Shown: positions 1-64,000 of the stretch, in pieces
Numbering within the stretch: position 1 is the first letter of the stretch
Layout of the letters: the number at the start of each line of letters is the position of its first letter
Assembly (NCBI GenBank): GCA_043810925.1
Contig: JBDRNT010000036.1
Span: 22,002 to 86,001 of the forward strand
Direction: 5' to 3'
From: Candidatus Eiseniibacteriota bacterium
GTDB taxonomy: Bacteria; Arandabacterota; Arandabacteria; Arandabacterales; Arandabacteraceae
Length of the DNA stretch: 64,000 bases
Position numbers and translations under genes: made by a program
Notes under the pieces: model-generated
What the model was told of the DNA's origin: nothing
Databases searched by the model: none
Seen by the model: the letters and a program-made list of their open reading frames with translations, nothing else

Positions 1-1441
1 TCACCTGAACATTTCCAGCGGTGAGATCACGATGGTCGCCAAGAACCCCGGGAACGTGGTCGGCTGGCTCGCGGACCGAAACATGAAGATCCGCGGATCG
101 GTTACTCCCACGGCCGAGGGGGGCTTCGATCTCCTGGTCCGGGAGAGCGAGGATTCGGAATGGGTGAAAATCTTAACGTGGGATTCAGACAATAGCCTGA
201 CAAGCGACCTGATAGGCTTCACCAAGGACGGGAAATACATTTACTGCCAGGATTCAAGGGAAGTAAACGCCAGCCGGCTTGTCAAAATCGACGCCGCGAC
301 GGGGGAGACGGTCGAGGTACTCGCCGAGGATCCCGTGTACGACGTCGGTGGTGTGATGATCAACCAGGACACCTACGAGCCTCAGGCCGTGGGCTTCGCC
401 AAGGCAAGGATGGAGTGGGTCATACTTGATGAGTCCATTCGTGAGAATATCGGTGCCATAACCCGGCTGGACCCCGGAGACTTCTTCATAAGAAGCAGAG
501 ATGACGCTGACAGGACGTGGATTGTCGGCTTCACAAGGGATGACGGCCCCATACCGTATTACACCTTTGACCGTGAGACCAATGAGGCCACATTCCTGTT
601 CTACCACAGGCCCCATCTGACCGACTACACGCTGGCATCAATGGAGCCCATATCCTACAACTCGCGTGACGGCCGCACAATACACGGCTATATCACCTAC
701 CCGCCGGCCATGGGGAGGAGTAACCTTCCGGTGGTACTCAATGTGCACGGAGGTCCCTGGGCGCGTGACATGTGGGGTTACAATCCCGAGGCGCAGTGGC
801 TTGCTAACCGGGGTTACGTGTGTCTTCAGGTCAATTTCAGAGGCTCATCGGGTTACGGCAAAGTGCATCTCAACGCGGGGGACAAGGAGTGGGGTGGAAA
901 GATGCACGATGACCTGATCGACGGAGTCAACTGGGCGATAGACGAGGGCATAGCGGATCCCGAGAGAATCGCGATTTATGGAGGGTCCTACGGTGGCTAC
1001 GCGGCGCTCGTGGGGGCTACCTTCACCCCGGATGTCTTCTGCTGTGCAGTTGACCTGGTGGGCCCGAGCAACCTCATCACATTCATACAGACCCTACCGG
1101 CGTACTGGCAGCCGACGCTCGATATGTGGTATGACAGGGTCGGCAATCCGGAGACCGAGGCCGACTTCCTTAGATCCCGCTCGCCTCTTTTCAAGGCGGA
1201 CCAGATCAAGATCCCGATGCTGATCGCCCAGGGAGCGAACGATCCCCGGGTCAAGCAGAGCGAGAGTGAACAGATTGTCGCGGCGATGGAGGCAAACGGG
1301 ATCGAATACGAATACATGCTCTTTGAAGATGAAGGCCACGGCTTCGCCAAGCCTGAGAACCGGCTTGAGTTCTATGCAGCTACCGAGGCGTTCCTGGCCA
1401 AGTATCTCGGAGGCCGTTCCGAGGACCAGCCGACCGAATAA
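1..1441 (+). CDS. S9 family (prolyl oligopeptidase-type) peptidase, 5' end probably outside the window
   Basis: HGGPW, nucleophile GGSYGG, ANDPRV Asp and DEGHG His motifs; frame is open to the window edge. Confidence 0.92.
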   Translation, partial: HLNISSGEITMVAKNPGNVVGWLADRNMKIRGSVTPTAEGGFDLLVRESEDSEWVKILTWDSDNSLTSDLIGFTKDGKYIYCQDSREVNASRLVKIDAATGETVEVLAEDPVYDVGGVMINQDTYEPQAVGFAKARMEWVILDESIRENIGAITRLDPGDFFIRSRDDADRTWIVGFTRDDGPIPYYTFDRETNEATFLFYHRPHLTDYTLASMEPISYNSRDGRTIHGYITYPPAMGRSNLPVVLNVHGGPWARDMWGYNPEAQWLANRGYVCLQVNFRGSSGYGKVHLNAGDKEWGGKMHDDLIDGVNWAIDEGIADPERIAIYGGSYGGYAALVGATFTPDVFCCAVDLVGPSNLITFIQTLPAYWQPTLDMWYDRVGNPETEADFLRSRSPLFKADQIKIPMLIAQGANDPRVKQSESEQIVAAMEANGIEYEYMLFEDEGHGFAKPENRLEFYAATEAFLAKYLGGRSEDQPTE

Positions 1442-1450
1442 GTCACTGAT

Positions 1451-1484
1451 GGGGTCGGGCAGCGCTCACTGCGTGCCTGACCCC
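1451..1484. repeat. GGGGTC...GACCCC palindrome (REP-like or terminator)
   Basis: GGGGTCGGGC-N14-GCCTGACCCC directly after the peptidase stop. Confidence 0.5.
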
Positions 1485-1648
1485 GGTTCTTCCATCCGCA
1501 GCGTCGGGGTCTTGTCCCCGACGTTCTTCTATCCGTCGGGCGCAGAGATGCGACGCCACAACATCCTTGGTTAGACCCTACATTGTTCTTGGCGTGATCC
1601 TTACGATGGTGTAGACTCGCATCAATCCGAGTAGGAGGGAGGTGCCAC

Positions 1649-2575
1649 ATGCTGACTGCGGAGCGTTACCGCGGGGCAATGCTCGGGCTCGCCACCGGTG
1701 ATGCCCTCGGCATGCCCATCGAGGGTTATCCGCCAGGCAGGTTTGAGCCTCTCACCGAGATGATAGGTGACCTGCCGCCGGGCCTCAGTGTCGGCCACTG
1801 GACAGATGACACATCGATGGCGCTCTGTCTGGCCGAGAGTCTCATTGAGAAGGGATGTTTCGATCCGGTCGATCAGCTCGAGCGCTACAAGAGGTGGATT
1901 GAAACAGGCTACATGAGTAGCACCGGTGAGGCCTTCGGTATGGGTATCACCGTCATGGCGGCCCTGGGCCGCTTCAGAGAGACCCATGAGCCCTTTCCCG
2001 GTCCGACCGAACCGGATACGGCCGGGAACGGCTCAATCATGAGACTCGCACCCGTACCGCTGTTTTTCTCCGCCAACCCCCTTGAAGCGATCGAGATGGC
2101 AGGGGAGAGCTCCCGGACAACCAACGGGGCGACGACCGCCGTTGACGCCTGCAGATACATGGCCGCCATCATGATCGGAGCCTTGCAGGGAAAGGCCAAA
2201 GATGAGATCCTCGGGGCCGGTTTCACGCCGGAGCCCGGTTACTGGGACAGAGAACCCCTTGTGGCCGAGATCAGTGAGATTGCGGAGGGCTCCTTTAAGG
2301 AAAAGCAGCCACCCGAGATAGTTGGGACCGGTTACGTCGTAAAGTCCCTTGAGGCGGCTCTCTGGGCCTTCTATACCACAAATTCGTTCAAGGACGGCTG
2401 CCTGGCGGCCGTCAATCTCGGAGACGACGCCGACACGACAGGCGCCGTGTACGGCCAGATCGCCGGCGCCTTCTATGGGGTTCAGGCCATCCCCGAGAAC
2501 TGGCTTGACCAGCTCGTCCAGCGCGAACTCATCCAATCCATGGCCGACAGCCTGCTCATAGCCTCAGATTTGTGA
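1649..2575 (+). CDS. ADP-ribosylglycohydrolase (DraG/ARH family)
   Basis: GDALG, WTDDT, AGNGSIMR and GDDADTT motifs; RBS GGAGG. Confidence 0.93.
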   Translation: MLTAERYRGAMLGLATGDALGMPIEGYPPGRFEPLTEMIGDLPPGLSVGHWTDDTSMALCLAESLIEKGCFDPVDQLERYKRWIETGYMSSTGEAFGMGITVMAALGRFRETHEPFPGPTEPDTAGNGSIMRLAPVPLFFSANPLEAIEMAGESSRTTNGATTAVDACRYMAAIMIGALQGKAKDEILGAGFTPEPGYWDREPLVAEISEIAEGSFKEKQPPEIVGTGYVVKSLEAALWAFYTTNSFKDGCLAAVNLGDDADTTGAVYGQIAGAFYGVQAIPENWLDQLVQRELIQSMADSLLIASDL

Positions 2576-2644
2576 CACTCCAGGCCGGAGTGTGGTGATT
2601 TACCCCTGAAGGTTGAGTCCAGTTTTGGGCCATTTATGATGGCA

Positions 2645-2672
2645 AGTTTACATAATGTGGATTATGCGTACA
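2645..2672 (-). other. dif: dif-type XerC/XerD recombination site
   Basis: Minus strand TGTACGCATAA-TCCACA-TTATGTAAACT has the 11-6-11 layout with XerC-like and XerD-like arms; intergenic between convergent genes. Confidence 0.75.
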
Positions 2673-2748
2673 TGGTATTATCAAACATCCGCCACGACTG
2701 AGGTCAATAGCAGAACGCCTTCATTTCATGTGGGTTAGAGTGTAGAGC

Positions 2749-4944
2749 CTACAGCGTACTCCAGTTTTCAGCCTCGAAATCCGGCCTCGGGACCTTGATA
2801 GTGAGCAATGTGTGGATCGGCCGCCGCTCGACAGGCTTACCTTCCTTTAAGACAGCGACGCGCAGCGTGACAGTATCACCGGGTGATGCCTCTATGAGGT
2901 CAAACGGGACTGCGACCTCGACAATCTCGAGCGCCACGGCGGTCACGGCCTGCTGGGCATCGGCCGGCTCGATGATGAGTCCCGTGGCTGCCGGTGAACG
3001 GGCCTCCGGCGCCCTTAACGTAATAAGCCTGTGTGCGGGGTCCTCGAATTCGAGACGAAGGCTCAGTTCGGCAAACTGGATCGCCTGGGGTGAGATCTTG
3101 GTGTCGATACGGAGGAAAAGATGCTTGTGATCGAATCCGAAGTACACGGCATCAACTATGCTGCTTCCGAAAATCACGGGCTCGCTGTCGCGGTAGCTCT
3201 CGTAGAGGCCCGCGAGCTTCCACTCGTAGAAAGTCGTGACCTTGCCATCGAGGACGGGCCTTATCACTGCGGCGGGTTGAAGCCTGATCGCCATACCGGT
3301 CGAGGGTGCCATTATGGGTTCGAGCACTTTGTGAGGTACATGCGCACCGGCGGATTCGTATATGTGCCTGAGGTGCGCTCTAAAGAGCGTGTCGAATTCC
3401 CTGTCCTCCAGCAGGGTGCGCTTCTCGCCGTACCACCAGAACCAGTCGCTTCCCTCAGCCGCGTGAACGCTTCTCCAGGCCGTGGCGCACTTCTCCTCGC
3501 TCAGGTCTTCGTCCCTGGTCTTAAGTTCGGTCCTTGCGGCCTGCAACAGGTCCCAGGCATCATTATCCTCCGGGTGACCTATCCAGGTAGTGAGATTACA
3601 GTTTATCCACGAACCCGGATAAACGGACTCAAGCGGCGGAGCCTCGGAGTGCATATCAAGTAAGTCCGAAAGCAAGACTGTTTCGATGTCTTCACGCTCG
3701 GAAAGCGCCCCGTAAAGCAGATTGAGAAATGTGTCTCCACCTCGGTCGTAGAACTCCCAGCAATTCTCGCCGTCAAGAGCCACGAGCACAACACTCTCAC
3801 CTGTCTTCTTACCAAGACCCTTCCGTATGCCTTCCAGTCTGCCCACGAAATCCGTCACCGCCTCCCGCGCCGACCAGTCGGCGTACTCGAAACCTATGAG
3901 ATCGGATAGAACCCGGTCCCTGAAGAAAATGAGAGCCTCCCCCCCACCACGCTTGAATCTGTGAGGTCTGTAGAGGATATCGCCTCGCTTGATCTCGCCC
4001 GTTTTCGCATCTCGAAGCGTAGCACCGCTGGATGCTTCCAGAATTCCCTCATCGACCGCGACCCACTTGATCCCGCACTCGCATGCGAGCTCCAGGGCCT
4101 CCTCGCTTACGGCACTCTCCGGCGGCCACATGCCGACCGGGGTCTTTCCGAAGATCTCTTCGTGAAGCCTGAGACCCGACTCAATCTGCGCCCGGGCGTC
4201 CTCAGGAAATCTGAATCTGCTTACCGGGAGTCCCGTCCCCGGCTTGGAGACGCTCGCGCTATCAGAATCGCAAAGAAGCGGGAGAATCGGATGGAAGTAT
4301 GGTGACATAGATATTTCTATTCTCCCCTCCTCTTGAAGTTGTCTGTACTTGCCGAGGACGCTCTCCATAATCTCCATGTGCTTGCGGAGCAGGTCCGTCT
4401 TCATGGTCTCGGTGAACCCGCGTTCCCTGGAGCGGAGACTCTCTACAAACGGATCGGTGCTCGCGACCGGACCGATCCATGCGAGATTGCACCAGACCTG
4501 GAGGTCAAGAAAATCCTGGGCGCTCAGCTTCTTCACGGCGGTCTGCACCTTGAACTCCGAATCAAGCGCAATACATTTCTCGAGAAGCGACCTGTAGCGG
4601 GGATAGGGCTCGATCATCGTCTTTCTGTTGCCAAGAAAGAAGTGGCGAATGAGTGAGACCTTCTCCTCGTCGCTGAGCTCGTCCACCCGCTTCATCGAGA
4701 GGTTGAGGTGGATCTCCTGTACGCCGCCTGCCGCGTAATCCCTGATCTGATCCATAAGACAGGGCACCAGATTGAAGTTGCTCTTTATCCCCGGAAAGGC
4801 GTCGAGCCTCACCACCATGTCGTTATAGTCTTTTACGGTATGGAGCCTGACCCAGGGAAGCCTGTACACACCTGTCCGCGGGTTACGGTAGTAGGGCTGG
4901 TGCATGTGCCAGAGAAAAGCAACCTTAAGCGGCAGGGCATCCAT
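2749..4944 (-). CDS. Glycoside hydrolase family 57 (amylopullulanase-like)
   Basis: WHMHQP, GMWPPE, ALDGENCWE and AEGSDWFWW motifs. Confidence 0.93.
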   Translation of the reverse strand: MDALPLKVAFLWHMHQPYYRNPRTGVYRLPWVRLHTVKDYNDMVVRLDAFPGIKSNFNLVPCLMDQIRDYAAGGVQEIHLNLSMKRVDELSDEEKVSLIRHFFLGNRKTMIEPYPRYRSLLEKCIALDSEFKVQTAVKKLSAQDFLDLQVWCNLAWIGPVASTDPFVESLRSRERGFTETMKTDLLRKHMEIMESVLGKYRQLQEEGRIEISMSPYFHPILPLLCDSDSASVSKPGTGLPVSRFRFPEDARAQIESGLRLHEEIFGKTPVGMWPPESAVSEEALELACECGIKWVAVDEGILEASSGATLRDAKTGEIKRGDILYRPHRFKRGGGEALIFFRDRVLSDLIGFEYADWSAREAVTDFVGRLEGIRKGLGKKTGESVVLVALDGENCWEFYDRGGDTFLNLLYGALSEREDIETVLLSDLLDMHSEAPPLESVYPGSWINCNLTTWIGHPEDNDAWDLLQAARTELKTRDEDLSEEKCATAWRSVHAAEGSDWFWWYGEKRTLLEDREFDTLFRAHLRHIYESAGAHVPHKVLEPIMAPSTGMAIRLQPAAVIRPVLDGKVTTFYEWKLAGLYESYRDSEPVIFGSSIVDAVYFGFDHKHLFLRIDTKISPQAIQFAELSLRLEFEDPAHRLITLRAPEARSPAATGLIIEPADAQQAVTAVALEIVEVAVPFDLIEASPGDTVTLRVAVLKEGKPVERRPIHTLLTIKVPRPDFEAENWSTL

Positions 4945-5633
4945 CAGGAATTCTCAAGCTGCGCCTGTATCTCCAGAAGTGGCATTTTCACCAGGCTCGC
5001 CTGGTTGGAATCCGGATAGAGTTCGATGATTTCGCTGTACGTACTCTCAGCAAGCCGGAGGTCGCCGGCCAGTTCGTAACAGCGTCCCGCCCCCAACAGG
5101 GCATCGGGCGCCAGCGGACTCCCCGGGTGCTCGCGTTGGACCTTAAGATAGTTTTCGGCGGCGTCGCGGAACCGTCCGGTCTGTTCCAGACACTGGGCGA
5201 TCCCCTGCTTGGCCGAAACTGTGAATTCTTCCCTGCGTTTCTTAAGACCCAGGTACTTCTCAAAGAGAACAAGTGCACTGTCAGGTTCGCCTGTCGCGAA
5301 CTTGGCGTTGGCCATGAAGAAGTCAGCATCCGAGTGGCTCCAGGTGCCCCTGAACCGGTCCATGATGCCTGTATAGGCCTGAAGGGCGCTCGACACGTTT
5401 CCCTGCTTGAGATCGAGATTCGCCCGTGCCATCCATGACTTGGCCTCGATCTCTGCCGCCCTGCGCTGACGCATTGCAATCGTTACTATCAGTGCAGCTA
5501 TGATGACAAGCACAATAGCGCCCGCTACCCTCTTGGAATTGTCGCGAACGTACTGAACCGTCTCCATGAAGAATTCGGCAACTTGATCTTCTTTTAACTC
5601 TTTTTTTGTGAGTCTCTTGCGGTGCTTTGCCAC
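4944..5633 (-). CDS. Single-TM tetratricopeptide-repeat protein (YfgM-like)
   Basis: Likely GTG start at 5633; KKELKEDQV N-terminus, one TM helix, TPR helices. Confidence 0.75.
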   Translation of the reverse strand: MAKHRKRLTKKELKEDQVAEFFMETVQYVRDNSKRVAGAIVLVIIAALIVTIAMRQRRAAEIEAKSWMARANLDLKQGNVSSALQAYTGIMDRFRGTWSHSDADFFMANAKFATGEPDSALVLFEKYLGLKKRREEFTVSAKQGIAQCLEQTGRFRDAAENYLKVQREHPGSPLAPDALLGAGRCYELAGDLRLAESTYSEIIELYPDSNQASLVKMPLLEIQAQLENS

Positions 5634-5709
5634 TGCTCTCCCCCCGTTTTGAGTAAGGTAGCAGAAGCCAACCTTGAAGGCAAGAGGTTTTTCGACCTCC
5701 CGAAAAAGC

Positions 5710-5737
5710 TTGACAATCGTCCCTCTCCACTTATACT
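5710..5737 (+). promoter_or_regulatory. sigma70-type promoter
   Basis: TTGACA-N16-TATACT upstream of the phosphatase gene. Confidence 0.55.
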
Positions 5738-5800
5738 GCCCGTGGCAAGAAAGCCCTAAAGCCCTGCCCGGCTTTTTCTTGCTTGCCACGGGGGTCGTGT

Positions 5801-8389
5801 ATGCGCAGGCAGGCTGAGCCTCGATCGGACCTTCCCACTCCCCATGAACAGGCCTACATCTTCCACACAAGAATCAGGACTGTCGCAGTAGTCCTCACCA
5901 TCGTTCTAGTCGTGTTTGAGATCTTTCTGGTGAGCAAGATTCCCGGTCAACCTTACAGTGGAATCATCTTGAACAACGTCTCGGTAGCCAGAGTCTCACG
6001 TGGCTCCCCGGCTGCAGTGGCAGGCTTCAGGAAGGGTGACCTCGTCACCGGTTTCGGGGGTGTCCGCTGCGGGAACCTCAAGGACTTCTCCGAATGCCTC
6101 TCACGAGTACTGCCCGGAGAGACGGTCACGTACGAACTCCTGAGGAACGGCAGGGCCATGGCTATTCCTCTGACGTTCGCCCGGCCGCCTCGTTCGGAGA
6201 TAGTAAGAAAAGCATCGCTCGTCACCGTCGGTTTGAGTTTTGTTGCAATCGGGCTGGTGGTGTACTTCAGGCGTGCCGATAAACTGGCTCTCGTCTTCTA
6301 CCTCCTGTGCCTTGCCTTCGGTCTCGTACTCATGAACATCGTCAATTTCGAATTCGGCACTGCCAGGTATGCATCCAGGACCGCATTTAACGATCTCCTC
6401 TTACTCTCACTCCCCGCCCTTTTCCTTCACTTCTTCCTCCTCTTCCCCGAGAAGAGCCGTTTCCTCCCCGGGCGGCCTCGTCTCGAGCAGCTGATGTATC
6501 TCCCGCTGGTCGCTCTCTTTGCGGTGTCTGTCTTCTTCAACATCATGACTTTCCTCTACGGCAGAAGCCCCGGGAGTGCGCTCGCGGCGTTTCAGAGCGT
6601 CACCGCCGTCTACTTCATTGCATTTGTCATACTCGGGCTTGTCGCATTTGTCCGCGCCTACAGGAATTTGAAGACAGCCCGTGTGAAACGGACCATGCGT
6701 CACGTCGTGTGGGGCACACTGGCCGGAACACTCCCTATTGTAGTTGTCCGGGTAATCCTCAGTATCGAGCCCGCGATTGAAGTGCCCGGCGAAAAGGTTG
6801 TCTTCCTCCCGCTGATCCTTGTGCCTCTGGCCTTCGGGCACGCGATCGTCAGGTACGGGCTTCTGGATCTTGAGATAGCCTTCAAGCGAAGCCTGGTCTA
6901 TACGTTCCTGCTCGCCGTCCTGGCATCCGTCTATTTTGCGGTCGTATACGGTATAGGCAGACTCGCGTCGAGGTTCATTGGACGGGCGGATCTTCTCTTT
7001 TCGATCATATCGATATTCGTAATAACACTCCTTATATCACCGCTTCGTCAACGAATAAGCCTGGCTGTCGACAAGGCATTCTTCAGACACGAATACAACT
7101 ACCGGAAGGACCTAAAGCAGATAAGCCGTTCACTGGCCGGCATGATCAACCTCGAAAGCCTGGCAAGTTACCTCTCGCTCAGAGTCGCCGGGGTTCTAAA
7201 TGCAAGCACAACAGTCGTCTTTCTTCTCGATGAGAAGACGGACAATTACACGGCACGCTACGGCACCCGTGTCAACCACGCGATGGTAAGAGGATTCAGC
7301 GCGGACGGGACACTGAGCAAACACCTCCTTGCAACCCGAAACGCGCTGAATGTCGAGAGGACCATTGCATCGCGAAGACCGCTGCCTATCTGTCGGGATG
7401 AGGCCGGCACGCTTCATGATATCCAGGCAGCTCTTGTCGTTCCCTTTGTATTCAGGTCCAGTCTTCTGGGGTTCATGACGATCGGACGCAGGATGTCGGA
7501 GGAGTTCTACTTGTCGACCGATGTTGAGTTACTGGAGACCCTTGGTGACCAGGTCTCACTTGCCGTGGAGAATGCAAGACTCTATCTGGAGATGATCGAA
7601 AAGCAAAAGATGGAGAAGGACCTCGAGCTTGCCCGCGAGATTCAGCACCGTCTTTTACCCAAGACTTTTCCCAAAATACCCGGGCTTAAGACAGAAGCGA
7701 TGAACCTGCCGAGCAAACACGTGGGTGGAGACTACTACGACATCATATCGCTTTGCGAAGATGAGGTCGCGCTCGTGATTGCAGATGTATCGGGCAAGGG
7801 CGTCCCGGCTGCGCTGCTGATGGCGTCACTTCAGTCCTCCCTGAGGGCGGAGGCCGCCGCCGGGCGACCGCCTTCAGAAGTGATATCGGTGCTTAACAAG
7901 GAGATCTTCGAGCACACCGCAGGTGGTACATTCGTCACGATCTTCTATGGCGTCATGAATCTTGAAACCGAAACCTTGACTTACTGTAATGCCGGCCAGA
8001 CTCCACCCGTCATACTGGGCATGGATCTCGAAACGAGGCTCCTGGATACGACACACCTGGTCATAGGCATCGACAACTCAGCTGAATACGCGGACACCTC
8101 GGTCAATCTCACGACCGGGGATTTGATCTTCCTCTATACGGACGGCATAACTGATGAGTTGGATGAACGTGATGAGCCCTACGGTGAAACGAGACTCCTT
8201 GAGAGACTCAAGGAACTGCGCGTATCCGAACTGATCGATATCCTGAACTCCATACACGATGCCGTGGTCGAGTATACGGGAGGAAAGCCGCAGGATGATC
8301 TCACGGCACTGGCACTAAGAATTGAGGCGTTTATCCCCACCTCAGCCCCAGCTGCAGCACGCAATGTGCAAAAGGCAAAAAAGGCATAG
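5801..8389 (+). CDS. Membrane PDZ-GAF-SpoIIE/PP2C Ser phosphatase
   Basis: PDZ (GSPAAVAGFRKGD), multi-TM region, GAF, then VGGDYYD, ADVSGKG, YTDG and QDDLT PP2C motifs. Confidence 0.88.
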   Translation: MRRQAEPRSDLPTPHEQAYIFHTRIRTVAVVLTIVLVVFEIFLVSKIPGQPYSGIILNNVSVARVSRGSPAAVAGFRKGDLVTGFGGVRCGNLKDFSECLSRVLPGETVTYELLRNGRAMAIPLTFARPPRSEIVRKASLVTVGLSFVAIGLVVYFRRADKLALVFYLLCLAFGLVLMNIVNFEFGTARYASRTAFNDLLLLSLPALFLHFFLLFPEKSRFLPGRPRLEQLMYLPLVALFAVSVFFNIMTFLYGRSPGSALAAFQSVTAVYFIAFVILGLVAFVRAYRNLKTARVKRTMRHVVWGTLAGTLPIVVVRVILSIEPAIEVPGEKVVFLPLILVPLAFGHAIVRYGLLDLEIAFKRSLVYTFLLAVLASVYFAVVYGIGRLASRFIGRADLLFSIISIFVITLLISPLRQRISLAVDKAFFRHEYNYRKDLKQISRSLAGMINLESLASYLSLRVAGVLNASTTVVFLLDEKTDNYTARYGTRVNHAMVRGFSADGTLSKHLLATRNALNVERTIASRRPLPICRDEAGTLHDIQAALVVPFVFRSSLLGFMTIGRRMSEEFYLSTDVELLETLGDQVSLAVENARLYLEMIEKQKMEKDLELAREIQHRLLPKTFPKIPGLKTEAMNLPSKHVGGDYYDIISLCEDEVALVIADVSGKGVPAALLMASLQSSLRAEAAAGRPPSEVISVLNKEIFEHTAGGTFVTIFYGVMNLETETLTYCNAGQTPPVILGMDLETRLLDTTHLVIGIDNSAEYADTSVNLTTGDLIFLYTDGITDELDERDEPYGETRLLERLKELRVSELIDILNSIHDAVVEYTGGKPQDDLTALALRIEAFIPTSAPAAARNVQKAKKA

Positions 8390-8401
8390 GCAAGAAAAGG
8401 C

Positions 8402-8428
8402 TAAAGTCCCCCCGCCGACCACCGATTC
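8402..8428 (+). promoter_or_regulatory. sigma28-type promoter
   Basis: TAAA-N15-ACCGATTC versus consensus TAAA-N15/16-GCCGATAA. Confidence 0.5.
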
Positions 8429-8491
8429 CTAGAGAGAAGGGTAGCCCGGCACTACGCCACGCTGGGTAGGCTACGAAAGGGGGCGACACCA

Positions 8492-8566
8492 GTGTTCTTG
8501 GTTGCTCAGTTCCTTTTTGTCGACATCATTTGTGAAGCACTCGATCTCTTCTGGTGGCTCAAGTAA
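8492..8566 (+). CDS. Putative 24-aa hydrophobic small protein MFLVAQFLFVDIICEALDLFWWLK
   Basis: GAAAGGGGG RBS, GTG start, TAA stop, downstream of a sigma28-like promoter; below the ORF-track length cutoff. Confidence 0.45.
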   Translation: MFLVAQFLFVDIICEALDLFWWLK

Positions 8567-8739
8567 TCGGTTCCGTCCAGGCCACCACACGAGTATCGAC
8601 GACACGGTTGTCGCTTCTTAAGCGCCGACCGAGCGGGGAAGCATACGGCCTCTCCACTCCACCCTCACCACTCATACACCCGGGAACAAGTCCAACACAG
8701 GGGTGCCCTGTTGATCAGGTACCCTGTTGGCATGGAAGA

Positions 8740-8760
8740 GGCTCCCGCTAAGCGGGAGCC
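8740..8760. terminator. GC-rich hairpin between convergent units
   Basis: GGCTCCCGC-TAA-GCGGGAGCC. Confidence 0.6.
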
Positions 8761-8786
8761 CCTGATTTATCAGCCTGTCCGACTTG

Positions 8787-9209
8787 TTATTCGTGCACCG
8801 GCTCCTCGGGATCGCTCCGGCCACCGTTGTTCCAGTAGACGCCGATCACCTGGGAGTAAGCACTCTCGTTGCCGCTCTCATCCAACGCCGTCACCCTGTA
8901 ATAGGTGGCGGCCATCGGAAGTACGTTGTCGTAATACCACGGGCACAGAAGCAGCCTCGAGGTCGCCTGGTTAAACGGACCCTCCTCATACGAGGACTTA
9001 TAGAGCCTGTATCCCGCCAGATCGATCTCTGCGTTCTCTGCCCACGTGATTCGCACCTGCGCGTCGGCCTCGTCAAGCTGGAGCGCCACCGGTGGGTTGG
9101 GCGCCACTGTGTCAACCACAGCAACACCACCCCCGCTGTCCGTCCCACAGGCACCAACAACCGTCATGAACGCCGCAAGAGTCAGAAGCAGGTAAATACG
9201 TGTTCTCAT
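8787..9209 (-). CDS. Lipoprotein with a fibronectin type III-like domain
   Basis: Lipobox VGAC; DTVAP, DLAGYRLY and YYRVTALDESGNES FN3 pattern. Confidence 0.75.
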   Translation of the reverse strand: MRTRIYLLLTLAAFMTVVGACGTDSGGGVAVVDTVAPNPPVALQLDEADAQVRITWAENAEIDLAGYRLYKSSYEEGPFNQATSRLLLCPWYYDNVLPMAATYYRVTALDESGNESAYSQVIGVYWNNGGRSDPEEPVHE

Positions 9210-9283
9210 CAGATGAATTCACCTCCCCGAATACCTAAGTGGTTACCTGCCGATTCATACTGCTCGGTCTACTATGTGTTTGA

Positions 9284-9298
9284 GCAAGAAGCATACCA
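9284..9298 (-). promoter_or_regulatory. sigma54 (-24/-12) promoter
   Basis: TGGTAT-GCTTC-TTGC (GG-N10-GC) upstream of the FN3 lipoprotein. Confidence 0.55.
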
Positions 9299-9463
9299 CG
9301 GGGAGACCATCTCAGGCATTGCCAACCCATTGCTCTTACAGGGCTTAGGATTAGGGATCCTGGACACCCCTTTGCCTGTCCGTCCTCATATGCAAAGTGA
9401 GGTGCAAGTTGCAATTATGACGTGCACAGTGCAAGAAGCAGCATCCGGGGTTGAAGGAAAGGT

Positions 9464-10423
9464 TTATCTCAGGGTTTTCACGACTTTGCGGACATATAGT
9501 CCATAAGCGGTCCTGGCGGCAACCATGTACACACCCGGCGCCACAGGCCGCCCCTGGCTGTCATTCCCATCCCATACGATGCTGGCGCCGTCGCCTCCGG
9601 AGGGCCTGATCATACGCACGGTCCTGCCTAGCACATCAATGACCGCCGCTTCAGTTAGACTCTTATCCTGATCGGAGCCCGCCCATTTCAAGACCATGCT
9701 GGATTCAAATGGATTGGGATAGGCTGCCAACCGGCCCTCGCCCGTCTGCCGGTCAACAAGCGAAAGGAAGAAGTCTTTGAGTCCCTCTACGTCATCGGGC
9801 GGTATGATGTCATGGTTTTCTACCTCGCCGCCACAGCGAGCCATCTCTCCCCCGAAGAGCACTCTGAAGTCCTCCGCAAAGATCTCGTGCAGGTGTGACG
9901 CGTGAGGCTGTGGCGAGGCAGGATCCGCATATTCCACCATTCTGAGATCGGCGTATGCCCTCCACAGCTCCTCACAATGGTCAGGCATGAGCAGATGGTG
10001 CACGACATGACCGATTTCGTGAGCCACGGTGTAATGCACGTGCTCCTCAGGGTACGGTATTCTACCGGGAGAAAGGAAGACCACATCACCCTCGGCAGAG
10101 GAGTTCGGAAGCGCCAGTCTGGGTGCGGGCAGGACAAGAACGTGCATCTCCATTGATTCCATTGGAAAGGTCACGGCTCTCACAGCATCGGTGACCTGTT
10201 CAACCGGCATCGGGTGATAGTCTTCCCAGTTTCCGAGCATGACCCATTCGCGTGATCCGGGGAACGTTATGCGGGTGAGATCACCGCTGCTTGAGCAGAA
10301 GTCGAGGACCTCGCCGGGCCCGTATATATGTATACTGCCCACCTCCAGCCCGGCTGTTGCAACCCGGGACAGCAAGACTGCCAGGCATAGAGTCTGGATC
10401 AGGCATCCGGTGAGTCTTCTCAT
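9464..10423 (-). CDS. Secreted zincin-like protein with C-terminal FlgD-Ig/T9SS-like domain
   Basis: ATG at 10423 with GAGGTG RBS; signal peptide; HEIGH and HEIFAEDF; YPNPF...WDG...PGVY tail. Confidence 0.7.
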   Translation of the reverse strand: MRRLTGCLIQTLCLAVLLSRVATAGLEVGSIHIYGPGEVLDFCSSSGDLTRITFPGSREWVMLGNWEDYHPMPVEQVTDAVRAVTFPMESMEMHVLVLPAPRLALPNSSAEGDVVFLSPGRIPYPEEHVHYTVAHEIGHVVHHLLMPDHCEELWRAYADLRMVEYADPASPQPHASHLHEIFAEDFRVLFGGEMARCGGEVENHDIIPPDDVEGLKDFFLSLVDRQTGEGRLAAYPNPFESSMVLKWAGSDQDKSLTEAAVIDVLGRTVRMIRPSGGDGASIVWDGNDSQGRPVAPGVYMVAARTAYGLYVRKVVKTLR

Positions 10424-10447
10424 GCTGTCTACACACCTCACACAAAT

Positions 10448-10550
10448 AGAAAAAGGCTGCCGATAATCCCGAGCGATCTTCGGCAGCCCGGTTATTCCCT
10501 TGAATACCAAGGCTTTGCGGGGATCCCCACCCTTTCGGTATCGCCCCTCA
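10448..10550 (-). ncRNA. Degenerate c-di-GMP-I (GEMM)-like riboswitch with overlapping intrinsic terminator
   Basis: GGCGATACC-GAAA-GGGTGGGGATCCCCGCAAAGCC...AACCGGGCTGCCGA, then GGCTGCCGA/TCGGCAGCC hairpin plus TTTTT before the RBS. Confidence 0.5.
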
Positions 10551-10594
10551 AACCTCCCGTACAGCCCCATCTCATACTACTATTTTGTACTACT

Positions 10595-10624
10595 AGTGTA
10601 TCACGTTTAGGGGGGTCAGGTCAA
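10595..10624 (-). promoter_or_regulatory. sigma70-type promoter driving the riboswitch leader
   Basis: TTGACC-N18-TACACT with TG extended -10. Confidence 0.5.
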
Positions 10625-10636
10625 CCGATTTGATAC

Positions 10637-10662
10637 GTCGCGGCAGACTCGTCTGCCGCGAC
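10637..10662. terminator. Perfect 12-bp inverted repeat ending the fliA operon
   Basis: GTCGCGGCAGAC-TC-GTCTGCCGCGAC. Confidence 0.6.
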
Positions 10663-10692
10663 ATTCAGGCACAACCGGCAGTGCCGGGAGTG

Positions 10693-10866
10693 CTACCGTT
10701 GGGTGTGGTGGGCCAGGCTGCGTAGCAGGCTTTCAGCCAGGTCCAGCAGAATGTGAGAGTTGTGTACGAGGATCCCTTCTTTCCTCAGGAGTCTGCAGAT
10801 CAGCCGCCCCCTGTGGAGATCCAGAGTGTCCTGTCTTATTTGCTTTGCGGAATTAGACCGTTGCAT
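10693..10866 (-). CDS. Putative 57-aa protein, last gene of the fliA operon
   Basis: ATG overlaps the upstream gene by 14 nt, purine-rich RBS, ends before the terminator; MQRSNSAKQIRQDTLDLHRGRLICRLLRKEGILVHNSHILLDLAESLLRSLAHHTQR. Confidence 0.45.
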   Translation of the reverse strand: MQRSNSAKQIRQDTLDLHRGRLICRLLRKEGILVHNSHILLDLAESLLRSLAHHTQR

Positions 10867-11659
10867 CGATTCTCTCTTCCTTGAGACCTATCATCTTGAC
10901 CCCGTCGACATATTCCTCAGGCGCTGCCTGCCTGAGGGACTTCAGTCTTGCCACTACCGCCTCGACCTCGTTGCACTCGGCATCCACCTTATCCAGACTG
11001 CCGGCGATCTCGGGATCGAGATTGGCTGAGTTCCTCATGACGTGCACAGCGGCCTTTATGCCTGCGATACTGTTGTTGATGCTGTGGTTGATGCTCACGA
11101 CCACCTGGCCGATCGCGGCAAGCCGTTCGACCTTAACCAGATCTTCCTGAGTCTGACTGAGAAGGTCGTTCAGGTGCTCGAGCTCCTGGACCTTATTCTG
11201 CAGTGCTTCATTGGCACCGGTCAGCTCAAAGATCAGCCGTTCGTTCTCGAGACTGAGCGATCTCTTCTCGAGGGCTTTTTCCACGTGGGCCATGATCTGG
11301 GTCGAGGTCAGAGGCTTCGTCAGATACGAGACAGCACCTCTGTGCATGGCCTCCGCAGCCGATTTGACGGAAGCATAGCCGGTGATCATTATGAACTGGG
11401 TCAGTGGAAAGACTTTCTTAACACGGGCCAGGAGCTCGATCCCGGTGACCTCAGGCATCTCCAGGTCGGTGATCACGATATCATACTCCTGTGATGTCGA
11501 AGCAAGAAGTGCATCCTTTGAGACCGTAAAAAGATCCGAAGAGTAATCCGATTGCTTGAGAACCTCGCCCAACAGTTCGACAATGTCCTCGTTATCATCA
11601 ACGACGGCGATCCTGATAATCTTCTTCTCTGCTCTTCCGGCTTCCTTATTGCGTTCCAT
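10853..11659 (-). CDS. Receiver plus HisKA-like protein lacking HATPase
   Basis: VVDD...TDLEMP...KP receiver; ERLAAIGQVVVSINHSINN H-box-like region; no G-boxes. Confidence 0.8.
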   Translation of the reverse strand: MERNKEAGRAEKKIIRIAVVDDNEDIVELLGEVLKQSDYSSDLFTVSKDALLASTSQEYDIVITDLEMPEVTGIELLARVKKVFPLTQFIMITGYASVKSAAEAMHRGAVSYLTKPLTSTQIMAHVEKALEKRSLSLENERLIFELTGANEALQNKVQELEHLNDLLSQTQEDLVKVERLAAIGQVVVSINHSINNSIAGIKAAVHVMRNSANLDPEIAGSLDKVDAECNEVEAVVARLKSLRQAAPEEYVDGVKMIGLKEERIDATV

Positions 11660-12869
11660 GGTCTCCCCCATTTCGCCGTGGTAGCCACACCTGGAAGGTG
11701 CTCCCGCTCCCCGGTTCACTTCTGACCTCTATACTCCCGCCGTGGGCTTCGACTATCGCTTTCGCCACCGGCAGGCCAAGTCCAGCCCCGCGAAACCGGC
11801 GCGTGTGGGTCATATCGACCTGTGTGAAGGAGTCGAATATGCCCACCACCTTCTCATTTGCTATCCCGATCCCGCTGTCCAGAACAGATATCCGTACCCC
11901 GGCCGGGTCAGCGGTCCCGGATACGCCAACTTCGACATGCCCGGAGTCCAGGTTGAACTTTATGGCATTCTCCAGCAGGTTGGTAACCGCGACTCCCAGC
12001 TTCTCAGCGTCCCCCACGATCTTCTCCGTCTTCGCCGGTTTGAAATGAATGTCGACGTCTTTGGTTCGTGAGAGAGTGTCAAGTCGGGCGATCGAATCGT
12101 CGATGACCCGGTCTATATCAACCTCATCCTCAGCCACAAGCAGGCCTCCCGTATTGGCCTCCGTCATGAGAAGAAGGTTGAGTATCAGCATGTCAAGGCG
12201 GCCCAGGTTGTCCTTCATGGCCTTGAGCCACGTTTTCTCAGTATCGCCGCTGGCTCCACCATCCGACGCTGCCTTTGTAAGCATGGTCAGGTAGCCCTTG
12301 AGCGACATCAGCGGCGTGCGGAACTCGTGCGAGACCGTGCTGACGATGTTTGACTTTATCTGGTCTATCTCTATGAGTTTCTTCGTCAGATGTGAGAGCT
12401 CTATGTTCTCCCTCGCAAGCCGTCTCCTCTCCAGCCCATGCCTGACAGTGTTTTCCAGCTCATACAACGAGAAGGGCTTGACCACATAGTCGTATGCTCC
12501 CTTCTTCATCGCATCAACGGCTGACTGCACGCTGGCATAGCCGGTCATTATGATGAAGACGGTATCGGGGTCCGAATCGATCACCTGCTCGAGAAGCTCA
12601 ACCCCGTTCATGTCCGGCAACCTCAAGTCGCTGATCACAACGGTGAACTTGTGTTCGTGGATAAGGCCCAGGGCTTGACGCGAGTTGACGGCCGTCTGCA
12701 CGTCATATCCGTGTGCGGACAGGAACTCGGATAGCGCATCGACCACGCTCTCCTCATCATCAATCACCAGCACCTTCTCTTTATCGAGGGCCGCTCCATC
12801 CGCCGATGGCAGTCTTTTCTCGAGCACGGCTGTTGATGAGTCGTATTTCGATTGCTTCTTCTCAGTCAC
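11646..12869 (-). CDS. Hybrid REC-HisKA-HATPase histidine kinase
   Basis: Receiver; SHEFRTP; NLLENAIKF; DSGIG; GAGLGL. Confidence 0.9.
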   Translation of the reverse strand: MTEKKQSKYDSSTAVLEKRLPSADGAALDKEKVLVIDDEESVVDALSEFLSAHGYDVQTAVNSRQALGLIHEHKFTVVISDLRLPDMNGVELLEQVIDSDPDTVFIIMTGYASVQSAVDAMKKGAYDYVVKPFSLYELENTVRHGLERRRLARENIELSHLTKKLIEIDQIKSNIVSTVSHEFRTPLMSLKGYLTMLTKAASDGGASGDTEKTWLKAMKDNLGRLDMLILNLLLMTEANTGGLLVAEDEVDIDRVIDDSIARLDTLSRTKDVDIHFKPAKTEKIVGDAEKLGVAVTNLLENAIKFNLDSGHVEVGVSGTADPAGVRISVLDSGIGIANEKVVGIFDSFTQVDMTHTRRFRGAGLGLPVAKAIVEAHGGSIEVRSEPGSGSTFQVWLPRRNGGDHGTQ

Positions 12870-12887
12870 GTTCCTATCCTCCGCAAA

Positions 12888-13772
12888 TCAGCGGGTGGTG
12901 GCCAACTCGCGGGTGAATATGTCATCCGCGACAGCCGCAGGTGAGTCCGGCTCCATCGACGACTTCTCAGTAACCGCCGTAAGCAGTGAGTCCTCAACAG
13001 GTCTCAGCCGGCCCTTAAGCCTGAGCATAGCTTTGGTGTGTATCTGTGATACCCTGGACTCGGAGACTCCCAGGGTTCTTCCGATTTCTTTGAGCGTCAT
13101 GTCTTCATAGTAATAGAGAGCAACTACCGTTCTCTCCTTATCGGGCAGGTTCATGATCGCCGTGGCCAGAATGTTCTTCATCTCTTCGGTCTCAAGCGGC
13201 ACCGACGGGCCCGCATCGCTCTTGGAACAGACAAGGTCGATCACGCGGGTGGTGCGGTCACCGTCCTGGTTGCCGACGAAATCGTCAAGCGACAGCAACC
13301 CGGCGGAAGCCACCTCTTCGACGATCGTCTGGAACTCGCTCAAGGACATATTGAGTTTCCTTGAGGCTTCCTCATCACTTGCGGCCCTGCCGAGCTCGTT
13401 TTCAAGCTGGCTGTATGCTTCCTCGACCATCCTTGCTTTCCGGCGGACAGACCGTGGCACCCAGTCCAGAGATCTGAGGTCATCGACGATTGCACCCCTT
13501 ATCCTCGCAACGGCATAGGTCTCGAACTTCGTGTCCCTGCCGGGATCATACTTGCCTATCGCATCTATAAGACCAACCACCCCCGCACTCACAAGATCGT
13601 CGATCTCTACCGACGGAGGTACCGACATGGCCATCTTGCCCGCCACGTACCTGACCAGGTAGAGGTAGTTCTGTATGAGTGTCTCTCTCACCTGTGCTGA
13701 CTGGCCTTTGCTGTAGGCTCGCCAGAGTTCCTGCAGTTCCTCAGGTGTGCAACCCACGCATGTCCTGTTCAT
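12888..13772 (-). CDS. fliA: FliA/WhiG family sigma28 factor
   Basis: DDLVSAG, KFETYA, RIRGAIVDDLRSLDWVPRSVR, YYYEDMTLKEIG, VSESRVSQIH. Confidence 0.92.
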   Translation of the reverse strand: MNRTCVGCTPEELQELWRAYSKGQSAQVRETLIQNYLYLVRYVAGKMAMSVPPSVEIDDLVSAGVVGLIDAIGKYDPGRDTKFETYAVARIRGAIVDDLRSLDWVPRSVRRKARMVEEAYSQLENELGRAASDEEASRKLNMSLSEFQTIVEEVASAGLLSLDDFVGNQDGDRTTRVIDLVCSKSDAGPSVPLETEEMKNILATAIMNLPDKERTVVALYYYEDMTLKEIGRTLGVSESRVSQIHTKAMLRLKGRLRPVEDSLLTAVTEKSSMEPDSPAAVADDIFTRELATTR

Positions 13773-13832
13773 CTTTTCACCATCCTTGCTGTAGCCGAGT
13801 GGGCCAAACTCTGCAGACCGACAATGACCAAC

Positions 13833-13848
13833 TGCAACCTCTGTGCCC
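13833..13848 (-). promoter_or_regulatory. sigma54 promoter upstream of fliA
   Basis: GGGCAC-AGAGG-TTGCA (GG-N10-GC), about 60 nt upstream of the start. Confidence 0.6.
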
Positions 13849-14220
13849 GCCACAGAATTACTCAGAATTTCGTGGATCGCAGATTATATGATGTATTGAC
13901 AAAGGGTTACACGACCACAACAAGACAAAACGGTAGGCGCACGGGTCTATCATGGTGCTTTTCATGCGCGAGGCCGATAACTGTAATGATTCTAAGAGGT
14001 TATGGTGCTCCGTGGCCCTGAGGCGTGAACACTGAGTGGTAGATTCCTAACCACATAGATCGGTCAGGAGAGGCAGGATGGCGTCATTAGCTTAGGTCTA
14101 ACGCCAAGGGTCAAAGCGATGGACTGCAGGATGTGAAAAGGTCAAACAGAGTTACAAAGAGTCAAATCGAAGGTCAAATACAGCGAGGAGATACCGAGTG
14201 GCAAATAACTGGCCGACTGG

Positions 14221-15615
14221 CTAATCTTCACCCAGTTCAGCCGGCTTCAGTTTGTTCCTCAGCGTCTGCCTGGAGATTCCAAGCACACGTGCCGCTTTGC
14301 TCTTGTTCCCATCCGCCCAATCGAGGGCCGTCATTATGGCCCTGTGCTCTGCCTCCTTCAGGCTGATCGGCACGTGGCCGCCCCGGCTTGAGATCAAACC
14401 GGACCCATCCGGTTCCCTTCCTTCCATGATGTCTCGCGGAAGATGCTCCGGCAGGATCAGATCGGTGCTTTCAAGCAGTATCGCTCGCTCTATGACGTTG
14501 CGCAGCTCCCTGACGTTGCCCGGCCAATCATAGTCCACCAGGATCTCGCGCGTCTCTCGCGACAGTCCGCGAACGGACTTCGCCAGTTCCACGTTGAAGT
14601 AGTCTGTGAAATAGAGAGCAAGTATGGGGATATCGCTTTTCCGCTCCCTCAAGGCCGGTACATAGATCGGGATCACCATCAACCGGAAATAGAGATCGTC
14701 GCGGAACCTCCCGTGCCGCATCGCAGCACGCAGATCACGATTCGTCGCGGCTATTATCCTTGTCTTGACCTCAATGTCCTTGACACCGCCTATCCGCCTG
14801 AATCTCTTTGTCTCGATGAGCCTCAGTACCTTGGTCTGGAGATTCGGAGGCATCTCCCCCACTTCATCGAGGAACAGTGAACCACCCTCGGCAAGGTCCA
14901 CGAGGCCTTTCTTCCCGGTCTTGGCATCCGTGAACGCCCCCTTCTCATAGCCGAAGAGCTCGCTCTCAAGAAGATTCTCCGGTACCGTGGCGCAGTTGAT
15001 TTCCATAAAGGGTTTGTCTCTGCCGCTCCCCTGGAAATGAATTGCTTTGGCTACAAGCTCCTTACCCGTGCCGCTTTCGCCCTGTATGAGTACTGTAGAT
15101 GCCTTGCTCGTTGCAACCTTCTCGATCACCTCGGCGATCTTCTGCATGAGCTCGCTCTTACCGAGCACGAAGGTGTCGGAACGGCGGTAGCCTACGATGA
15201 TCTGTCTTACTGATGCGGCTTCACGCTTCAGCCGGGCCCCGTCAAGCGCCCGGTCGACGATATCGAGTATCCTGTCGATCTCAACCGGTTTTGCGACATA
15301 CTGAGAGGCTCCCAGTCTGGCTGCCTCAAAGGCCATCTCAATCTCAACCTGGCCCGCGACGAGTACGATTGCCGCATCCCTGTTCGCACGCCGGCATGAT
15401 TTGAGGAAATCCACATGGTCCGTCTCAACCTGGTCGGTATCGGCAATGAGGACATCGCACGCAAGACGGCCCAGGAGACCCAGAGCCTCATCAGGTGAGG
15501 ACAACTCGGATACTGTGTGACCGGCACCCTGAAGCGCCCTGGTTATTTGTGACCTTGTGGTGCCGTCCTGGCCCAGAACAGCTATCTCAAACCCGCGGCT
15601 GTCTTTCTCAGCCAT
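14221..15615 (-). CDS. sigma54-dependent enhancer-binding protein (REC-AAA+-HTH)
   Basis: GESGTGKE, ESELFG, GAFTDA, LDEVGE, WPGNVREL, Fis-type HTH; receiver atypical; start could be up to 66 nt earlier. Confidence 0.9.
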   Translation of the reverse strand: MAEKDSRGFEIAVLGQDGTTRSQITRALQGAGHTVSELSSPDEALGLLGRLACDVLIADTDQVETDHVDFLKSCRRANRDAAIVLVAGQVEIEMAFEAARLGASQYVAKPVEIDRILDIVDRALDGARLKREAASVRQIIVGYRRSDTFVLGKSELMQKIAEVIEKVATSKASTVLIQGESGTGKELVAKAIHFQGSGRDKPFMEINCATVPENLLESELFGYEKGAFTDAKTGKKGLVDLAEGGSLFLDEVGEMPPNLQTKVLRLIETKRFRRIGGVKDIEVKTRIIAATNRDLRAAMRHGRFRDDLYFRLMVIPIYVPALRERKSDIPILALYFTDYFNVELAKSVRGLSRETREILVDYDWPGNVRELRNVIERAILLESTDLILPEHLPRDIMEGREPDGSGLISSRGGHVPISLKEAEHRAIMTALDWADGNKSKAARVLGISRQTLRNKLKPAELGED

Positions 15616-15684
15616 AATTACCCCTGCGTCAATTTGTAGGTCATCTGGGGTCATAGTATTGAGAATGCCCTGGGAAGTCAACTA

Positions 15685-15921
15685 TCAAGAAGAGATGTTC
15701 TTGTATGCGACTTCTGAGATGAGGCGGGAGGCAATACCGCCGACTACACGCTCGGAATCGTAGTAGCCGCTGCATATCCTGATCCTCGCGGCGAACACCT
15801 TTCTGTCTCTTATTGTGTCGCTCTGCTCGCTGATCTCTTTTGCCATCTGTACACACTGGGATCTGATCTCAGCAGGCAGGTCCTTCACGATCCTCTTATT
15901 ATCTTTTCTATTCAAGGTCAT
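15685..15921 (-). CDS. FlgM-like anti-sigma28 factor (putative)
   Basis: [32 protein letters not shown] resembles the FlgM C-terminal sigma28-binding pattern; follows csrA and lies near fliA. Confidence 0.55.
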
Positions 15922-16162
15922 CAGGCCCCCCATCCTTCGGGACTCCACGGCCGGACTTCAATCTGTCCTTGCGTGGCGTCTTGGGAACCACCCGTCCGTT
16001 CTCCCTGACTATTGCTTCGTACACCTCTCTCCGGTGAACGGGCACGTCCTTGGGAGCATTAATGCCCAGCTGCACCTGTTCACCCCTTATATCAACAATC
16101 ACAACTTCTATGTTGTCACCTATCATTATTCGTTCGTTGCGCTTCCGTGTAAGAATCAACAA
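15908..16162 (-). CDS. csrA: Carbon storage regulator CsrA
   Basis: MLILTRK..E.I.IGD.I.V......GI.AP..V.VHR.EVY pattern. Confidence 0.95.
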
Positions 16163-16178
16163 CTCACTAGCCTCCTGC

Positions 16179-16541
16179 TCAGGAAGCAGACGGACTCAAT
16201 ACAGGGATCTCGAGTTCAGCCAGCACATCCTCTACTGCATCACGGATTCTGAAGTATTTCGCCAGCCGGGTGATTCTGAGCATCTTGCCCGCTCTCGAAT
16301 CCACACCGACGAGCCATATCGTACCGCCTGCAGATGTGATCGACTTGGCATTCCCCACCAGCGTGCCCAGACCAGAACTATCCACCCTGGCAACCGCTTT
16401 GAGATCAAGCACGATATTCTTCGAGCCGTCGGCTATAAGCGACTGAATCGCTTCCCCGACAGCGCTGGCAGTATAGACGTCGATTGTGCCGTCTATCTCC
16501 ACGATCGTGGAAGAGCCTCTCTGCGCGGTCGATATCTTCAG
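16179..16541 (-). CDS. STAS-domain anti-sigma-factor antagonist
   Basis: [22 protein letters not shown] phospho-Ser motif; full first strand needs a CTG start at 16541 (ORF track starts at 16502). Confidence 0.85.
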
Positions 16542-16588
16542 AGTCCTTCACCCCCTCCTGACACTGTCTCCGTCCCGTTCATTTATAG

Positions 16589-16616
16589 TTATCGGCAGCC
16601 AGGCGACTTCACTGAA
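16589..16616 (-). promoter_or_regulatory. sigma28 promoter for STAS-csrA-flgM-like operon
   Basis: TTCA-N16-GCCGATAA (perfect -10). Confidence 0.6.
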
Positions 16617-16617
16617 A

Positions 16618-18366
16618 CTACTTTTTCATGCTCGCTACAGCTTGCATAGAATAGATGTCATCTTCAAGTACAGTCCTCGTGACCCGCATGACTTCTTCCA
16701 GGCTCGTGATGCCCGCCGCGACCTTATCGACGCCGTCCTCGAACATCGTCCGGTAGCCCGTGTCTCGGGCCTTTTCGACGAGATCCTGCATGGGAGCACG
16801 TGAAACGATCAAGCGCTTCATCTTATCGTTCATGACAACGAGCTCGTAGAGTCCGGTCCGTCCCTTGTATCCCGTGCCCTCGCATGCGTCGCACCCGACT
16901 GCGTGTAAGGGGGCTTCGATCTTCCTGACCTGGCCGGTCTCGGGAATGAAGATGTCGACCGGCGGACTCTGGGTTGCGCACTCACGGCATACCTTCCGCA
17001 CAAGCCTCTGGGCAAGCATCGCGCCAACCGATGAAGCGACGAGGAACGGTTCTATCCCCATATCTATGAGTCTTACGACGCTTGAGATCGCATCGTTCGT
17101 GTGAACGGTCGTGAACACGAGGTGCCCGGTGAGCGCGGCCTGAATGGCTATCTCGGCCGTCTCAGCATCTCGGGTCTCACCCACCATGATGATATCAGGA
17201 TCCTGTCTGAGTAAGGACCTGAGCCCGCTGGCGAACGTGAACCCTGCGACAGGGTTGGTGTGACCCTGGTTTATGCCGGGGATCTGACTCTCCACGGGGT
17301 CTTCGAGCGTGACGATGTTTTTCTCGGTGTCATTCACCTTGTTGAGAGCGGCATAGAGGGTTGTGGTCTTGCCGCTGCCTGTCGGCCCGGTCACGAGCAC
17401 TATTCCGTGTGTCAGCCCGACAACCTGACCGAACTGGCGCAGGATGTCCTCGTTCATTCCCAGTTCCTCAAGCGCAATCGTCGTAGCGCTTCGCTCAAGG
17501 ATTCTCATGACCACTTTCTCACCGTGGACAGTCGGGAACGTGGAAACACGAAGGTCGATCTTCCTGCCGGCAACACGCACCGTGAAACGGCCGTCCTGCG
17601 GTATGCGCCGTTCTGCGATGTTGATCCTTGCAAGGATCTTGAGTCTGGAAACCACGGCTGCCTTGAGCATCCTGGGTATCACCAGCTCCTCGTGGAGAAC
17701 GCCGTCCACACGGTACCTTATACTGAGCGATGTGTCACCCGGTTCGACATGGATATCACTGGCCCCTTTGCCTATGGCCCGTTCGATTATAAGATTGGTG
17801 ATCTTGACAACCGGGGCTTCCTGGCTGAGCCTCTCGCCGTCGATCTGGTCGTTTTCCTCGGCCTCCTCCGCGGCATCCAACTCGCCGGTCGGAAGGTCCT
17901 CGAGTTCCTCGATCACGTTATCATCCTGGCCGTAGTACATGTCTATTGCGGCACGTATTTCCTCAGGTCTGGCAATAACCGGTTCGACTTCACAACCTGT
18001 CACAAAGCGTATTTCCTTTAGGGTCTCGGAATCGGTTGGATCCGCCATCGCGACCGTGATCGTCTTCTCAACCCTGAAGAGGGGAATCGCCGTTAGATCT
18101 CGTGCCATCGGCTCGGTTACCAGCCTGACAACTTCAGGATCGATCACGGTAGTGCCCAGGCTGATGAATGGGATCTTGAGTTGTTTGGCAAGCGCCTTTA
18201 CTATCTGTTCCTCGGTGGCAAAACCCTCATCAACGGCCACCTGTCCCAGACGCTTCCCCGTCCCCAGCTGTTTTGAAAGAAGCGTTTCGAGATCTTCAGC
18301 ACTGATTATGCCCGCTTCGATCAGCAACCCACCCAGTTTGTTCTTCAAGAGTCCTTTTTCGTTCAT
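16618..18366 (-). CDS. GspE/PilB family secretion ATPase with MshEN c-di-GMP-binding domain
   Basis: Tandem (K/R)LGxx motifs; ASDIHVEP, GPTGSGKTT, LRQDPD, TGHL, CxxC zinc pairs. Confidence 0.9.
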   Translation of the reverse strand: MNEKGLLKNKLGGLLIEAGIISAEDLETLLSKQLGTGKRLGQVAVDEGFATEEQIVKALAKQLKIPFISLGTTVIDPEVVRLVTEPMARDLTAIPLFRVEKTITVAMADPTDSETLKEIRFVTGCEVEPVIARPEEIRAAIDMYYGQDDNVIEELEDLPTGELDAAEEAEENDQIDGERLSQEAPVVKITNLIIERAIGKGASDIHVEPGDTSLSIRYRVDGVLHEELVIPRMLKAAVVSRLKILARINIAERRIPQDGRFTVRVAGRKIDLRVSTFPTVHGEKVVMRILERSATTIALEELGMNEDILRQFGQVVGLTHGIVLVTGPTGSGKTTTLYAALNKVNDTEKNIVTLEDPVESQIPGINQGHTNPVAGFTFASGLRSLLRQDPDIIMVGETRDAETAEIAIQAALTGHLVFTTVHTNDAISSVVRLIDMGIEPFLVASSVGAMLAQRLVRKVCRECATQSPPVDIFIPETGQVRKIEAPLHAVGCDACEGTGYKGRTGLYELVVMNDKMKRLIVSRAPMQDLVEKARDTGYRTMFEDGVDKVAAGITSLEEVMRVTRTVLEDDIYSMQAVASMKK

Positions 18367-20165
18367 TTCTGTAAACCCACTGTCTGTGCCGTCAGGCAAT
18401 CCATGTTGTTCTTAAAAGCCCTGCACTCCGCACATCTCTTGTCTGCATGGGGGCTTCCATCCCGGGCCGAGTGACACGCCACCCCCTCGGTGAGGAAACA
18501 GCGCCAGTCATCCTGCACGTACGCCGGGCAACGGCCCCGGAGCGCGGGATCACAGTCCGTGATCTGCCAGCACTTCCTTGAGCCCACCCCGTCGACATCG
18601 GGATGTATGTTCTTTACCGCCGCGTGTACCGCATCCGCGACATCGTCGATCGTAGTGAGATACATGGAGACTTCATCCCGTATGCGTTCAAGCGAGATCA
18701 TCGACTTATCCAGATCGTCTTCACCCCTTGCCAGCGCCTCCGAAAGAGGTCCGGTGTCAGGAGCTCGTTCAGGCCCATGAGGAGCCGCCACGTCATGGCC
18801 GGTCTGGGACAGCACTTTCACCACCGTTGCGGTGGCAAGTGTCTCTCCCGTCGTCCATTTTGCGAATTTATGCGATTCAAGCCGCCTTGCTATGTCGGTC
18901 ACCCTGTGTATCGAGCGAACCACGTGACTACTGTCGATCTTGTGTTCGAACGTCGACGCCGCGATCTGCTTGGCCATGCTTCGTGAAGATTCGAATGACT
19001 CGAACACTTTCTCAAGCACCATCCCCGCGTTGCGCGTCAGCAGCTCGCCTCTCTCGACTCTCTGCAGGCTCTTCTTCATACCCTGCACGACGTTGGCGAC
19101 ATTCTGCTGTACAGCCCTGACGAGGTCACTGATCTCCTGGGTGGAGGAACTTGTTCTTTCCGCAAGTCCCCTTATCTCCTCGGCAACGACCCCGAACGCC
19201 TTGCCGTGTTCACCCGACTGGGCCGCGATGATCGCTGCGTTCAGAGCGAGAAGATTGGTCTCATCTGCAATATCTCCGATCACCTCGACGATCTTACCGA
19301 CCTCTTGCGACCATCGTCCAAGGTCTTCGACTGCGGTCGCAGCCTCTTTGACTGTTGCTATGATGGCTTCGTTCTCTTTAGCCATCTCCCCAACAACCTT
19401 GGTGCCCTCGAGGGCAACCCGGTTGGCGGTGTCTGTTGACGATTCAAGTTCCTTCCCGCTGTTGGCCATATCCTGTAAAAACGAATCAAGACGTGACATT
19501 GAGTATGCGGTCTCTTCGGTCGAGGCGATCAACTCCTTGGCGTTGTGGTCGACCTCCCTCAGGGTCTCCCCCATCTCTCTCACGCCCGAGATTACCTCAT
19601 CGAGGACGGAACCTACCGCGGAAGGCGCGCCGGCGACCGGAATGCCCATTGCTCCGGGGTTCTCCCCTCCTGCCTTGCTTGCGGGTGCCGAAGATGCGCC
19701 GCCACCGGATGTTTCCCGCGCAGAAGCCAGTGTGGTCTTCAGTGCCGTGCACCTGTCAAGTGCGTTTTGAACCGCCTCGAGGATTCCCGCACCGGTAGTC
19801 TTTGCCGCGTCTCTTGTTCCGGACACCCGGACTGCAATCTCGTAGCAGGTTCTCAGGATCTCCCCGCACGAGAACCTGCGGTCGAGGATCCCGGCCGCGA
19901 AGTCGGAGTAACCGTCAAGACCGGGCACGGCCGTCTGGCTCGCCTCTCTGCCGTTCCTTATGGATTCCGACAGCCTTAGCAGTGGCAGCTCATACCTGAC
20001 CAGCCGCCGCAACCAGACAGCGAAGGACAGTCCGATGAAGATGACCGTGCATACCATCACAATGACGCCCCAGTGGGTAAGCACACCGGCTATGGAACAG
20101 ACGAGGGCCAGTCCCATGGATGAAGTCAGGAGCCAGATGTCTCGTGGAACTTTATGCTTCGCCAA
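18363..20165 (-). CDS. Methyl-accepting chemotaxis protein with C-terminal Cys-rich (two-CW-like) domain
   Basis: TTG start after GGAGG; two N-terminal TMs; IADETNLLALNAAI..AQSGEHGKAFGVVAEEIR; CWQITDC...CPAY...CF...C...CAEC tail. Confidence 0.85.
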   Translation of the reverse strand: MAKHKVPRDIWLLTSSMGLALVCSIAGVLTHWGVIVMVCTVIFIGLSFAVWLRRLVRYELPLLRLSESIRNGREASQTAVPGLDGYSDFAAGILDRRFSCGEILRTCYEIAVRVSGTRDAAKTTGAGILEAVQNALDRCTALKTTLASARETSGGGASSAPASKAGGENPGAMGIPVAGAPSAVGSVLDEVISGVREMGETLREVDHNAKELIASTEETAYSMSRLDSFLQDMANSGKELESSTDTANRVALEGTKVVGEMAKENEAIIATVKEAATAVEDLGRWSQEVGKIVEVIGDIADETNLLALNAAIIAAQSGEHGKAFGVVAEEIRGLAERTSSSTQEISDLVRAVQQNVANVVQGMKKSLQRVERGELLTRNAGMVLEKVFESFESSRSMAKQIAASTFEHKIDSSHVVRSIHRVTDIARRLESHKFAKWTTGETLATATVVKVLSQTGHDVAAPHGPERAPDTGPLSEALARGEDDLDKSMISLERIRDEVSMYLTTIDDVADAVHAAVKNIHPDVDGVGSRKCWQITDCDPALRGRCPAYVQDDWRCFLTEGVACHSARDGSPHADKRCAECRAFKNNMDCLTAQTVGLQK

Positions 20166-20204
20166 CAGAACCTCCTGAGTTCGGCATGATGGCATTCCTT
20201 TTAT

Positions 20205-20232
20205 CTATCGTCAAACACCCGACTTTGCATTA
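20205..20232 (-). promoter_or_regulatory. Possible sigma28 promoter for MCP-ATPase
   Basis: TAAT-N16-GACGATAG. Confidence 0.4.
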
Positions 20233-22767
20233 GAGGTTCCGTGCAAGATCAGGTCGGGAAACGTCCCCGGACCCGTCGCGGCCCAGAAGTGCCCGGCTGA
20301 GTGTGCCGCGAATATCGAGAACCCTCACCCCGCTGCCCTTCCACTCGAATACACCGAACGTCGCGAGACCACTGGATCCGTCCTGGAGAGGATCGGGTTT
20401 CAGCCTCTGGTGTGGAAGCACGAAGTGCCCGAGCACTTCAGTGGCACCGAAGCCGCATCTTTCCGGGAACTTAAGCAAGATCATTCTGCGAATGTTCTCT
20501 TGCCCGGCCGCTCCGGGCCCCGGCATCCCGATCAACCCATGACACATTCCCCGGGCGAAGAAGAGACCCTGCCATTCCTTGCCGAGTACGGGCATAGCAG
20601 TGATTCTGCGGGTCGGGATGACCTCGCTCAGCAACCCAAGGGGTACGCCGTATAGATCGCCCCCCCGGCTGAAGACGAGGATTCTGAGCATCCTCTCCCG
20701 CGTCCATTCCTCGGCGGGGGCGGAAGTCCCCGACAGGAGCTCTTCGGCGGTATCGACTCTGACTTCGCATTCACCAGCGGATTCTCTGAGTATCTCCTCA
20801 GGCTGGATTATCACAGCAGCTCTTCCATCGTCCAGTTCCGCAGCGCCTGTAATGAAACGCGGTGCAATCATCGCTGCGGGTAGCGGCCGAGTCACGATAT
20901 CGGTCTCACCGCGTACTCTTTCTACCGCTACCGCACGTCTGCTCTCACCAACGCCCACAATCACGATGAAGCCGGCGTCACGGGGTTCGTCAATCCCGAA
21001 CATTTCCGAGAGCACCGCCACCCTTATATCGACACCCTTGTACGTGATTGTCCCCTTCTCCTCTACCTCTTCACGCCTGGCTCGGGTGAGACGCAGAACC
21101 TCGACTACGCTGCCGAGCGGTACTACCGCCGGCACGTCGCCCTCTTCCACAAGAATACCTCTCGATACCGCAAGCGCCAGAGGCACCCAGATGGAGAACT
21201 TGGACCCTTCGCCGGGGTGTGTGTCGACGGTTATCATGCCTCTCATGGCTTCGATCTGGGTCTTGGCGGCATCGAGCCCGACCCCGCGCCCCGAGATTTC
21301 GTCCGCCTCTTCCTTGGTGCTCAAGCCCGCTTTAAAGAGCAGAACAAGCGGAGACTCGCCGTCCTCAAGCCGGATCCCCCTGGCTTTGGCCGAAGCCCTG
21401 ACCTTCTCCTCGTCTATGCCGCGGCCATCGTCCTCTATATCGATTCGAATGTGACTGCCGTCCTGTCGGGCCTTGACCAGGATCGTACCCTCAGCGGGTT
21501 TGCCGCTTTGGGTTCTCTCATCGGATGATTCGATCCCGTGGTCGACCGCGTTCCTTATGATGTGGAGTACAGGATCGTGAAGCCGCTGAAGGAGAGCCCT
21601 GTCCACCTGTGTGGACTCGCCCTCAAACGCCAGTTTGAGCGTCTTGCCCCTGTGCCTGGCAAGCCTTCTGACTTCTCCCCTGTAGCGTTCAAACAGCATC
21701 GAAATGGGTGTCAGTCGCACCGAGGTGATCGAGCCTTCAAGGTCCGCGATCCGCTTGTCGAGCAGGATACCGAGTTTCAGGAGATCGTCCCTGAGCCTCC
21801 TTGTGCGGTCGCTGCGAGGGAGCCTGTTGGCGACTCCCATCAGTCCCGCTCTCACCGTGTAAATCTCGCTCACCGTATTCATCATGGAATCGAGAATCGC
21901 AATATCGACCTTGACCGCAAGCTGCGACTTCACCGGTACGCTATCATCGGCCTTGCTCTCACCAGGGCCCTTTCCGCCTGTATCAGCCTTTTCGGTGCCC
22001 TGACTCACGGGTTGGCCGGACGTACGCTTCCGGGGGGTGATCTCTCGAACCCGGGCGCCCACCACTGCGACCATATTCTCGAACTCGTCGTGGCTACCGC
22101 TGAGCACGTACACGAGACGTATGCTGGATCGTGCGCCTGCCGTGGTGGGAAAGACCCAGATGATCTCACCGAGACCCGCCAGGCTTCTGAGTTTCTCGCC
22201 GTTGGTACCGAAACCTGTGTCACCCGCCCCAATCTCGATGTCATAGACACGGTTCCCGCGCCTCAGACTCTTTACGACCGACCGCTGCTCCAACGGCTGG
22301 AGGTCTCTTAGAATCTCGTCATCGAGAATTGTGTCGAGCTCCGGTGAACCGCCCGTGTCCGTATCCTTAGACTGGGTGCTGAGCGAGGCAAGGAAGGCCT
22401 CTATCTTGCGCACGACTGCGGCGGAATCATCTTCAGCATCATAGCCCGTCGCTCTCTTAAGCAAGATGCCCATCTCGTCGAGAGCTTCAAGAAGGAGATC
22501 CGCCACCGCGCTGTCGACAGCAAGATCTCCACTGCGTACAAGCTCCAGCAGGTTCTCCACGGCCTCCGCAACCTTCGAAACCCCGTGAAGATCAAACATC
22601 CCCGCAGTGCCCTTGAGTGAATGGGCTGTGCGAAAGAGCAGGTCCACCTGTGACCGGCCTATCGACTCGTCCGGTTCTCGCCCTGTAAGGCTCCTTGACA
22701 TCTCCTCGATTGTCTCGGAAGCGTCAGCGATGAAGTCCTGCTTCATCCGCGCCATAGGATCGTGCAT
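20230..22767 (-). CDS. cheA: Chemotaxis histidine kinase CheA with an extra C-terminal CheW domain
   Basis: FRTAHSLKG HPt, HIIRNAVDHG, DDGRG, SGRGVGLD, two CheW-like domains. Confidence 0.9.
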   Translation of the reverse strand: MHDPMARMKQDFIADASETIEEMSRSLTGREPDESIGRSQVDLLFRTAHSLKGTAGMFDLHGVSKVAEAVENLLELVRSGDLAVDSAVADLLLEALDEMGILLKRATGYDAEDDSAAVVRKIEAFLASLSTQSKDTDTGGSPELDTILDDEILRDLQPLEQRSVVKSLRRGNRVYDIEIGAGDTGFGTNGEKLRSLAGLGEIIWVFPTTAGARSSIRLVYVLSGSHDEFENMVAVVGARVREITPRKRTSGQPVSQGTEKADTGGKGPGESKADDSVPVKSQLAVKVDIAILDSMMNTVSEIYTVRAGLMGVANRLPRSDRTRRLRDDLLKLGILLDKRIADLEGSITSVRLTPISMLFERYRGEVRRLARHRGKTLKLAFEGESTQVDRALLQRLHDPVLHIIRNAVDHGIESSDERTQSGKPAEGTILVKARQDGSHIRIDIEDDGRGIDEEKVRASAKARGIRLEDGESPLVLLFKAGLSTKEEADEISGRGVGLDAAKTQIEAMRGMITVDTHPGEGSKFSIWVPLALAVSRGILVEEGDVPAVVPLGSVVEVLRLTRARREEVEEKGTITYKGVDIRVAVLSEMFGIDEPRDAGFIVIVGVGESRRAVAVERVRGETDIVTRPLPAAMIAPRFITGAAELDDGRAAVIIQPEEILRESAGECEVRVDTAEELLSGTSAPAEEWTRERMLRILVFSRGGDLYGVPLGLLSEVIPTRRITAMPVLGKEWQGLFFARGMCHGLIGMPGPGAAGQENIRRMILLKFPERCGFGATEVLGHFVLPHQRLKPDPLQDGSSGLATFGVFEWKGSGVRVLDIRGTLSRALLGRDGSGDVSRPDLARNL

Positions 22768-22788
22768 ATACGTTTGCCTCCATACGAA

Positions 22789-22816
22789 CAATCGGCACGT
22801 TGGCGACAAGCCTTTA
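22789..22816 (-). promoter_or_regulatory. sigma28 promoter for cheA
   Basis: TAAA-N16-GCCGATTG directly upstream of the GGAGG RBS. Confidence 0.65.
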
Positions 22817-22842
22817 TAATTGCTGGAAATGAAGGTGAGATT

Positions 22843-23217
22843 TTACTGCTGGAGAGTCCCTTCCGCCAGATACTGTTCAATCATCAGCCGGTCATAGCTG
22901 TCTATTTCCGTGAAGAAACATCCTATCTCGTATGTCTTAGTCTTGTCGTCGGGTTTCTCAGGAACAATTCGGACCACCATGCCCTCACACACAATGACGT
23001 GTTCCTCATCCTTGCCGGCCGTGTCCCGGATCGGGATTGCTATGGACACCCTGAGTTTGGTGAGTACCGGGACGAAGAAGGGCACCTTGCAATAGAACCC
23101 GCCGGCGCTCAGGTTTACGGTTCTGGCTTTGAATGCGTGTCCGTCGGCGGACAGACCCTTGGCGTCGATCGGCACCTCAAGTGTCGCGCGCCGGTGTTTT
23201 CTCCTCTCCTCAACCAT
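22843..23217 (-). CDS. Stand-alone PilZ domain protein
   Basis: ERRKHRR (RxxxR) and NLSAGG (D/NxSxxG). Confidence 0.88.
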   Translation of the reverse strand: MVEERRKHRRATLEVPIDAKGLSADGHAFKARTVNLSAGGFYCKVPFFVPVLTKLRVSIAIPIRDTAGKDEEHVIVCEGMVVRIVPEKPDDKTKTYEIGCFFTEIDSYDRLMIEQYLAEGTLQQ

Positions 23218-23355
23218 TCTGCCCTCCTTGCTTGAGCCACCCAATCGTAGCAGATGACGCGACAAAGCCGCAAGATCTTTCCTTAACCATTGACTTCGAC
23301 ACGGATTGAAATATCATTAAGTTGGAAGACCGACTTGGGGTATTGGAGGAGAGAC

Positions 23356-24225
23356 GTGAATCGCACGGTTCTGGTTGGCCTGTTCATCCTTGTGTTCATG
23401 GTGGCCTGTGGCCGGGACCGGGACCGTCCTGAGCCTGTAGCCGCCAACATCACCTGGTATACGTCGATAGATGAGGCGGAACTCGACGCCCAGCAAGACG
23501 GAGACCTCATGTTACTCAGTTTCGGGGCGTCCTGGTGTCCATGGTCAAGACTCATGAGAGAAAGCCTTTTTGTGAATAGCGCGGTAGTCGAGTCACTGGC
23601 CTCTGTCCGGTGCGTGGGAATCAACATCGATCGAGACACCAGCCTCGTTCGGGAATTCGGCGTAGTCCTCTATCCGACCGCAGTTGTGACGGACGCCTAT
23701 GGAGGCGAGATCGGCAGGATGACCGGGTACCACACGCCTGAGGAGTTCCTCGCACGGCTGACCTGTCTCAGGCAGCGTGAGGATGAGCTCGCCGGCATGT
23801 TCAAACAGGAAGAGACCCTGGCCAACGATCCTACTTTCCTCATCGCTTTCGGGAAGTTCTTGGTCGAGATGGGGATGTATGACGGAGCACTGATAAGGTT
23901 TGACCGGGCCACACAGATTGATGAGGATGACCGTTTCGGCACGCTCGAGGAGGCCACGTATTCACTTGCGGAGTGTTACATGCTCGACCACGAGTACAAG
24001 GAAGCCGCGCGCAGGTTCCGGCTGTTCACCGGGGAATATCCCGGCAGCGACAGGGCCGAGCAGGCTGCGGTCCTTGCCGCACTCTGCTATCAGGAAGTCG
24101 ACTACTACAAAGTGGCTACAGAAATATACGAGGACTATCTGGAGACCTTCCCGGACGGCGAGTTTGCTCAATTCGTGAGGGCGAGGATTGACAGCCTGGA
24201 GGCGAGGAAACAAAACGGAAGCTGA
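23356..24225 (+). CDS. Lipoprotein with thioredoxin-like (WCPWS) and TPR domains
   Basis: GTG after GGAGGA; lipobox MVAC; FGASWCPWS; YPT cis-Pro motif; C-terminal TPR helices. Confidence 0.75.
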   Translation: MNRTVLVGLFILVFMVACGRDRDRPEPVAANITWYTSIDEAELDAQQDGDLMLLSFGASWCPWSRLMRESLFVNSAVVESLASVRCVGINIDRDTSLVREFGVVLYPTAVVTDAYGGEIGRMTGYHTPEEFLARLTCLRQREDELAGMFKQEETLANDPTFLIAFGKFLVEMGMYDGALIRFDRATQIDEDDRFGTLEEATYSLAECYMLDHEYKEAARRFRLFTGEYPGSDRAEQAAVLAALCYQEVDYYKVATEIYEDYLETFPDGEFAQFVRARIDSLEARKQNGS

Positions 24226-24302
24226 TTTGTGCTTTTCTCTCGCCTCGGTCATGACGATATGATACAATGTGCGGCGTCTAAGTAACTGAAGGGAGACATA
24301 CA

Positions 24303-25166
24303 ATGATTAAGTGGATATCGATCACCCTGCTACTCGCAGTCCTGGTCTCAGGATCAGCATCCGGACTTGAGAAGAGACCCTTCTTGATGAAAGAGGACTA
24401 CGGCATCGAAGCATTGACTGAGTGCACTTTGCAGTATTACTACTATATTCCCTGCCCCACGTATTCATGGTTCTGGGAGATGACCGGCTGGCAGCCCGGT
24501 GATATCATCGGGCAGCTCTTCACCGTCGGAGACACGCCGACAGGCGGCTACGTTCCATGCGATACGGTGGCTTGCTACACGTTGACAGGTGTGAGAGTGC
24601 TTGATTTCGCGGGCTACGGCGTAACCTATCCGGGCAGTTTCACTGTCGAATTCGATGTTTACTGCGCCGGTGCGGACGGCTGTCCCGTCGGCCCTTCCCT
24701 CTGGAACAGCGGTCCGGTTGAGACCCAATTCAGCTGGAATGAGATACTCATTGATCCGCCGCTGGATCTGAGTGGTTGCTATATCCATGCAGGCCCGCCT
24801 GCGTCAACACCGAGGTTCCTCGTAACTGCGACTCATACAGGTACGGACGGTACCTACCCGGCCTGGGGTTTCGATAACGTCGGTACAGCAGTCATTGATG
24901 GCTGTGCTATGCATGCCTTTGGCTGCCTCCCAGCCCTCTATCCGAGGCCGTCTGTAAGCCACTATCCAACCATGCGCTCAGGCTTCTACGGTGAGAACGA
25001 AACGTTCGAGTATTGCCCGCCTGAGCGTTTCGTTGACGGAGCGGACACCACCTTTGATGCCAGGGTGTACGGCCTGGTTGAACTCGCCTGGCGAGTCCAA
25101 CTCGATTGCGACCCCAATGCCACAGAGGAGACAACCTGGGGCAAGGTGAAGTCACTCTACAGATAG
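24303..25166 (+). CDS. Secreted Cys-rich protein with TWGKVKSLYR C-terminus (paralogue 1)
   Basis: Signal peptide; LQYYYYIPCPTYSWFW and RVLDFAGYG shared with 26223-27155 and 31467-32414. Confidence 0.75.
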   Translation: MIKWISITLLLAVLVSGSASGLEKRPFLMKEDYGIEALTECTLQYYYYIPCPTYSWFWEMTGWQPGDIIGQLFTVGDTPTGGYVPCDTVACYTLTGVRVLDFAGYGVTYPGSFTVEFDVYCAGADGCPVGPSLWNSGPVETQFSWNEILIDPPLDLSGCYIHAGPPASTPRFLVTATHTGTDGTYPAWGFDNVGTAVIDGCAMHAFGCLPALYPRPSVSHYPTMRSGFYGENETFEYCPPERFVDGADTTFDARVYGLVELAWRVQLDCDPNATEETTWGKVKSLYR

Positions 25167-25214
25167 GGCTGAGCCTGTCCGGGATTCAGATCTAACGCGC
25201 CCTGGAACGTGACC

Positions 25215-26084
25215 ATGCGATATGGCATCATAGTCAACCCCGCAGCCGGCGAAATACAGGTCGATGAGAAGCGAAATATAGTTGAGAGATGCGCCTCCAT
25301 CCTAGGCATCGGGACACTGACTGCCGGCTGGGATGCCGGGACGGCCGGCGAGCTGTGTGACTGTGCTGCAGAGATGGCGGACCGGGTTGACGTCCTCGTG
25401 GTCGCGGGCGGTGACGGGACTCTATCGGACGTAATCAACACCATCGACGGACAGACCGTGCTTGCCTACTTGCCCCTGGGATCGGGAAACGCCTGGCGAA
25501 ACACGCTTGGTCTGCCCCGGTCGCTTGAGAAGGTTGCAGAGAGAATTCGCGACGGCAAGATACGCTTGATCGATCTCGTACTCTGTGATGAGACACGCAA
25601 AGGCCTGCTTGCGAGTGTCGGGATCGAGGGCCATGCGCTGAGCGAGCGCGAAAAACTGCTTGAGCAAGGTGTCACCGGGTTTGACGCATACTTCAGAGCT
25701 ACCACGAAATCGCTCTTTGGGGGTTTCAAGGGCGAAGACGCAGACTTGACGATCGATGGCGAACCGCACAAGCTGGTCACGGCCTTATCACTCGTCGTCA
25801 CCAAGACTCCCTTCTATGGCTACGGCTTCAAGGTCGTGCCAGGTGCGAAACTCACCGACGGTCACCTCCATCTCCTTCTCGTAAGCGGCGACCCATCGGC
25901 GGCGATCTCAGGCCTTGTAACCTCACTCCTTGGCGGTAACAGAGTCGGGCTCTACACGACCTGCAAGGAAGTCTCGCTCAGGACCCGCCAGGAGCTCCAC
26001 CTGCAGGTGGACGGTAATCTCGTAAGAGAGGGCACCGACTTCAGCTTCCGCATCCTCCCCACCGCCCTCCAAATGAAATACTGA
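25215..26084 (+). CDS. Diacylglycerol kinase-family lipid kinase (YegS/BmrU-like)
   Basis: IVNPAAG, AGGDGT, LPLGSGN, QVDG. Confidence 0.88.
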   Translation: MRYGIIVNPAAGEIQVDEKRNIVERCASILGIGTLTAGWDAGTAGELCDCAAEMADRVDVLVVAGGDGTLSDVINTIDGQTVLAYLPLGSGNAWRNTLGLPRSLEKVAERIRDGKIRLIDLVLCDETRKGLLASVGIEGHALSEREKLLEQGVTGFDAYFRATTKSLFGGFKGEDADLTIDGEPHKLVTALSLVVTKTPFYGYGFKVVPGAKLTDGHLHLLLVSGDPSAAISGLVTSLLGGNRVGLYTTCKEVSLRTRQELHLQVDGNLVREGTDFSFRILPTALQMKY

Positions 26085-26085
26085 T

Positions 26086-26122
26086 GGGGTCAGGCTTTGA
26101 TTTCTGGAATCGCGAGCCCTGA
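26086..26122. repeat. Degenerate GGGGTCAGG REP-like element
   Basis: GGGGTCAGGCTTTGA...GAGCCCTGA just after a stop codon. Confidence 0.35.
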
Positions 26123-26222
26123 TGGAGCCAGGTCATGAAATGTAGCGGCGCGTCACCTGTGGTGGCAGGGAGTGGTGACGGGGAGTGCCGTAGTGGCGGG
26201 GCTCAGCGCCCGCCGAGTCTTC

Positions 26223-27155
26223 CTACTTGAAGAGGTTCTTGATCCCGCCCCAACTGGTCGGGAATGGAGACTCTTGATCCAGTCAGGGAGACTCACAATA
26301 CAGGTAAATGCGCCATGCTGCCTCAGCGAAACCGTACCAGCAAAGCGCACCTTCACTGGCGTGCTTTCCATCGGGAATCCCAAGTGGCGGCAAGTGCTCG
26401 AAGGCATGCCTTCCGACATAACCCGAGTGGGCGCTAGGAGCTTCGCCGCCCGGCCAGCCCCGCGGATACACTGCCGGCAGGCACCCTGAATCATGCATCT
26501 CACAGCCCAACTCCACCGCTGTTCCCACATTGTCGAAACCGAAAGCCGGGTAGACCCCGTTGGTGCCGGTGCAGGTCATTGTGACGATTATACTCAGGGC
26601 ATCGAGCCCGGATTCATAGCAGTCGCCGATGTTAACTCCGAACCACTCCTCACCAATATCAAAGTAGTTCCAACCGAAACCCGTTTCGAGAGGCCTGCTG
26701 TTCCAGATGTGCTTCAGGGGGCTCAGGCTTGCGTCCGAACACCAGACATCCATTTCAATAGTAAATAGCCCCGGATAGTACGTGCCGTAGCCCGCGAAAT
26801 CCAGTACGCGAATCCCTGTGAGCCCGTGACAGTAAGTCGGATCGCAGGCATCGAAACCACCCGTCCCAAAATCACCAATCCTGAAGCAGGCACCTATCCT
26901 GTCGCCCGGCTCCCACCCGTACACACCCCAGAACCACGAATAGGTCGGGCACGGAATATAGTAGTAATACTGGAGCGGGCAGTCATAGCGGGGCTCGCCC
27001 CCGAAGTCCTCCTCAATCTGGTAGGGTTTGACCTCAAAAGGGTGAATGTCGCTCCAGACCTTCCGGGGCCGCACTTCAATGGAGCTCGCATCGGAGACGC
27101 AAAAGCACATCGAGGCGACGGCGAGCACCCAACCAAGTCTTAGGGCTCTCAACAT
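26223..27155 (-). CDS. Secreted Cys-rich SWGGIKNLFK protein (paralogue 2) with in-frame TGA at 26283-26285
   Basis: Frame continues past TGA as LDQESPFPTSWGGIKNLFK to TAG at 26223, collinear with paralogue 3. Confidence 0.7.
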
Positions 27156-27197
27156 CCTGAGTCAACCTCCTCAATCGTTACTGATCATAACAGAATC

Positions 27198-30100
27198 CTA
27201 TCGGAGAACCACCATCTTCGCCGTGGACGTTTTCGGTCCTGAACCAAGTCTCACAATGTAAACGCCGGGAGAGACGGCATTGCCGGAAAGGTTACGGCAG
27301 TTCCAGATAACCCGGTGGTCGCCCTGCTCACACCCGTCAATTTCCTGTTTCCATACCAGCCGGCCTGAAACGTCGAAAACCATGACCCTTGCAGACCCTG
27401 CCGAGGTAAGTCCGAATACTATCTCGGCTCTGTCGGAGACAGGGTTGGGCGCCACACGGTGGACACCGAATCCGAGCTCAGCGAATCCGCTCTCAGTAAC
27501 TGCCGCCGCGTCGACATCACCCTCCCAGGTCCTCATATAGACCTCTGTTTCTTCATCCCTGCCATCCGTCCAAACGATCGCCACCCTGCCGTGGGCATCG
27601 GCAGCCACAGAGGGCTTGGCGGCTTCTTTTACCGGGCTGACCTCGGTTACAGCAGACCATGCATCCGAGTAAATCCTATGCAAGATCGTGTTACCGCCAT
27701 AGTCCTCATATACCAGGTGAAATCTCCCCTTCCCATCGCCGCAAAGGTTGGGCAACTTGTCCCAGAGAGCAATCACACCGACGTCAGTCCAGGCTTCGCC
27801 GTCCTTAATCATGCCCAGGAGCTTGCATGTGTAGAAGTCGTCCCTCCATACAACCATAACGCGGCCTGAGTTGTCACAGGCACATGTTGCGGTCACGAGC
27901 TGTCCTGGCTCGCATGGCATTCTCTGGTTGCCGGACCACGATTCGCCATCGTAAACATCATAGTATATGTGGAAATCTCCCTCCCTCCTGTCCGACCAGA
28001 ACACATATGTGTTGCCCAGACTGTCGGAAGCAGCAGTAGCATACCGCGAATTCACACCGATGTTCGTGATTCTCTCTTCCTCGATCCAGTCGGTGCCGCC
28101 CCAACGCACGCAGAATACCTCCCAGTGTCCATATCTGTTATCGTCATAGAAGACGAACGGGTTCCCCTCTGTGTCGACGGTGAGGCATGGAAACTCCGAG
28201 TCGACGCTGTCAGCGGGACTCAGGAGTTCATCCTCACTCCATGATTCACCATCAAAGCACTTGTAATAGACCTCCCAACTGCCATCGCGACTGTCATTCC
28301 AGCACAAATGGAGGCGGCCGTCGGGGCCCAGCACGATCGAAGCATCTCTGGAAATCCACGTGTCCGTCGTAAGCCTGGTCTCTGCTTCCCACGCGTTGCC
28401 GTCCCACCTGCGGTAGTAGATTTCGTAATTCCCGTCCCTGCGGTCGTGCCAGACTACATGCACCACGCCGTTGGCCTGTCTGGACACGGACCTGCAGTTG
28501 TTCCTCCCGGTCAGTGAGGCAGCGGGATCGGATGAGACTCTTTTCTCTACGCCCCATGGTGTCTCGTAAGTTGTGATAGCATCCAAGAGTACCGTCTTCT
28601 GTAGATCGGGGTTCTTGAGATGGAGGTCCCATTGCCCGGGAACCGCATTGTTCAACCTGAACCCACACTTGATGTGGGTAGACGACATCAGCTCAACACT
28701 GTAGGCTATCTTGTCGCTTTCGCCGGCTTTCTCGAGCCAGACGGAGCAGCCCAGTCGGAAGCCTGTACCGAAGATATCCGCGGTGATGTTAAACGTGTTC
28801 GGGGCTCGAGCAGGATAGAAGCAGTTGATGGTCGGCGGGGGTCCCACCGTGGGAAGCCAGCAGCTGCAGCAGATCTCCCGATCTCCCCATCTGTCATCCT
28901 GCCATATGACATGGACGCTCCCCATCGGATGCACTGCGACCGATGGCATCTCGGCCTTGCCCGCAGACGTCGTCACCCGCTCAGCATCACCCCAGCCACC
29001 ACCACTGTTAACCATGCAGTAGATGGCATGTTCGATCGGTTGATGGAAGGGCATATGACGATCCTCCCACACGACATAGGCACATCCGTCACCGCCCACC
29101 GCAATCGACGGGTTGAAAATGTCGGCATACGTGCTCATGATCTCTGTTTCCGGGCTCCAGCCCGCAGCATCCTTTGACTTGTAGTATATCGCTAGGTCGT
29201 CAACATCACGGGCATCGATCCAGACCAAATGGACTCTTCCATCGGGTCCTACACACAAGGAGGGTTCCCTTGAATCCCCTGGCTCTCCCGATCGCCGCTC
29301 GTCAGGACCCCACACACCTCCCTCGCATACCTTGCAATAGATCTCGTTGCCGCTGGGGCACTGCCTCTGCCATGCCACGTGGATGTCGCCTGCCGGAGTT
29401 ACGTCCAAACACGGGTGTGTCTCGTAGCTCTGGGAGTCGGACAAGCGGGTGTCCTCGCTCCAGGCAACGCCGTCAAACCTTTTGTAGTAGATGTCATAGC
29501 GTCCATTGCGGCCGTCACTCCAGACCACATGAACCCGGGCGCTGTCGTCGGCTGCGACAGCCGGGTAGAGCGACATTCCCGGATCACGGGTCAGTCTCTC
29601 ATCTTTCCCCCAGGCGGATCCGTCATAGCACTTGTAGAAAATCTCATAGTTGGTGGTTCTGTGCTCATACCACACGACGTGTACCCTACCCATTGCATCG
29701 GTGGCCACTGCAGGCTCCCACGTATTGCCGGAAGAGTGAGTCAAGCGCTCCGCAGGAAACCACCCGGATTCATCGCAGTGAGTGTAGTAGACCTGCCTGA
29801 TGCCGTCTCTCTCATCCATCCAGACAGCATGGAGGTTCCCGGAGGGATCGCAGTCGATACAGCGCCCCGCACTCGTGTATGATCCGCCCGGAGCATCAGT
29901 CAGCCTTGTGGCGTCACTCCAGAGCCTCGCGGGCAGAACCTCGATGGCAGAGACAAGCGTATCCGTCTGGCGGTAGGCGTTCCTCAGAATCAGATCCCAG
30001 CCCCCAAGCGCTGCATTACCGAGTCTGATGTCACAAGTGATGGAATCGCTCGAGTGTACGAGGATGTTACGTGCTTCCAAGTCGGACTCACCGTCCCTCT

Positions 30101-31370
30101 CGAGCCACGCCCTCACGGGATACACGAAACCTGAACCTGCGATGTCGGTGATGTGCACGGTCTCATTGCTGAACCAGCTCGACGGCTCAATTGACCAGAT
30201 CTCAAGATCTGGAATGTCTCCCTCGAACTCTCTCGTCCATGCTACTCCGTATGTGCCGCTATAGTTCTGATTCCAGACCACGTGGGCACATCCATCCCGG
30301 TCAGTCGCAATCGATGGATTTCTCACATCGCCCTTGGCTTCGCTGAGACATTGCGCCTCACTCCAGAATGTCCCGTCATAAACCATGTAGTAGATTTGGG
30401 CGGTACCGGTGTCCGTGTCACGCCACGTCACGTGGATGTGACCGCTGTCACCAACCGCTATCGAAGGATGTTTGGCCGCATTCTGAGACGTCGTAAGCCT
30501 CTCCTCCACCGACCACCCCGAGTGATCACGGCGCTTGTAATAGATCTCGTCGCTCCCGGAGCGTTCATCCGACCACACAACGTGCGCCACACCGAGCCCA
30601 TCCACCACGATGCACGCATCCTCCGAGCTCGAAGCGTCATCCGTCAACCTGGTATCCTCACTCCACGAGTCTCCATTGCGAACCTTGTAGTAGATCTCAT
30701 CATTGCCGTCCCTGGCGTCTCGCCACACGACATGAACCATTCCATCCGGCCCTACCGCGACGGACGGGTAGCGAGAATCCCCCGTGCTATCCGTCAGCTG
30801 CGCATCCGCACTCCAGCTCATTCCGCCGAACTTCTTATAGAACACTTGATGGTCACCGTCCCGGTCATCATGCCAGACAACGTGTACGTAGCCGCTATCA
30901 TCGCAGGCGGCGCTGGGGTTGCCCGAGATTCCATCTGCACTGGTCAGGCGCTCATCGGGACCCCAGGAGGCCCCGTCGAATCGTTTGTAGTAAATCTCCC
31001 AGTTCCCGTCTCGGTAGTCATGCCAGAAGACATGGATGTGCTCTCCGTGGGTCGCGATGCACTCACCCGAAGAACCACCCGAATCGAACGTTAGACGCTC
31101 GCGCTCCGACCAGCCGGCATCTTCGAGCTGCCGGTAACAGATTTCATAGTTGCCCTCAAGCATCGCATTGTACACGAGATTGAGTTTCCCATCCGGCCCA
31201 AATGCGATGTTCCGTCCACCACTGGGAGATGTTCGGGCAAGAATGTCGGTCACTCTGAGGTCAATGAACCAGCCCGCACAGGATGTAGAGGGCAATGCAC
31301 AGTTGAGAATCACCGCAGAACACATGACGAATGATGCGATTCGGCACAGCCTGAGGGTCGAAATTCCCAT
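27198..31370 (-). CDS. Large secreted repeat protein (BNR/sialidase-like propeller repeats, Ig-like spacers, FlgD-Ig tail)
   Basis: Many HVVWxDxRDGNxEIYY repeats in three blocks; APNP...FDVSGR...W...SPGVY tail; ATG after GGAGG. Confidence 0.78.
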   Translation of the reverse strand: MGISTLRLCRIASFVMCSAVILNCALPSTSCAGWFIDLRVTDILARTSPSGGRNIAFGPDGKLNLVYNAMLEGNYEICYRQLEDAGWSERERLTFDSGGSSGECIATHGEHIHVFWHDYRDGNWEIYYKRFDGASWGPDERLTSADGISGNPSAACDDSGYVHVVWHDDRDGDHQVFYKKFGGMSWSADAQLTDSTGDSRYPSVAVGPDGMVHVVWRDARDGNDEIYYKVRNGDSWSEDTRLTDDASSSEDACIVVDGLGVAHVVWSDERSGSDEIYYKRRDHSGWSVEERLTTSQNAAKHPSIAVGDSGHIHVTWRDTDTGTAQIYYMVYDGTFWSEAQCLSEAKGDVRNPSIATDRDGCAHVVWNQNYSGTYGVAWTREFEGDIPDLEIWSIEPSSWFSNETVHITDIAGSGFVYPVRAWLERDGESDLEARNILVHSSDSITCDIRLGNAALGGWDLILRNAYRQTDTLVSAIEVLPARLWSDATRLTDAPGGSYTSAGRCIDCDPSGNLHAVWMDERDGIRQVYYTHCDESGWFPAERLTHSSGNTWEPAVATDAMGRVHVVWYEHRTTNYEIFYKCYDGSAWGKDERLTRDPGMSLYPAVAADDSARVHVVWSDGRNGRYDIYYKRFDGVAWSEDTRLSDSQSYETHPCLDVTPAGDIHVAWQRQCPSGNEIYCKVCEGGVWGPDERRSGEPGDSREPSLCVGPDGRVHLVWIDARDVDDLAIYYKSKDAAGWSPETEIMSTYADIFNPSIAVGGDGCAYVVWEDRHMPFHQPIEHAIYCMVNSGGGWGDAERVTTSAGKAEMPSVAVHPMGSVHVIWQDDRWGDREICCSCWLPTVGPPPTINCFYPARAPNTFNITADIFGTGFRLGCSVWLEKAGESDKIAYSVELMSSTHIKCGFRLNNAVPGQWDLHLKNPDLQKTVLLDAITTYETPWGVEKRVSSDPAASLTGRNNCRSVSRQANGVVHVVWHDRRDGNYEIYYRRWDGNAWEAETRLTTDTWISRDASIVLGPDGRLHLCWNDSRDGSWEVYYKCFDGESWSEDELLSPADSVDSEFPCLTVDTEGNPFVFYDDNRYGHWEVFCVRWGGTDWIEEERITNIGVNSRYATAASDSLGNTYVFWSDRREGDFHIYYDVYDGESWSGNQRMPCEPGQLVTATCACDNSGRVMVVWRDDFYTCKLLGMIKDGEAWTDVGVIALWDKLPNLCGDGKGRFHLVYEDYGGNTILHRIYSDAWSAVTEVSPVKEAAKPSVAADAHGRVAIVWTDGRDEETEVYMRTWEGDVDAAAVTESGFAELGFGVHRVAPNPVSDRAEIVFGLTSAGSARVMVFDVSGRLVWKQEIDGCEQGDHRVIWNCRNLSGNAVSPGVYIVRLGSGPKTSTAKMVVLR

Positions 31371-31466
31371 CGCAGCCTCCCCGGCCGGGGCATCAAACAT
31401 AGCCCGCATGAGCGATCTTACCACGTCTCCGCCATGCGAAGCAAGGTAGACGACCTGCACCTGTTC

Positions 31467-32414
31467 CTATCTATACAAGTTCTTGATCCCGCCCCAACTG
31501 GTCGGGGGTGTAGCAGCAGGCGACATGCAGGGTCCCCAACAGTGAAGATATATGCGCCACGCCGCCTCACTGAAACCGTACCACGACAAGCACCCCCGGT
31601 TAGCATGCTTCCCGTCAGGAATCCCACGAGGCGGCCAGTATTCGAAAGAGCAATTCCCAACATAGCCGGAGCGCACCGGTGCACCATCTCCACCAGCGCA
31701 GGCTCTTGGATACACTGCGGGCAGACAGCCTATGTCGTGCATCTCACAGCCTGTCTCAACAGACGTACCGACGTTATCGAACCCGACCGCCGGATACCTA
31801 CCCTCCACCCCAATGAAGGTCATCGTGACAATTATGCCGGGATACTCCGGGTCAGACTCGAAGCAGTCGTAGACCTCGATGCCGTCGCCCTCATTGACAG
31901 CAATATAGTCCCACCCGAAAGCCGTCTCCACAGGACCGCTATCCCAGAGAGGAAGAAGCGGGTTCTGGCTCATGTCCGAGCACCAGACTCCCATCTCTAT
32001 GGTGAAGAGACCAGGATAGTATGTACCATAGCCGGCGAAATCAAGGACTCTGATATGCTCAAGCACAACACAATCAAGTGGGTCGCACGGATCAAAGCCC
32101 CCGGTGCCGACATCACCAATCCTGAAGTGGGCCCCCAGCATATCACCTGGTTCCCAGCCATACACCCCCCAGAACCATGAATATGCAGGGCAGGGAATGA
32201 AATAGTAATACTGGAGGGCGCAATCATAGCGAGGTTCATTCCCGAAGTCCTCACTCATTAGGTAGGGTTTAACCTCAAAAGGATGGATATCGTCCCACAC
32301 CTTGCGGGGTCTCACATCGACGCGTGGTATCTCATCGACAGCCGATGCATATGAGGACCACAGACATAAGACAACAGCGGCCATAACCCAAACAAGCCTT
32401 GCAGCCCTAGACAT
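31467..32414 (-). CDS. Secreted Cys-rich SWGGIKNLYR protein (paralogue 3)
   Basis: Signal peptide; visibly collinear with 26223-27155. Confidence 0.75.
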   Translation of the reverse strand: MSRAARLVWVMAAVVLCLWSSYASAVDEIPRVDVRPRKVWDDIHPFEVKPYLMSEDFGNEPRYDCALQYYYFIPCPAYSWFWGVYGWEPGDMLGAHFRIGDVGTGGFDPCDPLDCVVLEHIRVLDFAGYGTYYPGLFTIEMGVWCSDMSQNPLLPLWDSGPVETAFGWDYIAVNEGDGIEVYDCFESDPEYPGIIVTMTFIGVEGRYPAVGFDNVGTSVETGCEMHDIGCLPAVYPRACAGGDGAPVRSGYVGNCSFEYWPPRGIPDGKHANRGCLSWYGFSEAAWRIYLHCWGPCMSPAATPPTSWGGIKNLYR

Positions 32415-32506
32415 TCTCGCTCAACTCCTCTTCACAATCATGATACCACAACCGTGCAGGGAATTGAAGCAAGAACTGACCAGCGGCACAGGTGCGAGGA
32501 GCAAAA

Positions 32507-32581
32507 TGGTAGCGCCACGGGGAATCGAACCCCGGTCTGATGGCTGAGAACCACCTATCCTAACCCCTAGACGATGGCGCC
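32507..32581 (-). tRNA. tRNA-Glu(CUC)
   Basis: GGCGCCA/TGGCGCT acceptor stem, anticodon arm GGTGG-TTCTCAG-CCATC, GGTTCGATTCC T-arm, encoded CCA. Confidence 0.95.
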
Positions 32582-32708
32582 ACCTACTATTTCGAGAAGA
32601 TATTTCAAGGACTTTCTGAAGGCTAAGATAAGCGGATGGGGGCCGGATTGTCAATAAATAAGTGGGAACCGACGGTTGGATTGCCGGGCACGGAGACCCG
32701 ACACCATG

Positions 32709-32743
32709 GAGATTGCTTCGTCACTCCGTTCCTCGCGATGACA
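32709..32743. repeat. REP-like element of the GATTGCTTCG...CTCGCxATGAC type
   Basis: GAGATTGCTTCGTCACTCCGTTCCTCGCGATGACA, single intergenic copy. Confidence 0.6.
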
Positions 32744-32876
32744 TGGGGCGGAAGGTCGGGGTTGACGGGACGCGGGCTCTATATTATAGTGTCCTTTGTA
32801 AGTCATCTTCTTCTGTGCAACGCGTCGAGTCCAATTCAAAAACCCTGGTACCTCTCCCCTGTTGAGGAGTGACTGC

Positions 32877-35111
32877 ATGAAACGATGGATCACAGGCACA
32901 GTCTATACATGTATCGCAGCATTGGCATTGATGGCTGTGCTTCCCTGTCGAGCGGAACCACAAGAACCCCACAGGGTCCCCAAGTTGAGTTCCGATGTCA
33001 ATGTCGACGGTCATCTGGATGAGCGCATCTGGGAGAAAGCCCTCCTGCTCACGCTTGACTACGAGGTGCGTCCCAGTGAGAATGTACCGCCACCGGTTAA
33101 GACCGAGATACTTCTCGCCTATGATGAGACACATCTCTACTGCGGTGTCCGCGCTTATGACCCTGATCCGTCACAGATCTGTGCCCGGCTCTGTGATCGC
33201 GACAATCTGTGGGACGACGACTGGTTTGCGCTCAATCTTGACACCTTCAACGACCAGCGCCGCTCCTACCTCCTTTTCTGTAACCCGCTTGGCGTCCAGG
33301 CCGACAACATCGAGGTCACCGGGGGCGATGGAACCGAGTGGGATCCAATCTGGGATTCGGCGGGACGAATCACTGAAGAAGGTTATGTGTTGGAGATGGC
33401 GGTACCCTTCAGTTCGCTGCGGTTCCAGCGGACCGATGAAGACCAGATATGGGGGATCGATGCCATCCGGAGCTACCCACGGAGTGTGCGCCATCACATA
33501 GGGCTTTTCCCGCGTGACCGGGACAACAACTGCTATCTCTGCCAGGCGGAGAAACTGATCGGCTTTGCGGGGGCGACCCCGGGGAGGAATATCGAACTCG
33601 CCCCTACCTTCTCGACAGTCCACACCCAGATCCGGGAGGATGAGGATGTCGAAGAGGACTTCCTCCCGGTCGACAGCAGCTATGAACCGGGGCTTACTGC
33701 GCGGTGGGGCCTTACACCGAATCTCACCCTGAGCGGCACTCTCAATCCCGACTTCTCCCAGGTCGAGGCGGACGCAGCCCAGCTGGACATAAACACCCAG
33801 TACGCGATCTACTATTCCGAGAGACGTCCCTTCTTCCTCGAATACGCCGACATCTTCCACAGCGAACTCCAGATCGTCCATACACGCACACTGGCTGACC
33901 CAGCATGGGGCATAAAACTCACCGGCAAGGAACGGCCCGAGAACACGATCGGGGCATTCATGGTTATGGATAAAGTTACGAACCTCCTCATACCGGGAAA
34001 CGAGGGTTCGGAGACCACTGAACTTGACACAAAGTCTCTGGGTTCGGTGCTGCGCTCACGCCGGGATGTCGGAAGCTCCTCTACTCTGGGAATGTTGTTC
34101 ACCGATCGTGAGGGCAACGACTACTACAACAGGGTGGGAGGCTTTGACTGTGACATGAGGATCACTGAACAGGAACTAGTGAGGTTCAACGTGCTGGGCT
34201 CCCAGACACGCTATCCCGACACCGTCGTCTCGGAGTTTGGCCAGCCGGATGGCGTTTTCCAGGATATGGCCTTTGATTTTTTCTATATGCACTCGACCAG
34301 GGGACTCGACTACTACGCGATCCTGCGTGATGTGGGATCCGACTTCAGGGCGGACCTGGGTTACAGGCCGAAGGTGGGCTACAGATTCGGTGAGGCGGGC
34401 TGGGGTCATACCTGGCACAACGACAGCGATCACTGGTATAACATGCTCAACTTCGGCATGGGCTACGAGTATGAGGAAAAGGAAAGCGGCGACCTTCTCT
34501 ATAAGGGCGTCGCATCGTGGTTTAACTTCAGCGGGCGATCACAGTCATTCGTCAACATGTGGGGCTTTTACGGAAGGCAGAAGTACGATCGTGTTGACTT
34601 CAATCGCAGGATCCTGAATTTAGAAGGGGGTTTCTGGCCCACGTGTTCGCTCTTCCTCTTCCTCGACGCAACGGTCGGAGACGGCATCGACTATGATCAC
34701 ACACGGGAGGGCACGGAGATCACATTGGAACCGTTTGTCGAATACCTGCTGGGATGTCACCTGAGATTCGAGATTGGACACACCTTCCAGCGGCTCGACG
34801 TCGATGAGGGGCGTCTTTATACCGCGAATATCAGCAGGCTCAAGGCGATCTACCAGATTAACAGACGCAGTTTTCTCCGCGCGATCCTTCAGTACATGGG
34901 CTACGACCAGAACACCGACCTCTTCGCCGATGCTGACACAAAGCCAAGGGAGACCTATCTTCTAAGCCAGCTCCTCTTCTCCTATAAGGTAAACCCGCAG
35001 ACAGTCCTCTTTGTTGGGTACAACGATGGGTACTACAGTGATCAGGATATCAGCCTGACGCAATCAGACCGGACAGTGTTTGTGAAGGTTGGTTACGCCT
35101 GGACCCTGTAA
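32877..35111 (+). CDS. CBM9-like plus DUF5916-type outer-membrane protein
   Basis: Signal peptide; VDGHLDE, LDTFND, NPDFSQVEAD, ERRPFFLE; beta-barrel-like aromatic C-terminus. Confidence 0.75.
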   Translation: MKRWITGTVYTCIAALALMAVLPCRAEPQEPHRVPKLSSDVNVDGHLDERIWEKALLLTLDYEVRPSENVPPPVKTEILLAYDETHLYCGVRAYDPDPSQICARLCDRDNLWDDDWFALNLDTFNDQRRSYLLFCNPLGVQADNIEVTGGDGTEWDPIWDSAGRITEEGYVLEMAVPFSSLRFQRTDEDQIWGIDAIRSYPRSVRHHIGLFPRDRDNNCYLCQAEKLIGFAGATPGRNIELAPTFSTVHTQIREDEDVEEDFLPVDSSYEPGLTARWGLTPNLTLSGTLNPDFSQVEADAAQLDINTQYAIYYSERRPFFLEYADIFHSELQIVHTRTLADPAWGIKLTGKERPENTIGAFMVMDKVTNLLIPGNEGSETTELDTKSLGSVLRSRRDVGSSSTLGMLFTDREGNDYYNRVGGFDCDMRITEQELVRFNVLGSQTRYPDTVVSEFGQPDGVFQDMAFDFFYMHSTRGLDYYAILRDVGSDFRADLGYRPKVGYRFGEAGWGHTWHNDSDHWYNMLNFGMGYEYEEKESGDLLYKGVASWFNFSGRSQSFVNMWGFYGRQKYDRVDFNRRILNLEGGFWPTCSLFLFLDATVGDGIDYDHTREGTEITLEPFVEYLLGCHLRFEIGHTFQRLDVDEGRLYTANISRLKAIYQINRRSFLRAILQYMGYDQNTDLFADADTKPRETYLLSQLLFSYKVNPQTVLFVGYNDGYYSDQDISLTQSDRTVFVKVGYAWTL

Positions 35112-35115
35112 GAAA

Positions 35116-35142
35116 AGCGGGGTGGGTCTCCCCCACCCCGCT
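35116..35142. terminator. Hairpin between convergent genes
   Basis: AGCGGGGTGGG-TCTCC-CCCACCCCGCT. Confidence 0.65.
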
Positions 35143-35165
35143 GTCATAGATCTCACCAAAACCTG

Positions 35166-35774
35166 CTACGCCGGCCCCTCGAACTCCTCATCCATGGTGA
35201 CGTGGATAGTGATACAGGCCTTCCAGTCAAATACCATAGGGTCGGATGGACTAGGATCAGGGTCGACGTCGCCCGTTTCGCTGACCACGGTGAATGTCAG
35301 GACCGGGTTGGCACCGCCCAGGAAGTCTTGCAAGGCCTGGTCGAGAATCGCAACGCCACCGGGCTCCAGATCCGCGGTGACACTGACTCCCAGCGTCGCC
35401 AGGATTGACAAACTCGTGTATTCAATCAGCGTCGCGTCAGCGCCCGCGTCCCTCCGGACCGTAATCTCTCCGGAGCACGTCCAGTCATGGGTGTGCGAGA
35501 AGGCGGTCACCGTGTAAGAGCCACCCACCACAACGGCGCTCACGATGTCATCCCGGCTTATGTCGTTATCCGCGAGAATGTCTTCGATTTCCTCTCCGTA
35601 GTTCACCGTCTTCGGTGTTGTGAAATTCTCTGAATCCTCATCCTCGTGGAAGTCAGCACAAGTCGTCCCAGTGAGGACGATCTCGATGACCTTATCCTCA
35701 AGGAGACAACTCACACCGCCAAACATAATGAACACGAGAAGCAGGATAAGTATCATACCTGAAATCGTTTTCAT
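35166..35774 (-). CDS. Hypothetical acidic lipoprotein
   Basis: Hydrophobic leader ending GVSC; RBS GGAGAG. Confidence 0.6.
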   Translation of the reverse strand: MKTISGMILILLLVFIMFGGVSCLLEDKVIEIVLTGTTCADFHEDEDSENFTTPKTVNYGEEIEDILADNDISRDDIVSAVVVGGSYTVTAFSHTHDWTCSGEITVRRDAGADATLIEYTSLSILATLGVSVTADLEPGGVAILDQALQDFLGGANPVLTFTVVSETGDVDPDPSPSDPMVFDWKACITIHVTMDEEFEGPA

Positions 35775-35801
35775 GGTCTCACTCTCCTCCGCGCTCTTCG
35801 C

Positions 35802-36734
35802 CTAGTTGCCAATGGATACCCCGAACGAGAAACTGCTCATACCGGCAAGGCTGTACTCGACATGGCCGTTGACGGCAGGCAGATTCAGTGCCAGCCCAAC
35901 CGTGAAACGGACTGACGAATCGGTCCCGAAATCGAGATTGATCGCTTCCGCATCACCAGACGCATCACTCTCGTACGCGACCTCCATGGAGGATCGATCG
36001 AGAGAAAGACCTGTATACGGTTCTATGAAGAGTATGCCGTAGGCGAATCGCTTGCTTGCCTGGGCTCCTATGGACAGGGCGCTGCTCTTCATCAGATCGC
36101 CACCGGCAGCGTTTTCCCCGATCTTAAAACTCTGCCAGAAAAAGCCTCCCGATAAAGCAACCGGGAAGGCAGGATCCAGGTACTGCGATATGCTGTGCCT
36201 GAGACCAAACCCGAAGAGCGAGATATTGCCCAACTCGACATCACCGATATCAACCGCGATGTAACGAATCAACGCCTCAGTTCCCATGTAGGATCCGATA
36301 CGAAGCTGGGGCGTTGCCAGAGTAAGTGCGCCGATATCGAAACCTCCCGGGAAAATGAAACTCGTCCCGGCCTGTCCGTCTACGATCGTGGCATCTCCGG
36401 GCCCCACGACGGTAGAGGTTTCCGCCGTTTTCTGCGGCAGGAAGTCACCCTCGGTGGTAGCCTCAAAAGTCTTGTCGTCGTTACCGAAGCGTGCCGACAT
36501 CATCCGCACCTCAAAGCGAAGGTACATATCCGTCTTTGGGATGTATGCCGAATGGAAGAGCCCGCTGTTTAAGTCAGCACCGACCCCGTCGGCCAGGGGC
36601 TGAAGATACCCGGTTGCGTTGTCCCCGCTGTAGTTGGATAGCTGGTCTTCTACCTGAGCCGCCGATCCGGAAACCAGACACAGGATCAGGAGAGGACTCG
36701 CAACTGCCGTCAAGAAACGCTTTGGACTTGCCAT
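35802..36734 (-). CDS. Outer-membrane protein, DUF6588-like
   Basis: Signal peptide; NATGYLQPL..DLNSGLF, PQLRIG, GFGLRHSISQY. Confidence 0.6.
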   Translation of the reverse strand: MASPKRFLTAVASPLLILCLVSGSAAQVEDQLSNYSGDNATGYLQPLADGVGADLNSGLFHSAYIPKTDMYLRFEVRMMSARFGNDDKTFEATTEGDFLPQKTAETSTVVGPGDATIVDGQAGTSFIFPGGFDIGALTLATPQLRIGSYMGTEALIRYIAVDIGDVELGNISLFGFGLRHSISQYLDPAFPVALSGGFFWQSFKIGENAAGGDLMKSSALSIGAQASKRFAYGILFIEPYTGLSLDRSSMEVAYESDASGDAEAINLDFGTDSSVRFTVGLALNLPAVNGHVEYSLAGMSSFSFGVSIGN

Positions 36735-36874
36735 AGCACCTCCTCCTTGGTTAAAGGCCAGTCTATGAAATCTCTATCAAACCCGTGAAAGGGATTCTAA
36801 GCACTGATGCGCAGTGATGTAAAGCTTAATGTTGGTCAAAGTCATCGAGTGCCGGCCAAGATGGTCTATTCAGA

Positions 36875-36903
36875 TTGACAAAACTGCAAATAGCCTTTAT
36901 AAT
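36875..36903 (+). promoter_or_regulatory. Perfect sigma70 promoter
   Basis: TTGACA-N17-TATAAT. Confidence 0.8.
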
Positions 36904-37026
36904 TCCGCATGAAAAGACGATAAGTGATATATGATGTGGGGGACATCCACGGAGGGGATGTACCCGTTCCAAGCCCGCTCACGGCAGAGCATACCAGGCT
37001 GACTGTTTGAATGGAGGTTACATACC

Positions 37027-38238
37027 ATGTTTCGAGGGTGCCGTGTCCGACCGACCAAACCGGGTGGATACCTGCTGGTTGTTGTTCTCATACTCGGGCT
37101 TGTGGGAATCGCGCAAGCGAAGGAATTCACCAGGGGATTGCGCGTCATTGACCGATCCACGCGCGTCGGTGTGACAGTCACATGTCCATCCGACACCACT
37201 GTGGATTGCCCCGACTGTGCTGCTCCTGAGATGTGTGGTTGGGCAACGGCTACGGGATGTGATCCGAACCCCGCGTTAAGCTATGAAGACTCTGTCGTGT
37301 TTTTCCGCTGTCCATGGGAATACACAGTCCTCCGTACCTGGACTGCCACTGATGGATGTGGCGATACCGGATCGTGCCGGCAACTGATTGCGGTCAGGGA
37401 TACTGTGTCACCGACTATCACATTCTGCCCTGAGGACGTCGTCGCCGAGTGTGGATCCGATATGGACGCACTCGGTCATGCGGTCGCTTTTGATAACCGT
37501 AACCCAGAGCCCACGACTCTCTATGAAGCGGCAACAAGGGCCGGCCAGGCTCCGTGCGAGTTTGTGGTGGTCAGGTCCTGGGAGTTCAGCGACGGCTGCT
37601 GTAACATGACTCACTGCCAGCAGGTGGTCACAATGGTAGACACAGAGGCGCCGGTCCTCACGTGCGCGCCTCCCGACACCTTCGCATGCGATGAAGAGGC
37701 CCATTTCACTCCTCCGGCTGTAAATGAGTGCTGTGATCCCTCACCTGTACTGACTGCCGCTAACACGGACACGATACCGGGACCGGGACCGGGCACGTAC
37801 ACGAAATGCTGGTTCGCGACTGACCGGTGCGGCAATGTGTCGAATGTGTGTTGTCAGAGGATTGTCATAGAGCCGTGCTTCAAGTCTGAGGATGCCCCGT
37901 TTGCAGCTTCAGCCGGTGGATTTGAGGCGCTCGCCCCTGAGCGCACGGAGACTGACCTGCCCTCAAGGTTCGGAGCAAGCTGCCACCCTAACCCGCTCAG
38001 CGGGAGTACGACAATCAGCTACACCCTGCCCGTCCCAAGCGAGGTTGCCATAGGGATCTTCGATATCCACGGCAGGAAGGTGGCCTCTCTCTTATGCGGG
38101 CACTCCCCCGCCGGTCATCACAGTGTGGCCTGGAACGGAACAGATGATAGAGGTGTTCCGGTAGCCTCCGGTATGTATGTCTTGAAGGTGGACTTCGACA
38201 CTGGGCCCGACATCCTCAGAAAACTGGTCAAGATGTAG
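37027..38238 (+). CDS. Secreted Cys-rich HYR-like repeat protein with FlgD-Ig tail (copy 1)
   Basis: CPxD...RTWxATDxCG repeats; PNP...FDIHGR...WNG..ASGMY. Confidence 0.72.
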   Translation: MFRGCRVRPTKPGGYLLVVVLILGLVGIAQAKEFTRGLRVIDRSTRVGVTVTCPSDTTVDCPDCAAPEMCGWATATGCDPNPALSYEDSVVFFRCPWEYTVLRTWTATDGCGDTGSCRQLIAVRDTVSPTITFCPEDVVAECGSDMDALGHAVAFDNRNPEPTTLYEAATRAGQAPCEFVVVRSWEFSDGCCNMTHCQQVVTMVDTEAPVLTCAPPDTFACDEEAHFTPPAVNECCDPSPVLTAANTDTIPGPGPGTYTKCWFATDRCGNVSNVCCQRIVIEPCFKSEDAPFAASAGGFEALAPERTETDLPSRFGASCHPNPLSGSTTISYTLPVPSEVAIGIFDIHGRKVASLLCGHSPAGHHSVAWNGTDDRGVPVASGMYVLKVDFDTGPDILRKLVKM

Positions 38239-38380
38239 CGGCACCAGTTTCAGCTAAAGAATCCACAAAGGTGGTCGACCAACTGGGTGAGGTGCGGCCA
38301 CCCCGGGCGGTGAGTATATTGCTCCCGCACCCGCCACGTTTAGGCAATCGCGCCAGGGATCGTAGCGGAGGTAAGGAATC

Positions 38381-39574
38381 ATGTTCCGAAGGCATCAGGG
38401 CCCAGGACAGGGTGTGTTTACAGTTTTGCTCTTCGCAGTGATTATTGTGACTCTTGCCGGCAATGCTGACACCAGGGGCTTACAGCAAAGGGCCGTCACG
38501 GCAGATATGGCCGCCGACGTGCTGACCCTCTTCTGCCCGTCGGACATTACGCTCGACTGCCCCTTCGACATTGCCCCCGAGTACACGGGCCGGCCGAGGA
38601 TCACCGGTGGTACTCCGCCCTATGATACGACCTATCTCGATGTCGGGAGAGAATGCTGCTGCATAGACACGTTCGTGCGTGTCTGGTGTGTCACCGATTT
38701 TGTGGGCACTGTCGATACGTGTATGCAGACCATAGTCTTCAAAGACGACGTTCCCCCGGAGATCACCTGTCCGCCCGATGTTGACTATGAGTGTGACAGC
38801 ATCGGCGACTTCGGGTATGCAACCGCAACCGATAACTGTGACTTGAACCCCAGGATCACCCACATCGACTCTGTCATGTTTGAGCGCTGCCCCTGGGAGG
38901 CATGGGGCATCCGTACATGGATCGCGACTGACTACTGCGGCAACGCCGATACCTGCTACCAGAGGATCTCCGTCCAGGACAGTAAGACGCCTGTGATCGT
39001 CTACTGCCCGCCGGACACTGTGGTTGCGTGCGATTTCAACATGGCGGAGCTCAGTCACGCAATCGCAATCGACAACTGTAATCCTCAGCTCGATATGGAC
39101 TACGAGGTGGCGAGGCTTCCCGGACAGGCACCGTGCAACTACTCGATTGTCCGTTCATGGGAGTTCACTGATGGTTGCTGCAACACGATCGCGTGCCAGC
39201 AGCGGGTGACCGTGCGAGAAGTCCCGGGCGCGGCGGACGCAGCCGACGATGGTATCGCGATTCGTGAAGTCCCGGAGCAGTCCGTGGCCGTAGTACCCGC
39301 TGAAATCAGGGTGAGCTGCCGTCCCAATCCGACGGACGAAGGTACCGCCATCATGTATTCGCTGCCGGTTCAGGGTAGCGTGACCGTTGATATCTATGAC
39401 ATTCAAGGCAGAAGAGTGATATCGCTTGTTCGTGATGAGAAACCCGCCGGCAGCCATGCAGTTGACTGGACGGGGAGCGATTCCGATGGTAGACCGGTCA
39501 CCTCGGGGGTCTACTTCTGTCGCGTCAAAATCAAGGACGGGCCCGGTATTCTCGAGAAGATAATCAAGATGTAG
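38381..39574 (+). CDS. Secreted Cys-rich HYR-like repeat protein with FlgD-Ig tail (copy 2)
   Basis: Shares RCPWE and [11 protein letters not shown] with neighbours. Confidence 0.72.
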   Translation: MFRRHQGPGQGVFTVLLFAVIIVTLAGNADTRGLQQRAVTADMAADVLTLFCPSDITLDCPFDIAPEYTGRPRITGGTPPYDTTYLDVGRECCCIDTFVRVWCVTDFVGTVDTCMQTIVFKDDVPPEITCPPDVDYECDSIGDFGYATATDNCDLNPRITHIDSVMFERCPWEAWGIRTWIATDYCGNADTCYQRISVQDSKTPVIVYCPPDTVVACDFNMAELSHAIAIDNCNPQLDMDYEVARLPGQAPCNYSIVRSWEFTDGCCNTIACQQRVTVREVPGAADAADDGIAIREVPEQSVAVVPAEIRVSCRPNPTDEGTAIMYSLPVQGSVTVDIYDIQGRRVISLVRDEKPAGSHAVDWTGSDSDGRPVTSGVYFCRVKIKDGPGILEKIIKM

Positions 39575-39596
39575 TATCGTTCGCAATGGAGCCGAC

Positions 39597-39621
39597 AGAG
39601 CCCACCCCACGGTGGGCTTTG
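39597..39621 (+). terminator. Intrinsic terminator-like hairpin
   Basis: AGAGCCCACC-CCAC-GGTGGGCTTT. Confidence 0.55.
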
Positions 39622-39627
39622 TTGTGA

Positions 39628-39656
39628 TTGACAGTACAGCTGATCCGCGGTATAAT
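39628..39656 (+). promoter_or_regulatory. Perfect sigma70 promoter
   Basis: TTGACA-N17-TATAAT. Confidence 0.8.
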
Positions 39657-39781
39657 GGTATACAGAGTCGGGAAGTGAGCAGGGTGTGTGGGGCATATCC
39701 AGGATGGACAGGTACCCGTGTCTTAGGGGCAATTACAATGTTCGAACGAGCCGGCTTCATTGCCGGCGGAGGTGGTCAAAG

Positions 39782-40993
39782 ATGACGCGGTGCTACAGGG
39801 AAACACTATCGAAATCAGCCGGGTTGGTCTTGATCCTGGTCTTGCTTGCAGCGCTTGTCGGTGGCGTCCAGGCCGAAGAGATCAAGAAGCACAGTGGGAG
39901 TGGAAAACTCACCGACGACGAATTGACCGTAATATGCCCGCGTAACATAACAGTGGATTGTCCCACCCATATCGGTCCTGAATACACCGGCCGGCCATCG
40001 ATCAGAGGCGGCACCGGACCGTTCGATACTTCCTTTGTCAATATAGGGATGAAGTGCGGTTGCGATTTCAGGTTCACGCGTGTATGGATCGCGGCCGGTG
40101 CTGAAGGTAGATGTGATACTTGCCTGCAGACTATAACGGTCCATGACAACGTGCCACCCGTGCTCAACTGCCCGGAAGATGTGGTCTATGAGTGTGATGC
40201 CGTCGGGAGTTTCGGTCGGGCCACTGCTACCGACAATTGCGACCCTAACCCGACCATCCGCTACAGCGACTCTATCGCATTCGAGCGATGTCCCTGGGAG
40301 TTCACGACAATACGCACGTGGAGAGCCCACGACCGTTGCGGCAACGTGACCACGTGCGAGCAGGAGATCAAGATCGAGGACTCCACACCACCTGTCATAA
40401 TCTGCTGTCCGCGCGATACAATCGTCTGCCGCGGCTTCAACGTTGATCGCCTCGGCGATGCGATTGCGATTGACAACTGCAACCCCAGACTCGAGATGTC
40501 CTACGAGACGGCGAGACTCCCCGGACGGTCCGAATGTGATTACTCGGTCATCCGCTCATGGGAGTTCACCGACGGCTGCTGTAACATGGTGGCCTGCCAG
40601 CAGCGCGTGACATTCCGCTGTGAGCGTGACCTCGACACCCGGGCACGTGACCACGAGGATGGTGATGAGGACGAAGAATCCGATCGCCGTGAGCCCGGAA
40701 CGGAATCACCGGTACCGGCCCAGCTGGCCTTGAGCAGTCAGCCCAATCCGCTGAGTGGGGCCACCACGATAAGATACGCCCTTCCGGCGGCCGGAGACGT
40801 CTCCGTGGCGATCTTCGACATCCAGGGCAGGGAGGTTGCTATACTCACCGGTGGACACCACGAGGCGGGCTATCACAGTGTCACATGGGACGGGCATGAC
40901 AGCCAGAACCGACCGGCGGTTTCCGGAGTTTACTTCTGCAGGCTCGAGTGTGGTACGGAGCCGGCTATCCTGGAGAAGCTCGTCAAGTTCTAG
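39782..40993 (+). CDS. Secreted Cys-rich HYR-like repeat protein with FlgD-Ig tail (copy 3)
   Basis: ATG after GGAGGT; same repeats and tail as copies 1 and 2. Confidence 0.72.
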
Positions 40994-42702
40994 GTCTTCT
41001 GATCGGCCTTCCGGATCTTTGCCCAGGCATCGCGTAGCGTCACCGTGCGATTGAATACCAGCTTCTCACGTGTCGAATCAACGGAGTCAACACAGAAGTA
41101 GCCCAGACGTTCAAACTGATAACGGCTCCCCGGATCGGCACCTGCCACACTCGGTTCAACCCGGCATGAGTCGAGGATCTTCAGGGAGTCGGGGTTGATA
41201 TACGAAGTGAATTCCTTCCCCTCTTCGACATCGAGTGGGTTCTCTTTGGTGAAGAGATTTTCATAGAGCCTTATCTCGGCCGGTAGCGAGTGGGCGGCCG
41301 AGACCCAGTGAAGCGTAGCCTTCACCTTGCGGCCGTCGGGCGCATCACCTCCGCGGGTGGCCGGGTCGTAGGTGCAACGGAGCTCGGTCACCTCGCCCGT
41401 ACGCTCATCTTTGACCACGCCGACACACTTGATGAAGTATGCGTACCTGAGCCTTACCTCCCTGCCGGGTGCAAGCCGGTAGAACTTCTTGGGAGGATCT
41501 TCAAGAAAGTCGTCCCGCTCGATATAGAGCACCCGCGAGAACGGGACCTTGCGTGTCCCCATCGAGGGATCTTCGGGGTTATTGACGGCATCCAGATCCT
41601 CCACCTGATCTTCCGGGTAGTTGTCTATCGTCACCTTAAGAGGTCGCATGACGCCCATCACACGCGGCGAGCGCTTGTTGAGATCCTCCCGCACGCAGTA
41701 CTCAAGAAGCGCGATATCCACGATGCTGTCAGCCTTAGCAATTCCTATTCGGCTTAAGAACTGTTTGATCGCCTCCGCCGTATATCCGCGCCTTCGCATG
41801 CCTACCAGTGAAGGCATCCGGGGATCGTCCCATCCACTTACGTACTCTCCTTCAACAAGCTGCATCAGCTTCCGTTTGCTCAGGACCGTCTGACCCATAT
41901 TGAGGCGGGCGAACTCGATTTGCTGTGGGTGATGCACCTTGAGCTAGTCGAGAAACCAGTCGTAAAGCGGACGGTGATCCTCAAACTCCAGACTGCAGAG
42001 CGAGTGCGTTATTCCCTCAATCGAATCCGAGAGACAATGGGTGAAATCGTACATAGGGTAGATGCACCACGTGTTCCCCGTTCTGTGATGCTCGGCATGA
42101 AGAATGCGATAGATCACGGGGTCCCGCATGTTGATGTTGGCCGCAGCCATGTCGATCTTCACGCGGAGCGTACGGGATCCATCAGGTAATTCACCTGCAC
42201 GCATACGGCGGAAGAGATCGAGATTCTCCTCAACCGAGCGGTCACGATAGGGGCTGTTCTTGCCCGGCTCGGTCAGTGTGCCGCGGTGCTCTCTGATCTC
42301 ATCCGCGGTCAGGTCACATACATAGGCCTTGCCCAGTCTGACCAGCTCTACCGCATACTGATAGAGCTGCTCAAAGTAGTCGGATGCATAGTAAAGCCGG
42401 TCTCCCCAGTCAAACCCAAGCCAGCGCACGTCTTCCTGAATCGAATCGACATACTCAACTTCTTCTTTGCAGGGATTGGTGTCGTCAAAACGGAGGTTGC
42501 AGAGGCCCCCGTAGTCTGCGGCAACACCGAAGTCGATACAGATGGCCTTTGCATGACCGATGTGGAGATACCCATTAGGCTCGGGCGGAAACCGCGTGTG
42601 AACCCGCCCGCCGTGTTTGCCGGTGCGGTTGTCTTCCTCGACAATCGCACGAATGAAGTCAAGAGGGCTGTCACTGTTCTTCTCACTCTCCGGTGTTTTC
42701 AT
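40990..42702 (-). pseudogene. glnS: Glutamine--tRNA ligase interrupted by in-frame TAG at 41944-41946 (pseudogene, read-through or sequence error)
   Basis: [62 protein letters not shown]; both halves in one frame. Confidence 0.8.
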
Positions 42703-42731
42703 CGGTTGGACTCTCCCGCTTGTTTTCGACC

Positions 42732-43241
42732 TCAGATTGTAAGGGCCCGTATCTCCGCGCACAGATTCGGGAAGGCCTTGATCAATTCATCCCGCCCACC
42801 GGGCTCATAGTCCCCGGGATCATACCCCGGCGACATGGTCGTCCCCAGGAGCGCAAAGCGCCCGCCCGGCAGGAGTCTCGAGCCCTGCCAGACTCTTTTA
42901 GGCACAATAACCTGTAACTCCATATTGGCCAATATATTCTGGCCGAGTATTCGAGTATCATCTGAGCCGTCCTCTCTGAGCAAGAGCATCTCGACCGGGT
43001 CGCCAAGGTAGAAATGGTAGATCTCATCGGCCGGCAGCCGGTGGAGAGCCGAAAACGTATCCGGCGTGAGCAGATAGTATATCGCGGTTGCAAGCGCCCT
43101 CGCAGCCTGATAGGGCCCGGGCAGGGCATCGAGAGGGATCTTGAGATCAGACCGGTAGGTCTCGGCAAAATGGCCGCCTTCAGGCTCAAGCGGCTTGAGC
43201 TTCAGAAGCGACTTCAGTTGCTCCACTGTGGTCACCGTCAC
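42732..43241 (-). CDS. Cupin_5 (DUF985) protein
   Basis: [36 protein letters not shown]. Confidence 0.85.
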
Positions 43242-43324
43242 CTCCCAGGATTGGGATCATCATAGCCCAACGTTAGCACGCTTACCACCCCGCATACAAC
43301 ACGAAGTTACCCCGCACCCGACAT

Positions 43325-45124
43325 CTACTGGATGTACCCGAGTGCCCGGAGCTCCCGTTTGGTCTCCTCGCCGAGCTCAGCACGGGTCGCACCCCGATAC
43401 CGGGCCTCCTCGCGCCAGATAAGGAAATACGGACCCTCCGGTCTGGGTGTGGGGCCGCTTCCCGATTCGGCCGCCGCGCGGGATGCCTTTGTCGAAAAAG
43501 GCATCCCATCCGGCGTCTTGAGTGACTTGCCTATGAATGTCTTTCCAGCGGCCGGCATGCCGTCTATCTTCAGATCAAACGAAATCGGCATCCCCATCGG
43601 TGCTTCCACTTTGAAGGCCAGCGTGAGCAAGCCGGCAACCTCAAGACCTTTGACCTCAAGCACCGATGCCACAGGATTTATATGCACAGCGTCGCCGACA
43701 TCGATAATACGCCGGTCACAGTCCAAGAACGTGTGTAAGTGGATCTTGCCAATCCCCGGGCCCTTTTCCACAGTCACTTCCAGATCGAAGATACGAGTTG
43801 TGCCATCACCTTCCATCTCGATATACCAAGTGTCGGACATAGCAAGCAGACCTCTGAAAAGCATCTCCTCCAGCATGGGTAGCACGTCCGGATCGTGCCT
43901 GACCAGGTTCTCCGTTTCACCGGGATCCTGCTGGAGGTTATACAGTCGCTCCTCCCCGTCGGAGACGTCATATACGAGTTTCCAGGGATAGGCCGTGACG
44001 CCTTTTCGCTCTCCTCCGCGTTGTAGCTCCTCGGAATAGGCAACCCCCACCGGAAATATCGCGGCTTCCACCCGGTCGCTATTACCCTTGCCCGTAAGCA
44101 TAGGCGCAAGACTCACACCTTCAAAATGCGTATCACCGTCAAACCCCAGCAGGTCAAGAACCGTGGGCATAATGTCAACCAGACGGACCTGTCGGCTTAG
44201 CCTGACACCCGCCGGAAGTCTGGCCGGCAGGGAGAATATCAGCGGCACATCTATCACCTCGCGGTAGAGTGTGTGCCCGTGGCCGTACCCTCTGTGTTCG
44301 AAGAACTCCTCACCGTGATCTGAAAGCAGGACGACCAGAGTATTGCTACTGATACCGCGCTCTTCGAGGCCTGCGAGGAGGTCACCTATGGCCTCATCCG
44401 TGAAAGCTATCTCACCGTCGTAGAGGGCTCTGATATGGTTCCAGTCAGCCCTGGTTTGCTCGTTCTCTTCACCAAAAAGAGCGGGTCTCATGCGCAAGTA
44501 CGTCTCGCGTTCAAATGAATTCCCAATCTCGCCATCGTAGCCGGGGTCATAGAGCGTGTCATACGGAGCAGCAGGTGAATACGACAGATGCGGATCGAAG
44601 TAGTGGACAAAGACAAAGAAAGGTCGATCGTCAACAGAGTCTATCCACGCAAGTGCATCCTCCGTGACCTGATCAGCGACCCTTCTTACACCGGGCGCAC
44701 TAGCATCATAATGTTCGAAACCTCTGTCCACGCCGAATTCCGTACTCAGTACCGATACGTTGACCACTGCCCCGGTTGCATAACCGCGTTCGTTGAGCAT
44801 GCCTGCAAGCGTGGGGAAGGATGTGCGCATGCTGTTCATGTGAATCCCGGCTCCATGCTGAGTCGGGTAAAGTGATGTCATGACCGAAGCAAACGAAGGA
44901 AGTGTCCATGGGCACTGGCTTACCGGATTTTCGCAGAGCACCCCGCTTCTGGCGAGCCGGTCGATATTGGGACTGGTGTCTCGCCCATATCCATAACAGC
45001 CAAGGTGATCCGGCCGGAGGGTATCAACACCGATAAGCACAACATTTAGCTGCCGGGTCGTCTCTCTGCCACATGAAAAGGCCACCAGGCAGCAGATGAG
45101 AAGAGCCCTGTATACTGATTTCAT
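43325..45124 (-). CDS. Sulfatase-like lipoprotein
   Basis: Lipobox AFSC; DTLRPDH, WTLPS, HYFDPH, YDGEI, SDHGE, LRALGY. Confidence 0.8.
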   Translation of the reverse strand: MKSVYRALLICCLVAFSCGRETTRQLNVVLIGVDTLRPDHLGCYGYGRDTSPNIDRLARSGVLCENPVSQCPWTLPSFASVMTSLYPTQHGAGIHMNSMRTSFPTLAGMLNERGYATGAVVNVSVLSTEFGVDRGFEHYDASAPGVRRVADQVTEDALAWIDSVDDRPFFVFVHYFDPHLSYSPAAPYDTLYDPGYDGEIGNSFERETYLRMRPALFGEENEQTRADWNHIRALYDGEIAFTDEAIGDLLAGLEERGISSNTLVVLLSDHGEEFFEHRGYGHGHTLYREVIDVPLIFSLPARLPAGVRLSRQVRLVDIMPTVLDLLGFDGDTHFEGVSLAPMLTGKGNSDRVEAAIFPVGVAYSEELQRGGERKGVTAYPWKLVYDVSDGEERLYNLQQDPGETENLVRHDPDVLPMLEEMLFRGLLAMSDTWYIEMEGDGTTRIFDLEVTVEKGPGIGKIHLHTFLDCDRRIIDVGDAVHINPVASVLEVKGLEVAGLLTLAFKVEAPMGMPISFDLKIDGMPAAGKTFIGKSLKTPDGMPFSTKASRAAAESGSGPTPRPEGPYFLIWREEARYRGATRAELGEETKRELRALGYIQ

Positions 45125-45230
45125 GTCTCTCAAACCTTTATCCCGAGCATATCCTCAATGTCCTGCTCTGAGGTTTATTATAGCGGTCGGTCTCTAGCAA
45201 GGACAAGTTCTTCATGACCTGCGTATGGTA

Positions 45231-45286
45231 AGAGGGCGTGTTTGACCACGCCCTCTTAGGTACGCCCCGGGGAGGATTGGGGCGTA
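45231..45286. terminator. Two tandem hairpins after the DUF6249-like gene
   Basis: AGAGGGCGTG/CACGCCCTCT and TACGCCCC/GGGGCGTA. Confidence 0.5.
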
Positions 45287-45309
45287 TCTTCTGAAAGAGT
45301 TGTGCCTGC

Positions 45310-45693
45310 TTACTCCCTGGATGCCTTGTCAGCCAGTTTCGCTATCATTCGCTCAGACAATAGAAGCCCGGCTCCGATAAAGATGGGAACGATGCCGGCA
45401 ATACCCTCGTGCATTCCCTCCTTGACCCCGAGCATAATCATGACTCCGATCCCAACACATATGCAGATCGTACCAAGAATCATGAGCCACGCCCGACCAC
45501 CCCGGAAATCCCGCTTTCTGGTTTCCCTGATTTGGTAAAGCTCGCGGGGAATCTCGAGTCCCTTTTCCGCCATGAACATGCGTTCCCGTTGCTGGCGGTC
45601 CCTTGCCTTGGATTGAAGAATCATCGCGGTGATCACGATCGCGAATGCACCCAGCAATGCTGCGATCGGTATCGAGAATGGTGCCAATCCCAT
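45310..45693 (-). CDS. Small membrane protein, DUF6249-like
   Basis: TM, ERMFMAEKG, two TMs ending PIFIGAGLL; divergent from the ECF sigma. Confidence 0.65.
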   Translation of the reverse strand: MGLAPFSIPIAALLGAFAIVITAMILQSKARDRQQRERMFMAEKGLEIPRELYQIRETRKRDFRGGRAWLMILGTICICVGIGVMIMLGVKEGMHEGIAGIVPIFIGAGLLLSERMIAKLADKASRE

Positions 45694-45759
45694 GGTTAGT
45701 TCCTCCTTTCAGATTACGATTTCTCAGCCACCCCGTCATCCCTTGTTCCACCCTCGACA

Positions 45760-45838
45760 GACGCACGAGTCCCGAGATTGTTTCACAGCCGCCCCTTTTC
45801 TTCTCACTCAGTGAAACATTCGGTCGCCATGAGTCGTC
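45760..45838. promoter_or_regulatory. Back-to-back ECF-sigma promoters
   Basis: Minus TGAAAC-N16-CGTC (45785-45760); plus TGAAAC-N17-CGTC (45812-45838). Confidence 0.55.
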
Positions 45839-45955
45839 GTTTCTAGTAGGACTGGAAGTCGTCTGCATGGAAGCGTGGCATGGCGGTGGGCTTGCAAACC
45901 GCAGCCAGGCCCGTTAGGCTATAGCTCGGTACAAGAGCCTCTCATAGGATAGGCG

Positions 45956-46567
45956 GTGGATGAGACCAAACCCCTGGCTGAGCTCACCGACGAAGTGCTT
46001 GTCGAGCGCTGTCAGGACAACGATCATCGAGCCTTCACGGCGATCGTGGACAGGTATAAGCATAAGGTTCACTGGCTGGTCAGGCGAATGGTGGGAAACC
46101 CGGAGGATGAGGATCTGACCCAGGAGGTTTTTGTGAGAGCCTACCAGGCAATGCCTGGATTTCAGGGCAGGAGTTCATTCAGGACGTGGCTCTACCGGAT
46201 TGCCCACAATCTATGTCTAACAGAACTCAGGCGGCGGAGTCGGCGGGGTGAGCATGTGTCGCTTGAAGAGGAAGGCGAGGACAAAGTCCACCGGCTTCTT
46301 TCCGGACCCTGTGAGGATCTCGAGCACGAGATCGAACGCCGCGATATCTCAAGGAGCGTGCGGACACTCGTGGAGAGACTGCCCGTACCGTACCGGACCG
46401 CCCTTACCCTCTTCTATCTCCAGCAGGTACGTTATGAGGAGATCGGCGAGATCATGGGGATACCGCTGGGGACCGTGAAGACCTACATACACCGGGGACG
46501 CCTTCGGCTGCGTGAACTCGTCCTTGCCGAATCGGACCTGGCCTCAAGCCGGGAAGGAAAGCAGTAA
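45956..46567 (+). CDS. ECF RNA polymerase sigma factor
   Basis: EDLTQEVF, SSFRTWLYRIAHN, YEEIGEIMGIPLGTVKT. Confidence 0.92.
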   Translation: MDETKPLAELTDEVLVERCQDNDHRAFTAIVDRYKHKVHWLVRRMVGNPEDEDLTQEVFVRAYQAMPGFQGRSSFRTWLYRIAHNLCLTELRRRSRRGEHVSLEEEGEDKVHRLLSGPCEDLEHEIERRDISRSVRTLVERLPVPYRTALTLFYLQQVRYEEIGEIMGIPLGTVKTYIHRGRLRLRELVLAESDLASSREGKQ

Positions 46568-47121
46568 TGAAGTGTTCAGACTTTGTAGGCTGGATCGGCC
46601 GGAAACTCGATGGGTCACTCTCCGAGGATCAGCTTCTCACGCTAGACCGGCATCTCGCGACCTGCGGTCGCTGCCGGGCGGAGCTGAACCTTCAGAGGAG
46701 AATTGTTGAGTCACTTGAGGAGGAAGGCTCTTCCGGTCTCTCAGCCGGCTTTACTCAGCGCGTATCGGAACACGTGAGGCGGAAGTCCCCGGGCGAGAGG
46801 TTTGCCTGGAGATGGCCTGCTCTTGTTCCCGCATTTGCATCTGCCGCCGCAGCGGTCCTTGTCTTCGTGTTCAGGACAGGCATCGCCGCGGCCGTTGCCC
46901 CTCGGATGGAGCGTTTTGGAGCCACGGTGGCCACCCCGCTCGCATCGGTCGGCCAGAGCGTTTTAGATATCTTCGCTGCGGCACCTGATCTGACAGGTAG
47001 AAGCATCACGATCACTGAGAGCGTCTCACCTATCCCCTTGACTGTGCTGGCCGCCGCTTCCATCGCCTGTCTTGCAGTCGCCGTGGCATTCTACAAGGCC
47101 TCCACCCTCTTTAACGAGTAA
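46567..47121 (+). CDS. zf-HC2 membrane anti-sigma factor
   Basis: HLATCGRC; TM segments; coupled to the sigma stop codon. Confidence 0.85.
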   Translation: MKCSDFVGWIGRKLDGSLSEDQLLTLDRHLATCGRCRAELNLQRRIVESLEEEGSSGLSAGFTQRVSEHVRRKSPGERFAWRWPALVPAFASAAAAVLVFVFRTGIAAAVAPRMERFGATVATPLASVGQSVLDIFAAAPDLTGRSITITESVSPIPLTVLAAASIACLAVAVAFYKASTLFNE

Positions 47122-47262
47122 GCGTAGTTGGGCCAAGTTCAAGAGTGGATCGTGGATACACGGAACGTGCTTGAACCATCACCACCGAATGATGTATAAG
47201 TGGATCAGCCAATCTGCCTGTAAGCAGTGAAGTGAGTCCGACTGAGCAAAGGAGGTTCAGCA

Positions 47263-47892
47263 ATGCCTGACGGAACAGTGGACTACCCAGCACGCCTGAG
47301 CATCGATTACCCCGCGAAATGTGACCGCCTGACGACCTTCTTCCGGCTCGTGGCCATCATCCCGATTGCCATAATCCTCTGGATGCTCGCCGACCACTAT
47401 GACGGGCGGTCCGAGTGCCGGCACTGGTACTATATGTTCACCGGTATGGGCTATGTGTTCGGCCCCACGGTCCTGATGATCCTCTTCAGGAAGAAGTATC
47501 CCAAGTGGTGGTACGACTGGAATATCGCAATGCTTAAGTTCGAAACGCGGGTCGTCGCCTATTTCGCGCTACTGACCCACGAGTATCCATCAACCGATGA
47601 AGAGCAAGCCGTCCATATCGAGGTGCCGTACCCTGACGCGGAGAAAGACCTGCTGCGCGGGCTGCCTCTTATCAAGTGGTTGCTTGTGGTTCCCCATGTG
47701 ATCGTCCTTATGTTCCTGGGTATCGCTGCCATTGTCTGCGTCATCATCGCGTGGTTCGCCATATTGATCAACGGCACGTTTCCAAGGGAGCTGTTCGACT
47801 TCGTGGTCGGGGTGATGCGCTGGTCGATGAGGGTCTCAGCGTATTCCGCACTTCTGACCACGGACCAGTATCCGCCGTTCAGTTTGTCATAG
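47263..47892 (+). CDS. DUF4389-like membrane protein
   Basis: Duplicated RV.AY..L.T..YP motif; YPPFSL C-terminus. Confidence 0.75.
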   Translation: MPDGTVDYPARLSIDYPAKCDRLTTFFRLVAIIPIAIILWMLADHYDGRSECRHWYYMFTGMGYVFGPTVLMILFRKKYPKWWYDWNIAMLKFETRVVAYFALLTHEYPSTDEEQAVHIEVPYPDAEKDLLRGLPLIKWLLVVPHVIVLMFLGIAAIVCVIIAWFAILINGTFPRELFDFVVGVMRWSMRVSAYSALLTTDQYPPFSLS

Positions 47893-47901
47893 TAAGGACG
47901 A

Positions 47902-50823
47902 CTACCTGGCCAGGACGATCTTCCTGGTAGTGGTTTCGGCCCCACGCTTAAGACAAACAAAGTAGATGCCGGCGTTGACCGGGGTGCCGGACTCGTTGCA
48001 TCCATCCCAGGTGATCGAGCTCTCTCCGGCCGTTACAGGCCCGTTGATGAGTGTCTTCACACATCGGCCCCGGACATCGAAGACCGCGAGGGTTGCTCTT
48101 CCGGAGCGCCCCATGCGGTAACGGATAGACGTCTCAGCCCCAAAGGGATTAGGTTCGTTCCAAACACGGACGGGTTGATAAGCCACGTGCTCACCCGCGT
48201 CAATGACGCCGGCCACTCCCCCACCCCCGGCAAGGCACAGGATCTCGCCGGACCGGGTACCGACCAAGATCTCAGATGATGAGTCTCCGTCTATACTCTC
48301 AATAAAGGAGACTGTCTCGACCGGCCCCGCCGTCGATCGCATCCAGAGCGTGTCGCCGGACGTACCCTCCATCACCACGACACGGTTCACGTTATACCCC
48401 GAGCCGCCGATCACATCTTCGAGCCCGTCGCCCGAAAGATCGGGGACACGGGAGGTCGCAAAGGCCATCTGGCCGGAAGATCTCGACCAGAGGTAACCGC
48501 CACCGGCACCGTCTAAGAGCAGGTAATTCGTCATTACGCCTGCAACGGTGATATCACCGATGCCGTCCCCGTTCTGATCCCCTATCACGTGGACTTCCGT
48601 GATGATGTTTCCTACCGAAGTCGGGGCGGACCAGGCGAGACTCGCGCTATCGGAGCGTATGGCGTGCACGTACCCGTCATGCGTCCCGGCTATTATGTCT
48701 CTCCTGCCATCCCCTGTTATATCCTCGATCGCGGCCACCGTCCATACGGTTGACCCTGCATCGTAGGAGTCGATTGGAGCACCTGTCGCACCATTTAGTA
48801 TGTGGACCAGGCCCGCTGTGGTACCTGCAGCAACTTCATTCTTGCCGTCACCCGTCACATCGTCAATCGCCCTCACGCAGAAGACCGACGCAGATAGAAG
48901 CCTGTCCCAGATCTTGGCACCCGTAGCACCGCTCAGGCAATACGCACGCCTGGGACCCGTGTCGGATCCGTCATCTTCGGCAGCGGCCAGCACATCTCCC
49001 ACGCCATCTCCATCGATATCATCCTGTCCGGTAACCTCGTCGATCCAGCCACCACCTCCGTACTCATGGGAATCATAACTCCAGATCACGTCCCCGTCTG
49101 TTCCCGCAAGAGCGAACACCGAACGTGAACCGCCGGCTGTTCCTATGACGACATCATACCTGCCGTCGCTATTAAGATCGGGTACAGGCGTCATGGCGAA
49201 GTCCTGCCAGACTGATCCCGTCCGCATGAGATCGACAGACGTATCGAAGCTCCAGAGGATGTCTGCCTCACCTGATCCGTTTCCATTGATGCAGTAAGTG
49301 TGATAGTCCTCTGCGGTTGCGATACAGTCGTCAAAGCCGTCGCCGTTGATGTCAGGGATAGACCGGATACTTGTTACTTCGGAGGAATAGCCACCGACAA
49401 CCTGGTGGCTCCAGAGGATCGTACCTTCGGGGTACGACGAACCATCCCCAAGGCCCGAGATGGCTACGGTCACGACAGGTTCATCTGTATCATTGGTTAT
49501 GATTGTGAGGGTATCAGAGTAGGTAACCGCATCGGTCGGGTGGAACCAGACGGGCAGGTCGAATGTCATCGCTGAGTCGATCTCCACCGAAAACTCCACT
49601 TCTCTCACCTCGAAGTTGCCTGACGATGCCGTCACCGAGTAGACCCAGAGCGCCGTGGCACCTTCGTTCTGGATGGTCAGGAGCCAACGCTTGTCCGCAT
49701 TGACGCGGATCAACCCGTAATCATGAGAAGCTGTAACCGGGCCAATCTCTTGCGTGGGCCAGACTCCCCACCCGATCAAGGCAACGGTGGGTGGATCACC
49801 CAGGGGGTCGTTGCTATAAACCGTGAGGGTACCGCCGAAGGACCCCCATGTGTCTGGAGAAAATGTAACATCGAAAACGAAGTCCCCCCCGGGGACAATT
49901 ATCTCAGGGAAGGTGGCTGTATAAGTGAAGTGACCGTCCGTGCATGAGACACTATCGACCACAAGATCCGCCGTCCCGTCATTTGTGATACCGAGGGACC
50001 ATACCCTTCCCACTCCAATGACTGTGTGACCGTAGTCATGCTCGTCGGCCCAGAGCGAGATATCCGGGATCCCACCACCAAAGGGATCGATCTGGTAGAT
50101 ATACTTGGTCGAGGGTGCGTCCGGCCCCCGGGATACCAGCCACAGGAACTTGCCATCCCAGGCAAGTCCACGAGGAGATTCGCCTGAGGCGCTCCCCGTA
50201 TTGGGGACGGCGAAGGAGTGGAGCGTATCTCCCGTGGCGGGATCGAGCTGCCACACTTTTTCCGGGTCACCGTCGTTGTCATCCTGCACGTTCCAGAGGT
50301 ACACCCCATCCCATGCGAGTCCCTGGGGCTGCAACCCCTGGGAAGGAATCGTATCCTTGATCGATCCGTCGGAGACATCAACTTTGAAGAGATTGGGCTG
50401 CGTGTTGGGATAATAACGAGTCACCCACAGATACTCCCCATCCCAGGTCATTCCACCCGAATAGTCACCTCCCGGGTTCACGATTGAATCCACACGGTCC
50501 CCATTGGGTGCAATTCGATAGATCCAGTCGGTGTGGTAATCGCCCGAGACCCAGAGATGGGTGCTGTCCCAGGCCAGCCCGTGGTTTGACTGTGGCGCGC
50601 CAAGGATCGTCGTGATCACATGGCCGTCGGATGTATCAACCCTGGCAATGGATCCATCGGAATCATCCCCACACCAGAGATCCTGCCCGTCCCAGGTGAG
50701 TCCGTAGGAACTGTAGCCCCACGGCGCCTCGAAGCTCTTGATGATCTCCTGACCCAAGAGTCCTGCGGGACCCAAGACCGCCAGTGAAACAAGCAATCCA
50801 CAGATAAGCAGGCTGGCTTTCAT
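47902..50823 (-). CDS. Secreted multi-domain propeller protein (GLAWDG repeats, Ig-like domains, FG-GAP/PQQ-like repeats, FlgD-Ig tail)
   Basis: Signal peptide; GL(A/T)WDG repeats; DxxGDG repeats; PNPF...WDG..NAGIY. Confidence 0.75.
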   Translation of the reverse strand: MKASLLICGLLVSLAVLGPAGLLGQEIIKSFEAPWGYSSYGLTWDGQDLWCGDDSDGSIARVDTSDGHVITTILGAPQSNHGLAWDSTHLWVSGDYHTDWIYRIAPNGDRVDSIVNPGGDYSGGMTWDGEYLWVTRYYPNTQPNLFKVDVSDGSIKDTIPSQGLQPQGLAWDGVYLWNVQDDNDGDPEKVWQLDPATGDTLHSFAVPNTGSASGESPRGLAWDGKFLWLVSRGPDAPSTKYIYQIDPFGGGIPDISLWADEHDYGHTVIGVGRVWSLGITNDGTADLVVDSVSCTDGHFTYTATFPEIIVPGGDFVFDVTFSPDTWGSFGGTLTVYSNDPLGDPPTVALIGWGVWPTQEIGPVTASHDYGLIRVNADKRWLLTIQNEGATALWVYSVTASSGNFEVREVEFSVEIDSAMTFDLPVWFHPTDAVTYSDTLTIITNDTDEPVVTVAISGLGDGSSYPEGTILWSHQVVGGYSSEVTSIRSIPDINGDGFDDCIATAEDYHTYCINGNGSGEADILWSFDTSVDLMRTGSVWQDFAMTPVPDLNSDGRYDVVIGTAGGSRSVFALAGTDGDVIWSYDSHEYGGGGWIDEVTGQDDIDGDGVGDVLAAAEDDGSDTGPRRAYCLSGATGAKIWDRLLSASVFCVRAIDDVTGDGKNEVAAGTTAGLVHILNGATGAPIDSYDAGSTVWTVAAIEDITGDGRRDIIAGTHDGYVHAIRSDSASLAWSAPTSVGNIITEVHVIGDQNGDGIGDITVAGVMTNYLLLDGAGGGYLWSRSSGQMAFATSRVPDLSGDGLEDVIGGSGYNVNRVVVMEGTSGDTLWMRSTAGPVETVSFIESIDGDSSSEILVGTRSGEILCLAGGGGVAGVIDAGEHVAYQPVRVWNEPNPFGAETSIRYRMGRSGRATLAVFDVRGRCVKTLINGPVTAGESSITWDGCNESGTPVNAGIYFVCLKRGAETTTRKIVLAR

Positions 50824-51080
50824 CGCTTCCGACCTCCCGAGTGAACAGCACGAAAATGGAATTCGCTCGCGGGCATTATAGCACACACGGACCCGGCAAG
50901 TCGAGCACTAGGTTGCGGCGAGCACTATGGGCGCTTGACGGTCTGTCCGATTTGTGAGAGAATTCACATGGAACTTGCGAGATTCCGGTGGGCCGAGTCT
51001 GACCTGTTCGAATCCCGCCGAATGGCCAACAGTACCCAGCTACCGGCAGGCGAAGATGCGCCTCGAAGGCGGTACGGCTT

Positions 51081-53615
51081 ATGCAAACCAGGATGGCACA
51101 CATCACGGCAGTCATCCTCCTCATACCGGCCGTCCTACTTGAACCCACAATGTCTGACTCCCTTTCGGCTGACACAACCTACAATTTCTATGTGGGCAAT
51201 CTCCATTCACATACCTCCTATTCAGATGGAGTCGGGACTCCGTCCCAGGCCTTCGAGTATGCCAGGGACAGCGCGCAGGTGCATTTCCTGGCAGTCACCG
51301 ACCATGACGGTGGTCTTACAGACTCCGAATACGTTGACACCCGTCTTCAGGCCGACGTGTATACGGAGAATCATGTTTTCGTGGGTATAGCCGGGCAGGA
51401 ATGGACCGAAGGTCGCTGGACCCACTGCACCATTCTTGACGCCGACCATATCTTCACCGCACCCCGGCACCAGTATGACTCTCTTTATAGCGAGATCGCA
51501 ATCAGCGGTTGCACGGCAGCCTTCAACCACCCGCATCCCGACTGTTTTGACGATTACGCATACTCATCGGTGGGAGATCAGGGCATCAATGCCGTTGAGG
51601 TGAGAAATGATCTCGAACACGCCTTGTACATCGCGATACTCAACAAGGGATGGCACGTGGGGGCCGATGGATCGCAGGACAACCACCAGGCCAACTGGGG
51701 CGAGCGCCCTCATTGGACGGTCGCACTTGCATGCAGTCTTACAAGGGTAGATATCCTCAACGCGGCGAGGAAACACCGGACCTATTCCACATGGGACAGG
51801 AGTCTACAACTTGTATTCCAGGCAGAGAACCACTGGATGGGTGAGTCATTCAGCCACGTCGACAACATAAGATTCTCAATAAGCGTGCGTGATTCTGATG
51901 CGGGAGATCACACGGAACTTGTCGAACTCTACCAGAACGGCGATCGGGTGGACTGGATCAGTGTCGATTCTGAATCATGCACATGGTGTCCCGTGATCAC
52001 TCCTCCTGACGGCGAGAACAGCTACTTCGTCAAACTCACACAACAGGACGGCGATCGTGCCTGGTCGAGCCCGATCTGGATCGACTGCACTACCGACCTC
52101 CCTCCCACTCCCATACTCGCCTTCCCGCTGGATGACGAAACACTGGCGACACTCACTCCCACCTTGCTCTGGCACGCTTCAGAGGACACCGACACGTATA
52201 CCCTCCAGTATTCGACCTCCGACTCTCTGCCCACCGGTTCGTCGACCGTGACCGTGACGGATCTCACCGACACTTCCTACACCATGCCCCACTATCTGGG
52301 AGACCAGGAGACTTACTTTTGGAGGGTGGTTTCAATCAACAACTATGGCAGCAGCATGTGCTCCGGAGTGGGCAGATTCCTGATAGATGTCGGTATGTTC
52401 TCCGGGGATTCCGAAACGTGCTTAACCATCGATCCTGCTGATGACGCGTGTCCCTCGCTTGCCCAGACATACGCTGATACCTGGCTTGTCTGGTCCTCTA
52501 TGAGAGATGGAAATCCTGAACTCTACTACAAGACTTCATCTGATGATGGAGAGAGCTGGAGCAGTGCTCTGCGGCTTACAAATGCCGCCGGGGACGATCT
52601 AAGTCCCGCGATAGCCGAAGGGCCTAATGGAAACACCCGGGTAGCCTGGCATTCAGAGCGGAGTGGCGACTCTGAGATTTACTCAAAGACGTACAATGGT
52701 CTGTGGTGGTCTGAAGAGATCAATCTGACTCAGAATCCAGGTGAGGACCTTGATCCATCGCTCGCCTGGACTTCCGATAGTCTCACGTGGCTGGTGTGGA
52801 GTTCAGACAGAGAGGATACGGACTTCGAGATCTACTATATGATACGCGATGGAGGTTCCTGGTCCACCGAAACTCGACTGACAGACAACTGCTCCCAGGA
52901 CTGTGACCCCGAGATCATGCAGGCCGAAAGCGGAGATCTCTGGCTGGTGTGGTCCACAGACAGCGACGGGAACTTCGAGATCTACTACAAGACTCTTGAC
53001 GGAGACTCATGGTCGGATGATATGAGACTGACAGACTCCCCTGAAGATGAGCGATATCCGACAATCACCCGGACGTCGGATGGTCGTATCTGGGTTGCCT
53101 ACGAGAAGGCTCCAAATGTATGCTACATGATCCGCTCTGACGGCATCTGGTCCGACGAGGCCGTGCTCCATAGCGATCAGTCCGCCAATGAGCGGCCGTC
53201 GGTTGCCCAGGTGTCTGACGGAGGGATGTGGATCGCTTTCCATTCAGACCGGGACGGAGATGAGGATATATACGCGCAGCGGTCAAGCTGTGGAGTCACA
53301 GGCGGAGTCGATCCGTTTGACAGCAATAACGCTTCCGATCCAGCCCCGTCTCTCAGAAGCTACCCGAATCCCTTCAGCCTGAGAACACGCATCGAATTCG
53401 CCTTGAGAAGCGATTGCTTCGCCGAGTTGGTGATCGTAGACGTACTCGGCCAGGAGGTGAGATCGCTTGTGAGAGGGATGAAGCAGCAAGGGCACCACAC
53501 CGTTTACTGGGACGGCAGGGCCGAGAGCGGTCACTATCTTCCGAGCGGAGTCTATTTCTACTCGCTCCGCTACGGCGAGTCCTCCACGAGCCGTAAACTG
53601 GTCATCCTCAGGTGA
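51081..53615 (+). CDS. Secreted PHP-type (CehA/McbA-like) metallohydrolase with BNR-like repeats and FlgD-Ig tail
   Basis: GNLHSHTSYSDG, AVTDH, NHP, QDNH; WxSxRDG.EIYY repeats; YPNPF...SGVY. Confidence 0.78.
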   Translation: MQTRMAHITAVILLIPAVLLEPTMSDSLSADTTYNFYVGNLHSHTSYSDGVGTPSQAFEYARDSAQVHFLAVTDHDGGLTDSEYVDTRLQADVYTENHVFVGIAGQEWTEGRWTHCTILDADHIFTAPRHQYDSLYSEIAISGCTAAFNHPHPDCFDDYAYSSVGDQGINAVEVRNDLEHALYIAILNKGWHVGADGSQDNHQANWGERPHWTVALACSLTRVDILNAARKHRTYSTWDRSLQLVFQAENHWMGESFSHVDNIRFSISVRDSDAGDHTELVELYQNGDRVDWISVDSESCTWCPVITPPDGENSYFVKLTQQDGDRAWSSPIWIDCTTDLPPTPILAFPLDDETLATLTPTLLWHASEDTDTYTLQYSTSDSLPTGSSTVTVTDLTDTSYTMPHYLGDQETYFWRVVSINNYGSSMCSGVGRFLIDVGMFSGDSETCLTIDPADDACPSLAQTYADTWLVWSSMRDGNPELYYKTSSDDGESWSSALRLTNAAGDDLSPAIAEGPNGNTRVAWHSERSGDSEIYSKTYNGLWWSEEINLTQNPGEDLDPSLAWTSDSLTWLVWSSDREDTDFEIYYMIRDGGSWSTETRLTDNCSQDCDPEIMQAESGDLWLVWSTDSDGNFEIYYKTLDGDSWSDDMRLTDSPEDERYPTITRTSDGRIWVAYEKAPNVCYMIRSDGIWSDEAVLHSDQSANERPSVAQVSDGGMWIAFHSDRDGDEDIYAQRSSCGVTGGVDPFDSNNASDPAPSLRSYPNPFSLRTRIEFALRSDCFAELVIVDVLGQEVRSLVRGMKQQGHHTVYWDGRAESGHYLPSGVYFYSLRYGESSTSRKLVILR

Positions 53616-55596
53616 GTGCCCAGGTAAGGGCACGTTCTACTAGTCGGCTGAAAGGTGCCGACCGGGGTAAAATGCTTGTCAGCCCCGTAGCGTGGGGCCG
53701 GGTGGAAGGTGGTAACGCTTTCCATCTAAGCGGCCCGACAAAGCCTCTTTAAGGGGGTGACGCGAACCGGCAGGTTGTAACGCGTGTGAACCTAGAAGTA
53801 GCCTCGTAAAGACCAGATTGAGGAGGGCGACCCGGTATCTGAGCGGGGAAGCCAATACCTTGGGAAGATGGGACAGGCAGACGCCCGAGGCTCCTCCGGG
53901 GTATCAGGGGCGACATGCCGGGAAAGTGAACGTGTCAACTGGGGAGGCCCTTCCGGGCCTCTGCTTTGTATGCAGAGAGTAGACTTCTGGTATAAGGCAG
54001 TAGCCGAAAGCCTGAAGAGTCCGGTAGGGAGTCGGACGGAGTCATAGTACCGTAGATGCCGGAGACAACATAACTCCGGAGTAGGGAAGGGCTCCTGCTG
54101 TGGGTGTTTTCCGAAGAAGGTCGGGAGAGACGCATTGCGAGAGCTAGTAAGCGTCGGGAGAAAGATTCAGGACCTTCAGAGGAGGCTATGGGCCAAAGCC
54201 AAGGCCGAGCCTGAGTTCCGTTTCTATGCACTCTATGACAAGGTGTATCGCCAAGACATCCTTGAGGAGGCCTGGTGCCGAATACGCGAGAATGGCGGGT
54301 CACCCGGTGTGGATGGTGAGAGCATTGAAGCCGTAGAGAAGCGAGGCGTAGAGGGGTTTCTCCGTGAGCTTGGCGAGGAGCTCCGAGGCGGGACTTACAG
54401 GCCGCGAGCGGTGAAGCGGACGTACATCCCTAAGCCGGACGGGCACAAGCGCCCATTGGGGATACCCTGCATACGAGATCGCGTGGTACAGCAAGCCTTA
54501 CTGATAGTGATAGAGCCTATCTTTGAGGCGGATTTCCGGGATGCGAGTTTGGGGGTATCGACCAGGACGCAGTGCTCAACAGGCAGCGGGGGAGGTGGTG
54601 AAGTACCTGAACTGGGGGTTGACCAAGGTCTGTGACGTAGACATCAGGGCCTATTTCGACTCAATCCCGCACGGGAAGTTAATGGGAATGGTAGCCCGGA
54701 GAGTAGTAGACCGAAAGGTCCTTGGGCTAATCAAGGTGTGGTTGGAGTGTGCGGTAGAGGAAGATGGGCGCAGGTGGAAGCCGAGCAGAGGGACACCCCA
54801 GGGAGGAGTGATCTCACCCCTGTTGGCGAACATCTATCTACACACTGTAGATGCGACATGGGAGCGGCGGGGCTATACGAAGCGGTCAGGGCCTAACGTG
54901 CAGATGGTGCGCTATGCAGATGATCTTGTGCTATTGACGGACAAGGACGCATGTTGGGCGATGGATCGGCTTCGCGAGATGCTGGAGGAGTTAGAGTTGG
55001 AGCTAAGTGAGGAGAAGAGCCGGGTGGTGAATGCTGAGAAGGAGATATTCGACTTCTTGGGTTTCACCTTCAGGCGGGTGTGGAATAGGGAGCGAACCAA
55101 GAAGGTGACACTTTACCATCCGTCGAAGAGATCGCAGAAGCGACTTCGGGAACGGATACGTGGAGTGATGCACCCTACGAATCCAGTGACGGTAGCGGAG
55201 CAGATTGATCGCACGAATCGTATACTGCGCGGTTGGGTCAGCTACTTCAGTGTCAGCAATGCCTCATGTGTATTCCACGACGTGAGGTGGTATGTAGAGA
55301 CGAGGTTACGCCGGGTGTTACAGAGGCAACAGCACAGGTATGGACGAGGTTGGAAACGCTACGGCTACGCCTACCTGTATGCCGAGTTAGGTCTCTGGTC
55401 CGATTACCGAGTGCGTTGGCAGTGGACATGACCCTGAATTCCCACAGGAGAGCCGTATGAGGGAAAACCTCACGTACGGTTCGATGGGGGGGGAAGTTGG
55501 AAACCGGGTATGGTAGCCGGGATTGAGGCCTTGCCCGAAAGGGACAAGGGAAAGCCACCCGGAACCTGAAGCCACGGCGCCAGTCTCCTACTCTAT
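53614..55596 (+). mobile_element. Group II intron (IIB-like, EBS1 plus EBS2)
   Basis: Domain V GAGCCGTATGAGGGAAAACCTCACGTACGGTTC at 55450-55482; domain VI ending CTACTCTAT; EBS1 ATCTGAG 53837-53843 pairs with CTCAGGT; EBS2 GACCAG 53811-53816 pairs with CTGGTC. Confidence 0.88.
54135..55431 (+). pseudogene. ltrA: Group II intron reverse transcriptase/maturase with one extra base near 54548-54555
   Basis: RPLGIP..RDRVVQ in one frame; GYRPGRS, GTPQGGVISPLLANIYL, RYADD, FDFLGF and thumb domain in the next; no endonuclease domain. Confidence 0.85.
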
Positions 55597-55718
55597 AAGG
55601 ACAGCCTGGTGTTATTGACAGCCGATCGCCTCAAATGCTATCTTGACCACCGCTTTCTCTAGGCGGAGACTGGAGAAGTCGCGTCGGGCAAGGCGTGCTT
55701 GAGGAGAATCCACCGCAC

Positions 55719-58214
55719 ATGGGCAATACATCAAGCCGGGCCGAAACCAGCGGGGCACATATCTATCTAGGTATGTTCCTCATCGCATTTGCTACACTTG
55801 TGTTTGAGATTGTGCTCACACGGATACTGAGTGTCGTCACCTGGTATCACCTTGCCTTTTTTGCGGTCTCGACGGCGATGCTCGGGATGACGGCCGGGGC
55901 CGTAACCGTGTATCTCCGGCAGGAGTGGTTCAGCCGGGAGCGCCTGGACGATAGCACGGCCAAGGCCTGCTTGGGCTTCTCACTTGCGATCCCCTTCAGC
56001 CTCATCGTACTCTGTCTGACCCCCATGCACATCGAGGGATCTATAATGGGGCTCTATGCCATACTGCTTGTCGCATTCGTCTGTATGCTGCCCTTCTATT
56101 TTTCGGGGATCGCGATAACCGCAGTGCTTACCAGGTATAGATTACCCATAGGGAAGTTGTATGCCGCTGACCTGGCTGGCGCTTCACTCGGTTGCCTGTT
56201 CGTTCTGGGCGCGCTTGGGATTCTTGACGCCCCCGGCGTTGTCATTGCGGGGGGCTTGATAGGTGTTCTGGCGGCTTTGGGGTTCGGCTGGATGGGCTCG
56301 TCCCGAAGGACTCGTGGTTTGTCCGTGTGTATCCTTACAGTCCTCACGTTTCTTGTTGTCCTTGGAGCTGTTACTCCTTACGGAATGCGGCTTGCTGTGG
56401 TCAAAGGCAGAGTGCAGGATTTCAACAACATACTAATAGAGGAATGGAACTCGTTTTCACGGGTTGTTGTCCGGGCGCGCTCAGAAGGCCGCCCCCGAAT
56501 CCTTGGGGGAAGTCCCAGTGCTCCCGAAGACCTGAAGCTACCTATGTATAGGATGAGCATGGATGGAGCTGCCGGCACGATACTGGGGCGATTCGCGTCG
56601 CTGGAAGATATAGACTACCTTCGTTATGATATTGCCAACGTCGCTTATCACCTCCGTCCGGGGGGCAGCGCCTATATAATAGGTGTCGGTGCGGGAAAGG
56701 ACATACAGAGCGCGATACTGTTCGGCCAAGAGAGGATTGTCGGCGTTGAGATCAATCCGATCTTCATAGGACTTCTTAAGGGCCGGTTCAGGGAGTTCGC
56801 GGGCATAGCCGATCGGAATGAGGTCGATCTGGTCGTTGACGAGGCTAGGAGTCACCTTTCGCGGAGTGAAGATAGTTACTCCGTTATACAGATGTCAATG
56901 ACAGATACTTGGGCAGCAACGGGTGCGGGCGCCTTCTCCCTTTCCGAGAACGCCCTTTACACAGTTGAGGCCTGGAAGATCTGTGTCGATCATCTTACGG
57001 ACGACGGCATCTTCACGGTAGCGAGATGGTATAATCCGAGGGACCTTGGTGAGGCCGGCCGGATCGTTAGCCTTGCAGTCGGTACACTTCTCGAGTCGGG
57101 TGTCACCAAGCCGTCGGATCATATTGCCATGGTCACCGGTCGCCGGATCGCGACGCTGCTCATGAGCAAAAGGCCATTCGAGGACACTGATATCGATGCC
57201 CTTGAACGAAGTTGCTCTGATATGGGATTCCAGCTGGTGATACATCCCCGCCGTGATCCCACCAACCTCGTCTTGAAGAGCATAGTCACGGCGGCTTCCA
57301 TGCCTGAACTGGAGAGAGCGATCAGCGAATGGCCGCTTAACTACATGCCTCCTACCGACGACAGCCCGTATTTCTTCAACATGTTGAGGCTCAAACACGT
57401 GTTTGCCTCCATCTGGTTATCAACCGAAGATATGCCTTTCATAGATCCGTCGCGGACCCTGGTGTTGGACGCGGGTGCGTTGAGAGGGAATCTCATTGCG
57501 TCACGCACCCTTTCGAGGCTCATCCTGGTCCTGATCTTGCTGAGTGTTGTGACAATCATTGTCCCGCTTTCCCTGGGCACACAAGGTGGGAGAAGTGTGG
57601 TGGGAGGGAGGCAGGTTCTCTGGTCCGGGGCAGCCTACTTCTGTCTTATTGGTGCGGGATTCATGTTCGTCGAGATTGCGCTGATCCAGAGACTGTCGGT
57701 TTTCCTTGGTCATCCTATATATGCTCTCGCTATCCTATTGTTCACCATAATTGCCAGCGCGGGGGCAGGAAGTATGCTCAGCGAACGCCTGCCGCTCACT
57801 CGCCGGCCCTGGGTCTTTGTCTATCCCGTCATGATAGGACTTGCTGTAACTGCTGTCAGATTCATCCTGCCTGCTATGGCATCACATATGGTATCATCCC
57901 CCATGGCATCCAGAATCCCGGCGACGGTGGCGCTTCTTATTCCGCTGGGAGTCCTTATGGGCTTCGCTTTTCCCACGGGTATGCGGCTGGTGAGAACGGC
58001 GAAGGCAAGCCAGACGCCGTGGTACTGGGCACTCAATGGGGTCTTCAGCGTACTGTCGTCTGCGATCGCCGTGTTCGTTTCGATCTACTTCGGTATCTCA
58101 ACGAGCCTGATGATCGGGATGGTCTGCTATCTTGCACTGCTCCTCTGCATTCCCGGAATGCTCACTGCGTCTCAGCAACAGGGTACGTCCACAAGTGGGG
58201 GCGGTTCTCTATAG
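55719..58214 (+). CDS. Multi-TM membrane protein with spermidine synthase-like SAM-binding domain
   Basis: LYAADLAGASLG, IIGVGAGKD, VEINP, DEARS, ENALYTVEA, TDDSPYF. Confidence 0.75.
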   Translation: MGNTSSRAETSGAHIYLGMFLIAFATLVFEIVLTRILSVVTWYHLAFFAVSTAMLGMTAGAVTVYLRQEWFSRERLDDSTAKACLGFSLAIPFSLIVLCLTPMHIEGSIMGLYAILLVAFVCMLPFYFSGIAITAVLTRYRLPIGKLYAADLAGASLGCLFVLGALGILDAPGVVIAGGLIGVLAALGFGWMGSSRRTRGLSVCILTVLTFLVVLGAVTPYGMRLAVVKGRVQDFNNILIEEWNSFSRVVVRARSEGRPRILGGSPSAPEDLKLPMYRMSMDGAAGTILGRFASLEDIDYLRYDIANVAYHLRPGGSAYIIGVGAGKDIQSAILFGQERIVGVEINPIFIGLLKGRFREFAGIADRNEVDLVVDEARSHLSRSEDSYSVIQMSMTDTWAATGAGAFSLSENALYTVEAWKICVDHLTDDGIFTVARWYNPRDLGEAGRIVSLAVGTLLESGVTKPSDHIAMVTGRRIATLLMSKRPFEDTDIDALERSCSDMGFQLVIHPRRDPTNLVLKSIVTAASMPELERAISEWPLNYMPPTDDSPYFFNMLRLKHVFASIWLSTEDMPFIDPSRTLVLDAGALRGNLIASRTLSRLILVLILLSVVTIIVPLSLGTQGGRSVVGGRQVLWSGAAYFCLIGAGFMFVEIALIQRLSVFLGHPIYALAILLFTIIASAGAGSMLSERLPLTRRPWVFVYPVMIGLAVTAVRFILPAMASHMVSSPMASRIPATVALLIPLGVLMGFAFPTGMRLVRTAKASQTPWYWALNGVFSVLSSAIAVFVSIYFGISTSLMIGMVCYLALLLCIPGMLTASQQQGTSTSGGGSL

Positions 58215-58257
58215 CTTGCTGCAAACAGAGCAACGACATTGTTCTTCTGAGATAGAC

Positions 58258-59601
58258 TCAGAACTCGGTCTTACCGCTGAAGTTGAAGCCCTTTATCTTA
58301 AGAGCCGGTACGACACTTGCCCCGAACCAGTCTGAGATCTGGAGCTTCGCTTCTTTCGAGATCATCTCCACGTTTGAAAAAGCGTCAAGCATGCTGTGGG
58401 TGAACCTGAGATTCTTGACCGGATGTCTTATCCTGCCGTTTTCGACGAAGAAGGTCCCGTCCCTTGTCATACCCGTAAAGAGCGCCTGTCTGGGTTCAAG
58501 AAACCCGTTCACATAGTGGAACCTCTTAACGAGGAGCCCCCGCTCGAGTGACTCGACCATCTCGGCCTCGCTGCTGTCACCTGTTGAGAAGAAAATGTTG
58601 AGCGGAAGTGCGGAGATCTCCTCGCCTGGTGGAAGTGCATGCCCGGTCGAGGCTTTGCCCTCCTTACGGGCGGTGATTGAATTGTAAACGACGTTTCTTG
58701 CGACACCGTTTTTGATGAGGTCTACCCGCTGTTTGGGTACACCCTCAAAGTCAAAGGGGAACGGGAGTCCGCGTGGGTCGCATCCGTCATCCCAGATGGA
58801 GATATTCTCGCCCATTATCTGCTCGCCGATCCTGCCCGACATGAAGCTCCGCTCTTCCTGGAAGGTGTCGGCGCCAAAGCCGATATAGCCGAGCCAGCCC
58901 ATCAAGGAATCCAGGGCATAGGGTGAGATCACAACGTCGTAGCGGCCCTCTTCGAGGTCCTTCGGGTTCTGGCTGTCCGCGCATACCTTGACGGCCTCTT
59001 CGGCCAACCCCTTGGGATCCAGGTCCGAGATGTCGATAGAGGAGCGGTCGGCATAGCCGGAACTCGTCGGCGCCATGACCACTGTGTTCATGAAGACCGC
59101 CGTGTGCTTATGGTACTGGGTAGTGCCGTAGGAGTTGACGAAGGCAATTTCTTTGGCCGAAGTGGAATGCGATCCGGCAGCGAGGAAGTCGAGTTTGTCG
59201 GCCTCTTCGATCACGGCCTTGACATTCTCAGCCCTTCGCCGGGCGCTGCATTCCTCGGTTGCCCGGCTGAACGCGGCAACCTGTTTTGCCCTGGGAGAGC
59301 GCACGAACGCATCGAAGTCCGGGTTGGGAACCTGCGACTCGGCTATCTCCTCGGCCCGCGCTGCAAGCCGCTTCAGGGAATCATCATCCGTAATGTTTGA
59401 CGCCGCTACGCCTATGCGCTTACCCTTCGCGACCCTGAGGTAGATTTCATTGTCACGTTCGAACACGTTCTGATGGATAGTGGAGTTCGCAAAGCGAGTG
59501 AGTCCGCTTGATCTTGCCAGGAGGATCGCCTCGGCCTGCTCCGCTTCAACCATGGAGACCAGTCTCTTCAGTGTATCCAGTGCTTTGGATTCGCCTAGCA
59601 T
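58258..59601 (-). CDS. TldD/PmbA family protein (TldE-like partner)
   Basis: TRFANSTIHQN, FDFEGVP, STGHA, TGMTRDG. Confidence 0.85.
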   Translation of the reverse strand: MLGESKALDTLKRLVSMVEAEQAEAILLARSSGLTRFANSTIHQNVFERDNEIYLRVAKGKRIGVAASNITDDDSLKRLAARAEEIAESQVPNPDFDAFVRSPRAKQVAAFSRATEECSARRRAENVKAVIEEADKLDFLAAGSHSTSAKEIAFVNSYGTTQYHKHTAVFMNTVVMAPTSSGYADRSSIDISDLDPKGLAEEAVKVCADSQNPKDLEEGRYDVVISPYALDSLMGWLGYIGFGADTFQEERSFMSGRIGEQIMGENISIWDDGCDPRGLPFPFDFEGVPKQRVDLIKNGVARNVVYNSITARKEGKASTGHALPPGEEISALPLNIFFSTGDSSEAEMVESLERGLLVKRFHYVNGFLEPRQALFTGMTRDGTFFVENGRIRHPVKNLRFTHSMLDAFSNVEMISKEAKLQISDWFGASVVPALKIKGFNFSGKTEF

Positions 59602-59602
59602 G

Positions 59603-61042
59603 TTACACCCCCACCCTTACTTTTCTGAATCTTGCCGGAGCGGCCCCGTGTGCGACGTGGGCCACCTGCATGGGCTCACCCTTGCCACAGTTCGGGATTC
59701 CCCATATGTGCCAGTATTTCTCAGCGCACACGGCATCGCATGATGCCCAGAACTCCGGGGTGATACCGGTATAGACCGCGTTCTTGATAGGTTCGCCGAT
59801 CTTTCCGTCCTTGATTCTCCAGGCCATCTCGGTACCGAACTGGAAGTTGAGTCTCTTATCATCGATGCTCCAGCTCTTGTTCGAATCCATCAGAATACCG
59901 TCCCTGGTGTCGCGTATCAGCTCCTCGTAATCCCATTGACCGGGTTCGAGGTTTATGTTTGTCATTCTTATCAGCGGGATTCTGTTCCATCCATCCGCCC
60001 GCATGCAGGCATTGCTTTTCTGGTTGAGCTTCGAAGCCGTCTCGCGTGAGGTGAGATATCCCACGAACTCGCCCCTGTCTACTACAGCTGTGCGCTGTGC
60101 CGGAACGCCTTCATCATCGTAGCCGAAGGTCCCCAGACCACCCTCACAGGTTGCATCCTGGAATATCGATACGTGCTCCGAACCGTATTTGAAGTCACCC
60201 ATCTTTTCCACGGTGAGAAAACTTGTACCCGCGAAACTGGCCTCGGTACCGAACACACGGTCGAGCTCGGTCGGATGCCCGCACGATTCGTGGATCTGAA
60301 GGGCGAGCTGTGAACCGCCGATTATGAGCGTCATCTCACCCGTGGGGCATTCGGCCGCCTTAAGAAGTCCCGCAGCCTCATCCGCGGTCTTCTCGGCATT
60401 GTCCGGGAGGTTCAAGTCCCTGACGAACTCGTATCCCCTCGTTGCGGTATCTCCCCACGAAGACGGGTACGATCGTTTCTGGACGTCGTCGTTGCCGATT
60501 GCCGTTGCTGAAATGCCGCCGCCGCTTTCGAAGATCGTCTGTTCGATGTCCGCCCCTTCGGTACTGAGGAAGACCTTGTCGATCCGGTAGAACTGCATGG
60601 AGCCCTCGGCCACCTTGATAGCCGGATTGCGTCTCATTATACGGTCGGCTTCGAGCAAGACCTTGATCTTTTCATCGAGTGAGACTCGAAAAGGATCGCT
60701 GGCTATCCTGGTCTTGTAAGTGTCCACCCTGGCTTCTTCATCGCTTAAGACGATATCCCATTTCTTCATGAGTTTGGTCGCTCTGGCGATCTCTATCGCT
60801 TCTTCGGCAACCCGGGCGGCTTCGTTTTCGCCGGGAGTCGAACTGCTTGAGAAGCCCCAGCATCCGTCGACAATAACCCTTATCCCGAAACCCTTCGAAG
60901 TGTTGTCGCTGATCGAGTCAACCGAACCGTTCTTCACCATGACTCGCTCGCCTCGTGTGGTGACGAGCCGTGCATCAGCATAGTCAACACTCTTTCTGAT
61001 ATCATCCAGAACATTCTTAAGTGTGTCTTTCACCACTGCCAC
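59603..61042 (-). CDS. tldD: TldD metalloprotease
   Basis: HESCGH, YDDEG, RMTN, CGKGEP; true start may be a GTG 2-3 codons downstream. Confidence 0.88.
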   Translation of the reverse strand: MAVVKDTLKNVLDDIRKSVDYADARLVTTRGERVMVKNGSVDSISDNTSKGFGIRVIVDGCWGFSSSSTPGENEAARVAEEAIEIARATKLMKKWDIVLSDEEARVDTYKTRIASDPFRVSLDEKIKVLLEADRIMRRNPAIKVAEGSMQFYRIDKVFLSTEGADIEQTIFESGGGISATAIGNDDVQKRSYPSSWGDTATRGYEFVRDLNLPDNAEKTADEAAGLLKAAECPTGEMTLIIGGSQLALQIHESCGHPTELDRVFGTEASFAGTSFLTVEKMGDFKYGSEHVSIFQDATCEGGLGTFGYDDEGVPAQRTAVVDRGEFVGYLTSRETASKLNQKSNACMRADGWNRIPLIRMTNINLEPGQWDYEELIRDTRDGILMDSNKSWSIDDKRLNFQFGTEMAWRIKDGKIGEPIKNAVYTGITPEFWASCDAVCAEKYWHIWGIPNCGKGEPMQVAHVAHGAAPARFRKVRVGV

Positions 61043-61047
61043 CTCCT

Positions 61048-61099
61048 GGGGTCAGGTCTTGAAATTAAGCGTTTTACGTTCGAGAATTGAACCACGCCC
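61048..61099. repeat. GGGGTCAGGTCTTGA REP-like element with decayed right arm
   Basis: GGGGTCAGGTCTTGAA...TTCGAGAATTGAACC immediately upstream of the tldD RBS. Confidence 0.45.
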
Positions 61100-61251
61100 G
61101 CCCGGCTATGTCAACCCCCTCCAGCTCGGCCAGCCGACCCGCGTATCTTCACACTTTTCTCTAACGGGTCGACCACAACCGATGGTATAGTCAAGACAGG
61201 GAGGTTGGCGATGACGGTTACGGCCCGCATATTAGTGCTGACTGAAGGCCA

Positions 61252-62616
61252 GTGGTGAGCAGAGAACCGGGCCTCCGCTCAAGCGTCCTCGGTATTGCGT
61301 GGCCTGCAAGTGTCGAGTTTCTGATCATAACAAGTATGGTCTTTGCGGATATCATCTTCCTGGCCAGGCTGGGGACCGAGGTGATTGCAGGTGTCGGTGT
61401 CGCGGTCACGGTCTTTCGTGTCTTCTATGAGGTCTTTCATTCGGTCGCAATCGCATCGACGACTGTTGTCGCGCAGGCCGTTGGTGCGCGTAACATGGAT
61501 CTGGCCAGGCGCGGCGCGGCCCAGTCGGTGTTGCTTGCCGTGATCCTGGGTGTGATATCGGGGGGTGTGGGTGTTCTGGTCGCATCCTATGCCATGTCGG
61601 TTATGGGGACCGATGGAGTTGTAAAGCAGCAGGGTCTCATCTACATGCGGCTTCATCTCCTTGCCTCACCTCTCTATGCCATTGCGATCGCGGGTGGTGG
61701 TGTGCTTAAAGGGGTGGGTGATACGCGGACACCCATGGTCTTCACCCTCATATCAAGCGTCATCAAGGTTCTCTTGAGCTGGTGTCTCATCTTCGGCCGG
61801 CTGGGTTTTCCGGTGCTGGGTGTTACCGGGGCCGCCCTCGGTACGATCGTGGCTTATGGCCTCAATGCTATCATGATCTCGGCGAAGCTCTCAACCGGGT
61901 TTGATGGCGTAAGACTTAAGCTGGGCGCATTCATGCCCGACCGGGAACTTCTCAAACGGATCACAGTACTTGCATTTCCTGTTGCGGTCGAACGCATGGT
62001 CATGCGGATGGGTTTCGTTTTCTACATGCGGATGGTCTCCGCACTGGGTACGATCGTCCTGGCTGCCAACCAGATTGCGCTCAGGCTCGAGTCGGTGTCA
62101 CTCACCGTTGGTTTCGGCTTCACCATAGCGGCAACCACCCTGGTCGGACAGGCCGTCGGCCGGCGAGATATAAAGCGCGCGATGGCGAGCGTGAAGACGA
62201 CGATGCAATTCTCTGTCCTGGTTATGTCATCGATGACCGTGATCCTTATACTCATAAGAAAGTGGGCTGTCGGCATATTCATGCCGGGAGCAGACGTCGA
62301 GGGGCTCGCACTCACATGCCTCGTGATCGGCGCGCTTGAACTGCCGGCGCTGGGAGTTCTCTTCACCTACGCCGGGGCCCTCAGGGGTGCCGGAGACACC
62401 CGGAGCCCGATGCTGGTCGCCCTTGTGGGGACATTCCTCTTCAGGCTCCCGCTTGTTTATCTGCTGGGAATCCGATTCGGTCTTGGCCTCAAGGGCATCT
62501 GGTACGGTACACTTTTCGATTGGATCGGGAGAGCCATTCTCATCTATCTTATCTTCAGACGGGGAGGCTGGAAAGACAAGACATTCATAGAAGAGAAAGA
62601 GATAGCCGGAGATTAG
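61252..62616 (+). CDS. MATE family efflux transporter
   Basis: Duplicated GxGDTRxPM, LGVTGAALGT, about 12 TMs. Confidence 0.9.
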   Translation: MVSREPGLRSSVLGIAWPASVEFLIITSMVFADIIFLARLGTEVIAGVGVAVTVFRVFYEVFHSVAIASTTVVAQAVGARNMDLARRGAAQSVLLAVILGVISGGVGVLVASYAMSVMGTDGVVKQQGLIYMRLHLLASPLYAIAIAGGGVLKGVGDTRTPMVFTLISSVIKVLLSWCLIFGRLGFPVLGVTGAALGTIVAYGLNAIMISAKLSTGFDGVRLKLGAFMPDRELLKRITVLAFPVAVERMVMRMGFVFYMRMVSALGTIVLAANQIALRLESVSLTVGFGFTIAATTLVGQAVGRRDIKRAMASVKTTMQFSVLVMSSMTVILILIRKWAVGIFMPGADVEGLALTCLVIGALELPALGVLFTYAGALRGAGDTRSPMLVALVGTFLFRLPLVYLLGIRFGLGLKGIWYGTLFDWIGRAILIYLIFRRGGWKDKTFIEEKEIAGD

Positions 62617-62643
62617 CCCGACGTGGAGGCAAGGAGGTTCGGC

Positions 62644-62898
62644 ATGAAGAAGGTAGGCGCGACTGTAACAAGCGGCGAGTGCAACCAGGGGTTTCACAAG
62701 GTAGGGGACTCGTTCACCATCGGCGAACTCACCCCTGAGGGGATGTGTACATCGGCGTTTGATGCGATCTTCCCGATGGTATTTGCCCTTCAGTGCGGCG
62801 GTGAGTTCTTCTGGGAGAGCCATCGTCATGTGACCTGCGCTTCGTGTCCGGACGATTCGGGACTTATCTTTGAGATCAAGCTCGCAGATGAAAAATAG
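62644..62898 (+). CDS. Small Cys-containing protein, TIGR04076-like
   Basis: GECNQGFHKVGD, GMC..AF..IFP, CPD...FEI; RBS AGGAGG. Confidence 0.65.
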   Translation: MKKVGATVTSGECNQGFHKVGDSFTIGELTPEGMCTSAFDAIFPMVFALQCGGEFFWESHRHVTCASCPDDSGLIFEIKLADEK

Positions 62899-63898
62899 CA
62901 TGGATGAACGCATTGAGGGAAAGATCCCTCACGGACTTCTCACGGAGCTTCTCTCGAAGCTGACCAGGCCCGGGAAAGAGGTCGTGATCGGCCCCGAGGT
63001 CGGTGAGGATGCCTTCGCTGCAAGCGTGGATCGTACCATCGTAGTGGCATCCACCGATCCCATAACCTTCACGACGGAGCACATCGGTTACTACGCCGTA
63101 AACGTAAATGCCAACGACGTTGCAACCATGGGGGCCACGCCGAGATGGTTTCTGGCGACAGCCCTTGTGCCACCCGGCACCGGTAAGCGGGTCCTAAGCG
63201 GCATCTTCCGGGATCTCGACAGCACCTGCGTCGGTCTTGGCATCCGCCTTTGCGGGGGACACACTGAAGTTACTTCCGCCGTAAAGCAGACCGTGGTCGT
63301 CGGCGCGATGATGGGTACTGTATCAAAGCGCGACCTTGTACGGCCAGAACGTGCCAGACAGGGCGACAGGATTCTGCTTACCAAGCGTCTCGCCGTGGAA
63401 GGGACCGCGATCATCGCGAGAGAGAAACGGCGGGTGGTGGATCGTGTTCTGGGTCGTACCCGGTCCGCCAGGGCGCGCAAACTCCTCTTCTCACCGGGCA
63501 TCAGCGTAGTGAGGGAGGCGCTCTCGGCGGTCAAGACCGCCCGTATCCACGCGATGCACGACCCCACAGAGGGCGGGCTCCTGTGGGGTCTGAAGGAACT
63601 CAGCTTCGCCACCGGCATCGGTTTTAGGGTCGATCTGGACAGCGTGCCCGTTTATGATGAGACCCGGCTTATCTGCGAGCATTTTGATCTCGATCCCTTT
63701 GGTCTCATTGCATCGGGTTCGCTTCTCATTGTTGTTTCACCAAGAAGTGTGGCCCCTGTCACGCGCGCCATACGAAACCTGGGTATCGAATGTACCGAGA
63801 TAGGCCGTATGGAAGGGAAGAAGGCAGCGCTTTTCCGCAACGGCAAACCCATTGCTTTTCCACCGCTTAAGTCCGACGAAATCTCCAGAATCGTCTAA
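62888..63898 (+). CDS. AIR synthase-related (HypE/ThiL/PurM-fold) protein
   Basis: GED, STDPIT, NANDVA, GGHTE, MHDPTEGG. Confidence 0.85.
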   Translation: MKNSMDERIEGKIPHGLLTELLSKLTRPGKEVVIGPEVGEDAFAASVDRTIVVASTDPITFTTEHIGYYAVNVNANDVATMGATPRWFLATALVPPGTGKRVLSGIFRDLDSTCVGLGIRLCGGHTEVTSAVKQTVVVGAMMGTVSKRDLVRPERARQGDRILLTKRLAVEGTAIIAREKRRVVDRVLGRTRSARARKLLFSPGISVVREALSAVKTARIHAMHDPTEGGLLWGLKELSFATGIGFRVDLDSVPVYDETRLICEHFDLDPFGLIASGSLLIVVSPRSVAPVTRAIRNLGIECTEIGRMEGKKAALFRNGKPIAFPPLKSDEISRIV

Positions 63899-63906
63899 AC
63901 TTCCCG

Positions 63907-64000
63907 TGGGGTCAGAGCTAAAAAAGCTGCAATTGCTGGGGTCAGAGCTAAAAAAGTCGCAGAAGTTGGGGTCAGACCCCAAGATGTCAGCTTTTTAGCT
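63907..64000. repeat. 30-nt-period GGGGTCAGA repeat cluster with inverted arm, cut by the window edge
   Basis: TGGGGTCAGAGCTAAAAAAG at 63907 and 63937, TGGGGTCAGA at 63967, then inverted CAGCTTTTTAGCT. Confidence 0.7.

Follow-up and report, generated by a model that had tools for sequence, protein, structure and literature searches.

Why does a group II intron in this genome begin with GAGTG instead of the consensus GUGYG, and what does it mean that the first two of those letters fall within the stop codon of the gene that the intron interrupts? The locus lies in a stretch of 64,000 nucleotides (the window) from a Candidatus Eiseniibacteriota bacterium, whose genome we call G000. The host gene (51081–53615, forward strand, as are all features below) was taken from the list of open reading frames; it encodes 844 amino acids ending ...SRKLVILR, and its TGA stop (53613–53615) is made of T53613 of the exon followed by G53614 and A53615 of the intron. 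A sequence-only reading had seen in this arrangement a strategy of harmless insertion, in which the odd second nucleotide supplies the stop. Our analysis confirms the observation of an intron at a stop codon and supports the interpretation.

The intron, its boundaries and its reading frame

Positions 53614–55596 are a group II intron of 1983 nucleotides (the window copy), which begins GAGTG (53614–53618) and ends CTCTAT, followed by AAGGAC of the 3′ exon. In an Rfam search of the window, its domain I core (53652–53911) aligned with the full length of RF02005 (group-II-D1D4-6, model positions 1–225) at 72.7 bits (E = 2.2e-18; cut-off 49 bits), and 55448–55596 matched RF00029, the model of domains V and VI, at 52.1 bits (cut-off 40 bits). 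Domain V (55450–55482, from the RF00029 alignment) is conserved in five copies. Domain VI (55486–55593) is extended and branched, opens with a run of eight G residues (55486–55493), and appears as a large insertion in the Rfam alignment. It had been judged to be about 100 nucleotides long; we find about 108 in all five copies that were aligned. Their RNAalifold consensus (−51.5 kcal/mol) places the predicted branch point, A55590, in a bulge 7 nucleotides from the 3′ splice site.

Inside the intron, in domain IV, lies a gene for a reverse transcriptase (RT) with a maturase (X) domain and without an endonuclease domain (54135–55431). In the window copy it is split into two frames (54135–54635 and 54523–55431) by a +1 frameshift in a run of five G residues (54551–54555). 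The two halves are collinear with residues 12–151 (69% identity) and 150–440 (73% identity) of the intact, 444-residue RT of a related copy, L018, whose only domains are RVT_1 and GIIM; in the window copy, both domains were found on the second half. Because of the frameshift, the window copy is probably no longer autonomous. Intact RTs of 444 residues or similar length are present in L018, G102:C205, and G016:C213, an intact relative scores 397 bits against TIGR04416 (cut-off 300), and at least 120 protein clusters are 67–100% identical to the L018 RT.

The boundaries of the family, T/GAGTG...CTCTAY/A (slashes mark junctions), are fixed by two orthologues that lack the intron in G001, a genome of the same genus. 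The orthologue of the window host (G001:C10, 83% identical) reads CTCAGGT/AACG and ends LVLLR-TAA with no intron, and the orthologue (G001:C127, 86% identical) of the gene that hosts another copy in the window's genome, G000:C171, reads TTGAAAT/AAGAACG. Both empty sites put the 5′ splice site after the T of the stop codon, at T53613 in the window, as had been proposed from base pairing. At its 3′ end the family conforms to the AY consensus, with CTAT or CTAC; at its 5′ end it departs from GUGYG at position 2 only.

A family of copies at the ends of T9SS-substrate genes

The pairing between intron and exon leads to the same boundary. EBS1 (ATCTGAG, 53837–53843), which lies in a hairpin loop that is unpaired in the Rfam alignment and is flanked by a δ-like U53836, forms 7 base pairs, one of them G-U, with IBS1 (CTCAGGT, 53607–53613), that is, with the last two sense codons and the first base of the stop. 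The sequence-only reading had described exactly this pairing, and it covaries in four copies (AUCUGAG with CUCAGGU, AUCGGAU with AUCCGAU, AUUUCAG with CUGAAGU, and ACUUCA with UGAAGU), in each of which it ends at the 5′ splice site. The register is constant where the sequences differ (7 base pairs in G011 and L087, 6 in G102:C205). A 7-base-pair match in a fixed register is expected by chance about (6/16)^7 = 0.001 times per copy, and it was observed in three sequence-distinct copies. In an alignment of six copies, the EBS1 loop is variable and a constant U-A adjoins it on its 5′ side; the U beside EBS1 is able to pair with the A that opens seven of eight 3′ exons. The copy G000:C90 pairs with its own 5′ exon at only 4 of 7 positions.

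The EBS2 pairing could not be confirmed. The proposed element (GACCAG, 53811–53816) lies in an internal loop, unpaired in the Rfam consensus, and is complementary over 6 base pairs, in direct reading, to the candidate IBS2 (CTGGTC, 53598–53603), as had been noted. However, a match this good was equalled in 164 of 2000 loop shuffles, and in the four other copies that were checked for EBS2-IBS2 covariation nothing rose above chance.

What, then, is the target? The last 100 residues of the host protein match TIGR04183 (Por_Secre_tail) at 33.5 bits over residues 17–98, above the curated cut-off of 23 bits, which identifies a T9SS type A sorting domain at the C-terminus; against Pfam, the protein gives FlgD_ig (36.8 bits) and a sub-threshold match to Por_Secre_tail PF18962 (20.5 against a cut-off of 27). 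Such tails end 55 open reading frames of at least 200 codons in G000, and the earlier description of the target as the end of an abundant secretion tail is borne out. Depending on the EBS1 variant, full 7/7 pairing is available with 0 to 14 of these 55 tails. The window copy matches its own site at 7/7 positions of EBS1 and 6/6 of EBS2, and no other of the 55 tails matches both.

Other copies repeat the arrangement. In a survey whose search anchor left the five GAGYG letters free, 13 of 13 family copies began GAG(T/C)G, with T or C at position 4 in these copies, all of which keep GA. Wherever the 5′ exon could be read (12/12, in six or more genomes or metagenomes; the set is small, related and uncultured, and the junctions of G016 and G017 may go back to a single ancestral insertion), the junction follows the T of an in-frame stop, the inserted allele reads TGA in frame, and this stop closes a T9SS type A tail of the form [KR]-4 hydrophobic residues-[KR]. 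Copies without an open reading frame are 753–759 nucleotides long, of which domain VI makes up about 110. Other introns of G000 account for seven further domain V/VI matches, whose 3′ exons open cat, cca, tcg, gcg, aga, cag, and aag. GTGCG is the start of both outgroups whose 5′ end is clear, G098:C9 and G069:C148; the former has the same Rfam domain I type as the window copy, a short domain VI, and an insertion point that is not a stop. Finally, remnants of the intron 5′ end stand behind TGA at G000:C49 and G001:C53 (17/24 identities each) and at G000:C89 (14/24, with 11/12 over the first 12), whereas the other 50 tails score at most 12/24.

Because the intron begins with GA and thereby rebuilds the stop, the encoded protein, sorting tail included, should be the same with or without splicing. 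The further claim that ligated exons also give a stop stands in part. TAA or TAG is predicted in seven of eight copies, whose 3′ exons begin A(A/G), but the 3′ exon of G016:C213 begins CA, so that no stop would be restored there. In the window, AA at 55597–55598 would complete TAA after splicing, but the host gene did not originally adjoin this 3′ exon. The exon differs from the sequence that follows the host orthologue in G001, which in G000 is found after another intron 3′ end, on contig C129. Moreover, 2.66 kb downstream of the window intron lies the sequence that in G001 follows the host of the C171 copy. Because its 3′ flank is not that of the host gene in G001, the window copy may be a product of recombination between copies, or an assembly chimera.

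Competing explanations and a proposed homing cycle

Several alternatives would change this picture to different degrees. A canonical GU start would be recovered, and the stop-codon logic lost, if the 5′ splice site lay at GTGAG (53612) or GTGCC (53616), both of which occur in the sequence. We consider this highly improbable: the junctions at the two empty sites are reproduced only by the T/GAGTG boundary and refute both positions, the EBS1 pairing stops exactly at the T in four copies, and copy C90 has AGAT before GAGCG, leaving no GT two bases upstream. More weight attaches to the possibility that the copy in the window is a defunct remnant, or an artefact of assembly, in which a frameshifted intron has been joined to a foreign 3′ flank and a reading of the ligated exons would be meaningless. 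The frameshift, the exchange of flanks relative to G001 seen with C129 and C171, and the position of most family copies at contig ends all speak for it. Against it, the 5′ junction is cognate, with EBS1 and EBS2 together fitting this exon only, and the family-wide pattern is independent of the window copy. Further, every 3′ flank in G000 opens A(A/G), so that the stop logic does not hinge on which flank is genuine. We take this alternative seriously but think it rather doubtful.

A third alternative accepts the site specificity but treats the A at intron position 2 as a peculiarity of this lineage, either neutral or structurally compensated, and the recreated TGA as a by-product rather than an adaptation. 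All copies belong to one lineage, so GA was inherited once, and for this reason the constancy of GA is by itself no proof of selection for the stop. In addition, an intron with U at position 2 would still meet an in-frame TAA (53625–53627) four codons on. Yet GA has stayed constant among copies with RTs that diverge by about 26–31% and in which position 4 of the same motif has changed, both outgroups carry GT, and three genes still carry short 5′ remnants with the TGA intact. On balance, we find this alternative unlikely. The idea of a harmless-insertion strategy agrees with the outgroups, the remnants behind TGA, and the one 3′ exon with which splicing would restore no stop, but a role of selection for the stop in maintaining A2 is our inference.

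We hold it probable that the window copy belongs to a mobile family of endonuclease-less group II introns that home into the stop codons of genes with T9SS type A tails. In the cycle that we propose, the intron RNA would recognize its DNA target by pairing the 7 nucleotides of EBS1 with the last two sense codons and the T of the stop, and the U adjoining EBS1 would pair with the A after the insertion point. Reverse splicing would then insert the intron after the first base of TAA or TAG. With GA in place of GU at the intron start, the interrupted gene would read T+GA and stop at the same codon, and splicing of the RNA would restore TAA or TAG. The conserved tail would offer dozens of similar targets per genome, with EBS1 variants fitting different tails. 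Because an endonuclease domain is absent, cDNA synthesis would presumably be primed from replication-fork DNA, as in other introns that lack this domain.

A broader proposition is about evenly balanced in our judgment. It holds that a retroelement lineage has changed a near-invariant core letter (U2 to A2) and so carries two-thirds of a stop codon, making its insertions translationally silent even without splicing; that it uses the codons of the T9SS tail plus the stop as a multi-copy homing site across dozens of genes; and that, after decay, its first letters stay behind as a permanent TGA.

Relation to other group II introns, and what the family implies

Insertion into a stop codon with recreation of the stop is already known. 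The groEL introns of class IIB1 (Avi.groEL of Azotobacter vinelandii and EcKTE56.groEL of Escherichia coli), as described in the pertinent text of PMC12584367, which cites Ferat 2003, Adamidi 2003, and Michel 2007, are specialized for start or stop codons, convert UAA to UAG through their own first letter or letters, and retrohome site-specifically. As in the GAGYG family, their own letters rebuild the stop and the host protein is independent of splicing. By that description, however, they insert between positions 2 and 3 of the stop codon, where a normal G1 is enough, whereas the GAGYG family inserts between positions 1 and 2 and needs both G1 and a non-consensus A2. Their target is one housekeeping gene rather than the tail of a gene family with 55 candidate open reading frames in one genome, and they occur in Proteobacteria rather than in uncultured Eisenbacteria-like bacteria. 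In the GAGYG family, moreover, the Rfam domain I model starts 38 nucleotides after the 5′ end (intron nucleotide 39), copies without an open reading frame measure only 753–759 nucleotides, the RT has no endonuclease domain, and domain VI is extended. The insertion point, the T9SS-tail hosts, and the start of domain I place the family outside the groEL IIB1 lineage.

Group IIC introns insert after stem-loops and have neither EBS2 nor a complete EBS1, according to the relevant passages of PMC4424553 and PMC3753933. Like them, the GAGYG family has an RT without an endonuclease domain, whose best match among solved structures is the GsI-IIC RT (131.5 bits), and its target motif is repeated many times per genome at gene ends, so that insertions of either kind do little harm. 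In contrast to group IIC as described there, it pairs 6–7 nucleotides with the exon and inserts inside a stop codon rather than at the stem-loop of a terminator or attC site, and its domain I (RF02005) is larger; the 7-base-pair EBS1 and the insertion site are at odds with assignment to group IIC. With groups IIE and IIF, compared by description only (450–700 nucleotides without the open reading frame, EBS1 essential, the role of EBS2 doubtful; PMC3753933), the family shares a small ribozyme, an essential EBS1, and a doubtful EBS2, but the description given there includes neither a GAGYG start nor stop-codon homing. A 2015 review, in its excerpted text, divides the targets of bacterial group II introns into three kinds: homing sites, terminators, and attC sites. 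Judged by titles and abstracts, a literature search found no group II intron with a GAGUG-type start, the co-mentions concerning RNA structure or thermodynamics, and no targeting of T9SS tails by group II introns, where the co-mention concerns iron deficiency in Bacteroidetes. The GAGYG family is new in its insertion position, its 5′ end, its target (a gene family), and its lineage.

In practical terms, a TGA followed by GAGYGCCCAG in a T9SS-substrate gene marks an intron insertion, of which annotators should be aware. The departure from GUGYG appears to be tied to coding rather than to catalysis and would thus be a natural experiment on how far the ribozyme tolerates change at its 5′ end. In its hosts, the family turns TAA or TAG stops into TGA and leaves short scars in the genes, and a target set by a conserved protein tail lets it spread through a genome without damage to genes.

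Boundaries and flanks of the window copy

The intron inserts site-specifically between bases 1 and 2 of the stop codons of T9SS-tail genes, with boundaries exact to the base. In the window, the host ORF (51081-53615, forward strand, from the ORF list) ends in ...SRKLVILR and TGA, and its last 100 residues match TIGR04183, the model for T9SS type A sorting domains (33.5 bits; cut-off 23). By direct reading of the forward strand, the intron begins GAGTG (53614-53618) and ends CTCTAT, its last base at 55596, followed by the 3' exon AAGGAC; every string quoted in the sequence-only reading was found where it had been placed. Rfam matches identify group II intron domain I at 53652-53911 (RF02005, 72.7 bits) and domains V/VI at 55448-55596 (RF00029, 52.1 bits), both on the forward strand, and between them an ORF and domain search finds two overlapping forward RT frames with RVT_1 and GIIM domains.

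The 5' boundary, which had been put after T53613, agrees with two empty sites in G001, the sister genome of the same genus. The orthologue of the host gene there, 83% identical and intron-free, reads ...AAACTAGTGCTCCTCAGGT^AACGTTACG (^ marking the boundary), that is, LVLLR and then TAA. In a second copy, on contig C171 of the window's genome (G000), the host tail is KIVLLK and the junction TTGAAGT^GAGTG; its G001 orthologue, 86% identical and also intron-free, reads TTGAAAT^AAGAACG. Both empty sites are accounted for by T^GAGTG...CTCTAY^A and by no other boundary; they exclude a 5' splice site at 53612 or at 53616 (2 bases either side). For a further copy, on C90, the host orthologue was sought in five genomes and matched in none.

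The domain VI that had been described as long (about 100 nt) is indeed so: it spans ~108 nt (55486-55593), is of similar length in 5/5 aligned copies, and has in these a predicted bulged A 7 nt from the intron 3' end. It starts with a G8 run (55486-55493), where other copies have GAGGGG. That run and the G5 run at 54551-54555 may contain homopolymer assembly errors.

The 3' flank of the window copy comes from elsewhere. Downstream of the host gene, G001 has sequence that in G000 stands after an intron 3' end on contig C129 (...CTCTAC^AACGACAC), and the window from 58258 onward corresponds to what follows the C171 host in G001. From the synteny of both hosts, the window thus combines one site's 5' exon with another site's 3' flank, the regions involved being window 53614-58257, G000:C129:1-190 and G000:C171:1-330. 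Either two intron copies recombined or the assembler crossed between copies, which in G000 differ by 5-6%, and made a chimera. The intervening 2.66 kb (55597-58257) was sought in G001 and not found, its first kilobase (55597-56600) giving no match. Directly 3' of the intron, it holds an ORF for an 839-aa multi-pass membrane protein (55695-58214), a stretch of which weakly resembles spermidine synthases (E = 0.002-0.003, well under the cut-offs). Elsewhere in the window lies a tRNA gene (32510-32581, reverse strand; RF00005, 53.2 bits in Rfam).

Among sequencing runs matching the locus, no RNA run is listed, and the best run contains 0.16 of the sampled words. Contigs of four runs gave fragments of related introns only, with depth within 53561-55648, no cover on the 5' exon (53300-53560) and stray depth from 55823 in two runs; none spanned an exon-intron junction.

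The family and its target recognition

Copies were drawn from G000, its relatives, a genome contig collection and metagenomes, and 5' ends were located by means of an anchor that constrains neither the exon nor the first five letters of the intron. The motif used in the scans (AAGGG, 11 free letters, AGTCGG) returned five stretches from the genome contig collection and is present in 4 of the 18 genomes of the phylum, all of which were searched; the metagenome scan, which used 12 free letters rather than 11, yielded at least three family copies, the other 112 of 115 stretches being unrelated. As the sequence-only reading had anticipated of other copies, all 13 begin GAG(T/C)G, and at all 12 junctions with a readable exon a [KR]-hydrophobic x4-[KR] tail is followed by T^GAG(T/C)G, with TGA in frame. 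These junctions come from G000 (3), G011, G016, G017, G102 (3) and three metagenome contigs; the G016 and G017 copies may share one ancestral insertion. The GA at the start of the intron, which makes the TGA, is therefore conserved.

At the other end, 7 of 8 family 3' exons start with A(A/G), which would make TAA or TAG once spliced. The eighth, that of a copy with intact RT on G016:C213 (L190), whose 5' exon is absent from the contig, starts CAAAGG; splicing there would restore no stop, which makes it a counterexample to the restoring part of the reading. Its 3' junction is followed, 19 nt on, by the ATG of a gene that begins MKSYTCDVLIIGGG. The seven other-family group II domain V/VI matches in G000 have the 3' exons cat, cca, tcg, gcg, aga, cag and aag, so the stop-codon pattern is specific to the stop-codon family. 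These matches lie on C132, C13, C109, C181, C79, C88 and C177, six of the seven within ~150 nt of a contig end; those on C13, C109 and C181 are identical in sequence and have three different 3' flanks.

Recognition of the target is guided by EBS1. The EBS1 loop differs among copies yet complements each copy's own exon, with a pairing that ends at the stop T. In the window, EBS1 (ATCTGAG, 53837-53843) faces IBS1 (CTCAGGT, 53607-53613), both on the forward strand, in 7 bp with one G-U. The pairing is likewise 7 bp in G011 (AUCGGAU with AUCCGAU) and, with one G-U, in copy L087 (AUUUCAG with CUGAAGU), and 6 bp in G102:C205 (ACUUCA with UGAAGU); in G000:C90 it reaches only 4 of 7 (AUCGGAA with CUAAGAU). 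A U stands directly 5' of EBS1 in 6/6 loops, and we infer a possible delta-delta'-like contact between this U and the A at +1. The second pairing that had been proposed, of candidate EBS2 (GACCAG, 53811-53816) with candidate IBS2 (CTGGTC, 53598-53603), both also forward, is present in the window as a 6-bp match, but 164 of 2000 shuffled loops did as well, and in the other four of the five copies compared covariation was not above chance. For these reasons we treat it as unproven, whereas covariation bears out EBS1. Among the 55 tail ORFs of G000, the window's host is the only one whose end matches the window intron in full at both EBS1 (7/7) and EBS2 (6/6). Depending on which of six EBS1 variants is taken, 7/7 pairing occurs with 0 to 14 of these tails.

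Host tails and probable remnants of decayed copies

The 55 tail-motif frames of G000 (stop-to-stop, at least 200 codons) end in TAA (15), TAG (26) or TGA (14), against 713, 1144 and 1850 in all 3707 frames of at least 200 codons, a background that includes spurious frames. The intron is present at 3 of the 14 TGA tails. On C49, C89 and a relative in G001 (C53), TGA is followed by 12-25 letters like the intron 5' end: 17/24 identities at G000:C49:3078-3101, 14/24 at G000:C89:5562-5585 and 17/24 at ~1450-1475 on the minus strand of G001:C53 (L175), compared with at most 12/24 in the other 50 tails. To judge by this resemblance, these stretches are probably what is left of a copy that has decayed, its GA kept as the gene's stop. 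Because the three genes are related, they may reflect a single event.

Further intron 5' fragments occur at L042, L020 and C171, the last cut short at ~180 nt by a repeat that occurs six times in G000. This repeat (G000:C171:1-145) is also found on C169, C34, C12, C159 and C79, and its frame ends in ...KPFVWTKSADEIFETIYAMCQDTSESQQ and a stop, a C-terminus presumably like that of IS630-type transposases. In G102:C205 (L186), intron nt ~60-150 hold a ~50-nt internal tandem duplication in domain I, with CCTGTCAGCCCCGTAGCGAGGGATCGGGCGTCGGCGGTAACGCGTGC twice, and G016:C138 ends in a palindrome inside the intron; assembly errors may account for both.

Class, relation to known introns and mechanism

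In intact relatives the RT is a 444-aa protein whose only domains are RVT_1 and GIIM; it has no endonuclease domain and scores 397 bits against TIGR04416. The window RT aligns collinearly to it in two frames (residues 12-151 and 150-440) and is broken by a +1 frameshift in the G5 run. Copies without an ORF, of 753-759 nt, also exist. At least 120 protein clusters, mostly on ~2-kb contigs, share 67-100% identity with the intact RT, and the family is thus common in environmental data. The nearest outgroup with the same Rfam domain I type, G098:C9 (RT 45% identical), begins GTGCG, has a short domain VI and is inserted elsewhere than at a stop; the GTGCG start recurs in G069:C148. The outgroup 5' ends rest on these two, that of L192 (G061, RT 49% identical) having been left out.

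A ranking against PDB structures, taken alone, places the RT closer to those of IIC type than to either LtrA or TeI4h; membership of IIC is rejected because of the 7-bp exon pairing and the insertion inside coding stops. Stop-codon insertion with rebuilding of the stop is already known from the groEL introns, a specialised IIB1 lineage which, as far as the available text describes them, insert between bases 2 and 3 of UAA, convert it to UAG through their initial G, and carry a 300-700-nt insertion in domain I (PMC12584367). The T9SS-tail family does likewise from a position one base further 5', where the non-consensus A2 is required. Unlike the groEL introns as that text presents them, it lacks both the domain I insertion and an endonuclease domain and has a gene family as its target. 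On these differences, together with position and A2, membership of the IIB1 lineage is rejected, and position, A2 and gene-family target set the T9SS-tail introns apart. In the literature collection searched, no paper was found that describes a GAGUG-type intron start or T9SS-tail targeting by group II introns.

The observation itself is thus confirmed, and its interpretation is supported at the level of the family. Retrohoming needs an excised intron with exactly such ends, from which we infer that the intron RNA splices at the mapped sites. Endonuclease-lacking introns prime cDNA on replication-fork DNA, and by analogy priming here would occur in the same way. With U at position 2, the host frame would extend by four codons to an in-frame TAA (53625-53627). 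A2 would be maintained because it keeps the C-terminus of the host protein exact.
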